From Octopus vulgaris (taxonomy: Eukaryota): 64,000 nt of DNA. Of the stretch, positions 1-64,000 are shown piece by piece. The position numbers were made by a program, and so were the translations under genes. Location: contig OX597826.1 in assembly GCA_951406725.2 (NCBI GenBank), forward strand, positions 22,134,001 through 22,198,000, in the 5' to 3' direction. The stretch's first letter is position 1, and every line of letters begins with the position of its first letter. Below the pieces are notes generated by a model that was given only the letters and a program-made list of their open reading frames with translations, did no database searches and had not been told where the DNA came from.

Positions 1-25
1 ACTTTCAATTGCTGCAGGACGCAGT
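1..25 (-). CDS. Host gene exon (continues beyond window), (R)LRPAAIES
   Basis: Long pyrimidine tract plus CAG acceptor at 26-60 on the minus strand; phase 2 start matches the phase 2 end of exon 767-895. Confidence 0.6.
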
Positions 26-227
26 CTGTGGCAACAACACAAAAAGAAAAAAAAAGCTTTTAAATCGAATCCTTGCAATACTGGTACAGGTCAAGTTGGT
101 TAAGCTGACCTAGGGCTATACTACACAAACAACATAACATTGTTTCCACATTGCATCAATATCTCAACAATGCTGTATATCAGGATGCTCACTCAATACA
201 TCATTCTATTATTAACCACAATATATT

Positions 228-420
228 CTTTTCTACTCTAAAGCACAAGGCCCAAAATTTTGGGGAGGGGGGGCGGTCGATAGATCAACCCCAGTACACA
301 ACTGAAAGAGGATGAAAGGCAAATTCGACCTCGGCGGAATTTGAACTCAGAACATAAAGGCAGATGAAATACCACTAAGCATTTCGCCTGGCGTGCTAAC
401 ATTTCTATCAGTTTGCTGCC
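228..420 (-). mobile_element. tRNA-derived SINE
   Basis: tRNA-like head with GAGTTCAAATTCC B-box on the minus strand; flanked by ~19-bp TSD ttattaaccacaa(t/c)atatt at 209-227 and 421-439. Confidence 0.85.
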
Positions 421-577
421 TTATTAACCACAACATATTTTGTGAAATTTGGTTCCTTGTTGCTTGTGAATATAAGAAATGTGGAATAATAGATCTGCAA
501 GAGTTGAAGCTTGTCCTATAACCAACTCCCTGAGTGTTACATGTCTTCTTGATTACGGTTTATTATATCAACACATC

Positions 578-671
578 TCAAATTGAAGGTCTGTAGTGTG
601 AGGAAGAATTCCTCCTCCACCAATTGCAAAGTCTTGAGAAAGAGTCAGATGCAGCACCCTTTCTATTCCGA
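578..671 (-). CDS. Possible alternative terminal exon of host gene
   Basis: Strong acceptor (tttttatttttcatctgttag); in phase with exon 767-895; reads RNRKGAASDSFSRLCNWWRRNSSSHYRPSI*; AATAAA at 559-564. Confidence 0.35.
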
Positions 672-766
672 CTAACAGATGAAAAATAAAAACATATAAA
701 TGGAATTTTGGGAACACATTTTTGAAGGTGAAATATCCACTGTGTTTTGTTAAGAAGCAGCTGTAC

Positions 767-895
767 CTTAACATTTTCTCAACATTGAAGATATTGCCTG
801 CAGACAAGGTTTTTTCTAGAATGACTGGAGGTTCCAGAACGCTTTCAAGATCAATTGAACTTTGGCTTCTTGAATATTCACTTTCACTTCGTGCC
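767..895 (-). CDS. Host gene exon ARSESEYSRSQSSIDLESVLEPPVILEKTLSAGNIFNVEKML
   Basis: ttttatttcag acceptor, AG|gtacag donor, 129-nt open frame, phase 2-2. Confidence 0.7.
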
Positions 896-1446
896 CTGAA
901 ATAAAACCACGAGACTTAATATTTATTTTAACAATCCTTAGAACTGAAGTTTTGTGGATTAGTAAATTCTTTTGAATTTTGGACAAAATGACTTTCAGCA
1001 TTTAGTTACAGCTTTACATTCTGATTTGAAATCCCGAAAAGGTCAACTTTCACTTTCACTTTTCTGGGGTTGACAAAATATCAGATAAGTCCTGGGCTTG
1101 ATTTAACCAACTATATCCTCCACCCATAACATGTGTGGCTTTGTACCAATATTAGATAATATTCTGTTGGGGTGAAATCCTGATACCTCGGTGGGATAGC
1201 AAGTCAACTGCCCTAAACTGTATAAATGTGCATGCATACTGTCAGTGAGGACAGTGTGATGTGTGCAGGCGCTTTGTGAAGACTATTGTGGAAAAGAGAT
1301 ATTGTTTCTGGTTTATATTTGTATTGCTATAACCTTGTTATAAGTCCACATTATAAAGTGGCATATACAGTAAGTTCAAAGAAGGATATAACAGTGTTGA
1401 CAAAACTTCCGAAGCTCATGGAGGACATACTTATGGAAGACTTGGT

Positions 1447-4400
1447 ATGGAAGACTTGTTAGCTTCCATGGTTCGGTTGCAATGGAAACTACAACAACAA
1501 CAGCAGCAACAGTTGCAATGGCAACTACAGCAGCAACAAGAACAACAGAAACAGCAAGAACAGGTACAACAGCAACAACAACAACAACAACAAAATCAAC
1601 AGTTGTTGGAATTATTGCTGCAGTCAAAAAACACTTCAGCTTCACTTTTGGCAGACATGGTTGCTAATTCAATTGAAGAATTTAAGTATAACCCAGAAGG
1701 GATTAAAATGAAGAGTGTAAAAGCTGGATGGATGAAAGAAGGTATGTCTTCATTTAAGGAAATTATCACCAGCAGAACATGAAAAGTTTTGTAATTACAT
1801 CTTGCTGAGAAAACCATCTGAAATTTGTTTTGAGGAAACAGTTAAGCTATTATCTAAAATATTCAGTGAAAGATGTTCACTATTTGATATTCACTGGGAT
1901 TGGCTAAATTTAAAGAAAAAAAGAAATGGAAGATTTCATCACATATGCCAGAATCGTAAATAGAGAATGAGAAAAATTTAAACTCGATGAATTAAGCCCA
2001 GACATGTTTAAATGTTTAATCTTCGTACAAGGATTAATGGCAACTAAAGATGCAGAAAGGGTTCGAATAGTGACAAAGCTTGAGCAAGAGTCAAAACTAA
2101 CCCTACAAATAGTGGCTGAAGAATGCCAAAGAATTATAAATCTACAACAGGATGCAGAAAAAATTGAGAAAGATTATTCAAATATACATACGTGTCGACT
2201 AGTAACAGATACGGAAAAAGAAAAACAGCAGTCGATACCCAAACCATGTTATGCATGTGGAGAAATACATTTCAAAAGAGACTGTCCTTCTAGGATTCTA
2301 AAATGTTTTGGATGTGGAAAAATTGGACACAAGAATTCATATTGTTGGGTGAAACCAAAAAGGCTGAATGAAAAAAATTCAAGAAAAAAAGTAGTCAACA
2401 CAAATGCAAAGCAAGGCACAAAAAAGAAAATTTGTCTCTATGACAAAAAATAATGTGAATATGAGACTACGGTTGGACACAGGTAGTGACATCACAGTAA
2501 TTAATGAGGATAATGGAAAAAAAATAGGAAGGCTTACATTGAAAAAAACTGCGAAAATGGCAAGAGGCATCTCAGGAAAACAACTGTGATTTTTGGGCCA
2601 AATGATTCGAAAGGTAACATTTCAAGGGAAAACGTTGAAAGCTAAAGTTTTTGTATCAGAAAATACAATGGACCCTTTTAGCACAGACTGGATAGAATTG
2701 TTTAATTTATGGAAGCCCCCCCATAAATATTTTTTGCAATAATGTAAACGGTTATAATGCCATTAAAAATAAAGTGTCAGAAGATTTAGAAAAGAAATTG
2801 AGAAAGATTTCTCCTGATGTTTTTCCAGAAGAATTAGGAAGATGTACCAAGACAAAAGTAAAATTTCAAGTAAAAGAAAACACCATACCAATGTTTAAAC
2901 TGAAGCAAACTGTACCTTTCACAGCATTGAATCAAGTCAGCGAGGAATTAGACAGGCTAGAAAAGCTGGGAGTCATAGAAAAAGTGGATTATTCCGAATG
3001 GCAGCACCAACTGTTTATTATGTAAAGAAAATGATAACAAAATACGAGCATGCGCAGACTTTTTAACAGGTTTGAACGAATGTTTAAGGACACACAATTA
3101 TCCACTACCAAGCTCAGAGGTGAAACTTAATGGAGGAAAATTTTTCTCAAAATTGAACTTGTCGGAGGCATAGTTACAGTTACAAGTTGAGGAAGAATGT
3201 TCAAAATTATTAACAATAAACACTCATAAAGGTTTATATAAATTCAATCAACTTCTTTTCGGGATAAAGGTGGCACCTAGTATTTTCCAACAGGTGATGG
3301 ACACAATGTTTGCAGATATGGATTTTGTTATAACATATTTGGATGATATATTCATAAAAAGTAAGTCTAGCGGTCAGCATGAGGAACATGTTAAAATGGT
3401 TATTGAGAAGATAAAGGAGTATGGATTCAAACTTAGCAAGGAAAAAAAGCAAACTTTTCATGCCAGAAATAAAGTGTCTTGAGCATGTTATCTATAAAAA
3501 ATGGTCGCAGGTCAGATCCTTCAAGATTGATGGCAATAAAAAAATATGTCTACCCTGAAAAATATTACATTACAAGCATTCTTAGGGCTTGTGAACTATT
3601 ACCAAACATGCAACAGCTAAAAGCACCCCTAAACAACCTATTTAAAAAAAAGGCATAAAATGGTATTGGTCAGACAGGTGTTAAAAAGCATTCAAAGAAA
3701 TTTAAACAGTTTTAACATCAGAACTGTCATTATCGCACTTTGAACCAAATTTAAAAATAGTAGTAGCATCAAATGCTAGCGAAAGTGGTATACGAGTAGT
3801 AATTCTATATAAGTACAAAGATGGTAGCATAAAGCTCATCACTCATGCTTCATGTTCATTGTTGGCGGCTGAAAAAACTACAGCCAAATTGAGGAGGCAC
3901 TGGCCATTATTTTTGTGGTGAAAAAATTTCACAAATTCATACATAGAAGGAAATTCAGTCTGCAAACAGATCACTGCCCATTGTTATCAATTTACAGATT
4001 GAAAATGGTATCTCCACATATACAGCCAACCAAATTGTAGTGTTGGGGGACGATCCTGCTAAATTAAGATTTTAAGATGGAATTTTTACCATCAAAAAAA
4101 ATTAGGACAATCGGATGGGCTGTGAAAATTGATTCCTAAATACAACGAACTGTTAGAGGACATAGTAATAGCGGCATTAAAAGCCAAAATCAGAATAAAA
4201 AATATACTCTGCAACACAGTATGTTAACTACCTGTCACTTTAGAAGAAATAAAAATTAAAGCAGAGAAGGATGCATTCATATTAAAAATGAAAAAATAGT
4301 GAAGTTTGAAACAAATACAAAAACTCATGTAACTGAGCATAACACAGTTTCGAAATGGTATTCGATATGTAATAACGTACTTATGTATGCTCAAAGGGTT

Positions 4401-5318
4401 GTAATACCTGTTTCTTTGCAAAACCGTATGTTAAAAGAATTCCACATGGGACACCCAGGAATCATGAGAATGAAAGCTTTGATGAAAAACTATATTTACT
4501 GGCCAAATATGGATCAGGATATTGAAAAATTGGTGAAAGCCTGCAGGGATTGTGCCTTGGCAGCAAAAGCACCACCTGTAAAAATTCAACCTTGGTCCAA
4601 CACTGACATACTTTGGTCAAGATTACACATAGACTTTGCAGGACTGTTAAATGGAGGGTTTTATCCAATAGTCATGGATAGTTACACGAAATGGCCAGAA
4701 TATGTAAAAGTGGGAAGCCAGCCTCCAAAGTAACAATGGAATTTCTGAATGAACATTTTGCACGATATAGCAACCCAGACACTATAGCGTCCAATAATGG
4801 AACACAATTCATGTCAAAGGAATTTAAAAACTTTTGCAAAATGCATGCATTGGAGCATATTACTACTTTGTCGTACCATCCGAGATTGAATGAACTAGTG
4901 GAACGTTTTGTAGACATGTTTAAAAGAGCACTGAAAAAAATCTAGAAATGAGCTACCAGCTGATACTACATTAATGCAATTCTTAAGTGTCTACCGAATA
5001 ACAACTAACCCCAACACCACATCAGGTATATTGCTGGCTGAACTAATGTTTGCCAGGAAAGTCAGATCAGTATTTGACAAATTACTGCTGGGAAGAAAAG
5101 AAAAAAGGGAGAGAAACACTGAAAATAAGATGAAATACTTCAAAATTGGTGAGCAGGGTTTTTTTTTTAAATATACAGAAATGAAAAGTTGCGAAGAAGG
5201 TATAATAAGTAAATGTTTAGGAAAAATAATGTACATGGTAAAAGGTCATAAGTGGGAACACAAGAGACACTTAAACCAACTGAAAAGAAGGGTTTATAGA
5301 AGAAAGAATAGGATGTGA
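1447..5318 (+). pseudogene. Frameshifted Gypsy gag-pol
   Basis: PolyQ N-terminus; zinc knuckles CYACGEIHFKRDC and CFGCGKIGHKNSYC; protease LDTGSD; RT APSIFQ..YLDDI; integrase HMGHPG..CRDC and RLHIDFAG; many stops and frameshifts. Confidence 0.9.
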
Positions 5319-5761
5319 AGAGCCAATGGAATTTCTTTGTGACATTTTTGATGTTTCGATATCCCAAGGAATAACTGAACTGAGTACAGCAACTAAAAAA
5401 AGAAAGCAAACAGAACTTTTGCAAGTAGACCCAAAACAAAAATAAAAAATATTCCATTTTCTTCCCAGGGAATTGCAGAAAGTGTGTGTATGGGGGGGAA
5501 GAGGTGGTAATAAAGATGATAGATAAAATAAAAATATTAACTTCCAAAGAAAGTCAGGAGGTGTGGTGGTGAAATCCTGACACCTCTGTGAGATAGCAAG
5601 TCAACCTTCGTCAACCATATAAAGGTGCATGTGCACTATCAGCGAGGACAGTGTGGTGTGTGCAGGTGCTTTGTGAAGACAGTCGTAGAAGTTGTTGAGA
5701 AGAGATATTGTTTGTTATGTGTTATTTCTGATTTATATTTGTATTGTTATAACTTTGTTAT

Positions 5762-6055
5762 GTGGAGGTGCAATGGCCCAGTGGTTAGGGCAGCGGACTC
5801 GCGGTCGTAGGATCATGGTTTCAATTCCCAGACCGAGTGGCGTGAGTGTTTATTGAGTGAAAACACCTAAAGCTCCACGAGGCTCCGGCAGGGGGTGAAG
5901 GCGATCCCTGCTGTACTCTTTCTTCTGTTGGCCTTCTTGCTTAGCCAGCAGGGTGGCATCATTTGAAGGCTAAAACAATGCTAAAACAATGCGAAGCACA
6001 TTGTGACCAGCAATGTGTAGCAACATCTGATAGCCTGGTCATAGAAGAAGAAAAA
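5762..6055 (+). mobile_element. tRNA-derived SINE inserted in the Gypsy 3' LTR
   Basis: A-box-like tggcccagtggtta and B-box-like ggtttcaattcc; TSD ataac(t/c)ttgttat at 5749-5761 and 6056-6068; same family as 51692-51992. Confidence 0.88.
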
Positions 6056-6619
6056 ATAACCTTGTTATACGTCCACGTTATAAAGTGGCATATACAGTGA
6101 GTTCAAAGAAGGACATAACAGTGTTGACAAGACACAACATATTCAAAGTCAAATAGTCACTTCCTTCTTTCAATAATGGGCTACAGTGATAGTAAACCTT
6201 AACAAACACAAACATAGCTGTGTACATCCTGGTTTGATCCAACTGTGGAGCAATTCAGGCAAGTGTCTTTACTTTGGTGACTGATACCTTTTCACTACAA
6301 ATAGATTAATGAAATCTCTGCAGAAATCATGAGTTAGATGGGATGTTTTGTGACAGAGTTTTAAGACTGGATACTCTTTCTGATGCTAACTATTTTAGTT
6401 GTCTTCTACAACTTGCAAGGATATATTTGATGATGATGATGAAAATACACTCACACAAATATATATGTAAACTTCCTGTCACAAGCCTCACTTGTTTTTA
6501 TGCAAAGTAACATTTTCTGTTTGTCTGCGCATGCTTTCACAGAACGCTGCAAAAAATGTCAGCACTCATATGATGTAATTCGCTTGTGATGTCAAAACAA
6601 GAACACACACACACACAGC

Positions 6620-6770
6620 AAGCGTCTTTTTAGTTTTTATCTATCAAACTCACTTGCAAGTTTTGGGTCACCCAGGGACTACTAGTAGAAGCCACTTGCC
6701 CAAGGTGCTGTGCAATGGCACTGAACCCAGAATTGCATGGTTGTGAAGTGAACTTCTTAAAAACACCATT
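6620..6770 (-). mobile_element. Degenerate SINE head (family of 24705-25114)
   Basis: Shares the gaagccacttgcccaagg..gcactgaaccc core with the intact copies. Confidence 0.6.
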
Positions 6771-6799
6771 ATGTTTCTCTCTCTCTCTTTCTATGCATA

Positions 6800-6805
6800 C
6801 ATACA

Positions 6806-6861
<56 letters not shown>

Positions 6862-6906
6862 TGTGTGTGTGTATATATATATATATGCGTGTGTGTGTGT
6901 GCATAT
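6800..6906. repeat. Compound (TG)n/(TA)n microsatellite
   Basis: Directly visible; one of many such arrays in the window. Confidence 0.95.
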
Positions 6907-7443
6907 AATAAAATGAGTGGTTTACACCTGGTAGCTTACTGGTAAAGCACAGTCACTTTCACAGTGATCATTAGGTATATGGCAAATTTTGAGTAACCGT
7001 TAACTTAATTTAATTTACTTTAAGGTATGGATGACTTAAGTTTACTATTAACCTCCCCATTCTTATAAACACCAAGTAGATAGCTAACTTGTTTTGTGAT
7101 AATGAGTGCACCAAGCCTCACGTGTGCGTATGCTCACATTTTTGCGGATGCTTATATGAGCGAGTGTACTCTGTCAACTCCCTCAGCTCCCTTCCTAACA
7201 GACACTGCTCCTTGTTCATTTGGTCTTATATATACAAAGATTTGATAAAACTAGTCTATAAATTAAAACTGACCCCATAAAACAGTGACAAGCAAAACCT
7301 GTAACAAGTCTTTCTTCCTGATACATTAGTAGCTGCTAAGTTGAAGTGAAGACAGCATGTTCTTTGTCTATCTCCTTATCTTCTTGGAGATTTTAGATAA
7401 AATTATACCAATGTATACCAATTTAATTAAATTATATGTCTTT

Positions 7444-7531
7444 ATGCAGCTGAAGATTGCTCTGCATTTAATTTAATATAATGACTGCATTGTTCAATTA
7501 AATGGAGTTGCTTGAAATGATCGTACTGCAT
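7444..7531 (+). ncRNA. Type I hammerhead ribozyme motif (degenerate helix II base)
   Basis: atgcag-CTGAAGA-long stem (catttaatt/aattaaatg)-GAAA-tgatcg-TA-ctgcat; helix I atgcag/ctgcat is perfect. Confidence 0.7.
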
Positions 7532-7556
7532 TACCTCTGGATATATATATATATAT

Positions 7557-10500
7557 CAAGTAAGATCTTCATTAATTCTGATAAGACAAGGAACTTATAT
7601 GCACTTGATAAGGACGTTTACAAGCATCTAATTTCGAATAGTATCACAGACACATACAAAAAAGATAACACAAATATATACAAAGAGGTGAATTTGGAAA
7701 CAAGGAGAATAGCTAACAATCTTAAGAGTAGTGATAGGATAGAATATCTTTCCCCACGACCAGCTTTTATTACACTAAAAGACCATAAAGCCAATTTTAA
7801 TAGAAACCCCAAATGTAGATTGATAAATCCGGCTAAAACTGAGATAGGCATTATTAGCAAATATATTTTGGACTGTATCTTAACTAAGTTAGATAGTGAA
7901 TTAGATTTGAGAATTTGGAAGAATAGTAAGTCAGTTATAGAGTGGTTTAAAGGGATTAGCTATAAGCATAATTGCAGTTTTACGCAGTTCGATATTATTG
8001 ACTTTTACCTGTCAATATCTAGGGCTTTACTCCTAAGGGCATTGGACTTCGCCAAGTAGTATGTCGACATCAGTAGCTCGGAAATTGATATCATCATACA
8101 TGCGAGGAAATCACTTCTTTTTTTCGAGGATTCCACCTGGATTAAGAAGGGTGAGGTTTCTCTTTTCGATGTACCGATGGGGGCATACGACGGGGCTGAG
8201 TTATATATGCTTATAGGAGCCTTTATTCTTCATAATCTAAAAATAGAATTCCCATTTATAGATGCAGGTTTATATAGGGATGACGGCCTTATAGCCACCC
8301 ATAATTTAAACGGCCATGAATCAGATAGACTTAGGAAGGACCTTATTGCTTTCTTCCAAAGGATGGGCTTACGGGTTACAATAGATACTAACCTGAAAAG
8401 TGTAGATTTTTTAGATGTAAATTTTAATATAAGGTCGAATAGATCTAAACCTTACCGTAAGCCCAATGACAAGCTATCATATATTAGCAAAGATTCGAAC
8501 CATCTGCCAGTTGTCCTTAGGAACTTAGTCAGCAATGTAGGTAGAAGAATATCATCAATTTCTTCGGATGAGTCAGCATTCCATAATGGTGCACCTTATT
8601 ACGATAGCACCTTAAGGAATAGTGGATTCTCTGATAAGATCCAGTACAACCAGCTTAATGCTGGTAGTAATGCTGCGCACAGAATTAGGACCAGGAAAGT
8701 TTTGTGGTTCAACCCAGCTTTCAATTTGGCCGTAAAAACTAACATAGGTAGGGAATTCTTGAAATTAGTCATTTTAGGCATTTTAAGCAGGACCATAAAT
8801 TCTATAGAATATTTAATAGAAGAACCCTTAAGATTAGCTTTTCTTGTTGCAGAAATTTTGCCTCTTACATTAGCCAGCACAATAGGAATTTAATTGATAT
8901 TAAGCATGGTGCCGATCCCATTAAGAAAAGCAATTGTAAAGAGGAATGTTTGGTAAAAGGGGTCGTTTATAGAGCCAAGGCGCAAATAGAAGGCTCATCG
9001 GAATACAAGACCTAAACAGGGGCTTCAGAAAATTCGTTTAAAATGCGATTTTATTCGCATAAAAATTCATTTAGATACCCAGAAAATAGGAAGAAGACCA
9101 GCCTAGCAAAATATGTTTGGGAACTAAAAGAAAAGGAAGCCCCATCTTTCAACGTGACATGGAGCATTCTGGATAGAGCGGCACCATACAGGCACGGGGC
9201 ACACAAGAAAAATTTTAAATGCAATCTTTGTTTGTTAAAAAATTTTTATATTTTATTCAAAGACAATAATTCTTTGAATCAAAGAAGCGAAATTTTGAAC
9301 TCATGCAGGCACGCAACCAAATTCAAAATGTCAAACATAAATATCCCATATGGATAGCGTATATTTTGTCTTTTTGAATTTTGATTCTTGGACTAGTCTT
9401 TAATCACACCGATGGATTTGTTTCGCGCTATGCAGATTTCATTCCGCATAGCAAAATCTTGTGCATATATTTTGCTTATATTTCTACATATTCCTTAGGA
9501 AAAACCTTCGACTTTGTTTATTTCATTCTATTATATTGTATAGGCTTACTTTGGTATTTAATTTATAGATAATCCAATATAGGGTGTTATACTTTGCATG
9601 TCTTTCATCTAATTCTTATTATTATGCACTCACCATTTTTAAAAAACAATGTTGTCAGATCTTAGGCATTTTTATGTAAATATGTGTATTGGCATGAATA
9701 TGTATTTGTAAGCATACGTCTTTGTATATGTGTAAGTAAGCGTATGTTTGTACTTAAGCACATACATACACGAATGTATGTGTATGCATGTATCCACTTG
9801 GGCGTGTGTGTTTGCATACTTGTCTCTATATATGTGTCAGTATATGTGCTCACATAATTTTTCTTCTTTCCTTTCCTTCTTTTTCCCTTCTCTCTTTTTC
9901 TTTTTTCTCTCTCTTCCTTTCTTTCGTTTTTTTCTCTCCCTATTCGTTACTTGTATAGAGCCCTGTAACTTTACGTCCCCCTCCCCCTCCCTTACTTATG
10001 TCTTTAGCTTTATGTTGTAAATAAGAACGCCCCTTCCCCATCCATGAATTTAGCTTATAGTCTATATGGATACAGTGATTTTGCATGCGAGCTAGATTGC
10101 GTATACATATGCGTACATGCATATGTGTGTATATTTTAGTTTTGTATTTATATGTCTGTATATGTATGTGGTCTGCGCACATCTATCTGTGTATGTTGAT
10201 GTATATATGTATAGTTTAGTATGAGTATGTACTGTTGTGTAATATTTTAATGCATTTTAATATTTTAATTTCAATTTCCATGTATTAATTATATTTTCTT
10301 TATTAATGACAGTATGTATGTATTCGATGTAAGGTTTTTTCCTCGACTTTTATAATTTTATATATATATATATTTTTTTTTGAGTTCATTTTTGTTTATC
10401 GCTCGAAATTGACCGTTATTTGAAAGGACCAATCAAACAAGTCCATTTTTAAAGGTGTAGCATTTATACTAGTCTTGATAGAATTGTCATATCGGTTCTA

Positions 10501-10655
10501 TTCTAGCAAAAACTGTCCGACGAACGGGAATGGGAAACTCAGAGTAACAGGTTTTGTTGAATTTTCTGCTGCTTTTAAATAAAGCATATTACTCTACCCC
10601 TGGTATTTGAGTACTCTTTTTTCCACCTTGTTTCACATTTATGTGTTTACTCCGG
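7557..10655 (+). mobile_element. Penelope-like element, 5'-truncated, RT plus C-terminal GIY-YIG endonuclease, long 3' UTR
   Basis: RLINPAK, FDIIDFY, MGAYDGAE, YRDDGL and DFLDV RT motifs; VVYRAK..TGASENSFK.RFYSH endonuclease; CNLC..CRH C-terminus; flanked by (TA)n; hammerhead-like motif near the 3' end. Confidence 0.88.
10507..10556 (+). ncRNA. Minimal type I hammerhead-like motif in the Penelope 3' end
   Basis: caaaaactgt-CCGACGA-acgggaatgg-GAAA-ctcagag-TA-acaggttttg; U4>C substitution in the core. Confidence 0.6.
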
Positions 10656-10779
10656 TATATATATATATATAACCCCTTTCTATCAAACGAAATACCTGGA
10701 GAAGCTTCTCTCTCAGATCAGCCTTAGTCCAATTAAACTGCTCTTTTCTGACAGCAAAGGTAAAAATAATCTTCCCTGA

Positions 10780-11555
10780 TTTTAAAATTCTGAGTTTTTA
10801 CAGACAGACCCACAGATCAATGTTTTGGCATACTTACACAAATGTGCCCCCCCACCATGGCTTTGTTTCCTCATAACTTTCAGAAGAGTGGATGCTTTTT
10901 CAATGAAATTTTCTTGATTATTTTGGAATTTAATGTGAAAAAATTTTTTGGAGTGGTGGGGAAGAAGAGTTTCGGATAAGTCATACAAATGGACTCTGTT
11001 TCTTCGTAACTTTTGACATTTTCTCATAACTTTAAGAAAAATTGGCATTTTTTAATGAAATTTTCTACGAATACTTTTCAGATGGCGTAGATTAGGCTTA
11101 TGTTGAAATTTAAATTGGGAAAAAAAAATTTTGTGGGCACATTTACATACATACTGACATACATCACATTTTCTCAAAGTTTCATTTTGTAGCTATATAA
11201 ATGATGTGTCTGTACATATGTGTCTACAACTAACTATTTTCTTTTCCAGTTCTACTTTAAATTCTGATACAATCGTAAATGAAACAATCAGAAAAGTATT
11301 TGTAGAAGATTTCATTGAAAAGGTGTCCATTTTTCTGAAAGCTATGAAGCAACAAAGTTGACTTGTATAAATCATAGGAAACTCCTCTCTCCTCCCTTTT
11401 GAAAGATTTTTCTCTAAGAATCTTGATATGATCAGAATCTACATGATCTGAAGGATATTTATAGAAAATTTCATTAAAAAATATCCATTTTTCTGAAAGC
11501 TATGAAGCAACAAAGTTGACTTATATAAATCATCTGAAACTCCTCTCTTCTCCCT
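10780..11555. repeat. Unclassified foldback-like repeat with internal subrepeats
   Basis: ctcataacttt..aatgaaattttc units at ~10860 and ~11020 are reverse complements of gaaaatttcatt..agctatgaagcaacaaag units at ~11305 and ~11464. Confidence 0.5.
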
Positions 11556-11599
11556 GAGACAATGACTGAGATCTCTGGAGATATGCTGTGACTGCAAAG

Positions 11600-12070
11600 A
11601 CCCGGGCTGCTTCCTGCACCAGTTTCGCATAGCCCCAGCCCATTCAAAGTACCTTGGATTGCAGAACGACCTGCTGTGCTTGAGGAGACCTATCGAGTTA
11701 AGTACATCAATATCGAAATAAATATCGAATGGAAATAGTAGTTGTGATACCTGTGCCGGTGGCACGTAAAAAGCAGCATCTGAACGTGGCCAATGCCAGC
11801 ACCGCCTTGACTGGCTTCTGTGCCGGTGGCACGTAAAAAGCACTAACAGATCATGGCCGCTGCCAGCCTCCCCTGGCACCTGTGCCAGTGGCACGTAAAA
11901 AGCATCCACTACACTCACGAAGTGGTTGGCGTTAGGAAGGGCATCCAGCTGTAGAAACACTGCCAGATCAGACTGGAGCCTGGCGCAGCCTCCTGGTTTC
12001 CCAGACCTCGGTCGAACCGTCCAACCCATGCTAGCATGGAAAGCTGACGTTAAATGATGATGATGATGAT
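11600..12070 (+). mobile_element. RTE LINE 3' end
   Basis: Matches the 3' UTR of the RTE at 22491-24564; ends in (TGA)n. Confidence 0.85.
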
Positions 12071-12109
12071 ATATTATATCATTATATGTGATGATTATAT
12101 ATAATCATT

Positions 12110-13110
12110 ATCACCATTATTTTTGAAAGTGCATGCTGGCATGGGTTGGATGGTTTGACAGGAACTGATATGTCCAAGGACTGCATCCAGCTCTATTGCC
12201 TGCTTTGGCATGGTTTTTATGGTTGGTCTCCCCTCCAAATGCCAACCACTTTACAGCATTGACTGGGAGTTTTTTATCTGTGCCACCTGCACTTTTGGGA
12301 TTGCCATGCAGATTACTGGACTATGAACCCTGGATTAGTGAGGTGGGGCAGTTTCATGCTTAGGGAACCAGGGCAGGTTTCTGTAGTGGGACTGCATGAC
12401 CACTCATCTAGTATGGAGAAAGTAGGAATGACCAGTAGGATCTGTGAAGCATAGAATGATGTTAAGGATTGTATGTGACCCCCACAAGGCAAAAAGTGGG
12501 TAGAAGGATCATTTGTAAGATTGTATGGGAAGGTGAATGAGTAGTAGTAGTGGTGATGGTGATGGTGGTAGTAATGAGGCAGACTGCCAAAATGGCTAGG
12601 GTTGAAGGGAGGATAAACCAAGAGCTGAGAGCTGGAGATGATAAAGGGATGCAGAAAAGATGAGGTAGCAAGTAGCAGAAGTAATAAAGATGTAATAGTG
12701 AGGGAGGGAGAGGGAGAAGAAGTCTCTGTAAAAGGTAGAGAACATAACACTAGTAGGGCTCAGTTTTAGTAAGGAGGACAAGTCTTTTTGAGAACCTCAT
12801 ATCACTAGAGATCCTGGTCCTTTGTCATCTCATCCATCAGTCTCAGAGTCCTGAGGTCAGCTTTCACCACTTCATCCCATGCCTTGCTGAGTCTTTCTCT
12901 TCAACATCTTCCAGTCATATTAAGGGAACAGCACTTCTTTATACAGCTGTCCTCATTCATAGGCATCACGTAGCCCATACCATCTCAGTCCATAGCATCT
13001 TTCTCAAACACAACATTTCATTCCTCTTATACCCAGTTTTTCACTCAACACCTTTGTACCAATTCTTTCAAATACACACACAAATGTACGTGCATCTCTC
13101 ACTGATATAT
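12110..13110 (-). mobile_element. Degenerate RTE LINE 3' fragment
   Basis: catgctggcatgggttgga tail at ~12130; C-terminal coding remnant at 12800-13110 similar to 23700-24000. Confidence 0.65.
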
Positions 13111-13470
13111 AGTGCTGACATTTCCAACATTGGTAAGGAAACAAGAAAACCAGTGCTTTTGAACAAAAATACCCTGTGTGGGTATTTGTTCTGCCCGAGT
13201 CATTCTCACCACCAAAAATACAAGGAACCAATGATTGCTCAGTTAGAAACCTGTAACCAATGGTACCACTGTTTACCAAATGTGATATAAAAATATAAAA
13301 TTAAATTAAATTACAAATTAAAAGCAGTTCTTGTAATGTAAACATTATTAGTTGCACATACGTAGTATATATGTGAAATTTGCTGTGGGACAATGTCCAA
13401 GGAAAGCTGTCCAAATAATGCTGAGAGTTAAAGAACACCTGAATATCACAAACCAGGTGAGACAACTCAC

Positions 13471-13480
13471 CTTGGAATCA
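13471..13480 (-). CDS. Probable 10-nt microexon of host gene
   Basis: ccattcttag|TGATTCCAAG|gtgagt; restores frame between exons 13569-13596 and 767-895 (..LH-V-I-P-R-ARS..). Confidence 0.5.
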
Positions 13481-13568
13481 CTAAGAATGGTAGATATCAA
13501 TAAACAAAAACATATACACTATGTGCAACTGATAATGTTTAGATAAAATTAAATAAAATTAATCTTAC

Positions 13569-13596
13569 CATGGAGCTCTCCCACTGTAGAAACTTT
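13569..13596 (-). CDS. 28-nt host gene exon (KVSTVGELH)
   Basis: tttattctgtag acceptor, ATG|gtaaga donor. Confidence 0.6.
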
Positions 13597-13785
13597 CTAC
13601 AGAATAAACATCATAAGGAGAAAGAAACTTCTCGTGTTCATCTCTTTCACTTTGATAAAACAGAAAATGAAACATGAAACTAAAGTAAATACATATGGTT
13701 TAATAATAGTTGAAGTTAATTATTATTAATCTTTTTTTGCAATAAGCAGCTAGAATAAAATAAAACTTAGATATTACGTTGAAAC

Positions 13786-13900
13786 CCTCAAAGTACTGAA
13801 GATATCATCTGCAGATACGGATTCTCTTGCAGCACTTGATGGCTGCCTTGAAGATGCAATGCCTAATGCTGAAGGGCACACCTCATGCTCACTTGCTCCA
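13786..13900 (-). CDS. Host gene exon GASEHEVCPSALGIASSRQPSSAARESVSADDIFSTLR
   Basis: ttttcttttctatttcag acceptor and open frame; donor ambiguous (AGG|gtttca keeps frame, alternative exon end at 13778). Confidence 0.68.
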
Positions 13901-14339
13901 CTGAAATAGAAAAGAAAATGAGAAACTCTGCATCAGTGTGCATGTAGCATGAATCTGATGTGCATGTAGTATTAATGTGGTGTGCATGTAGTAAGCTAAT
14001 ATCTAGATATTTCAAGTCCAAAGGATATGTGGAAATGTTTGAACATCAAACAAAATGTGTTACTGAATTTAGTTACAACTCTTTAAGTTCTACTCTTTTA
14101 GGGTCAATGTGCCAATCAAGCCCTGGGGTTGATTTAATTCATTCTTTATATACTCCCCTAGACCTTCAGGTGTTGGGCTTGTATATAAAAAAAACAAACA
14201 AAAAAACTAGAAAATATTACAGAATTCTTAAAATATTTCAAACTTTCAATAATTAGAAAGCCTGCTATGAGAACTTGTCCAGCTCAGCCCAGTCCTGCAA
14301 AACAGATGTAAGACAAACAAGATGGGTGTATATGTACAT

Positions 14340-14950
14340 ATGTGTAGCTGGCTATATGATAAAGAGATTACATCCCTGTTTCTGTGGAAGTCATCACATG
14401 TATGATTAACAGTTGCCCAAAAATGTCATCAAGGTACCAGCTCCCTATGTGGCATAAGGTTGTCACTAAAATAATATACAATGCCATGAAAAAACTGTCC
14501 TACGATAAATATAGAGAACCCCACTGTTGTTAAATACAGACACAAACATTAACTCAAGAAATATTGTTGAGATCATTCGCATCAAAACTTCTGTGAAGTT
14601 CTGTCATAACAGGTCAGATATTGTTGCTTGAGACAGGCAAGGGAAAATATGTAACATCATAGGGGTCAGTTGCCCCGCTGGTGTGAATATCCCTTTGAAA
14701 ACCAAAGCAAAAAAAGATAACCACAGACAACTGCTTTGAAACCTCCAGCTTCTGTATCCAGATTATAAATTCACATTTCTACCAATAATAATTAGTGCTT
14801 TTGGTTTTGTAAGTGCTTAAAGTGACAATCTGGATAAGTTGGGGTTTTCAAAATACAGAAATCAACCAAATGACTCACACATTATAAATATAATCTGTAA
14901 ATGAAACAGTAAAAATATGTAAAACTTTTGTCAAGTTTAAAATGTAAATT
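14340..14950 (+). mobile_element. R4/Dong-like non-LTR element remnant (restriction-like endonuclease domain)
   Basis: Conceptual translation INSCPKMSSRY..HNRSDIV..D..CNIIGVSCP..LPIIISAFG matches the CCHC plus PD-(D/E)xK RLE pattern, decayed. Confidence 0.7.
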
Positions 14951-15051
14951 TGTTTTTGTTATCAACATTCCAACAATGGAGTTTTGCCCCTTCTGTTACA
15001 AACCAGGCTCCTTCTTTACAAGATTTCAGTTTAGATAATTAATACACACAC

Positions 15052-17022
15052 TGCTATGTCTTTTCGTCCAACGACACTTTGTCGAATGTCTTTTCTTCCT
15101 TGTCTTTTTGTCTGATGATTTTTTTGTCCAACAACTTTTCGTCCAATTTTAAAATGAACTCTTTAGAAAACAAGCTGAAATATCCGTAAGGACATTCACA
15201 GGTCTCTTTATAGGACGGCTATTATTGTTTTATTTTCCTTCTCTGTTAACAGTTTTACTTTCTCTTTTTCCTTCTCTTTCTTAAGCATGGTGCTGTGTAT
15301 AGAGAGTACTGCAAATTTAATGTACACACTTTTAATTTACTCATCCCGAAATAACAAAGTTCACAGTGTTGACCAAAAACAAGAGAAAAGTAGTTGATGG
15401 AAGGAATTACATCTACGATTTTCATTCAAGCAAAACAAAAACTAGTAAAGAATACTGGAGCTGTGAGAAAAGAAGGCTGTGTTCAGTGTGAATTCACACT
15501 ATAATGAAAAACAATGAGCTGAAAATGATTTATTTTTCTAGTGAGCACCTTCATCCAGTTGATGTAGATTCATTAAATGCTAGAAAAGCAGTCGCAGAAA
15601 TAAAGTATGAAGCTGTGGAAAACAGCAGCAAGTTTGTGTAGCATAATGGCGGCTAAGTTTACGCAGCCAACAGAAAATACTTGCACACAACCTCGTTTGC
15701 CTGTAATTTCAAGGTCTATTCAAAGGTGCTGACAAAAATATTCTGGATTTCCCGGTAATCTAGGGGCTAGAACTGTTTTTGAAATACCTGAAGAATATTG
15801 TAAACATGATAATGCCGAACAGTTTCTGAGATACGAATCGGGTATCGAGGACCAACAGCACATACTAGTATTTGCATCAGAAAATGCTCTTTAGGAGATA
15901 GCACCAAATCGTCATTGGGCGTGTGAAGGAATGTTCAAAATTATGCCAGAACACTGGTTTCAACTGTTTAGCATTCATGTACAACTTAAAGGTAGCAGTT
16001 TTCCACGGATCTTTGCATTACTGCCGAATAAAACAAAGCAGACATATGAATTATTTTTCAAGCAATTGAAACCTAATGCATATCTGCTTGATCTCATGGC
16101 AAATTTCGAAGTTGCAGTTCAAAAGGCATTTAATTCATCATTCTCTAATTCATCTATTGTGGCATGTTTGTTTTATTTGAGCCAATCAGCATTCCAAAAA
16201 ATTACAGATTTCGGCCTCAAAGAAAAATACAATAAAGACTCTGAATTCTGTCTTAAAAGTCAATGTTTTGCAGCATTAGCCTTCCTACCAGTCGAAGATG
16301 TTGAGGAGGCCTATAAAGAATTAATAGACAACAAAGAAATACCTGCTGAATTCATCACTTACTTCGACTTGATTTACATAGGCGTTGTGAGAGGACGTGG
16401 TGCTAGACGAAGGAGAGAACTACTTACATTCCCGATAGCTGTATGGAATGTTAATCGGTGTATTCTTCAAGATCTTCCCAGAACAAATAATGCTGCAGAG
16501 GGGTTTCATTCTGCAATTAAGTGTTTTGGTGGGTGGAGTACATCTGAATATTTGGAAATTAATCAAAACTCTGAAGGAAGAGGAAGGGTTCATTCAAGGT
16601 AAAATGACTCAAATTCTTCAAGGAGATACGTCAAATTCATGTACACGATATTGAAGGATAACTGAATGCCTCAAAAGACTGGTCACTGAATATGGGTCAA
16701 CAAGAAAAATCGATTTTTCGAAGAGTGTGGCATATAACTTGCATCAGTTTTAAGTGATCATAATAAATCATTATAGATATCTTGTTACTTTTTTAAAATG
16801 ACTTTTCTTAAATACATTTTTTCCACAGTATTTTACTTGAACCCTATCAATAAAATTCTCTCCATGATTATTTGATTTTGATGATCACCTTGTTCTCTGA
16901 AGAGTTTATTTAAAATTGGACAAGTCGGACAAAAAAGAAATCATCAGACAAAAAAGACGTCGGACCAAGACGTGGATGAAGTGATGTTGGACAAAGTGAC
17001 ATTGGATGAAAAGTCAGGTTAC
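15052..17022 (+). mobile_element. Mutator-like (MULE) DNA transposon, degenerate
   Basis: ~130-bp imperfect TIRs with gtccaa/ttggac subrepeats; FLYWCH-like remnant YWSCEKRRLC..HLHP at ~15450-15560; ORF 15931-16602 with QLFSIH, FALLPNKT, CLFYLSQ and PRTNNAAEGFH. Confidence 0.85.
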
Positions 17023-17049
17023 AAGTACACACAAACATACACATTATTT

Positions 17050-17910
17050 ATTTTACATGTTTTTCCATGCTAGCATAGATTGGACAAATCCATTTGAGTG
17101 AGGAAAGGATTTACAACCAGACACCCCTTCCTGTCACCAGCCCTAACATGTTTTCCAAGCAAGGCATTTTATTTTCTTGCATTTATCAATGAAAGTATAA
17201 AGCCAAAGGCTGATTTGCTTGAAAGGGAATGTAAATATACCACCAACATTTTTTTTTTTAGCTCCATGGTTTCACACAGACCACAGAATATAAACATTCA
17301 CACTGACACACATAAACATTTCATCATCATTTAACATCCTCCTTTTCATATTTTGTAAGGGTCAAATGGAATTTGTTGAGGTGAATTTTTCTATGGCTGG
17401 AAGCTCTTCTTGTAACCGACCTTCACTTATTTCCAAGCAAAGTGTTACTTTCCCAGAGTTAAACATATTTTTCAGGAAAGGCTGAAAATGAACAACTGTG
17501 TTTGTATCACAAGGATGTTCATTTACAACCATCATATGATGTCTATAGAAGGGTACACATAAACACACACATACACATGTATATATGATGGGCTTCTTTC
17601 AGTCTCCTTCTACCAAATCTACACACAAGGCTTTTATTGGCTTAGGGTTATAGCAGAAGACATTCGCCCGATGTGTCACACAGCAGGACTGAACCCAAGA
17701 CAACATGGTTGGAAAACAACATCTTAACCACACAGCTGTACCTGTGCCCAACCACAAATATGGAACACCATGTTTCCATTTACCAGTTACACTCACATAG
17801 TATTGGGCAGTCCAAAGCTATGGCAGAAAGCATTTGCCAAAGGTGCCATGTAGTGAGATAGAACTCAAGACCATCTGGTTACAAGGTGAACTTCCTACCC
17901 ACACAGCTGT
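17050..17910 (-). mobile_element. Cluster of decayed SINE and RTE-tail fragments
   Basis: Repeated tctaccaaat..cacaagg..gaagacatt..ctgaaccc and ccatgctagcat motifs. Confidence 0.6.
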
Positions 17911-18213
17911 GTGTGTGTGTGTTTGTGTGTTAATCAAAGTGTATAGTATTATATATCCATTATGGCTGATCTTACCAATCAGTTTTACACACAATAGAGT
18001 GTTAGATAACAATCCAGTTATGTAACCCTGTGCTCTTCAGTGATGGCAATTATATGTTGCCAGATTTCATTCCATAATGGATATATAATACTGTACTTCA
18101 ATTAATATACCCACTCTACTGACAAATATATGAGTACATTTCTTCCCGACAAATGGATTCTTAGCAGGCTATATATGTATGTATGTATGTGTGTATGTAT
18201 GTATGTATGTATG

Positions 18214-18240
<27 letters not shown>

Positions 18241-18248
<8 letters not shown>

Positions 18249-18480
18249 TTAGAGATAAAAACCACTATTAGGCAAATCAAACAGTGAAAAAGATAAACCA
18301 AAACAGGGAAATAAAATTAATATAATATACAAAATATATAAAATATAAAATTCAAAATTTAAATAATTTAAATTTTGAATTTTATATACTTCGTATATTA
18401 ATTAATTTTATTTCTATGTTTTGGTTTATGTTTTTCACTGTTTGATTTGCCTAATAGTGGTTTTATCTCTAATTTAATAT
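18241..18480. repeat. ~240-bp AT-rich imperfect palindrome in (TA)n; one arm recurs at 35069-35210
   Basis: attaaattagagataaaaaccactattaggcaaatcaaacagtgaaaaa is mirrored by tttttcactgtttgatttgcctaatagtggttttatctctaatttaat. Confidence 0.9.
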
Positions 18481-18563
18481 ATATATATATTTATACTGTA
18501 AAGATAGATTTAATCCTAAATCTAATTTTTCCCTGTAAGTTTGGATTTACTCCCTAATATTAT

Positions 18564-18600
<37 letters not shown>

Positions 18601-18603
<3 letters not shown>

Positions 18604-19930
18604 TATCTTATGATAAAAGGCAGATTTTCTCTGCTTGTTACCATGTTCGTTTTTAATACAATTCTACAATATAGAATTTCTTCAATTGGAATTTGTCTAT
18701 GATTTTTCGAAGTAGATTCGATTGGGTCATGGCATATAAAGTTTTTTCAATTTGACCCGCAATTAAGCAAAAATTCGAGAAAAGTAAATATTTTACGATT
18801 TGCCTCTCTAATTTCAACTGCTTCACTCCTGTTATTACCACACTTTCTCTTACTTTCTCTTTGCAAGTGTACCTTAAACCACTACTCAAAAAAAATACAG
18901 AGCAAACAGAAACAAATAAATACATAACGATTTACTCCTCACACAATTTCTTCAATTGGAATTTACCTATGATTTTTCGAAGTACATTCCATTCGGTCAT
19001 GACATATAAATTTCTTTCAATTTGACCCCAATTAAGCAAAAATTCGAGAAAACTCAATATTTTACGATTTCCCTCTCTCACTTCAAAGGCTTTACTCTGC
19101 CTATTACCACACTTTCTCCTACTTTCTCTTTACACACATAGACACGCAAACATATACATATATGACAGTGACAAACACAAACGTTTCAAACAACTACATA
19201 CGAACACTCAAACACACACACACACACACACGTGTGTGTTTGTCGAATTAGATGATAACTCAACAGAAAAGATAAATTGGTTTTTAATTTACTTTCTGTC
19301 GCTAAGTTTTCGTAGTATTAATTTGCAAGCGTACTTCAGTTGTCAATTGTTGAAAGAAAATTGTAAGCTAAGAAGGTGTGTGTGTGTGTGTGTGTGTGTG
19401 TGAGTGTGTTTGTGTGTGTGTAGGAAGTGAAGGATAAAAATATGGCAAGAAGTGGACAGATGTACATATATATAAATACATACATCCACACATACATACA
19501 TGTGTGTGTGTGTGTGTGTGTGTGTATTAATTTGTGTGTGTTATCTCTCTCTATATAAAGCTGAAGTTGTCTGTGTGTGCCAGGTTTGGTAGCCTTCAAC
19601 TAACACTATCTCCTCCGAGACCCTGTGGTGCAAGTTGACCAAAATTGAGAGTATGATAGAAGGGTTGCTCTTCCTTCCATAGAAGATAAAAGTCAAATTG
19701 GACCATGTTAACACCAAAAATTATTTACATCAAAAAGGTGCTTTTTTCTATGAAAATCCCTATTTTTTACGATTTATCACTGCTGTGTCGCCACTTTTCG
19801 GTGTATTTCAACCACAAAAATGTTCACTTGAAGAGAATAACAAGCTACATAATGCAAAATTTTTACTTTTCAAAAATTCCAATTCCAGTGGGTCGAAACA
19901 AACCCGAGCAACGCCGGGCGATACTGCTAG
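18601..19930 (+). mobile_element. Non-autonomous Helitron(s), composite (second 5' end at 19544)
   Basis: a|TC 5' ends at 18601 and 19544; GC hairpin cccgagcaacgccggg at 19903-19918 then CTAG|t at 19927-19930; internal ~270-bp duplication. Confidence 0.75.
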
Positions 19931-19945
19931 TATATATATATATAT

Positions 19946-22212
19946 ACGTTTATATATTTGTTGTGCAAGATTTTTTATGTGAAGTCGTGTGTTGAAACAG
20001 ATATTGTTATATTTCGGAATGGTCATTTTGCCAGTTTAGCCAATAAAAACACATGCACTATATATTTGGTGTTATTTTGCTTCAGTGTTATTTAGTTTTT
20101 ATATTAATCTTAATCTTATTTCGGCCACAGTTCTTTCGTCACACTCCTGTGACCGCATCAGTGGTCCTTTGTTTTCTTCTTTCTTATTCGTGTCCTTACT
20201 AACCGTCAGCCATTTTGTATTTCTATTGTATGTCTTCATTTGCGCATGCTTATATCTCTATGTGCGTCTATGTTTATTTAGTGTGTGGGGGGGATGCCTG
20301 TAATATTTGTATCTTCTGTTTATATACGTTCATGTAATTTGTTTTTGTTGTTGTTGATTTTGTTTAATCTTATTTTGTTCATGTGTTTACATCCACTTAT
20401 TATTATCATTACATATGCTTGTATGTATAACAACAATACTAGTAATAATAATAATAAATCAAAACAAAAAAAAACTTATAGTTATTTATTTCTATTTGTT
20501 TATTTATCTGTGTATTTATTATGTTTTCGGGATCCTCTACCGTCATATATGCCCAGGATGAGGGGGTAGCCATCGGCGTTAGTATTGCTGGTAATGTGGC
20601 CAACCTTTTCATGGTATGGTGGGACAGAAGGCTTAAAGAATGCCTAACACAGAACTCCATACTCGTAAACAGGTACTCTCGCTATGTTGATGATATCAAC
20701 ATAGTGGTAAAGGCACCCCCACAAGAGAGTACTGTTGATATAGTAATAGAAACTAATACTATGGAGAGCATCCAGCAAATAGCTAACTCCATCCACCGGA
20801 GTATTAAGGTCACAATAGACTACCCCACTAAACACCCCAACCATAGACTACCATTACTAGACACTGAACTCTGGCTAGAAATTGTGAATAATAAAACCCA
20901 AATCCTTCATTCGTACTATGCCAAACCTATGGCCTCAAAATACTTGATCCACCGGAACTCAGCCATTGCGGACAATGCCAAATTCAATATTTTGATGGCA
21001 GACCTCGTCAGAATAATGAGAAATGTGTCACGCATGTGCGAGCCTACAGAGACACATACAATATTTTATTCACCGCATGCAGTTCTCAGGTAACAGCCAT
21101 AAAGAAAGGATCAGAGTATACAAAGGAGCCATGAAGAAATTTGATAATATATTATGTAATGATAGGAATGGGATTTGCCCACTCTATAGGAACAAGTCAT
21201 GGAACACTATAGAAAGGACAAAAAAGAAAATAGGGAAGGCCAACTCTTGGTATGATAGCCATAAATACCAGAGTGTCATGTTCGTTGACACCACCCCTGG
21301 AGGTGAACTGGCGTACCGCTTTAGAAGGACCCTAGACAAACTTAAGCTAAGGATTAAGGTTGTTGAAAAGCCAGACAACCCTATCAAATCTATAATTGGT
21401 AGAACCTATCCTTTTCGTAGAACCTCCTGTACGGATAAGTACTGTACTGTATGTAGATTTAGCCCACAAACAAACTGTAAAGCCAGAAATGTAGTCTATA
21501 GTATAAGATGTATAGAGGGGCGATGCAGTAACAAGACAACGACATACGTAGGGGAAACAGCAAGAAGCATAGGAGAGCGGGTGAACGACATTGGAGAGAA
21601 CTCAAGGAAGGTAAAAGCTCATCGATTCTGTACCAACACGCCAAACAGGAACACGGGGGATCAATCAACAACATAGAAATTAAAATATTGTCCACACATA
21701 GAACAGATGCAACAATCAGACAAATTACAGAAGCTACACACATAATAGAAAATAAACCTAGCCTGAATAGGAAACTAGAATGATTTTGATTTATTATTAT
21801 TATTACTAGTATTGTTGTTATACATACAAGCATATGTAATGATAATAAGTGGATGTAAACACATGAACAAAATAAGAATAAACAAAAACAACAACAACAA
21901 AAACAAATTACATGAACGTATATAAACAGAAGATACAAATATTACAGGCATCCCCCCCACACACACTAAATAAACATAGACGCACATAGAGATATAAGCA
22001 TGCGCAAATGAAGACATACAATAGAAATACAAAATGGCTGACGGTTAGTAAGGAGAGACACAAATAAGAAAGAAGAAAACAAAGGACCACTGATGCGGTC
22101 ACAGGAGTGTGACGAAAGAACTAAGATTAAGATTAATATAAAAAATAAATAACACTGAAGCAAAATAACACCAAATATATAGTGCGTGTGTTTTTATTGG
22201 CTAAACTGGCAA
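19946..22212 (+). mobile_element. Penelope-like element (probably Neptune-type) with inverted pseudo-LTRs
   Basis: RT GVAIG..ANLFMVWWD, RYVDD, LPLLD, YYAKP; GIY-YIG NVVYSIRC..YVGETARS preceded by a Cys linker; ~430-bp inverted repeat 20028-20464 vs 21784-22212; (TA)n flanks. Confidence 0.9.
22083..22122 (+). ncRNA. Variant hammerhead-like motif in pLTR (fuller inverse copy at ~20123-20168, minus)
   Basis: ggacca-CTGATGCG-gtcac-aggagt-gtgac-GAAA-gaact; the minus copy continues g-tggcc to close helix I; core is non-canonical. Confidence 0.5.
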
Positions 22213-22221
22213 TATATATAT

Positions 22222-22490
22222 ATTCAAGACAGGCTGCCCCTGGGCGCTCCTCTATGCTGATGACCTTGCTCTAATAGCTGAGTCATTGCCAGAATTGGAG
22301 ACAAAGTTTAGGGTGTGGAAGCAAGGTCCAGAATCAAAGGGCTTTCAGGGTTAATCTAGCAAAAACCAAAGTCTTAGTAAGCAGGAAGGCTGTCAAATCA
22401 CAACCTATTTCAGGCAGATGACCCTGCTTGATCTGTAGAAAAGGCATGGGTATAAACTCTATATGATGTAACTGGTGTAAGCTATGGACA
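22222..22490 (+). mobile_element. Separate RTE RT fragment abutting the next RTE
   Basis: Diverged duplicate of ~23046-23313 (LLYADDLAL region). Confidence 0.8.
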
Positions 22491-24564
22491 CCAGATATTA
22501 TAGCCTAGTCACCCGTATAGTTAACCAGGTGATACACAAAGAAGTCATACCCAATGATTGGTGTAGCAGCACTATAGTCAACTGCTACAAAGGAAAAGGT
22601 GACGCTTTAGATACAAATAATTACAGAGGTATCAAGTTGTTAGATCAGGTAATAAAGGTCACGGAGAGGGTCATAGCCCAACTAATTAAGGAGAGAGTCA
22701 GTTTAGATGAGTTGCAGTTTGGGTTTGTGCCAGGGAAAAGTACCACTGATGCTATATTTCTGGTAAGACAGCTGCAGGAGAAATACTTGGCCAAAGATAA
22801 ACCGCTGTACCTGGCTTTTTTTGACATGGAGAAAGCATTTGACAGCCCCCTCCCCCCGATCCCTTATTTGGTGGTCAATGAGGAAACTAGGTATAGATGA
22901 ATGGTTAGTGAGATCTGACGCTGTCAGTAAAGTGAAGGTTGGCAATGAGTACAGTGAAGAATTCCAGGTGGAGGTAGGGGTCCACCAAGGTTCAATCCTC
23001 AGTCCCCTCCTATTTATCATAGTCCTCCAAGCAATAACAGAGGAATTCAAGACAGGATGCCCCTGGAAGCTTCTCTATGCTGATGACTTGGCTCTAATTG
23101 CTGAGTCACTATCAGAACTAGAGGAGAATTTTCAGGTGTGGAAACAAGGATTAGAATTGAAGGGCCTTAGAGTCAACCTAGCTAAAACCAAAGTCCTAAT
23201 AAGTAGGAGGGCAGGCAAACCACAAATCCCTTCAGGTAGATGGCCCTGCTCGATCTGTAGAAAAGGCGTAGGTAGAAACTCTATAAGATGTACCCAGTGT
23301 AAGCTAATGACACATAAGAGGAGCAGTAATATCAAAGGAAGGCTAACTGGGAAGACAGCTTTTGTATGTGGCAGATGCTCAGGAGCAATAAACACTGAAA
23401 ACATGCAGAGAACAACTTCAGTCACATTCCAGGGAGAAAAACTAGAAGTAGTTGATAGCTTCCGTTACCTAGGTAACCAAGTCAGTAGCAGGGGAGGGTG
23501 CACTGAAAGTGTAACGGCTAGAGTGAGAATAGCCTGGGCAAAGTTCTGAGAGCTCTTACCTCTGCAGGTGACAAAGGCCTTTCGCTCAGAGTAAAAAGGT
23601 AGACTGTATGACACATGTGTATGAACAGCCATGCTACATGGCAGTGAAACATGGGCCGTGACTGCTGAGGATATGTGTAAGCTTGTGAGGAATGAAGCCA
23701 GTATGCTCCACTGGATGTGTAATTTCAGTGTGCATAATCGACACAGTGTATGTACCTTGAGAGAAATGTTGGACCTAAGAAGCATCAGATGTGGGGTGCA
23801 AGAGAGACGACTGTGCTGGTATGGTCATGTGGCGAGAATGGATGAGGACAGCTGTGTGAAAAAGTGCCACACCCTGGCAGTTGAGGGAACCTGTGGAAGA
23901 GGTAGACCTAGGAAGACCTGGGATGAAGTGGTGAAGCATGACCTTCGAACATTAGGCCTCACCGAGGCAATGACCAGTGACTGAGACTTTTGGAAATATG
24001 CTGTGCTTGAGAAGACCTGGCAAGCCAAGTGTGACCATAACCTTGTGGCCTAAGCCAGGGGTGTAACCAGCCGACTTATGCGTACCTTCCCTTCATTGGA
24101 CACTGCTTGCGAAGACCTGTTGATGCAAGTGAAATCGAAATCAAATTTGATAACTGGCATCCATGCTAGTGGAGCACTAAGAGCAACATCCGAGCGTGAT
24201 CGTTGCCAGAGCGGCTAACTGGCATTCGTGTTGGTTGCATGAAAAAGCACCATTTGAGTATGATCATTACCAGTGTCGCCTTACTGGCACTTGTGCCAGT
24301 GTGCAGGTGACAGGTAAAAAAGAAAAAAAACATGATTTTTTCGTAGCCGTTGCCAGTACCGCCAGACTAGCCCTCGTGCCTGTGACATGTAAAAGCACCC
24401 ACTACACTCTAGGAGTGGTTGGCGTTAGGAAGGGCATCCAGCTGTAGAAACTCTGCCAGATCAAGATTGGAGCCTGGTGCAGCCATCTGGTTCATCAGTC
24501 TTCAGTCAAATCGTCCAACCCATGCTAGCATGGAAAGCGGACATTAAACGATGATGATGATGAT
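22491..24564 (+). mobile_element. RTE-clade LINE, 5'-truncated, with RT, 3' UTR and (TGA)n tail
   Basis: NYRGIKLL, QFGF..STTDAIF, DMEKAFD, GVHQGSILSP, YADD, FRYLG, LHGSETW and RGRPRKTW motifs. Confidence 0.93.
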
Positions 24565-24576
24565 ACATATATATAT

Positions 24577-24609
<33 letters not shown>

Positions 24610-24704
24610 TCATATAATTAAGGGCTAAAGAGGGTTATTCTAAAGCCAATACACTGATTTATCCACTTATAATCCACTTGTTACAGGAAAATATATATAT
24701 ATGT

Positions 24705-25114
24705 AGGCGCAGGAGTGGCTGTGTGGTAAGTAGCTTGCTAACCAACCACATGGTTCCGGGTTCAATCCCACTGCGTGACATCTTGGGCAAGTGTCTTCTG
24801 CTATAGCCTTGGGCCGACCAAAGCCTTGTGAGTGGATTTGGTAGACGGAAACTGAAAGAAGCCTGTCGTATATATGTATATATATGTGTATGTGTGTGTA
24901 TATGTTTGTCTGTGTTTGTCCTTCTAGCATTGCCTGACAACCGATGCTGGTGTGTTTACGTCCCCGTTACTTAGCGGTTCGGCAAAAGTGACCGATAGAA
25001 TAAGTACTGGGCTTACAAAGAATAAGTTCTGGGCTCGATTTGCTCGACTAAAGGCGGTGCTCCAGCATGGCTGCAGTCAAATGATTGAAACAAGTAAAAG
25101 AGTAAAAGAGAGAG
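24705..25114 (+). mobile_element. Full-length tRNA-derived SINE with internal (TA/TG)n
   Basis: tggctgtgtggtaa A box, ggttcaatcc B box, gtaaaaga tail; inverse copy at 27803-28348. Confidence 0.88.
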
Positions 25115-25361
25115 TATATATATATATATATATATATATTAGTCAATTTAGGGTAGCAAAAAAATTCAATAGAAATTTATCGCTACCAGCGGCCTGGTGG
25201 AAAAGAGAAAATAGTCAACGACTAAATATATAAATATAACAATTTAGGAGTGACCCTAACAGGTCATTCGTCCACCAGAAAGAGCAGCCATAACTCACAC
25301 CGCCAAGTAGTAGTAATTCAGAAATTAGGTGAAAATTTAAAAACATTTACCCTAATTCATC

Positions 25362-25459
25362 TTTTAGACGTTGCAACGTTTCTGTGTCATTAATGATTAA
25401 ATTAGCTTAATTAAATTAAATTAAGCTAATCTACCATAGGTTACACTTCATCAGTAAAA
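25362..25459 (-). ncRNA. Type I hammerhead ribozyme, unit 1
   Basis: tttta-CTGATGA-agtgt..acaca-GAAA-cgttgcaacg-TC-taaaa; canonical core with GUC site. Confidence 0.85.
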
Positions 25460-25835
25460 AACCTGGGAGAGACAAATATACACGAGGCGTCTGTATCGAT
25501 GCCTACGGAATATCTGTCTTAAAATTTTCAAGACTGACGTATTCGCGCCAAACTTATCAGCAGTAAATATAAACTGCCGATTCAATCTCAGAATTATTCA
25601 GAAAATTATCAATTAGTCAATTTAGGGTAGCAAAAAAATTCAATAGAAATTTATCGCTACCAGCGGCCTGGTGGAAAAGAGAAAATAGTCAACGACTAAA
25701 TATATAAATATAACAATTTAGGAGTGACCCTAACAGGTCATTCGTCCACCAGAAAGAGCAGCCATAACTCACACCGCCAAGTAGTAGTAATTCAGAAATT
25801 AGGTGAAAATTTAAAAACATTTACCCTAATTCATC

Positions 25836-25933
25836 TTTTAGACGTTGCAACGTTTCTGTGTCATTAATGATTAAATTAGCTTAATTAAATTAAATTAAGC
25901 TAATCTACCATAGGTTACACTTCATCAGTAAAA
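25836..25933 (-). ncRNA. Type I hammerhead ribozyme, unit 2
   Basis: Same motif exactly 474 bp from unit 1. Confidence 0.85.
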
Positions 25934-26358
25934 AACCTGGGAGAGACAAATATACACGAGGCGTCTGTATCGATGCCTACGGAATATCTGTCTTAAAATT
26001 TTCAAGACTGACGTATTCGCGCCAAACTTATCAGCAGTAAATATAAAGAGTTATGGCTGCTCTTTCTGGTGGACGAATGACCTGTTAGGGTCACTCCTAA
26101 ATTGTTATATTTATATATTTAGTCGTTGACTATTTTCTCTTTTCCACCAGGCCGCTGGTAGCGATAAATTTCTATTGAATTTTTTTGCTACCCTAAATTG
26201 ACTAATTGATAATTTTCTGAATAATTCTGAGATTGAATCGGCAGTTTATATTTACTGCTGATAAGTTTGGCGCGAATACGTCAGTCTTGAAAATTTTAAG
26301 ACAGATATTCCGTAGGCATCAATACAGACGCCTCGTGTATATTTGTCTCTCCCAGGTT

Positions 26359-26456
26359 TTTTACTGATGAAGTGTAACCTATGGTAGATTAGCTTAATTT
26401 AATTTAATTAAGCTAATTTAATCATTAATGACACAGAAACGTTGCAACGTCTAAAA
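26359..26456 (+). ncRNA. Type I hammerhead ribozyme, inverted unit
   Basis: CTGATGA at 26364-26370, GAAA at 26436-26439, palindromic helix III at 26440-26449, TC at 26450-26451. Confidence 0.85.
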
Positions 26457-27328
26457 GATGAATTAGGGTAAATGTTTTTAAATTTTCACCTAATTTCTGA
26501 ATTACTACTACTTGGCGGTGTGAGTTATGGCTGCTCTTTCTGGTGGACGAATGACCTGTTAGGGTCACTCCTAAATTGTTATATATATATATATATATAC
26601 ATACACACACACACACATTCCCAAATATATACACAGCCCAAACATACTAATATGTATCAACAAACTGTTACACAAATAAATTCTAAAACAAAAATGAAAA
26701 TAGTTACAGGTACGCTGAGACATAAACCATACAAACGAATATAATCGTACGATATGAAAATGAAGGTATAACATCGAGTGATGTTATACAGACACACACA
26801 AATAAGCATACATATACACATAATTACACTGGAAGTTAATCAAAGGGAAGGCAGTGATAAGGAACTGTGTGATTCCTTGTCTTGGTTGTTGGGGTAGGGG
26901 AGAGAAACAAGGGAAGATAAATACAAAAACTGATATCACTCTCTCTCTCTCTCTCTCTCTTCAATCAACTTAATTGTGATGATGAGAATTTCATTTAACT
27001 GGAATATTTCTACATTTCAAACATTTCACTATTTTAATTAGAAAATGAAATGTGCATGCATGTTTATGTGCATATCCTTGTTTGGATAACAATTGGTATT
27101 GTTGTGTCCTGTAACTTAGAAGTTTGCCAAATAGAGATTAAGTGCCACATTGAGATTAAGTGCCATCAATATAATGGATTAAACTCTTGAAATACAGAGC
27201 TCCTGCTTGGGCTCACTCCAAACACTGAAACCAATTAAAGGATGTAAAAAAATACCAGAAGGTAATAAACAAATTCTAAAACTAAATGGCCTTTCAATTT
27301 CCAGCCAAAACTATATTAAAATACTTAC

Positions 27329-27359
27329 TAGACAGCTGATGGAACCTTGTCTGCTGATC
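27329..27359 (-). CDS. 31-nt host gene exon (probably GSADKVPSAV)
   Basis: Long U tract plus cacag acceptor; TA|gtaagt donor; phase 1-2 fits neighbours. Confidence 0.62.
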
Positions 27360-27729
27360 CTGTGTGAAAAAATAAATAAAATAAAACAAAATAAAAAAGT
27401 AAAAGTACATTAGCCATTCTAAACAAATTAATGTAATGGTCTCAATATAACCAATAAATAACACAGTAATGAGTAAGCAGGTAGAATTTTCATATAAGTG
27501 CTTTAAATCCACATCAACTGGTAGACAGTTGCAGACAGCTTCAACTGTCTGACCTATCCTCCCATTCAACTCTTCTACCAATTAGAAGTATTTTCTGTGC
27601 CTTTCTGAGTGTTACTGACAGGTTTTGAAAATAGTCCTTATTTAACTTTTATTAAAATTCTTACTTAGCTACTTTAACATTTCAATTAATTTTGAACAGT
27701 AATAATTCCTATAATTTAGTAGCTTTTTC

Positions 27730-27776
<47 letters not shown>

Positions 27777-27802
27777 CACAATTTTGTTGATAAAGATCAT
27801 TG

Positions 27803-28144
27803 TCTCTTTTACTCGTTTCAGTCATTTAAATATGGCCATACTGGAGCACTACCTTTAGCCAAACAAATCGACCCCAGGATTTATTCTTTGTAAGCCTAGT
27901 ACTTATTCCATTGGTCTCTTTTGCCAAACCACTAATTTACAGGGATGTAAACACACCAGCATCAGTTGTCAAACAATGGTGGGGGGACAAACACAGACAC
28001 ACAAACATACACACTCATACACATATATGTATATATGATGTATATATATATATATATGTCTGTGTGTGTGTGTGTATATATATATGTGTGTGTATATATA
28101 TATATATGTGTGTATATATATATATGTGTGTGTATATATATATA

Positions 28145-28190
<46 letters not shown>

Positions 28191-28348
28191 GATTCTTTCA
28201 GTTTCTGTCTACCAAATCCACTCACAAGGCTTTGGTCGGCCCAAGGCAATAGTAGAAGACACTTGCCCAAGGTGCCACACAGTGGGACTGAGCCAGGACC
28301 CCTGTGGTTGGTAAGCAAGCTACTTACCACACAGCCACTTCTGCACCT
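27803..28348 (-). mobile_element. tRNA-derived SINE with expanded internal microsatellite
   Basis: Reverse complement of the 24705-25114 family. Confidence 0.85.
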
Positions 28349-28364
28349 ATCTGTCTACAAAGAC

Positions 28365-29140
28365 AATATACATACAGTTCGGAGTTAGTGTAGAATTATT
28401 TATGAAGATCTGAATGTGTGCAAAATTTGTGCAAAGTTTGTTCCCAGGATGCTCAATGAAGAATAGAAGAAAAGACACATTGGTGACAGTAGCGAGATGG
28501 CTGAGTTCATTACCTCAAATCCAAGTGTACTTGAGTCTGTAGTGACCCGATCCAGAGACGAAGAAACAGAGTGTCCAACAAAAGCATCTTGGCTCCTCCA
28601 GGCCCCAGAAGGGGAAGCAAGTCCATCGGGAAGCTCATGATGATCCCCTTTTTCAACAGCAAGAGCATCATCTACATTGAGTGAATTCCCTCTGGCCAGC
28701 GTCAATAATGTGTACTTTCTAGAAGTTTTGAAGGAGTTCAGTAAGAAATTTTGTTGCAAAAAGCCAGAGGTCTTCTGCATCAGTTCACAATTCCATCCTG
28801 GTAACCAACTGCTCAATAGAGAAGGGCAGCGAAACCACCCCTCACCCTCCCTGCAGTCCAGACCTTGCTCCCTCTGACTTTTGGTTGTTCCCCAAGCTGA
28901 AGGAAAACCTCAGGGGTCAGTTGTTTTGAAGGCAATGATAAAAAGGAAGAAACTGCAACAAAGGTCCTAGCCATTTTCCTTTTGGAGGACTTCAATAAGG
29001 GCTTTTATGAAGTGGGTGGGGTGCCACGGTGCCATATGAAGCCAGAAAATCCTACTTTGGAGAAGATTAGGTTTTTGTACTTCTTTGGAACTTAAATGTG
29101 TCTCCTGAAAATGTCTCAAAATTTGTGGAATGCACCTTGT
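28365..29140 (+). mobile_element. Degenerate 5'-truncated mariner
   Basis: KICAKFVPRML and HPPCSPDLAPSDFWLFPKLK motifs. Confidence 0.8.
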
Positions 29141-29324
29141 GCGCATGTGCGTGCACACACACACACACATATATATAGAGCACTTCAGTCTCTGCTCCAC
29201 AACCATGTTAATCTCTACTTAGACACAATACATTGTCTATCCATCATCCAGACTGTACTCACAATCCTAAGCCCTACACTAGATTTTACATCCGGCCCTT
29301 TCCCTCCACCATAATTATTATTAT

Positions 29325-29520
29325 TATTATTCATTTAACATCTGTCTTCCATGCTGGCATGTGTTGGACAGTTTGTCAGGAGCTGACAAATTGCACTCTG
29401 CTGCACTGTCTGCTTTGGCATGGTTTCTATGGCTTGATGCCCTTCTTAACACCAACCACATTACAGAGTGAACAGGGTGCTTTTTATAGTGTACCAATAG
29501 GGCTGCCAAGTAATTTGCAA
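29325..29520 (-). mobile_element. RTE 3' tail fragment
   Basis: atttaacatctgtcttccatgctggcatg..gatgcccttctt matches the RTE tail. Confidence 0.65.
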
Positions 29521-29789
29521 AACATAGACTTCCCAGTCGGGAGAGGGAGTGGAACTGCTGGAAGTAACTTTGTGCTAGGGGCAAAAGGTTAGAGTATAAT
29601 AGGGAGACAGAGATAGGGGCCTTACTATAGAGGAGATACTTGGCTACTGCAATAAGAAATGAGAGGAAAGGAAAGAGTGACAGAGTTAGAGAGAAAAGCT
29701 ACTATTAAAATGAAAACACAAGTAGTCATCAGACAGAATCAAAAGAATAATTAATTGAATGACCTGACCTTCAGCAACAGTTTCCTTAC

Positions 29790-29796
29790 CTGCAAG
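29790..29796 (-). CDS. Possible 7-nt microexon (or 28-nt exon 29769-29796)
   Basis: ctttcttttatttctag|CTTGCAG|gtaagg; bridges phase 0 to phase 1 between the flanking exons. Confidence 0.5.
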
Positions 29797-29921
29797 CTAG
29801 AAATAAAAGAAAGGTACAGTTAAGAGATTGTTTAAAATTAAACAAAAGAATCAGACATAAAGTTTTCAAATATAAAAATATTTTTCTTACACCTCTTTTT
29901 CTGGAATTATCAGGATTTCTG

Positions 29922-30032
29922 TCAGTACTCAACTGGTACTCATTTTATCAACCCCAAAAGGATGAAAGGCAAAGTTGGCCCCAACGGAATTTGAATTCAA
30001 AATATAAAAAGCTGGAAGAAACACTGCTAAGT
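29922..30032 (-). mobile_element. SINE fragment (family of 228-420)
   Basis: aggatgaaaggcaaagtt..cggaatttgaa. Confidence 0.65.
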
Positions 30033-31084
30033 ATAATAATAATAATTTTCGAAGAGTCCTACCGAATTCTATTTAGCTTTCATGTGTTGTTGGAATCCCC
30101 TTCTGCTGGGTTCACTCCTGATCCAGCATTCAATTACCATTCGGTTTGCCTCCTTATCCTACTTTCTCTGCCTCTGGTTTTGTGTATAAGCAGTCTCTGG
30201 ATGATAACCAGCCCTGCACTGCTCAACCACAGGGCACTTGCCAGGCAAAAGGCTTTCACCTTTGGTTCCAGCCTCATTAACACCATTAATTCATACATTT
30301 GTATTAGACATCTTCATTCAACATTGAGGAATGTGCTTTAAGGTTAGCTACCAACCAATATTTTTATCAAGTCACCATCTCTAGTAAGATTGGCAACCAA
30401 GACTGCAGAGTTCTTACTAACCCATAAGTTGGGCCTGTTCCCTTCACATTTCTGTGTGTAATCCCAGGCATGGAACCGTTGGACACTGATATGTTGTCAC
30501 CTCTGTGACAAAGGAGTCCTATCTGCCCCAGTTTTAAATCAGTGTTCCTTCTCCTAGACAGACTACCAACCAAGGCTTACGGGTTCTGCCTACCCGTTTT
30601 CAGAATGGCCATTGACTCTTCTGAGTTCCTTTACCTTTTGCCAGGTTTTGGTTTTAATTCCACAAGGTGCCAAAAATCCCACCCTCTTAACCAAGCAAGC
30701 TTTGTGGGGTTGCCAGTTTAGTCATTGATGACTTGATGGTTTCACAATGCCACTTGTTAATCATTCTGGGTAATTATTTACTTGCTTATTATTTTAATTT
30801 CACTATTACTACTATAATCCCTATCTTATCATTTACTTGTTCACTCCTATGGTTTCACAAATTTTACTGTACTTATATTATTACTGTAAGGCCGAGGGGT
30901 CCTGATATTGTCTCTCCTGATTTCTTTGGACAACAAATGATGGCAAATTTATGGCCGTTGGTTTAGCTACTGCTGATGCTGCAGCATTAAATAGGGGAGC
31001 AGGGTTGTTGTGTCTACTAATACAGATTATTTGATTGGACTGCTAGTTGACATGACTGACAGTGGATTGGGGGCAGGTGGGAGG

Positions 31085-31345
31085 GGATTTCGGGTCCTTG
31101 GAAACAGTATCAAAAGACATCAAGAGGAATATAAAGGAAATTGGAATAGAGTGCCCAGTAGAACTGTTACAAAAGTTTTGTCTCCCTGGCACGGCTAGAA
31201 TAATCAGGAAATTATTAGATTAACTGAAAAGAGCAAATAGCATGGTACCATAGGCTGCAGGTAGTAGCCTACTATGCATGCAAGACCTCAGGAGCGCCAA
31301 CAAACATGTAATAGAGATACTGCTGCTACTACTACTACTAACGAC
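31085..31345 (+). mobile_element. R4/Dong-like LINE extreme 3' end
   Basis: Translates GSLETVSKDIK..IGIECPVELLQKFCLPGTARIIRKLLD*, then a short UTR and trinucleotide tail. Confidence 0.65.
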
Positions 31346-31354
31346 AACAACAAC

Positions 31355-31722
31355 AACAAGAGCACTCAGAGAGCGCAAACTTCCGCCAAAGCAACACCAA
31401 TGTCCTCTCAATGCTTAGCCAGAAATGATTTTTAAAATGAGAATATCTGAAATAAACTCGACTGCTCTCACAAATGAGAATACTAAAAATGAAGCCGACC
31501 ACTCTCAATAATTAAGTAAAAAAACTGGAAAAATAATCCGGAATTCTTGTCTGGTACTAGATTGATCCCAAAATCTAATCAGTTTGTGCCAATCATGAGG
31601 CCAAACATCCCTGAAAGTTTCATCCGAATCCATCCAGTGGTTCTTGAGATATCTTGTCCAGGGACAAACAAATAAACACGACTGAAAACAATTCCTCCAC
31701 CTTCGCTAAGGCGGAGGTAATA
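31355..31722. mobile_element. Helentron-associated (HINE/DINE-1-like) non-autonomous element
   Basis: Subterminal inverted repeat acttccgcc/ggcggaggt; terminal hairpin cctccacctt-cgct-aaggcggagg; short acaaa repeat. Confidence 0.55.
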
Positions 31723-32273
31723 AGACACTGGCTCTCATAGCTTCTGATCTTAACTGATTGGAAGTGTTATCATGTACATGTTTTGTGCTACAGCAAATAT
31801 TCTGCTCAATACCACAGATTTGCTTGTCAGTTGCTTGACCTTAACCAGTTGAGCATGTCCCTTAATATCTGATGATATGTGCTGCTCTGATCATGAGCAG
31901 AAGTAATAGGGGAGCATAATAGCTATGTGTTGAGAGGAATTCTTTGAGGTGTGAATAATTCATATCTGGAAACATAGGTGTTTCATTCAACATCCTAAAA
32001 GAACCCTTATTCAGGGACCTTTTGAGTGGGATGGGCTACTCAACCTGAAAAAAATTCTAACTGGGTCCCACTTGCAAGGTCATGCACTGTTTATCCATTT
32101 TGGTACCATAACTACATTAAAAGGAGAAATCATCATCATCATCCACCGCCACCGCCACCATCACTATTATTATTTAACATCCACAACGAGGTTTAGCTAA
32201 GTAGCTAATTAAGAGAAATATAAAAAATGCAATAAATGATAATGCTGATAGGAAAATTAATTAAGATTCTTAC

Positions 32274-32337
32274 ACTTTCTGACATTGCTAATTGAGATGA
32301 GCTTTCACCAACTAAAGGACCAGATGTAATGCTGTCT
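32274..32337 (-). CDS. Host gene exon DSITSGPLVGESSSQLAMSES
   Basis: attgcag acceptor, gtaaga donor, phase 2-0 matching exon 36161-36432. Confidence 0.72.
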
Positions 32338-33022
32338 CTGCAATATATAAAACAATTCATTTTATTTACATTTTTATCAAAATATAAACACTAGGTCAAT
32401 ACTTATTACTTTGCAGACTGTAGGATGGTAAAGTTTTTGTCCATTGAAAATGCTGCTTTTAATATTAAATTTATTCAAAGAGTCTTTGAAAGCATTATAA
32501 AACTATTTACTTTATTTTGATCTTCAGAAAAATAGATGATATAGTATTTTTAATTGAACACTTAATGATTAATCTTTTAATATTCTTCAGCTAAAAAATG
32601 TTTATTTAAGAAAGAATTTAATCTCTACCAACTCATTTTATATATATATATATACACACACACACATGTATATTCTTTCATTCTTTTACTTGTTTCAGTC
32701 ATTAGACTGTAGCCATGCCGGAGCACCACCTTAAAGGGATTTTTAGTCAAAGAAATCAACTCTAGGACTAATTCTTTGTAAGCCTGCTACTTATTCTTTC
32801 AGTCTTTTTTTGCTGAACTGCTAAGTTATGGGGATATAAATGTACCAACATCAGTTTTGAAGCAATGGTGTGGGCACAAACACAGACACACACACATAAA
32901 TAAATATATAAATACACACATACACTCACACATACATACACACACATATATATATACACATACACACACACATACATACACATATATATATATACACATA
33001 CACACATACATACATGCACATA

Positions 33023-34629
33023 CAGTTGCGGCCAAAATGTTCAGAATAGCATTGTTTTCGCCAGAAAAGTAGGTATAAGTTTTTATCAAAGTTGTTTTAT
33101 ATTTTATAATTTTCACAGACAATAAATACAATATTAATTGTTATTGTCTGAGATTTTGGTGTAATTTGAGAGGATAATACAAAAGTTATGGATGATTTAG
33201 TGATTTACTGCAAAACCCATGGCAGCCAAAATGATCAGAACGGTTGCTTTTACTCCATGTTATAGTATATTTAACCGGCGAACTCTAATGTTTTGAATTT
33301 GTTTACATGACAGTTCGTTTACTAAACATTAGTAAGAATATCTGCAGTGTACTTTGTTAATATAATGCCACTTACTCCATTATCAATTCGTCAGCAGGAT
33401 AATTTAAGTATTGGGTCTATTGCAAAGATTGTTAAGAAGTCAAAAAGTGTTGTTCACGGTATTCTTAAGGTTTTCGATGATTGTGGTTCGTGTGAAGCAA
33501 GAAAGTCTACAGATAGGCCAAGAAAAACGACCAAGAGAGAAGATCATGCTATGGTAAAGTTGGTTAAAAAGGACAGATTTAAAACTGCTGCTGGTGTTTC
33601 TCGGGAAATGAGCATTGTACTGAAGAAAACGTTATCTCGAAAAACTTGTCTCATCGTTTAGTTGAACATAACCTACAAGCAAGATCATCAGCAGTGAAGC
33701 CACTGATCAGCTCCAAGAATAAAAAGTGTCGTCTTACCTTTGCAACCGAACATGTGTTGTGGTCTCAAGAAAAATAGCAAACGGAGCATTTCAGTGATGA
33801 ATCTAAGTTTATGTTATTTGGCTAAGATGGGAAAAGGTACGTTCGTTGAAAAGTAGGTGAAAAATTGTCGCCTAAATGCCTTAAGACTAGTGTTAAATTC
33901 GGTAGAGGAAGTGTCATGGTTTGGGGGATGATATCTGGAGATGGTGTGGGCCCTTTGGTGCAATTACATGGAAAGGTAAATGCAGGAGTTTATAAACAAC
34001 TTGTAAAAGATCATGTCTTGCCTGTGCTGAGAAATTCAACTAAGCGATCACCCATATTCATGCAGGACAATGCCCCATGTCACAAGGCTATGGTGGTCAT
34101 GAACTTCCTCAAGGCTGAAAAGGTTATTATCATGGATTGGCCTGCTCAAAGCCCAGATCTCAATCCTATTGAAAATGTGTGGAATATTCTAGGAGAACGT
34201 TCGAAAGCCAGAAAACCTAAAACAACCAAGCAATTATGGTATGTCCTTCAGGAAGAATGGAATAAGATCACCTAGCAAGAAATTGAAAATTTAATTTCCT
34301 CATGCAGTTGAAGATGTCAAAGTGTGATTGAAGCTTAAGGGCTTCACACTAAATATTAAATAATTCCAGTATTCTCTGTCATTTTTGATTATTTTGTTAT
34401 TTTTTCAACCGTTCTGATCATTTTGGCCGCCATGGGTTTTGCAGTAAATCACTAAATCATCCATAACTTTTGTATTACCCTCTCAAATTACACCAAAATC
34501 TAAGACAATAACAATTAATATGGTATTTATTGTCCGTGAAAATTATAGAATATAAAACAACTTTGATAAAAACTTAAACCTACTTTTCTGGCGAAAACAA
34601 TGCCATTCTGAACATTTTGGCCGCAACTG
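33023..34629 (+). mobile_element. Full-length Tc1-like (DD34E) transposon with ~224-bp IR/DR-type TIRs; transposase has stops
   Basis: TA|cagttgcggccaaaatgttcagaa...ttctgaacattttggccgcaactg|TA; inner repeat gccaaaatgatcagaa; FSDES, QDNAPCH and SPDLNPIE with 34 residues between D and E. Confidence 0.95.
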
Positions 34630-34698
34630 TATATATACACATACACTCACACATACATACACATATATATACACATACACACACACACATATACACAT

Positions 34699-34733
<35 letters not shown>

Positions 34734-35026
34734 GTTAATAATAAAAACAATTAGATAAATAGCCTGAGGACACTCTTTTTTCAAATAATTTTATTGAATT
34801 TTATAGTAGGTTTTAAATGCTTATATTATTTTATTGGATATAACTTTCTATGTGTATTCCATACAATAAGGTTGTCCTGAAATAGGAGTTGTGGTTCTAT
34901 TGGTAAAATCCCAAATTTGTAATAATATTATAAATGATACAGTTTACATTGCATTAGTAAAGTGTAAAATAGTAAATATCCTGATAACTTGGAATACTTA
35001 CTATTCCCTAAGATCTTAAATTTAAA

Positions 35027-35076
<50 letters not shown>

Positions 35077-35456
35077 TTAGAGATAAAACCATTATTAGGC
35101 AAATCAAACAGTGAAAAACAAAAAACAAAACATAGAAATAAAATTAATTTATATAATATACAAAATATATAAAATATAAAATTCAAAATTTAAAATATTT
35201 AAATTTAAAGTTAAAATTTAAAAAAAATTTTTAATTATTAATTTATACTTATAAATGTATATATATATATATACAAAATAAGAAAATGGAGGAATAGATT
35301 TCTTTCAATCATCAACGACTAGATAATACCAATTCATATAATTTATTAACCAATTATTTAGGAGCATCCAGATCAAACAGAATAATACAGAATAAACCAG
35401 TACACATCAATAAGTAAGATAATACCATAAGAACAATACATATAAATATAAAATGG

Positions 35457-35578
35457 ATCTTACAGCTGTTTCAGCCTGTAGATAAAAGTATCTCTTTATG
35501 CTCATATTAGTCAGATGTATTGAGGTAATATGCAGTTATAATGAGTTACTTATATATATATAAGGCCTCGTCAGAGAT
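35457..35578 (-). ncRNA. Type I hammerhead ribozyme in an AT-rich (TA)n-embedded repeat
   Basis: atct-CTGACGA-ggcct..(large loop)..aggct-GAAA-cagctg-TA-agat. Confidence 0.78.
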
Positions 35579-36160
35579 TATAAAGTACAGTTATAAAGGT
35601 ATAAAATGAAGATATAAAGTGAAAATATGAATATTAAAGAAGGTACACATATACAAGAATAAGTATATATACATACATACATATACATATAAGTGCATAT
35701 ACACCCACATATACATATATATAAGTATATACATAATAATAATATACATACACATAAGGTTACAGTTAATCAAATCTATATACTGGAATATACATACATA
35801 GTCCAGAGTTCATTGTATTACATTACAAAAGACTATTAATATTATTATTATTATTAATAATACCAATAAAAGAATATGTGCATTCTGCTATTCACAATAC
35901 ATAGTAGATGGAAAATACCACATAAAATACAGCATAATACAATACAGTATAGCACGCCAGTAAATTACTTAATTCAATATAATATATTCAATAAAATAAT
36001 GCCAAACAATATATAATGTCATAATATACTATGTCATTATAATTATATCTTATACTGCTAAAAACGACAATTTAGTATAAATCTACATACATATACACAC
36101 AGGTACCAATTAACATCAACTAAAATCATAGAAAGATGGAACAATGAAACTGTAACTTAC

Positions 36161-36432
36161 ACAACAGTCTGCCCCTCCTGCAGAGCATAGCTCATGTGGC
36201 CCTCTTTTGGTGGTGCAGGGCTAAAAGATGGAGCAAACTGCTGTGATTCATCAATTTTTCTATAATGTAAAACATCTGAAGCTTGTGATTGCTGGTAGAG
36301 AGGAAACATTAATCTCTTAACATGCTTTGCAGTTATATTAAGTTTAGGTGGTGATAATGTCCAAAAATACAGGTCATCATTGAGCATTGTTGGGACTTCG
36401 TTTCCTTCAATTGTGATCTGAAGCTCAGAAAG
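36161..36432 (-). CDS. Host gene exon LSELQITIEGNEVPTMLNDDLYFWTLSPPKL...QEGQTV
   Basis: tatttcag acceptor, gtaagt donor, 272-nt open frame overlapping ORF 36157-36387. Confidence 0.8.
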
Positions 36433-38747
36433 CTGAAATATATTAATAAGTAAAAAGATAGGTTTGATGGGTAAGTAGAGACAAACATAAGGTAGACAAA
36501 CATGGGTAAGTAGATAGGTAGGAAAGAAAGTAGGTGGATAGGGTGTAGATAAATAGAAAGGTAGCTAAGTACAATGGTGTGTGTGTGTGTGAATGGTATA
36601 TAAATCTTTAGTTAAATATATTCTATAAGAATATTATATACTGAATTTACAGTGAGTGCTCTTTTGTATCAAAGTATTAATACTATTAAAGTATTTATAC
36701 ATTTAATATGAGTGATTATATATAATATATTGTGAAATAATATCAGGAAATTAAAATCAGAAAAATTCTTCAGAAAGATATATACATGTGTAGAATAATT
36801 ATTGTATTAAAAATATAAATATATATAAAAATATATGTAAATATGTATAAATATATAATAATAATAAATATGACAGTTTAAAATTAAGTTTTTAAAGCAT
36901 TTTACGATTGTTTCACAAAAGTATTGTCTCTATAATGGAATTCTTTATTGTAAACATTTATAGACAACACTTCTGCTCCTCAGAGATATGAAATGTGATG
37001 TTTGTATAATTTATTGAATGGTAGTTTTTAAAAAAAATATGAAGCAATATGGGAAAACGTTATTTGTTTGAAATATAAAAAAGTTACTGTTTTTGATTTT
37101 GGTAAATACACTTTAGTATGAATTCTAAAATATGGTTCATAAACGTAGATAATATAAAATGTATGCAAAATTATAAAATGATTTCTTTATTTTCCACAAG
37201 GGGACATACAGAGGGGATAATACAGCCTGGTTGGGGTCAGACACATATAGATGGTTGTAAAATTAAATGAGCAAATATGAAAATCGAATGATAAAAGACA
37301 ATTACAAAACAATAAAAATAGAAATGAGGTATTAAAACAGGCTCCGACCCCATGAGCCCTGCATCTCTACCGACACCTTCTGGTCACCTTTATAGCGTGT
37401 TCACAGAGTCTTTCATACCCAACATTCATGCTACACACATCCATCTATCTTTGTACATTCTCACTGACAGGTATCTCCTCTCTAGCCCAACTTTCCTTTG
37501 CAGGTAAAAGGCGAAGACATTCACCAATGTGACGCCAGAGACGAAGCTACCTGTCATTACTCCTTTCACTCTCAACTTCCAAATCACTGCTTTCGCGATT
37601 GCTACTACCACAAGAAAACAATTCTTCACTAAGGAAATCTGGTGGATCAATTTTTAAAATTGACTCAGACAATAGCTGTACTCTCCTCACATCTGACAAC
37701 AGATGCTGTGCAAAAGCCCATACTTCTGACACACCCGGACACTGAACAATAGCATGCAGGATGGTTTCCATGTCCTGCCCACATCTTAGACAGGCTGATG
37801 GCCCAGGATGACTGTGTCTAGTGAGCTTATCCTGAACTGGTAGGGCTCCTTGGTAACACTGTCAGGCCAGAGACTTTTGGAAATTATCCAGTGCCCTTGG
37901 CTCGAATGTTCTTCGAAACAGACGGTCCAACTGATTATCATCAAGACCCAGGGTCCTCCCCAGGGCATCATTCCAGCCCCTACCAACCTACTATAGAAAG
38001 CCGTGTGGTGGTACTGAAACTGCTGGCATTGCCTGAGCTGTAGAACTGGAGAAGAGCCTTGTGGCACTCCATGTACCCAACCTTGATCTTCAACGAAACC
38101 AGTTTTCGCTTCCACCAAAACTAGTGAACCTGGGGAATATCCATTTCGCAAATGAAGACCACACCTGTTCACCATCCAGGTAAAGTAAGAGGTGCCTCAA
38201 CCTCAACGTATGAGTAACGAAGGATCTGTTATCGATTCACTGGAAGGGTGTCGATATCCGATCTAGTCACATACAATTTTGTAAGACAATACAGACGAAG
38301 TCAGGTGTAGGTAAAAAGACAGCAGTTCGTTTACTTATTGCGATGTCGTACGTGTGTCTGATGGGAGAAAGACAACCTCTGATGTGCAGCTTCTTGTTAG
38401 TTTGTTGATGGTCGTTGGCGGCTATCAGTGAGGTTGTCAGAGCCTGTTGAATGTACGTCCGATCACGATGAGCTGTGGAGCCGGAGAGAAAGATTTGAGT
38501 TTTGGCGGGTAAGGGAACGTTTCCTGCACATGCGCATGGGGAAGACTTCCGGTGGCCACCCGGAAGTAGTCCAATTCTGCGCATGCGCGCTGAACCCTAC
38601 ACAGTAGCATCACTACAAGGCTCCCCTTCGAATGCGAAGTACGACAACAAGAAAATTTGTGGTGGTGCTGCAGAAAACAGAAGGCTTGCCGATCTCCCAG
38701 AAGACTTGGTACATAATATCATACAACAAGAAAATTTTGAAAGAAAG

Positions 38748-41700
38748 TTAAATGTAGATTGTCTTTGAAAGTTTCTTGGGCCAATGCACTGTTCTGCCCG
38801 ATTTTGTAACATACGGTGTGCTCGGGGCATCCGTTGACGGCGAGGGTGGTGTTGTAGGAGCCGGTGAAGGCAAAGGCGTCTGTGCAGGTGAAGGTGTTTG
38901 TGCAGGTGAAGGCGTTATTAAAGGTGCATAGGTGGGTGTGTCAAGGTTATCATCAAAAGATGAAGACGTCTCAAAATGTGCTTTTTTTAAACGGTCCACG
39001 GAAACGGTCTCCGAACGACCATTTATCTCAATCATGAAGACCTTTGGTGTGCGAGAAAGCACACGGAAAGGTCCTTTATAGGGAGAAACAAGTGGGCCCT
39101 TCACAGAGTCGTCCCGAACAAAAACATGCGACCAGGTGTTCATATCCGGTGGAAGATGGGACGGTGGAGATTGCTTTCTGGGAACCATGGGTGGAAGGTG
39201 CGAAAAATATGCACGCAGTCTGGTGACATAGGTCGCCGGATCATGAGGCTGGGAAGTGTCTGGCACCAACATCGTACCAGGCAATGCCAGTGTGGTACCA
39301 TACAGCAGCTCTGCAGCAGAAAACCCCAGGTCTGCCTTGACAGCAGTCCGACAGCCGAGAAGCACAATGGGCAGAAATTCAATCCAGGACTGTGGGTCTG
39401 AAGAGGCATGAAGAGCGGCCTTGAGCTGTCTATGGAACCGCTCAACCAATCCATTAGACGCTGGATGGTAGCTTGTAGTGTGGATATGGTGCATACCCAA
39501 AATTCGTGACAATTCGCGAAATAGCGAGGCTTCAAACTGACGTCCACAATCAGTTGTCAATCAGGACGGGACTCCGAAGCGAGAAATCCAGTTTGAAACG
39601 AAAGCTCGCGCAACAGTCTCAGCAGAAATGTCTGCTATCGGAATGGCTTCTGGCCAGCGGGAGAAGCGATCGACACAAGTTAACAGATAAGAGAACCCGC
39701 GACTCACAGGCCATGGTCCAACCAGATCGATGTGGACATGGCGAAAACGGGCCTCCATGGGGGCAAATTGTCCAAGCGGGGCACAAACGTGCCGTTGAAT
39801 CTTGGACCATTGACACTTGGAGCAGGTGCGTGTCCAAGAAGTAATAGTGCGACGCATATTCGGCCAGAAAAACCGAGCAGTGATTAGTTTAAGGGTGGCA
39901 GCGATGCCAGGATGTGATAAGGAGTGCAGTGCTTCAAACACTGAGCGTTGATGGTTCTCAGGCACCAGTGGCCTGGGAGAACCAGTGGAAGTATCACAAA
40001 GAATGGTGCCTTCGGCTGACGGAAGCGGAAGGTAGGAAAACTGGCAACGGGAGAACTTGGGAGAAGTTAAGTCTAATGACGACAAAGGTGGCTGCTCCTG
40101 CGAGATGGCAGCTAAGTCGATAGCAGCAGGAGACGAAAGGGTGCAAACTGGAAGGCGAGAGAGAGCGTCAGCAGGAACGTTCTCTTTTCCAGGTATGTGT
40201 CGAATGTTGCTAGTGAATTGAGAGATAAAATTCAGGTGCCGAAAAGCACGGGGTGAGAGTTTGTCCGTTTTTGAACACAGGGCAAACGTAAGGGGCTTGT
40301 GATCCGTATAGATCACAAAATCTCGCACTTCAAGTTGATGCTGGAAATGACGAACCGATAGATAGATCGCTAGGAGCTCACGATCAAAGGTGCTGTATCG
40401 TCGTTCAGCTGGTTGCAGTTGACGGGAAAAGAAAGCTAGAGGTCGAATATGATCATCCACTGTGTGTTGTAACACAGCGCCAATCGCAGTGTCCGATGCG
40501 TCCACAGTCAAAGAGAGAGAAGCACCAGGAACTGGATGTGCAAGCAAAGAAACAGAAGCCAGCTCCTTCTTAATGGACTCAAAGGCTGTCACTGCCTCAA
40601 CAGAGAGGGTGACTTGACTGTCCTTTCTAGGAGAGTCCTTTAATAGCCTGGTAAGAGGTAGCAGCTTATCTGCACAACCTGGAATGAAACGTCTGTAGAA
40701 GTTGATCATCCCTAGATAATGCCTGAGCTGGCGCAAGGAAGTGGGGGGTGCGATGCGTTGAATGGCATCGACTTTTGATGAGAGAGGGCTGATTCCAGTT
40801 GAATCAATATGATGGCCTAGAAAATCTAGGGAAGAGCGTCCGAAAGCACACTTGTCGGGATTTATACGTATGCTATAAGCACGAAGACGCTGAAAAAGCT
40901 GAGAAAGGTGCTGGAGATGATTTTCACGTGTGTCGCTCGCAATGAGTATATCATCGACATAGGCAAACACAAAATCAAGACCGCGGACAACCTCATCAAT
41001 GAAACGCTGGAAAGTGCTAGTAGCATTCCGCAAACCGAAACTCATGTACAAAAACTCAAAACACCCAAAGGGGGTAGTGATCGTAGTTTTCGGAACGTTG
41101 GCTGGGTTGACCGGTATTTGATGGTACGCGCGTATAAGGTCGACCTTCGAAAAAATGGTACAACCATGGAGATTTGCTGTAAAGTCCCGGAGATTTCTAA
41201 TCGGGTATCTGTCAGCTATAGTTACGGCATTGAGGCATCAATAGTCTCAGTCCGGGCGAAAATCAGACTCGCCCTTTCGCGCCAAATGAAGGGGAGATGC
41301 CCATGGGCTGGTGGAGGGGCATATAAGGCCAAGTTGAAGCATGTGCTCAAACTCGGCCCTGGCCGTTTTTAGTCGGTCTGGCGCAAGGCGCCGGGGGCGT
41401 GAGAATACAGGCGGCCCATTGGTGGTGATGAAATGGAGGGTCGAGTGGGTAGGCTTTTCCGGTTTAAAGGCAATGTCCACTAGCTCCGGAAATGAAACCA
41501 AAAGAGAGTGAAAAGGGTCTCCAGAGGTGGCAACAAAGAATGTCGGGCTAAGGACCGCAGTGGTGGAACTCCCAGTCGGTGTAGAGAGCGACGTCGTGCT
41601 ATCGAGAAGCCTCCGACGCCTGACATCCACCAATAGATTAAACCTATCCAGGAAATCAGCGCCAAGAATACGATGCGGGATGTCAGCGATGACGAAAACC

Positions 41701-41996
41701 CATTGAAAGTCTCAACGAAGGTTGAGGTCGAGGCGCAGCGAAATCTGACCGTAAGTGGTTATGGGAGACGAGTCAATAGCATGCAAGACAATCGAAGAGC
41801 GCTTGGGCTTGTCTGCAGCCAGACGAAGGGGCCAGATGCTGCAACAGGAGCCGGTGTCCACCATGAAGAATTTCTTCGACACCAGATCTTTTACAAAGAA
41901 TGCACGATGTTTGGGAAACGAGATGGAAGAAGGTGACGTGCTCACCTCCTCCGGATTTAGTTTTCCGAGGGCTTGAAAGTGCACGGCTGGGTACAC
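38748..41996 (-). pseudogene. Gypsy pol (PR-RT-RNaseH-INT) with a few nonsense mutations
   Basis: [56 protein letters not shown] and NGLVERFH motifs. Confidence 0.93.
41925..41966 (-). promoter_or_regulatory. Putative -1 programmed ribosomal frameshift signal at the gag/pol junction
   Basis: G_GAA_AAC immediately before the gag TAA, 7-nt spacer, hairpin GGAGGAGGTGA-gcacg-TCACCTTCTTCC; pol lies in the -1 frame. Confidence 0.7.
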
Positions 41997-42637
41997 CGAT
42001 CTGCCCTTTCGGCAGAGCGACTACGACTGCGTTGTCGGCGCTCGATCGCACGGGACAGATCATCGATTCGCCGCATGAGCGCATCGATCCGCTCGGTTAG
42101 TGAAATTTGTGCAGGGGAAACTGTCGGAGGGGGCCCTATACATGCACACAGGCCTCGCGATGGAGATGGATTCGGAAATTCCAGTATTCTATCGGCCATC
42201 GTGGCAATCTGATCAACTGACACAGACTCCAGTACCGTGGCCAGCATTGTCTGCACGTGGGCAGGCAACCTGGAGAAAAATATCCTCCGTAAGAGCGGCG
42301 TGTTCGCTGCATTGCCGCTAAGATCCCTTAGATGGTGCAGGAACTGGGATGGAGTTCTGTCCCGCAACTGCTCGTCGGCCATCAGCTCCTGAATATTGCT
42401 CTCCCCCGACCGTGTGTTGCGGCGGAGGATTTCTGCTTTCACGGATGCGTATGTGGCGTCCGGGTGGGGACTTATTATTAGATCTCTGATCGATGCGGCG
42501 AGTTGGGGATGTAAGCCGGAATATAGCAGGGGCAACTGCTGCTGTGGAGAAATGGCATGTGCCTCAAAATACCACTCCACCTGGGCAAACCACAGACCCA
42601 CATCCCCCGTGAATGAAGGCAAACTTGATGCAGCCAT
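41957..42637 (-). CDS. Gypsy gag ORF (226 aa)
   Basis: LPSFTGDVGLWFAQVE, RTPSQFL and RSRSRS motifs; position between PBS and protease. Confidence 0.85.
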   Translation of the reverse strand: MAASSLPSFTGDVGLWFAQVEWYFEAHAISPQQQLPLLYSGLHPQLAASIRDLIISPHPDATYASVKAEILRRNTRSGESNIQELMADEQLRDRTPSQFLHHLRDLSGNAANTPLLRRIFFSRLPAHVQTMLATVLESVSVDQIATMADRILEFPNPSPSRGLCACIGPPPTVSPAQISLTERIDALMRRIDDLSRAIERRQRSRSRSAERADRCTQPCTFKPSEN

Positions 42638-44864
42638 GTCTTTGTCGGAAGGAATCTGTCAGAAAGGGGCAGAAGGTATGATCGAGAAATGGAGAGAGAA
42701 CATGTGGAACCGACAAAGCAAATCAAAATTATGTTTTGTGTACTGTTGTGTGTGTGAGTGCACCTCGTGGGTAACAAAAAATAAGTGTGTGTGTGTACAA
42801 GGAAAACAAAATACAGAAAAGGAAAAAAAAAAAATGAATGTGTGTGTGTTTTCTTTTTTTTCTTATTTTGTGTACTGAGTGCGATGAATAAGCTTGTTTG
42901 TACCCACCTCACCGTACTGAAAGAAAAAAAAATATGAAAAAAAATGAATGTTCAGTGCTCAATCTGGCAAAAACCTGTTCGCTGCGTCTTCTGTTCTGTT
43001 CTTTTTTTTTTCAGCTTGGGGTCACCAATTGTAACGAAGGATCTGTTATCGATTCACTGGAAGGGTGTCGATATCCGATCTAGTCACATACAATTTTATA
43101 AGACAATACAGACGAAGTCAGGTGTAGGTAAAAAGACAGCAGTTCGTTTATTTATTGCGATGTTGTACGTGTGTCTGATGGGAGAAAGACAACCTCTGAT
43201 GTGCAGCTTCTTGTTAGTTTGTTGAAGTTTGTTGATGGTCGTTGACGGCTATCAGTGAGGTTGTCAGAGCCTGTTGAATGTACGTCCGATCGCGATGAGC
43301 TGTGGAGCCGGAGAGAAAGATTTGAGTTTTGGCGGGTAAGGGAACGGTGGCCATTCTGCGCATGTGCGCTGAACCCTACACAGTAGCATCAGTACATATG
43401 TTTGCACATCAACAGCCAAGGCATCCCTAATCCACCCTTTAATGGTTTTTGAGAGCAGATAGAATGTCTCACAAGTGGAGCGGAGCTCTTCTACAAGGAA
43501 CAATGGTTAGACGGTAAACGATGAATGATGTGATAAACACATTGGCCACCTCTGCCCTCCCTTTTGAGGACAGCCACCACCAAAACTAGGGCTCGAATAT
43601 GAGGCTCACCTTGCTCACCACCTCAGACCAGCTCTTTTCTATCTGGAGATCTGGACCAAACTAGATTCCTAGCAGCTTAACCGGGCCCTCCATCCAGTGT
43701 CCCACGACGCTATTCAAAGGCATCGACTTGCTTCTCCAGGTACCGAGTTGCAAGCCAATTGATTTTTCCTGGTTAATCTTTGCTCCTGCCACAGTCTCAT
43801 AAGCCTTGATGGTCTCGCCTACTTTCTGTAGGAGTTCCATCTTGGTCACAATGATAGGGATGTCATCCGTGACAGCTGAAACCAATCCTCCACCACCTGG
43901 ATTTGTTGGGATGCCACTCAGCTTTTGCAGCAATGGCTTGAGGGCCATCATGTACAAAAACAGTGAGAGTGGACACTCCTGGTGAACCGAACACTTGATA
44001 CAGAACAGCTTTGAGAGAAAGCCATTCACCCGAACGATCGAGTTGATGTTGTCGTACAACTGTATGATCCACCTAAGGAAACCAAGACCCAGTCTGAACT
44101 GCGCAAGAATAGATACCAGGTAATGATGGTCTACCCTATCAAATGCTTTAGCTTGGTCTAAATGGACCAGTGCCCCTCCCTCCAGAATCATTACCAAACC
44201 CTTCTATAGTGTAGTGTATAAGATGAAGATTATCCTGGATGGTTCTACCAGGGATCACACACATTTGTGCTTCCCCAATCAGGTCATCTGTGACATGCAT
44301 CAATCTTTTTGCCAACGCCTTGGCCAAAATTTTCACCTCTGCATTCAGCAGAGTGATGGGCCAAAAGTTATCTATACTATCCTCCTCGTCCGGGTCCTTC
44401 CTGACCAGTGTCACCACTCCCCAGCGCACAGATCTGGGGATCAACCCATTCTGCTGCCAGTTCACGTAAACACTAGCCAGTATGTACCTGAACAAGTCTG
44501 GCATACTCTTATATAGTTCATATGATAGATCATCAAGGCCCAGTGCCTTAACACCGTCGCAGTTCGCTATGGCCGCTATCACATCCTGAGGTGTGACTGA
44601 CCCTTCACAGCATTCTTCATCCCACTCCAAGAGATGCGGCAGCCCGGCAAGGAAGTCAATAAGGCCTCTCCTACCATTCGGTCCATTACTCCCACCAAAA
44701 AGCTGGGCAAAGTGCTCCTGAAAAGTCTTAGACATCTCCTCAGGTTCATTTATCAACTCATCTTGTCGGTTCACCACAGATCAAATTATGGAATTATTTG
44801 CACATTGCAAAACCATTGGTCACTCTATGACCGAACATAGAGTTAATGATGTTAATCAATATAT

Positions 44865-45141
44865 ATCATCATCATCATCGTCGTCGTCGTTTAACGTCCG
44901 CTTTCCATGCTGGCATGGGTTGAATGGTTTGAGGACTGGCAAGCCAGAAGGCTGTACTAGGCTCCAATCTGATCTGGCAAGATTTCCACAGCTGGATGCC
45001 CTTCCTAATGCCAACCACTTAGAGAGTGTAGTGGGTACTTTTTACATGCCAACAGCATGAGGGCCAGTCAGGCGGTACTGGCATCAACCACGCTTGAATG
45101 GTGCTTTTTATGTGTCATCAGCATGGGAGCCAGTCAGATGG

Positions 45142-45145
<4 letters not shown>
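44865..45145 (-). mobile_element. RTE 3' tail
   Basis: (TCA)n then tttaacgtccgctttccatgctggcatggg. Confidence 0.8.
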
Positions 45146-45172
<27 letters not shown>

Positions 45173-45539
45173 ATCCTTCAGGCAGCACACATGTCTGGCC
45201 AAGGACATGGCATATTGTCTGTCCAGGATCCTGAATGAGGACCTGTGGTTGGAGACATGCTGCTTGAAGGTGTTTCCGGAACATCTCGTATCTTCGTATG
45301 CTACTGCTGCCAATGCTGTTGCTACTTCTGCTCCTGCTAGTGCTGGTGTCATTAATGCTGGCATTGGTGGCGGTGCTGGTACTGCTATAGTCATCATCGT
45401 TACTGTTGGAGCTGTTATCAGTGTTTGTTGTTGTCCCTGTTATTATTGTTATCCTCATTAGCATTATAATTAATGAGGCTGCTGCTGTTGCTGTTTCTGT
45501 CAATGAGCCCCTTGGTTTTGTATTGGCCACTTACTAGGC

Positions 45540-46850
45540 ATTTGCTGTAGTCCCCGCATGAACATCTGGCCTCCATCCGTGGTCTAGGGGTGTTAACTGA
45601 AATACTCTTAATATTGGGGGAACAGTTAGAAGAGACTCTTTGGTTGTGTCTGTTAAATATGTGATTGTGTAAAGTGCTTGTCTATTAACCTCAGGAATAT
45701 CACACCCACACACACTTTTACATTGAGGCAGAACATGTGTAGGTAGGGAGAAGGGGAGAACCAAATGACATTTCAGCAGCACTTCCTTCTGTGGGTGTTA
45801 GGGCCCAGCATGTAAATGTGGTTCATGAACCTGCTAGCAGCTAGGGCTGAGGTGCTCTTGCTGACACTCTTCACCAGGTTTTCGAACACAGTGGATGGTT
45901 GGCAGGAGGCTGTGTTGATAGATGCCAGCCTCTTGTTTAGCTTAATAAGAATAAGAATAATAAGAATAAGTGTAATAATTCTTTATCTGAAGACTTTCTA
46001 ATAGGCCTGTAAGATCAAGAGCTCAAGTTGAGTGTGATGTCTAAAAAGTCCCCAGTGGTAAGGTTGGTCTTGATTGTAATTTTCACTGCCATGGAGCTAA
46101 GGGTGCAAATCAGATCTTTCCTAAGCCTGTCTAGGGTGTGCCCATTAGCTCCTCTAGAGATAGCCAGGGAGTCACCTCTGTAGAGACCAAAGAGGACAGA
46201 TGGGAATTTCTTCTTTAGGGTATCCAGGAGGTCACATACATTAGTGCTGTCATAGGCCTCCATCATCACAGGATTGGTTTGCTTAACCCAAGTTGAGCCT
46301 TTGTTGAACAGCACCGATTCCCTGGCATGCATTGCGACATCTATGTCCTAATCACTAATGTCAGCAAAGCCCCCAGTGAAGGAAAGTGCCTTGACTAGTA
46401 ACCTTTTTGATATAGAGGTAAAAGTTGGGTGGACCTTGTTCTGCCCCTCCCCTTGTTGGTATTAAACCCTGTAATCACTTAGGGAGAGGTTGGTGGTTCT
46501 CCTTATGTTGTTGTTGATGTTCCTCACTATGTGCTTGTTTGCCAGACCAATCTCAGATTTAGCTGGGTTGATCAGGTGGGATTTGGGGTTCAAGGCAAAG
46601 TTTGGTTTATGGTCTTTGATAAGAATAAAGGCATTCCTTTTAACTAAAATTTCTAGCCGATCTGCTATATCTAAGTATGCATTGGCTAACTGTTTGGCTT
46701 CATTGTTGATGTTGTATGTATGAGGGGGATGCGCACCTATAGTTTGGTGTAATGTTGTTTTCTGCTATAAACATAGTTGTCTCTCCTATATAGGATTTTT
46801 GTCTTGTCTGAGATGAGGGACTTGTCAGAATTTTTTAGTAGTCTACGTCG
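45540..46850 (-). mobile_element. Decayed Penelope-like element of the same type as 7557-10655
   Basis: SDKT, AFILIKDHKPNF..PKSHLINPAKSEIG, HARESVLF, MEAYDS, LYRGDSL, DFLDITLNL align with the 7.5-9 kb RT. Confidence 0.8.
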
Positions 46851-48002
46851 ATTAGGGATAGCAGTCTAAGGGAGACAACCTCCTTGCGCATAACTGCTTT
46901 TGTCCGTGCGTTTGACAACTAGTTATGAGGTCTTTTCTTCCGCCACTTTGATGAGTTTATTGGCCACTGGCCATTAGGGTCTGAAGAGATGCTATAAAGC
47001 TAAGTGCTTTATGGATGTGAGACATAGGGTAACTCCACAGACTGGCCATATTTATCTTTATCTAATTACTCTACTGCACTATAACTTACAGTGTGGTTTG
47101 CTTTCACATTTGATTTATTGATGATATATATGTATAATATATATCAGAGAGAGAGAAAGTTATAGTGGAATATTGATGAAGAAGCCAAAGGTGTGCTGAA
47201 GTTAAAATCAATTAAGGTTAATTACAGTTAAGGTGTGGAAGTGTGTGTGTGTGGGGGGGGGGGAAGTGGTGTTTAGAGCAAAATTATTAGAACCATGGCC
47301 ATCCCATCAGTTTATTCAGTATTTCTAGGGTTTTCTTATCTACTGCTGTTTCTTGCAGGTCGAACAATCAGACACAAGATCGTTTGATGGGTAGTGGTAT
47401 TTATCAGAAGCATAGGGTGATATGATGTGGTGGTGGTGGTGGTAGTGGTGGCTGTTTTGGATGAATATCTGATATAGAGGAGACATGTGATGAAGGGGGA
47501 CTATTTGGGGTGGCTATGAAACCCATACTGTGAAATGTGCTGTGTGTGGGTGGATGTGAGTGTACATGTGTGTGTGTGATTGTTTTGAAATACTGACAGT
47601 TAAACTGAATGTTTGATGATGCCTGGCTGGGTGAAGATAATTTGCCAGATGAGGATGGTGGTGGCAGAGTGTAAAGAATAGATGAGATGGAAAAGATGAG
47701 AAGTTCTTCAGGTAAAGAATAAGTGTAATAATTCTTTATCTGAAGACTTTCTAATAGGAAATTCTTTACATGTCTATCTAATATGTAAATCTTTGTGATT
47801 CCTATTAGCAAACAAAACACGTGCAATGGAGAATAAATAATACCAAAAGATCTCCATTTTCCTGTTTTGTTATAAATTAACTCTGCAAATAGTTTTTCCA
47901 TTATTCTCAATTTTAATATGTATTTTGACTCACATACAGCAACAACTATAAATACATATGAATTGGAATATTGGAATATGCAGATGCACTTCAAGTGGAA
48001 AC

Positions 48003-48101
<99 letters not shown>

Positions 48102-48207
48102 TATCTTAGTTTATAAATCAGTTTCAAGCAGGGAGTTTCACAAAAAAAGTGAGCTTCAAACATGTGTACAGTGTCTGGCTTTACATAAAGGATTTCAATT
48201 TACTCAC

Positions 48208-48330
48208 CAGCTTTTCAGCATTAGAGTCCAGTTCATTTAAATCATTCTTGAAATCACAATCCATCATTATGTTGGCAGTTAATGTAGTTTGGTCATCATC
48301 GTCTGGCAAGCGGTTTTTTGTTATGCTTTC
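48208..48330 (-). CDS. Host gene exon ESITKNRLPDDDDQTTLTANIMMDCDFKNDLNELDSNAEKL
   Basis: cttaccag acceptor, CTG|gtgagt donor, 123 nt, phase 0-0. Confidence 0.78.
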
Positions 48331-49331
48331 CTGGTAAGTTATAAAGAATTTTCTTATTGAAAAATAGAATATTCTTTTAATGAATGTACAAAGATAAAAA
48401 CTCGAGAATTCATGGAATTTAACAATTTCTTAATTTATATGTTTATTAATTATTTGAAAGCATTTTTAGACAGCAAATGGTATTTCTGTGAAAATACACT
48501 ATTTTAGAATTACTATTTGGTAAGAAATTCATTTTAAAGAATTTTTATAGGTATCCTCAACTTTTTCTCCAAGTAGGACCTAACTAATTCAAATATTGTC
48601 AATGAAGGAAGGTTTTTAATCTAAATAGAGAAATGGAATCTATTTTCTGTAAAAAGACAAGGCAAATATAATGGAGTTTCTGTAGGAAAAGTTGAACACG
48701 ATCACCTGACAGTGTCAATATTGAGAATTTTGTCAAATATCTGTGTCAATAATTTGATGTCATAAGAATTTAGACACTTCAAGACAATATGAATTCTTTT
48801 TTTGGAACGATGAAACTCAAAGCAAATAAAGCAATAAATAATAGTGTGCAAATATTGGGTTAAGGAAACCATTTGGATAGAAATCTTTATCTGCTTTGAG
48901 CTTCCCCATTTCAAAATAGAATTATTTCATGTTCTCTTGAAGTTCTAAAATGAATAAAGAAATTCAAAGGAGTGATTTGTTCCGATGGTAGAACATCTGT
49001 CATGTCTACAGAAAATTTGGATTTGAGTCCCACAGGTAGCTTCAGACTTCTATACAAACACACTATTATTAATGTTATCTGCTTTGAGTTTCACTGTTCC
49101 AAAGATATATATTATATTATGTATTTATTTAGTGTGATTTAGATAAAAATTGCACAACAAAATTACCAGGATTTAGAACTATGTCTCTATTGCTGTATAT
49201 TCTGAAGGAACACTGTGAGAAGGACTTGGACAAAAATGTCCAAAGTTTGTTCATAAAATATTTAGTTACTTCACCATATATGCATTTCATTAACAATGAA
49301 ATAAATAGCCACTTAACGTATGAAAAATTTT

Positions 49332-49508
49332 ATAAGCAGATTGTTTTGTCAAATTTTCAGAGATTGTGTAATTCTTCTTAATAACCTTTAGTACTGAAAC
49401 TGGAATGCTGAGTTGATGCTGTAATAGTGTTGGCAGTCTAATATGAATACTAAAGGTTATTAATGAGAGTTATATAATCTTTGAAGATTTGACAAAGCAA
49501 TCTACTTA
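49332..49508. repeat. Imperfect ~70-bp-arm inverted repeat (MITE-like)
   Basis: taagcagattgttttgtcaaat..ttaataacctttagta vs tactaaaggttattaa..atttgacaaagcaatctactta. Confidence 0.65.
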
Positions 49509-50036
49509 GGTTTTCCTGATTGATTTTCTTCTCAATATTAAGGAAACATGCTTAAGATGCAGAACTAAATATGTTATAAACTAGTTTTGTTTTGCTTTGC
49601 TTTATATATGATAAGAAGTTTTTTGAAAGTAAATAAAAAATATTGTATTAGCTAATCATGATTACAAGGAAATTTTCAACAAGTTTTTGTTAAAGCTTCA
49701 AGCAATTAAATGGGTCTTTAAATGAACAGCAAAAAGCTAGATAAAGAGAGACTGATTAAAGAGAAGCAATAATTAATGTGCTCTCATCAACACTTATCAA
49801 CAATGCATGTAAATGGTGCTTCAACAGTGTATGTACAGAGTGAATTGACAAGGCATGTATATGGTGCCTCAACAATACAATTTTTCTTGTGAGCGATTAA
49901 TTTCATAGAGAAATATTAGTCAACTAAAAAAAAAACATTTATATATATTGGTCTAGTTTAAATAAACCCTAATATAACAGTAATTTATGAATTATTTACT
50001 TAGTAAATTTAGTGAGTATGAAAACAAATACTTTAC

Positions 50037-50366
50037 TCTGCATGACTTGATAGGAAAATGTGTTTGGTATTTGCTTGGTGTATGATATTTCCAGGTGGCT
50101 TTTGTAAAAGGAGATGGAATTTGAAATTCATTGGTTGCCCCACAAAAATTATGGTGGGTAATCTTACAGAATTGCTTTATTTTTGTTGACTTTAAAGCTA
50201 TTTCTTCTTTTATTTTGTTCAATGGCTGTGGTTCACTTTTTTCCATTGATGTAGAAACTTTCTCCTCCTTCTCAGATACTTTTGGCTTTACTTTCACAAA
50301 TGCATCTTTCAAATTGAGAATGTCTTCCTTGGTCACAGAGATAGGAGTTGATATTGTCTTTAATAT
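50037..50366 (-). CDS. Host gene exon ILKTISTPISVTKEDILNLK...HFPIKSCR
   Basis: 330-nt open frame inside ORF 49992-50399; aacag acceptor, AGA|gtaaag donor, phase 0-0. Confidence 0.72.
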
Positions 50367-50409
50367 CTGTTTATAGAATTTCATAACAGTTAATATCAAT
50401 TATTTCATT

Positions 50410-50690
50410 AAAATTCAACTGATGGGTAATGTCGGTGTGCTTATACGACAGAATATAAATGATTTAAGAGAAAAACTGGGCATAAGAAGCATCAAATGTT
50501 GAGTACAAGAAAAAGCAATGTGCTAGCATGGTCGTGTGATGTGTATGGATAAAGACAGCTGCTTCAAGAAGTGCTGATGTCTAATTGTGGAGGGAACCTG
50601 TAAAAGGGGTAAACCCAGGAAGATGTGGGACAAAGTGGTGAGAAACAATCTTTGAATGCTGGGCCTCACTGAGGAAATGATGACCAGGGA
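50410..50690 (+). mobile_element. RTE C-terminal fragment
   Basis: Similar to 23700-23990 (EGTCKRGKPRKMWD). Confidence 0.7.
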
Positions 50691-50699
50691 CTGGGAGTT

Positions 50700-50824
50700 G
50701 AAGACACCAAAACAGAAATGGCTAAGAAAGCCCGAATTGGCATCTATAAGGGAAGTAACTCTCTAAAAATGCTTATATAGTTATTTCCCTTACAAACCCG
50801 AGCAACGCCGGGCGATACTGCTAG
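50700..50824 (+). mobile_element. Helitron 3' end
   Basis: caaacccgagcaacgccgggcgatactgCTAG|t identical to 19899-19931. Confidence 0.75.
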
Positions 50825-50835
50825 TATATATATAT

Positions 50836-51592
50836 GGATTTTTTCCCTTTGAACGGCAGATTGAGAAATTGATTTTTTGTAACTAAACATTTTCAAACTT
50901 CAGACACTGGTAGAATGTGTCATATAAAACATCTTTTACTCTTACTGTTGTTGAGAAAAGTTTCTAATTTCAAAGTCATTTCATGTTAGAGTTGTCGTAT
51001 TTTGGTAATTTCAACCAATCAATGACGTGTATTCAGCTGAATAAAATTACTACTGTTGTTTGTCAACAACAGCTATTGGTGGTGTATATTTCGTTTGTCA
51101 CTGTTATTTATGATATCGTTCATGCGTTTGTACAGGTTTTAGCTTCAGGGGTGAGGGAATTAGGGTTATGGAAAAAAATGAAAAAATGAAGAAATTGGAG
51201 GGGGAGAGGGGGGCAAAAAAGACTTACCGAAAATAGTAGCTGAAAAACAAATTAAAAAAAAAAAACTTAAAGTGGTAGAAATACACAAAGGATTATGGTG
51301 GTGCCATGAAGTAAACATGTTTCAGATACACTCGATTATTTACACAAACATAACTGAGATGAAATAAGTCATAAATAACAGTAACAAACTAAATATACAC
51401 AGCCGGAAGTAGTTGTTGACAAACAACAGCAGTAATTTTATTCAGCTGAATACACGCCATTCATTGGTTGAAATTACTGCAATATGACAACTTTAACACG
51501 AAATGACTTTGTATGACACATTCTACCAGTGTCCGAAGTTTGAAAGCGTTTAGTTACAAAAAATTAATTTCTGCCGTTCAAAGGCAAAAGAT

Positions 51593-51594
<2 letters not shown>
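50836..51594. mobile_element. Non-autonomous long-TIR (foldback/MITE) element in (TA)n
   Basis: 50836-51070 is the reverse complement (with indels) of 51412-51594. Confidence 0.85.
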
Positions 51595-51633
<39 letters not shown>

Positions 51634-51658
51634 TAATACATATATATATATCATTCGT

Positions 51659-51691
<33 letters not shown>

Positions 51692-51693
<2 letters not shown>

Positions 51694-51992
51694 CGTGACC
51701 GACCAGGCAATCAGATATTGCTACACATCGCTGGTCACAATGCGCTTCGCATTGTTCTAACCTTCAAATGACGCCACCCCGCTGGCTAAGCGAGCAGGCC
51801 AACAGAAGAAAGAGTGAGAGAAAGTTGTGGCGAAAGAGTACAGCAGGGATCGCCACCACCCCCCTGCCGGAGCCTCGTGGAGCTTTAGGTGTTTTTGCTC
51901 AATAAACACTCACAACGCCCGGTCTGAGAATTGAAACCGCAATCCTATGACCGCGAGTCCGCTGCCCTAACCACTGGGCCATTGCGCTTCCA
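51692..51992 (-). mobile_element. tRNA-derived SINE (family of 5762-6055)
   Basis: Reverse-complement match over the full length. Confidence 0.88.
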
Positions 51993-52071
51993 TATATATA
52001 TATATGCTCTAATACTAGGTTACTCTCTGTTGTCAATATACTGTGAAAGCTTTATATACACACACACTTAC

Positions 52072-52112
52072 TTGTTGGTGAATAGTCATATTTTCTTCTT
52101 GATCATTAGTCT
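52072..52112 (-). CDS. Host gene exon (K)TNDQEENMTIHQQ
   Basis: Very strong acceptor (tttttttcttcttcag), CAA|gtaagt donor, phase 1-0 linking both neighbours. Confidence 0.75.
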
Positions 52113-52966
52113 CTGAAGAAGAAAAAAAAAGGATCAATGGTACAAAAATATCCAAAGTCTACTACTACTACTACTACTACTGCCAATGCTGCTGCTAACA
52201 ATACAGGCACTACTGAATGCATGTGGTGGAAAAAATGTAAACTACCTGATTGTATTTTACCTCTAGGGAATTATAGGTAACAGTGGACATACATAAGCAA
52301 GAAAATAGTCACCAACCAACCCTACACCTATTTGACCGAGCAGCATGATTATAATTCCTTATACTTGTCTTTACACCAACTTTTGTAGCATTTATTCTAA
52401 CATTTACTTTATTTTATCCTGTTATGTTTACTATTCTTTTTCTTTTTATTTCTATTATAAAAATCTCAATGGTGCTATGATTTTACAAACTGAACTAAAC
52501 TAATGTTGGTATGGCAAAAACCATTTATTTCAAATGGTTATTTCCTGTTATACATGCATTCGAAAAACTACACTGACATGTTTCATTTCAGCCTGATCTT
52601 TCTTACTTTCATCACTTAATAATGAAAGGTGTCTTTTATGATTTGAATTCCGGTTGAAAAATTGCTGATTTTTCTCACACATTTTCTCACACATGCAAAT
52701 CCCCCAGTTTTTCATACACACCTTCCACCTCAGAGGCAGAACCACTATTTACCCTTTATTACTAATAAAATTATTCTTCATTGCCAATAACAACAATTTT
52801 GGTTATTATTATTACCATCAATTTTACCATCCAGGAGTTTCAATACATCTTTCAAACCTTACAATTTTCATTTACCCATTTTTATAGTTTGACCTTTAAA
52901 CATCGGAGTTGTACTTGCATAGCAAGTGACCTGATCTGAAATCGTGTGCTGGAACGAAAACAATTG

Positions 52967-53110
52967 CAGTGTGGAAGGTGTTTATAAGCCATTTAAGAAA
53001 CACATAAAAACCGTTAGATTCACTTCAACATTTAAATTTAATTTGCCAGAATATTTTCTAACAGTTTTTGTGTGTTTCTTAACTGATTTATAAACGCCTT
53101 CCACGCTGCC
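52967..53110. repeat. Short inverted-repeat (MITE-like) element
   Basis: gcagtgtggaaggtgtttataa..aagaaacaca..gttag vs ctaac..tgtgtttctt..ttataaacgccttccacgctgc. Confidence 0.75.
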
Positions 53111-53743
53111 TTTTAACATCAATCCATGGGAAATAACTCTTTTTTTTCTTCTGTCTTTACATCTTCACCTATGTTCCTCTAGCTATGTACTTCCAGCTTG
53201 TATTACCGGCAGAGACGTCGATATTGTTTAGTGGCAATAATCAACACAAGACCAACTTTCTGACTAGTTATACACCACAAACTTGTAACATTGTTTGACT
53301 GTGAAAATATAACTCTGCTCTCTGACTTATACTGACTGTGCTTTCGATCCTAATTTATGAATAACAACTGACAGCACACACACACACACACACGTGAAGT
53401 GTGCATGCGAGTGTGAGTCCTTGTCTTGGCCTCATGTGGTAAACAATTATCACCATTGTGCAAGTGGAGTCATTCACTTTCAGTCTTCCATAGAAATATG
53501 TCCAGCTAAGAGGAAATACTAATTTCATTAGAAACACATGGAGGTTGGCAACAGGAAAGGCATCAGTCTATAGAAAATCTGCCGCAACAAATTCTGTCAG
53601 ACTCATGCAAGCATGGGAAAGTGGCTCTTTTGAAACAAGGATAATGATGGTAATGTATGCTAGGCTTCCATAGTTTCCATCAACTAAATTTAAATTTAAC
53701 TAATAAAGTTTTAACAAATTAAATAAAATAGGTTGAAACAAAC

Positions 53744-53838
53744 TTAACAAATCCAACTTAGGGAATAGGTCAGATGATTTGTCTTTCTGATTGAAAGCAT
53801 CTTGGTTATCTGCATTTTGGATATCAGGATCTGAAACT
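53744..53838 (-). CDS. Host gene exon VSDPDIQNADNQDAFNQKDKSSDLFPKLDLL
   Basis: ctaaatttttctgttag acceptor, A|gtttgt donor, phase 2-1. Confidence 0.65.
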
Positions 53839-54389
53839 CTAACAGAAAAATTTAGTCATAGAAAATTTTATAAATATTTCCATCAAACAACATACAGAAG
53901 TTAATCAAAAGTGAATAATTAGTGTGAAATAAATCGTCACATATTCGAAAGCCATATTCTGTTTACTCAATGAAATACAAAAAAATAAAACACTTTATCC
54001 TAATTTTGTGAAATAACCTTTTATTTATTCTGCAACATTTATTGTTAATAATAATTCTTGTTTCAAATGCTCTACACCCTTTTGGGAAGAAAATAACAAC
54101 ATCAAAAACTTAGACGAACTTCTAAGATTGCATTTGAATAAAATTAGTGTATACATTCATATTGTAATTAATATTGTGGATTGCTAGATATTTAGTACAC
54201 ACACTCACACCCATAAATATAGATAGGTAAGAAAATAAATATTTTACATCAAACCCTTAATTTTAAATAATTCAAGAAGATGTCCCCTTGTATATTGATA
54301 ATTTAGATGCTGTAATGTTAATAATAATTTAGCAATGGATGCATGTTGTTTAATACAAGCAGTGATTGAGTGGGAGAAGACAAGATTTA

Positions 54390-54700
54390 TGAATTCACAT
54401 AAAATGTTTTTTTTAGATTTGTGTTAATGGAGTCAGTGCAGGTTTGAAGTGTCAAGGTTAAATATGGGCTGACACTTGATTTTGGAAGAATAAAGGGTGG
54501 TATGCTTACATAGGGGTAGATATTGTAGGAGGCAATGGCAAGTAGGTTATTGATGTGTAGCAAGAAGAATGTGAAGAACAAAACTAAACCTTGGGACACA
54601 GTAGCATTATCAAAGAGTTGAGTGAAGGAGTTCCATTAAGACATATGCCATGGCAGGAAGCTTTTAAAAGAGATGGATGAAACCTGAATATAGGAATTTT
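54390..54700 (-). mobile_element. Highly decayed non-LTR RT fragment (CR1/Jockey-like)
   Basis: VSQGLVLFFTFFLLHINNLL resembles the VPQGSVLSPxLFxxxINDL motif. Confidence 0.4.
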
Positions 54701-54839
54701 AATCAACAGGTTCATGTGTGAAACATAGCTGAAGCACATGTGAAGCTTCTATGAAATTTTTTGATGGCAACAGCTCACTAAGAGACTAACATAATGCTTC
54801 ATATTTCTAAGTGGAGAAATACAATTCAACAAGAAGCTA

Positions 54840-56893
54840 CCAGGTTGAGGAATAATTCAGGAGCGTTTTTATCAAATTTTAAAATGCATGCAGAAATAAA
54901 ACAAACTGGTAACATGTTTTATGTTATTTAAAAGAGAATTTTTTGCTCTACAAGACAGTGTGTTTTGATTTTTTAATTTTATTGATTTTTGTGTATTTTC
55001 TGATCATTAAAATGGAATGTCAAGTGGACAAAACTGAGCATTTTTGACACCATTTGCTTTTCGCATTTATTCAAGGTGTTAAGGCTGCCAAAGCTGCTCA
55101 TGAGATTTGTGCTGTGTATGGAGAAGGAGCAATGTTTCAAAGTACCACTTGCTGTTGGCTTTTGTGCTTCAAAAATGGGAATTTTGATCTCAAGGATGGA
55201 CCACACACCAGTCGACCAAGTGAGTTTGATGAAGAGCGACTGAATCAACTTCTTCCTGAAAATCCACATCAAACAACTAGAGAATTGGAGGAGCAGATGG
55301 ATCGTGATCAAAAAACTGTGGTGAATCCTCTTCACTCAATGGACAAGGTTCAGAAACTTGGTGCTTGGATGCCACACACTTTGAGTGAAAACAACAAAAA
55401 AATCAGTGCTCCACAATCACCATCAGTTTGCTTGTTCAACATTGCTCAACACATGGTCACAAACAGCATTTCCTTTACAGCATTGTCATTGGCAATGAAA
55501 AATGATGCCTTTACGTCAATGTGAAGGAGCAAAAAGAATGGCTCAGTCCCAACAAACAAGTGACTCCGCGAGCAAAACAAAACATTAATCCTTGAAAGAC
55601 CGTGTTGTATGTATGGTGGGACTGGGAAGGCATAATTCCTTAAGAAGTGGAACTGCTTGAGTGTAACCAAACACTCAATGTAGAGCTCTATGTTCAGCAA
55701 CTGCACTGACTCAATGAAGCAATTCAGCAAAAAGACTGAATAGGTGAAATGGTATTCTTCTGCAACATGACAATGCCCATCCTCACATTGTCAATATGAC
55801 CAAAGCCATGATTCAAGAACTTGAATGTGAAGTGCTGCCTTATCCTCCATACCCTTCAGACTTGGCACAATCAGACTTATTTCTCTTTTGACTGTTTTCA
55901 AATGCTTTGTTCAATAATGACATAGAATTGAGGGCCTGGCTGGACGAATTCTTTGAGTCAAGACCAGGACATTTCTATTGCTGAGGCATCAAAAAACTTA
56001 ATGAATCATCATCATCATCGTTTAACGTCCGTTCTCCATGCTAGCATGGGTTGGACGGTTCGACCGGGGATCTGGGAAGCCAGAAGGCTGCACCAGGCTC
56101 CAGTCTTATCTGGCAACGTTTCTACAGCTGGATGTCCTTCCTAACGCCAACCACTCCGTGAGTGTAGTGGGTGCTTTTTATGTGCCACCTGCACTGGTGC
56201 CAGGCGAGGCTGGCATCGGCCACGGTCGGATTGGTGCATTTTATGGAAGCCAGTCGAGGTGGCGCTGGCATCGGCCACAATTCAGATGGTGCATTTTATG
56301 GAAGCCAGTCGAGGCGGCACTGGCTTCGGCTACGATTCGGATGGTGCTTTTTATGTGTCACCGACATGGAAGCCAGTCGAGGCGGCGCTGGCATCGGCCA
56401 CATTTGGATAGTGCTTTTTACGTACCTCCAGTCCCAGGGCCCTGGCATCTGCCGGGTGCTAGTCATAGGATTGGCTCAATTTCGATTTCACTTGCCCCAA
56501 CAGGTCTTCGCAAGCAAGGGGGGTTGCCATAGGTGCCTGTCATCGGATGAGGTTCGATATCGACTTCGCTTGCCTCAACAGGTCTTTGTGTGTCCAAGGG
56601 GGGAAAGGCATGCATAAGTGGCCTGGTCTTCTCATGCACAGCATATTTCCAAAGGTCTCGGTCGCCGGTCATTTCCTCAGTGAGACCCAAGGTTCGAAGG
56701 TCGTGCTTCACCACCTCGTCCCAGGTTTTCCTGGGTCTACCTCTTCCACGGGTTCCCTCGACTGCTAGGGATTGGCACTTTTTCACACAGAAGAAAGTCA
56801 TAAACAACAATGGAGAGTATACTATTAATTTGTTGTAGTTTTTTTGTTTAAAATTAATTTGAAAAAAATGCTCATGAATTATTCCTCAACCCA
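54840..56893 (+). mobile_element. Full-length degenerate mariner interrupted by an RTE
   Basis: TIRs ggttgaggaataattca / tgaattattcctcaacc with TA flanks; HTH ORF 55054-55524, WMPHTL, HDNAHPH and YPPYPSDLAQSD motifs. Confidence 0.88.
56004..56789 (-). mobile_element. RTE LINE 3' portion inserted in the mariner
   Basis: VEGTRGRGRPRKTWDEVVKHDLR, 3' UTR with internal tandem units and (TGA)n tail. Confidence 0.9.
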
Positions 56894-57014
56894 ATATATC
56901 ATTTTCATTATCTTCTAAATCTTTCTGATGAAGATATGTGAAGAAGTGGCAAAGTTTGATCTCAAATGGCCAAACCTCATGAAGAAGAAGACAGATCAAT
57001 AAATATGTGACAAC

Positions 57015-57050
57015 TTGCTGTACTGAAGAAGACCCATCCATTTTATATAA
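57015..57050 (-). CDS. Host gene exon (H)YIKWMGLLQYS, donor uncertain
   Basis: caacttccatcaccag acceptor; phase 2-2 with either of two weak donors. Confidence 0.5.
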
Positions 57051-57644
57051 CTGGTGATGGAAGTTGAGAATAAATAATTTGTACATTTGGGTCTGTTGTC
57101 CATTATGTTGATATCTGTTGTCCTCTTACTCTGTCACACCAAAAGTATAACCAAGGATACCACTGCATCACTCTGTATTCAATTCCTTCTTACTCTACAC
57201 TCCACCCCCAGGACTCTTTTTCCTATCACTCATATTTATCACACCTTCCTCTTGAATCCATCACCCTATCTCACCTGCACTAATCACTCTCCTATCACTT
57301 TCTCTTCCCCATCTCATGACCTCACATGCTGTACTATTCAATCCCTTTACCAACAACCATCATGTAACTCTTTCTCTCTCTCACCCTCCTCCATTATTTC
57401 CTCTATTATCGCCTCTCACTCCCTCTTCTATTCATCTTTTTATTCATGTTCAGTGAATGGGGACAGGGCAACTTCTCAAGGGCACCCAGTACACTCTATA
57501 ATGTAGTTGACATTAGGAAGGATACTCAGCCACCAAAGCTATGTCAAAAATGGAATGAACAAATGAGACATAGGGACTGATCCATTGGGACAGTAATTCC
57601 AACCCATACCAGCATGGAAAAGTGAAAATAAAATGATGATGATG

Positions 57645-57930
57645 ATAGAGTCCTCCATTGAAGTCGACATATAAAGTGTGCAGCCTGCACAAATGGTTTG
57701 TTTATAATGACCAAATGTCTACGCAAATACATTAGCACACTCCCTCCATCAGGTCAATGTTGCCTGAACTGGAGCAGCAGGGTGCACCACACATCAGGTA
57801 TCAATGTGATCACAGAACAACGTGAGATGAAGTGTCTTGCTCAAGAACACAATGCACTGCTTGGTCTAGGAATTGAAACCACGATCTTGCGATTACGAGT
57901 GCAACACCCAAACCACTAGGCCATGTACCC
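57645..57930 (-). mobile_element. Decayed tRNA-derived SINE
   Basis: ggaattgaaaccacgatc..aaccactaggccat resembles the head of 51692-51992. Confidence 0.55.
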
Positions 57931-57984
57931 CTCACATACGATGGTGATACAGTAAATTATAATGATGATGATGATGTCACTTAC

Positions 57985-58021
57985 TGCCAAGTATCCTTTA
58001 GCTTTGCTAATCCTGAAAATC
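57985..58021 (-). CDS. Host gene exon (R)FSGLAKLKDTW
   Basis: tctcttcttctctttcag acceptor, gtaagt donor, phase 1-2. Confidence 0.72.
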
Positions 58022-58289
58022 CTGAAAGAGAAGAAGAGATAATCATAAAGTTTAACAGCAGAGAGAGGCGGGGGCGGGGGCAGAGAAAGAGAGAGAGGGG
58101 ATGGAGGAATAAAATCACTTTCTTAAAAGCATCTTTTATTGAACACTGGAAAAGAAGGTGTTAGACTGACAACGAGAGACCAGGTCAGTTTGTAGCACCT
58201 CCCTTTCCAGCATCCAATGATGCAGAGGAGATAACTACTGTGAAATGCCTGCACCCATCGATCTAGGTGGGGTTGGGGGTTGGGAAAAT

Positions 58290-61200
58290 GGATGTTAAAT
58301 GATGAGTTGGATGGTTTAACTAGCTCCATTTTCTGTTCTGACATCATTTCTATGGCTGGATGCTCTTCCTAATGCCAACCATTTCAGAGTGTACTGGGTG
58401 ATTTTTATGTAGCACCACCAGCATCAGTATCATTTCTGCTGTGGACAGGTCTTCTTGCATACAGCAAAGTGCCAGGCATCTCAGCTCTTTGTTATCTTCT
58501 TCGTATGGCTCAGGATTGGCCTTCAATACTTCGTCCCAAGTCATCCTAGGTTTCCCTCTTCCACAAGTTCTATCCACTTTAAGCAATTTTCACTTCTGTA
58601 TGCATCTGTCTACATTCATATACATGGTGCATAAGGTATTTGAGGACATAACTTTTTGGGGCCACCACTGCATTTTTTGCTAACTCTGTATAATCTTTGT
58701 TTCAGAAAATAATAATGGCAGACCCTCAGCTTACTCAAGAATTGAAGAGGCATGCTGTTATTGTGGTTATAAAGGCTGAGCATAGCGATTTAGAAATATC
58801 TTGAATTTTAAAAGTTGCCAGATCTTTCGTCTACAAAGTTGGTAAGGAGTTAGAGACTGAAGATGGAAATGTATCACCAGTATCAAAGCAGAAAAAGCAT
58901 TCTAAATGCTCTGAAATCATCAGAACACCTGAATTTATCCAACAAGTTCAACAGATCATTGATTACAATCCCAGAAAAGTTCATGAAGTCAATTGCAAAA
59001 GATATTCATGTGTCAGAAGAAACAGTCAGAAATGTTGTCTATGAAGACATCAGATATCTCTTATATGACGAGGAAAGGTCAATTTATCAAAAAAAGCAAA
59101 AGAAAATCACTACATAAGATCTAAAAAGTTCTTAAACAAACTGTAAATCCAGAAGAAGAAAATTGGATCACGTTTTTCTCAAACGAGAAGAACTTCAACC
59201 AAGATCAAAAAGTTTACAGAAGAAATGACAGATGGCTATGTGCAGACCCTTCTTAAGTACCAAATGTTATGCATACAAAATTTCCTGCAACTGTCATGGT
59301 TTTAGGGGTTGTCAGCAATGAAGGACATGTGATGCCTCCTTACTTCTTTCCACAAAGTCTTAAGAGTTAACTGCCACCTACATTGAGGTCCTGAAAACAG
59401 TTGTTAAGTCCTGGATAGACAGTGTATGCAATGGAAGGCCATATGTGTTTCAGTAAGACTTTGCGCTATTACACATTGCTGTAGTAACACCGGAATGGAT
59501 GGCTGAAAAATTTCATGATCACATAACCCCTAACATTTAGCCTCCTAATTCCCTAGATCTCAATCCATTGGACTATTACATATGGAGCGTTGTTGAGAGA
59601 GAGGTCAATGAACATGCCCACAACACCAAATACTCTTTGAAAGCTGCCATAGTTAGAGTAATGTCCAAAATGAACCAGGACCACTTGATTTGAGCATGTA
59701 GATGATTTAGATCTCATATAGAAGCAGTTGTTGAAGCTGAAGGTGGCTTTATTAAATAACATTATAATGAAAGGTTTATTTTTATCCTCATAGCATTTTT
59801 TGATATATAAAGTTATTATCTGTTATTATATATGTTTATTTTTTTTATAAACATAAATCTGTCCTCAAATATCTTATGCACCCTGTACATCACATGACCA
59901 AACCATCACAGTCTTCTCTCTTGCACATGTTATCTAATTTTCCTTATGCCAAACGTTTTTCCTTAAATACACTAAAGCTCTGTTGCACATGTACACTGAA
60001 ACTTTCTTATTATTATTCCATTGTAGCTCTTGTGTCATAGCTTGTACTGGTGTTCCATGTGGAATTCCTTCCTAGACCTTTTATACATTTACTTGATGGA
60101 GGAAGGGTCCTGTCTGTTTTCTAGCTTAAGGCCCTTTGATTCCAGGTTTTGTTTCCACACCTGGAATTTCTTTTCTAGTTCTATTACAGAATCTGCTATA
60201 AGAGCAAGGGCTGCCAGTCTTGAATTCCTCTGTTATGTCCTAGAGGACACTGATGAATATAAGTGGACTGAGAACCAAACCCTGGTGAATGCCTACCTGT
60301 ACACTAAATTCATCACAATACTCGTGGTTAACTCTCACCTTACTAACAGAACCTCTGTACATGGCTTGTACGGCTTTCACAAGCCATTCATCTTCCCCTA
60401 ACTTCCTCAGAGCCCACCATATCATACTGTGGGATACTCTGTCAAAGGCTTTCCGTAAGTTAACAAATGCCGATGGTTTATTCATGGCCAAATACTTCCA
60501 CAGTTGTCTGACTATAAAGATAACATCAGCAGTGCTTCTCTGGGGCCCAAAGCCAAACTGCATTTCATCTAATCTGATTCTATTCCTAATTAACTGGGCT
60601 ATAACTCTTTCTATCACTTTCATGACCTGATCCAGCAACTTGATGTCTCTGTAATTACTTCTATCTGAGGCATCTCCCTAACCCTTGTAGCAGCTGACTA
60701 TAATGCTGCTACACCTGTCACTGGGATGGCACCTTCCTGAAGAACATGATTAACTATCCAGGTGACTAAACTGTATCCTACCAAGCCAGATATTTTAAGC
60801 ATCTCAGCAGTGACTCCCAATGGGTCAGGGGTTGTCCCTGTCTTCATATCCTTAATTGCCTTATCTATCAACACAAACAGCTAGTCCCTCTGTTGGGTTC
60901 ACATAGGGAAGACTCCCTTTCTCCCATTCACTCCTTACATTTAATAACCTTTCATAGTAGCATACCATTATCCATACACACACACTTCTCTCTCACATCT
61001 CGATTCTCTCTGACACACTGTCTAGCAATCTGGAACACCTCAAGTCTCTGATCTTCACGCTGTAAGACAGTTGCAAACCTCTTCCTTTCTGCTTCTGCCC
61101 TGTCTAGCTAAACCTATTGCCTAGCTTTCCTCTTGGCTACCTGATATAGCTCTTTGCTGCTTCCATTTCTCCAGTCTCTCCAAGCCTGTCTCTTCACGTT

Positions 61201-61880
61201 TATGGCCCTATCTATCTCACTGTTCTACCACCAGGTCACTCTCAGTCTGGTCACAGATTTGGTCAGCAGCCTTCCGAAGGTTGTTTCATAGGAACTTCCA
61301 GTTGTCCTGTATGTTATATGTCACAACCTCCTTTTTCTTATTCAATGCTCTAATCAGAATGTCTCTAAACCTCTGACTGTTTGATGGATCTTTCAGTTTC
61401 CATAGCCTCCTTTTCCATATCATTTACAAGCATCAGTCCATCTCTGTTTCTGGTGTGGATGTAGTCAATCTGACTTGAATGTCCAGCAGACTGAGAAGTG
61501 ATAAAATGGCTGGTTGGTTTCCTGAAGTTGGTGTTACAGACCAGCAAGTCATTTGCATCACAGAACTCCAGGGGCCTTGTTCCCTCTTCATTTCTACTGC
61601 CAAAGCTAAAGCCTCCATGCACACCATAAGCCCAACATGACCATTGAAGCCACTAGCAAAGATAGGATCATTTCCCTCTGTTGTTGAGGTAGACTGCAAA
61701 AGCAACTCAGAAACATTCCTTCTTTTCATCAGCTTGTCCAGCATGTAGAGCATATGCACAGATAAATGTCACTGGTGCATTATAGAAGACTATTCTTAAC
61801 CTGATACCTGACTACATCAATCACCTTATCTATCCACTTCCTGCCACAAGTGTACCTACTTTGCCTACACCCTCACTTCT
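58290..61880 (-). mobile_element. Degenerate RTE LINE (APE plus RT) split by a DNA transposon
   Basis: GFNGHVG and SQIDYI APE motifs; QFGF..STAD, KAFDRV and GIHQGLVLSP RT motifs. Confidence 0.85.
58623..59885 (+). mobile_element. Full-length degenerate maT-like (DD37D-type) Tc1/mariner transposon
   Basis: TIRs catggtgcataaggtatttgaggaca / tgtcctcaaatatcttatgcaccctg with TA TSD; FSNEKNF, KFPATVMVLGVVS and PPNSLDLNPLDYYIW motifs. Confidence 0.88.
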
Positions 61881-62183
61881 ATATAATACTATATTGATAT
61901 ATCAATATGATGAGTTATCATATTGATATATATATTATATTGCCAATGATCAACTGAAACCTCATGATGTGCTTCATGTTTTAATGAAATTTCAATTGTA
62001 ATTCTATGAACTTAAATATGGATATTTTTGTGGAGATGGTCTAAGGTGGATTGCTATAAAAAAAGGTTCATGCAATTTGATTTGTGAATCTAGTCAATTT
62101 ATGAATGACAATTAGAGTAGAGGGTCCTTTCTGAATATTAAGTTTATTAGATGACTGTCATAAAAACAAGAAATACGACTCAC

Positions 62184-62298
62184 TAGGAATAGTTTGATGA
62201 GGAGTTGCAGTATATCTTGTTTTAGCTGGAGATTTCAATCCCTTTGGCATACATAATTTTTCTGCTGCTTCAATCAAAGACTTAGCAGTACTTTTTAC
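62184..62298 (-). CDS. Host gene exon VKSTAKSLIEAAEKLCMPKGLKSPAKTRYTATPHQTIP
   Basis: ttttactttgctcaccag acceptor, A|gtgagt donor, phase 0-1. Confidence 0.78.
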
Positions 62299-62637
62299 CT
62301 GGTGAGCAAAGTAAAATTGAACTGTTATAATAGAGCAATTTTTGTTCTATTTTTAAAATCCTTTATTAATTTTTTTTATTGATTTTGTATAATACTTCAA
62401 TTTATTGATTTAATACTCATATTCATCATCATTTTACATTTGTTTCTTTCATTCTGGCATGGGTTAGATGAATCACTGCAATCCAAGTCAGTTCTTATTT
62501 GCAGTTACTTCTTTCCTACATGATTGGAGGATCACATCTCACTTGTTGGTTCTGTTCTGAGATGGATCTGTTTTAGCATGTTTGGTACATGAAACAAAGG
62601 GCAATAAAGGAACTTTTTAAAACAATGTAGGATCTTC

Positions 62638-62716
<79 letters not shown>

Positions 62717-62904
62717 TATCAACAGCTTATTACTCAAGTGCAGTGTTTCAGTTGGCCTGGCTCAGAACTTATGTGGGACAAGTAGCTTAATACTTGATCT
62801 AGTTTGAAACAGTAGAAATAAAAACATTGATAATAACACCAAAATGAAAATTAAAATATTTTCATGAAGAAGCAAGACTGGAGCAATAATTATCAACCTC
62901 AACC

Positions 62905-63413
62905 TCATCATCATTTAATGTCCATTTTTCCATGCTGGCATGGGTTGGATAGTTTGATAAGAACTGGCAAACCAGAGAGTTGTACCCAGCTCTATTATCT
63001 ACTTTGGTATGATTTCTACAGCTAGACACCCTTCCTAATGCCAGCTAGTCACATATCAGGCAGCTGTGCTGGTGACAAGTGGAAAGCACCTTTCGAACAT
63101 GGGGCCTGATGGAGGCAATGATAAGTGATGGAGACCTTTGGCAATATGCTGTGCTTGAGAAGAATTATGAAGCCAAGTGAAAGTGTAGTTATGGCCGATG
63201 CTGGTGTCATGTAATTGGGACCTGTGTTGGTGGCATGTAAAAAGCAACAACCACTACACTCTTGGAGTAGTTGGTGTTAGGAAGGGCATCCAGCCATAGA
63301 GACCATGCCAAGTCAGATTGTAACCTGGTGCAGCTCTCCATCTTACCAGTATTCAGTCAAACTGTCCAACCCATGCCAGCATGGAAAGCAGATGCTAACT
63401 GATGATGATGATG
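62905..63413. mobile_element. Two RTE 3' tails in opposite orientation
   Basis: Minus-strand tail at 62905-63045 and plus-strand tail at ~63055-63413, each with (TGA)n. Confidence 0.75.
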
Positions 63414-64000
63414 GGTGCATTTTTAGTGGCACCAGTACTGGTGGGGGTCATCATGTAACTTGCAAGATAAAAACTTCTTGATTGAAAGTGGGGGAACAGA
63501 ACTGAGGTGGGTGGCTTTGTGCCAGTTGATGAGAGGTGAAAAAGAATAATAGAGGGATAAAGATGGGTGTCTTGCTGTAGAAGAGATATGAGGATACCTC
63601 AGTAGGAAAAGAAAGGAGAGAAAGAGAGTGGTAGAGATAGGGAGACAGAATGAGAAAGTGTGAAAGATGGTAGTGCAGATGTGTTGAGACCATACCTTCA
63701 AGGTACGGTGGGGGTGGTGAAGAACATAGGTGAAGTGGTAGAGGGGATTGGACTGATTGGGAAAGTGGGGGGTATAAAGGAAGAAGCTTTATAAGAGTGT
63801 GAGGAAAGATGGTTAGAGACAGGATAGAGGTGATTGTGGCGAGTGATTGTGAGAGATATAGGAGTGCTTTAGGGGACAGGGGTTTATGGTAGCATTGAGA
63901 TTGACAGCAGATAAGAAAGATGTAAATATTTAGTAATTCTTACTTGTGTGATATTTGATTGATAATTTTGTGTCTTCTCTGTGTCTTCTTCTAACTCTTC

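Follow-up and report, generated by a model that had tools for sequence, protein, structure and literature searches.

The non-coding repeat described here, which has a unit of 474 bp, carries a hammerhead ribozyme motif and is inserted in (TA)n, is in our view probably a non-autonomous retrozyme, whose unit-length and probably circular RNA would be reverse-transcribed from both ends of a cut target by a borrowed Penelope-type reverse transcriptase (RT)-endonuclease. The window (i.e. the whole stretch of 64,000 nucleotides that was analysed) holds one of about 100 loci of this young non-coding family, which probably adds a new member to the animal retrozymes already known. In its testable features the element resembles a metazoan non-LTR retrozyme, and its footprint is of the Penelope type; each copy probably preserves a single circular RNA, in some cases edited, that was copied by an enzyme of the Penelope kind. 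The proposed chain of events would begin with the probable transcription of tandem copies, presumably by Pol II, which we infer because the sense strand contains T6–T7 runs. The hammerheads, predicted to dimerize via a palindromic helix III, would excise a 474-nt monomer, which may then be ligated to a circle. The enzyme, a predicted dimer in the case of another Penelope-like element (PLE), would cut both strands of the TA tract, and one cut end would prime cDNA synthesis at a site A, the other at a site B, each a fixed distance behind a shared 9-nt motif. Both cDNAs would run round one RNA molecule for 0.1 to 14 turns and their ends would eventually be joined, yielding diverging arms that share one haplotype and, likely, A-to-I edits. 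The features of the window locus are as follows.

25115–25137, no strand: left (TA)n target tract.
25138–26047, minus strand: left arm of 1.92 identical units, with its 3' end at site A (unit position 474) and its 5' end at unit position 39.
25138–25152, minus strand: site A, comprising the motif CCTAAATTG and a 15-nt register to the (TA)n junction; putative RT start site.
25359–25462, minus strand: hammerhead 1, with CUGAUGA at 25454, GAAA at 25382 and C17 at 25367.
25367–25840, minus strand: 474-nt monomer predicted from the sequence, between two predicted cut sites.
25833–25936, minus strand: hammerhead 2, with CUGAUGA at 25928 and C17 at 25841.
26047–26048, no strand: inversion point, where the 5' ends of the arms abut without gap or overlap.
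26048–26584, plus strand: right arm of 1.13 units, with its 5' end at unit position 316, its 3' end at site B and a substitution at 26321.
26356–26459, plus strand: hammerhead 3, with CUGAUGA at 26364, a hairpin at 26388–26417, GAAA at 26436, the palindrome at 26439–26450 and C17 at 26451.
26570–26584, plus strand: site B, comprising the second CCTAAATTG motif and the (TA)n junction in the identical 15-nt register; putative RT start site.
26585–26599, no strand: right (TA)n target tract.

This layout agrees with the first-pass annotation, which had described a unit present about 1.9 times in tandem and then about 1.1 times inverted, between (TA)n tracts and with one substitution between copies. 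The tandem part has a period of 474 with 100% matches, its two units showing zero mismatches over 25138–25573, and the sole substitution distinguishing the inverted part from both tandem copies is that at 26321; both flanks are indeed (TA)n. The first-pass annotation had left unmentioned that the ribozyme of the tandem part is encoded by the minus strand and that of the inverted part by the plus strand, so that the two arms point away from each other, each with its 3' end next to a TA tract. The GC content of the unit is 160/474 (34%), and the longest stop-free stretch in the six frames of the circularized unit encodes 55 amino acids, in keeping with the earlier statement that the unit contains no convincing ORF. 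The left TA tract is adjoined by an abundant SINE-like repeat (window 24700–25110; presumably of the octopus type), of which an inverted copy is found at 27797–28349.

A DNA search of the genome (2.8 Gb), with the top 39 of 1589 candidates scored, gave 225 matches at 96–100% identity, as expected from the previous suggestion that the element is young, and a search for copy number, likewise proposed before, found 217 exact occurrences of a 28-nt ribozyme piece, 215 of which were placed. We examined 104 loci, 39 chosen by similarity, 51 by an exact end and 14 by the ribozyme alone; L072 (83% identity) falls under the filter of the two-armed end analysis and is left out of the end counts. Two sister families, both older than the window family, were also recognized. 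Family 2 (L176–L204) has a 471-bp unit that is 70–80% identical and possesses two ends as in the window family, while family 3 (L205–L234) is about 68–75% identical and variable at the base of helix II.

Each unit had been predicted to carry a type I hammerhead with a palindromic helix III and a long helix II hairpin, and a hand check recovered three complete motifs in the window, consisting of an 8-bp helix I, CUGAUGA, a 65-nt helix II region, GAAA, a 12-nt palindromic helix III and GUC. The first 39 loci contain 137 full motifs, one in every tandem unit, with a nearly invariant core. Helix III occurs in two linked states (83 versus 54 copies) that differ by a double change, each of them a perfect palindrome. 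Across 16 motifs of the three families, which are about 70–78% identical, pairing in helices I and III amounts to 97.7% (26–48% in slid controls), and six of the 11 pairs are changed on both sides, a value matched by none of 500 shuffles; relatedness inflates such counts, and the changes here are several and separate. Covariation was counted for helices I and III, and helix II was judged by eye. These data support the notion that the hammerhead is real and has been kept by compensatory change across families. The Infernal-type search suggested in the first-pass annotation, run with Rfam on the window, returned no hammerhead match at the gathering score or even at E≤10, likely owing to the long helix II, so it is by hand check and covariation that the motif is identified.

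The palindromic helix III has a predicted energy of −0.9 kcal/mol as a hairpin and −17.9 as a duplex, which favours the dimeric form of the ribozyme, a form described in the accessible text of PMC4209133. The hammerhead fold (−25.3) is predicted to be less stable than the MFE structure of the identical stretch (−28.8), and the unit as a whole is strongly self-paired (fold z −6.5, both as a circle and as a linear strand). The base of helix II shows an A-A step followed by a G-C pair in 136 of the 137 copies and also in one motif of family 3 (L224), whereas sister family 2 has a flush G-C there; the core-flush pair G10.1-C11.1 is absent from the window family. The mismatch noted previously is present, but the earlier caveat that it may lower activity should be modified, since a state fixed in 136 of 137 copies and recurring in a sister family is the family state and no sign of decay. 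On one view, the A-A step consists of the extra base known to occur after A9 and of a further A inserted ahead of G12; the family represents a natural hammerhead variant with such a step at helix II, and a 5x5 internal loop located 4 bp from the core could be a candidate for the loop 1–loop 2 tertiary contact. We considered whether arm 5' ends at the predicted cut site prove cleavage: six such ends are observed against 1.4 expected, but other hotspots are equally strong (3-nt windows elsewhere also reach 3–6), and the argument was dropped. Both arms of L115 stop at the predicted cut site, as do three boundaries in family 2. According to the literature accessible to us, one of nine dimers of Xenopus retrozymes was cleaved in vitro.

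The divergence among 188 units amounts to 0.27% within loci as opposed to 1.78% between loci, and shared variants are fixed in a locus in 233 cases versus 31 in which they are partial. Twenty-five locus-private variants are fixed in all units covering them, most of them across the inversion (one in L038 occurs in 9/9 units), the 27 multi-unit loci represent 20 haplotypes, and the cut-site seam is intact in 210 of 213 segments. This pattern indirectly supports a unit-length, probably circular, RNA template, a circle likely being the simplest form that a single-unit template could take; a circular intermediate has been proposed in PMC4209133 and PMC7229834, as far as their accessible parts go. 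A single-haplotype contig of 504 nt (474+30) in the run X18 is as compatible with a tandem transcript as with a circle.

An unlikely, albeit by no means far-fetched, alternative is that the template was an uncut linear multimer transcribed from a homogeneous source array, with priming from both cut ends as outlined above, an incidental hammerhead and no need for a circle. Seamless cut sites fit an uncut multimer too, the one haplotype common to seven loci is equally explained by a linear source array, and the hammerhead of the Poseidon element PAc of Anolis is dispensable for insertion in vitro, mutants having no effect in the experiments described in the accessible part of PMC11167929. However, copying of a linear multimer offers no way for a new change to become fixed in all units, so the number of haplotypes and of private fixed variants makes repeated passage through one repeatedly copied unit likely, and the ribozyme appears to be kept by compensatory change across families. 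The two sides meet in a 28-unit two-armed locus near a contig end (G000:C28:279.3–292.4 kb; L249, L117), which is not homogeneous: at unit position 185, the nine inner units have A and the outer 8–10 of either arm have G, as if a two-block source had been copied, but the other variants of this locus are not mirrored between the arms.

The private changes may also tell something about the fate of the template RNA. Twelve of the 25 fixed ones are A>G on the sense strand and four are T>C (P 0.008 per site), compared with two A>G among 89 single-unit changes, and nine of the 12 A>G sites are preceded by a 5' U, the preference of ADAR, as opposed to 49 of 132 in the unit. Both arms of L109 carry four private A>G changes, and one of the arms has a fifth in its two units. 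Counted by locus the excess is 6 versus 4, two loci supplying eight of the 12 sites, so the signal rests on these two loci. In X19, a run of presumed RNA, A>G is the sole kind of difference between two contig ends and the unit (5/5 differences in the sense part and 5/5 in the antisense part), and these ends match none of the examined loci; provided that the presumption is right, this fits read-through of a two-armed locus, formation of a long hairpin and editing. L061 was considered as the source of the contig and rejected, as its inversion junction is close but its haplotype differs at three sites. Such folding back would mask the ribozyme, so productive transcripts would probably start inside an array or come from one-armed loci. 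None of the runs holding the unit is recorded as RNA, the unique flank at 26620–27700 has no cover in four runs guessed to be RNA, and summed contig depths are unable to rank expression; cover and depths were both left out of the argument.

Carried further, and here we are tentative, holding the idea slightly less probable than its opposite, each two-armed locus would be a fossil of one circular RNA, with the halves of a Penelope RT dimer starting obligately at two different motif-marked sites, rolling round the circle from the two ends of the cut target and copying its ADAR edits into all units on either side of the inversion. If this is true, both the circular intermediate of animal retrozymes and RNA editing as a source of their heritable change are directly documented in the genome.

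The arms have two fixed 3' ends, A at unit position 474 and B at about 378, which are 96 nt apart, the predicted cut site being at position 245. Exact ends were found genome-wide 47 times for A and 49 times for B (control 0), and the junctions of both types were verified against TA. All 59 two-armed loci diverge, and 54 of them combine A with B, none A with A or B with B, and five have one other end, an excess of A+B over a free choice of ends with P 5.6e-17. Seven further two-armed loci picked by the ribozyme alone are all diverging and A+B, bringing the total to 61 of 66, none with two ends alike and five with one other end; a tail is present on exactly one arm in 61/61 loci with two standard ends, and seven one-armed loci bear a tiny stub of the complementary end type. 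At both sites the junction lies 15 nt after the start of the shared 9-nt motif CCTAAATTG. In family 2 the motif reads CCTTATATT at both ends and both junctions are 16 nt on, i.e. the end motif co-varies at the two sites and the register is equal at A and B; of its 15 two-armed loci, nine are A+B, one is A+A (L187) and five are A plus another end. A correlation between arm lengths (rho 0.46) proved to be a selection effect, as rho is −0.10 inside one sampling set (25 loci).

For rotifer Penelope elements, palindromic junctions have led to the proposal that a single arm is made from RNA and that the inverted one arises from it by fold-back or self-priming (PMC3846280, accessible text); for the window family we consider this very unlikely. 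Such a route would account for the identical haplotypes, and arms start within 2 nt of each other at eight of 56 junctions where about one is expected, but at least two of these eight are due to an internal hairpin. Moreover, neither arm is consistently the longer one (B in 15 of 54 loci, A in 39), and the arms of L069, L076, L084 and L091 share no sequence and cannot have copied each other, which contradicts fold-back as a general route. At L118 (6370–6500) the junction is filled by a 16-nt fragment of the unit repeated seven times, which suggests that the joining step slipped repeatedly.

An inverted, 5'-truncated head-to-head copy, a tail on one end and a microsatellite target are all features of the Penelope footprint and are all present here; the target is (TA)n, inside which any target duplication is unreadable. 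The first-pass annotation had regarded the element as mobilized by Penelope, and the footprint is indeed of this type, but an autonomous partner was not found among the PLE ends compared: the suggested search for an autonomous PLE sharing the terminal repeat, made with the top candidates, found none. Seven PLE 3' regions and 30 loci of the PLE family represented at window 19945–22215 showed no homology to the unit, nor did hits of a pattern search for short-helix hammerheads, and the 60 loci of the two sister families yielded no autonomous partner. That PLE, which we take to be Neptune-like, is 5'-truncated (RT E 1e-4, weak GIY-YIG, CX4CxxC linker), is accompanied by a partial copy in inverted orientation, is flanked by TA and has a one-sided tail, and its hammerhead core reads CUGAUGCG instead of CUGAUGA. 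Its family, autonomous and unrelated to the repeat, has frames up to about 1300 amino acids and one long and one short end in 6/6 two-end loci. A broken second PLE-like RT region, presumably Naiad-like, lies at window 7502–9400 and gave no Pfam match.

The notion that the arrays are merely remnants of the pLTRs of an autonomous Penelope element whose terminal repeat is identical is highly improbable in the light of the loci themselves. All features of the footprint are PLE-like (accessible part of PMC8557442), and Xenopus retrozymes derive from pLTRs, as the accessible literature has it. However, with 215 of the 217 exact ribozyme copies placed, none of the 104 loci examined has a Penelope ORF joined upstream (PLE fragments in some stretches are separate from the arrays), which bears out the earlier view of the element as non-autonomous; head-to-tail units join directly, up to 14 times, and the two sister families are free of ORFs within 1.5 kb at their 60 loci. 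Expansion of a satellite through unequal crossing-over and an artefact of the assembly (named earlier as a potential refutation) are practically negligible explanations, for although tandem and inverted repeats are difficult to assemble and no run contig spans the window locus, the family is dispersed across at least 25 large contigs with fixed 3' and varied 5' ends, locus-specific haplotypes are common to both sides of the inversion and the unit is present in 20 public runs from nine studies under four organism labels; as a class, the loci are no artefact.

The preferred reading, a non-autonomous retrozyme copied by a borrowed Penelope-type enzyme, can be compared with known systems, our statements on which refer to the accessible parts of the cited papers. 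The retrozyme class and its link to Penelope are already published (PMC7229834; 10.64898/2026.07.22.740005). The window family resembles the metazoan non-LTR retrozymes of these papers in its non-coding tandem unit with one type I hammerhead, strong self-pairing and a GC content below 45%, and a circular intermediate and mobilization by PLEs have been proposed for them as well. Its unit is longer than the 170–400 nt of PMC7229834 but inside the 51–972 range of 10.64898/2026.07.22.740005, and it differs in the 65-nt helix II region, the 12-nt palindromic helix III and the fixed ends of its two diverging arms in (TA)n; the words ‘inverted’ and ‘octopus’ are absent from the main text of PMC7229834. 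PAc, in turn, has two internal RT start sites that bound a tail, and both strands were extended in vitro (PMC11167929). It is like the window family in these two start sites, AT-rich targets, cutting and extension of both strands and a predicted dimer, but it is autonomous, PLE tails being 30–40 nt as opposed to 96 nt in the ORF-free window family, and the in vitro data accessible for PAc reveal no start-site difference between strands, whereas here each insertion uses each site once. The window family also differs from EN+ Penelope-like elements (PMC8557442, PMC3846280, PMC4209133) in having no ORF for RT plus GIY-YIG, and the PLE tail, described as ‘often at one end’ or optional (PMC8557442, PMC3846280), is on exactly one arm in all 61 loci that have two standard ends.

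Twin priming of L1 elements, in which both target strands prime cDNA on one RNA and the 5' part becomes inverted, provides another comparison; in the window family, the start sites are fixed behind a repeated motif, and the arms can overlap and span many units. We found no description of the family or of a strict one-site-per-arm rule in the literature searched, subscription papers, Repbase/Dfam and bioRxiv supplements being outside its scope and possibly cataloguing the family, and no report of edits fixed in retrozyme arrays among the literature listings. What the family adds is the A+B count, the co-varying end motif and a likely editing record, and it bears on how retrozymes and Penelope elements build tandem and inverted insertions. 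The footprint offers three cheap tests (one start site per arm, one haplotype across the inversion, A>G in all units), and the repeated 9-nt motif with its fixed register is a compact cis-element for finding out what Penelope enzymes recognize. Hammerhead-bearing repeats of other kinds were encountered, too: 13 of the 25 matches L120–L144 belong to a further non-coding family of short units, which has a minimal hammerhead and a site-A-like 3' end running into (TA)n, and a short TA-flanked element with a minimal hammerhead-like motif (L065:4571–4680) lies directly upstream of an array of the window family.
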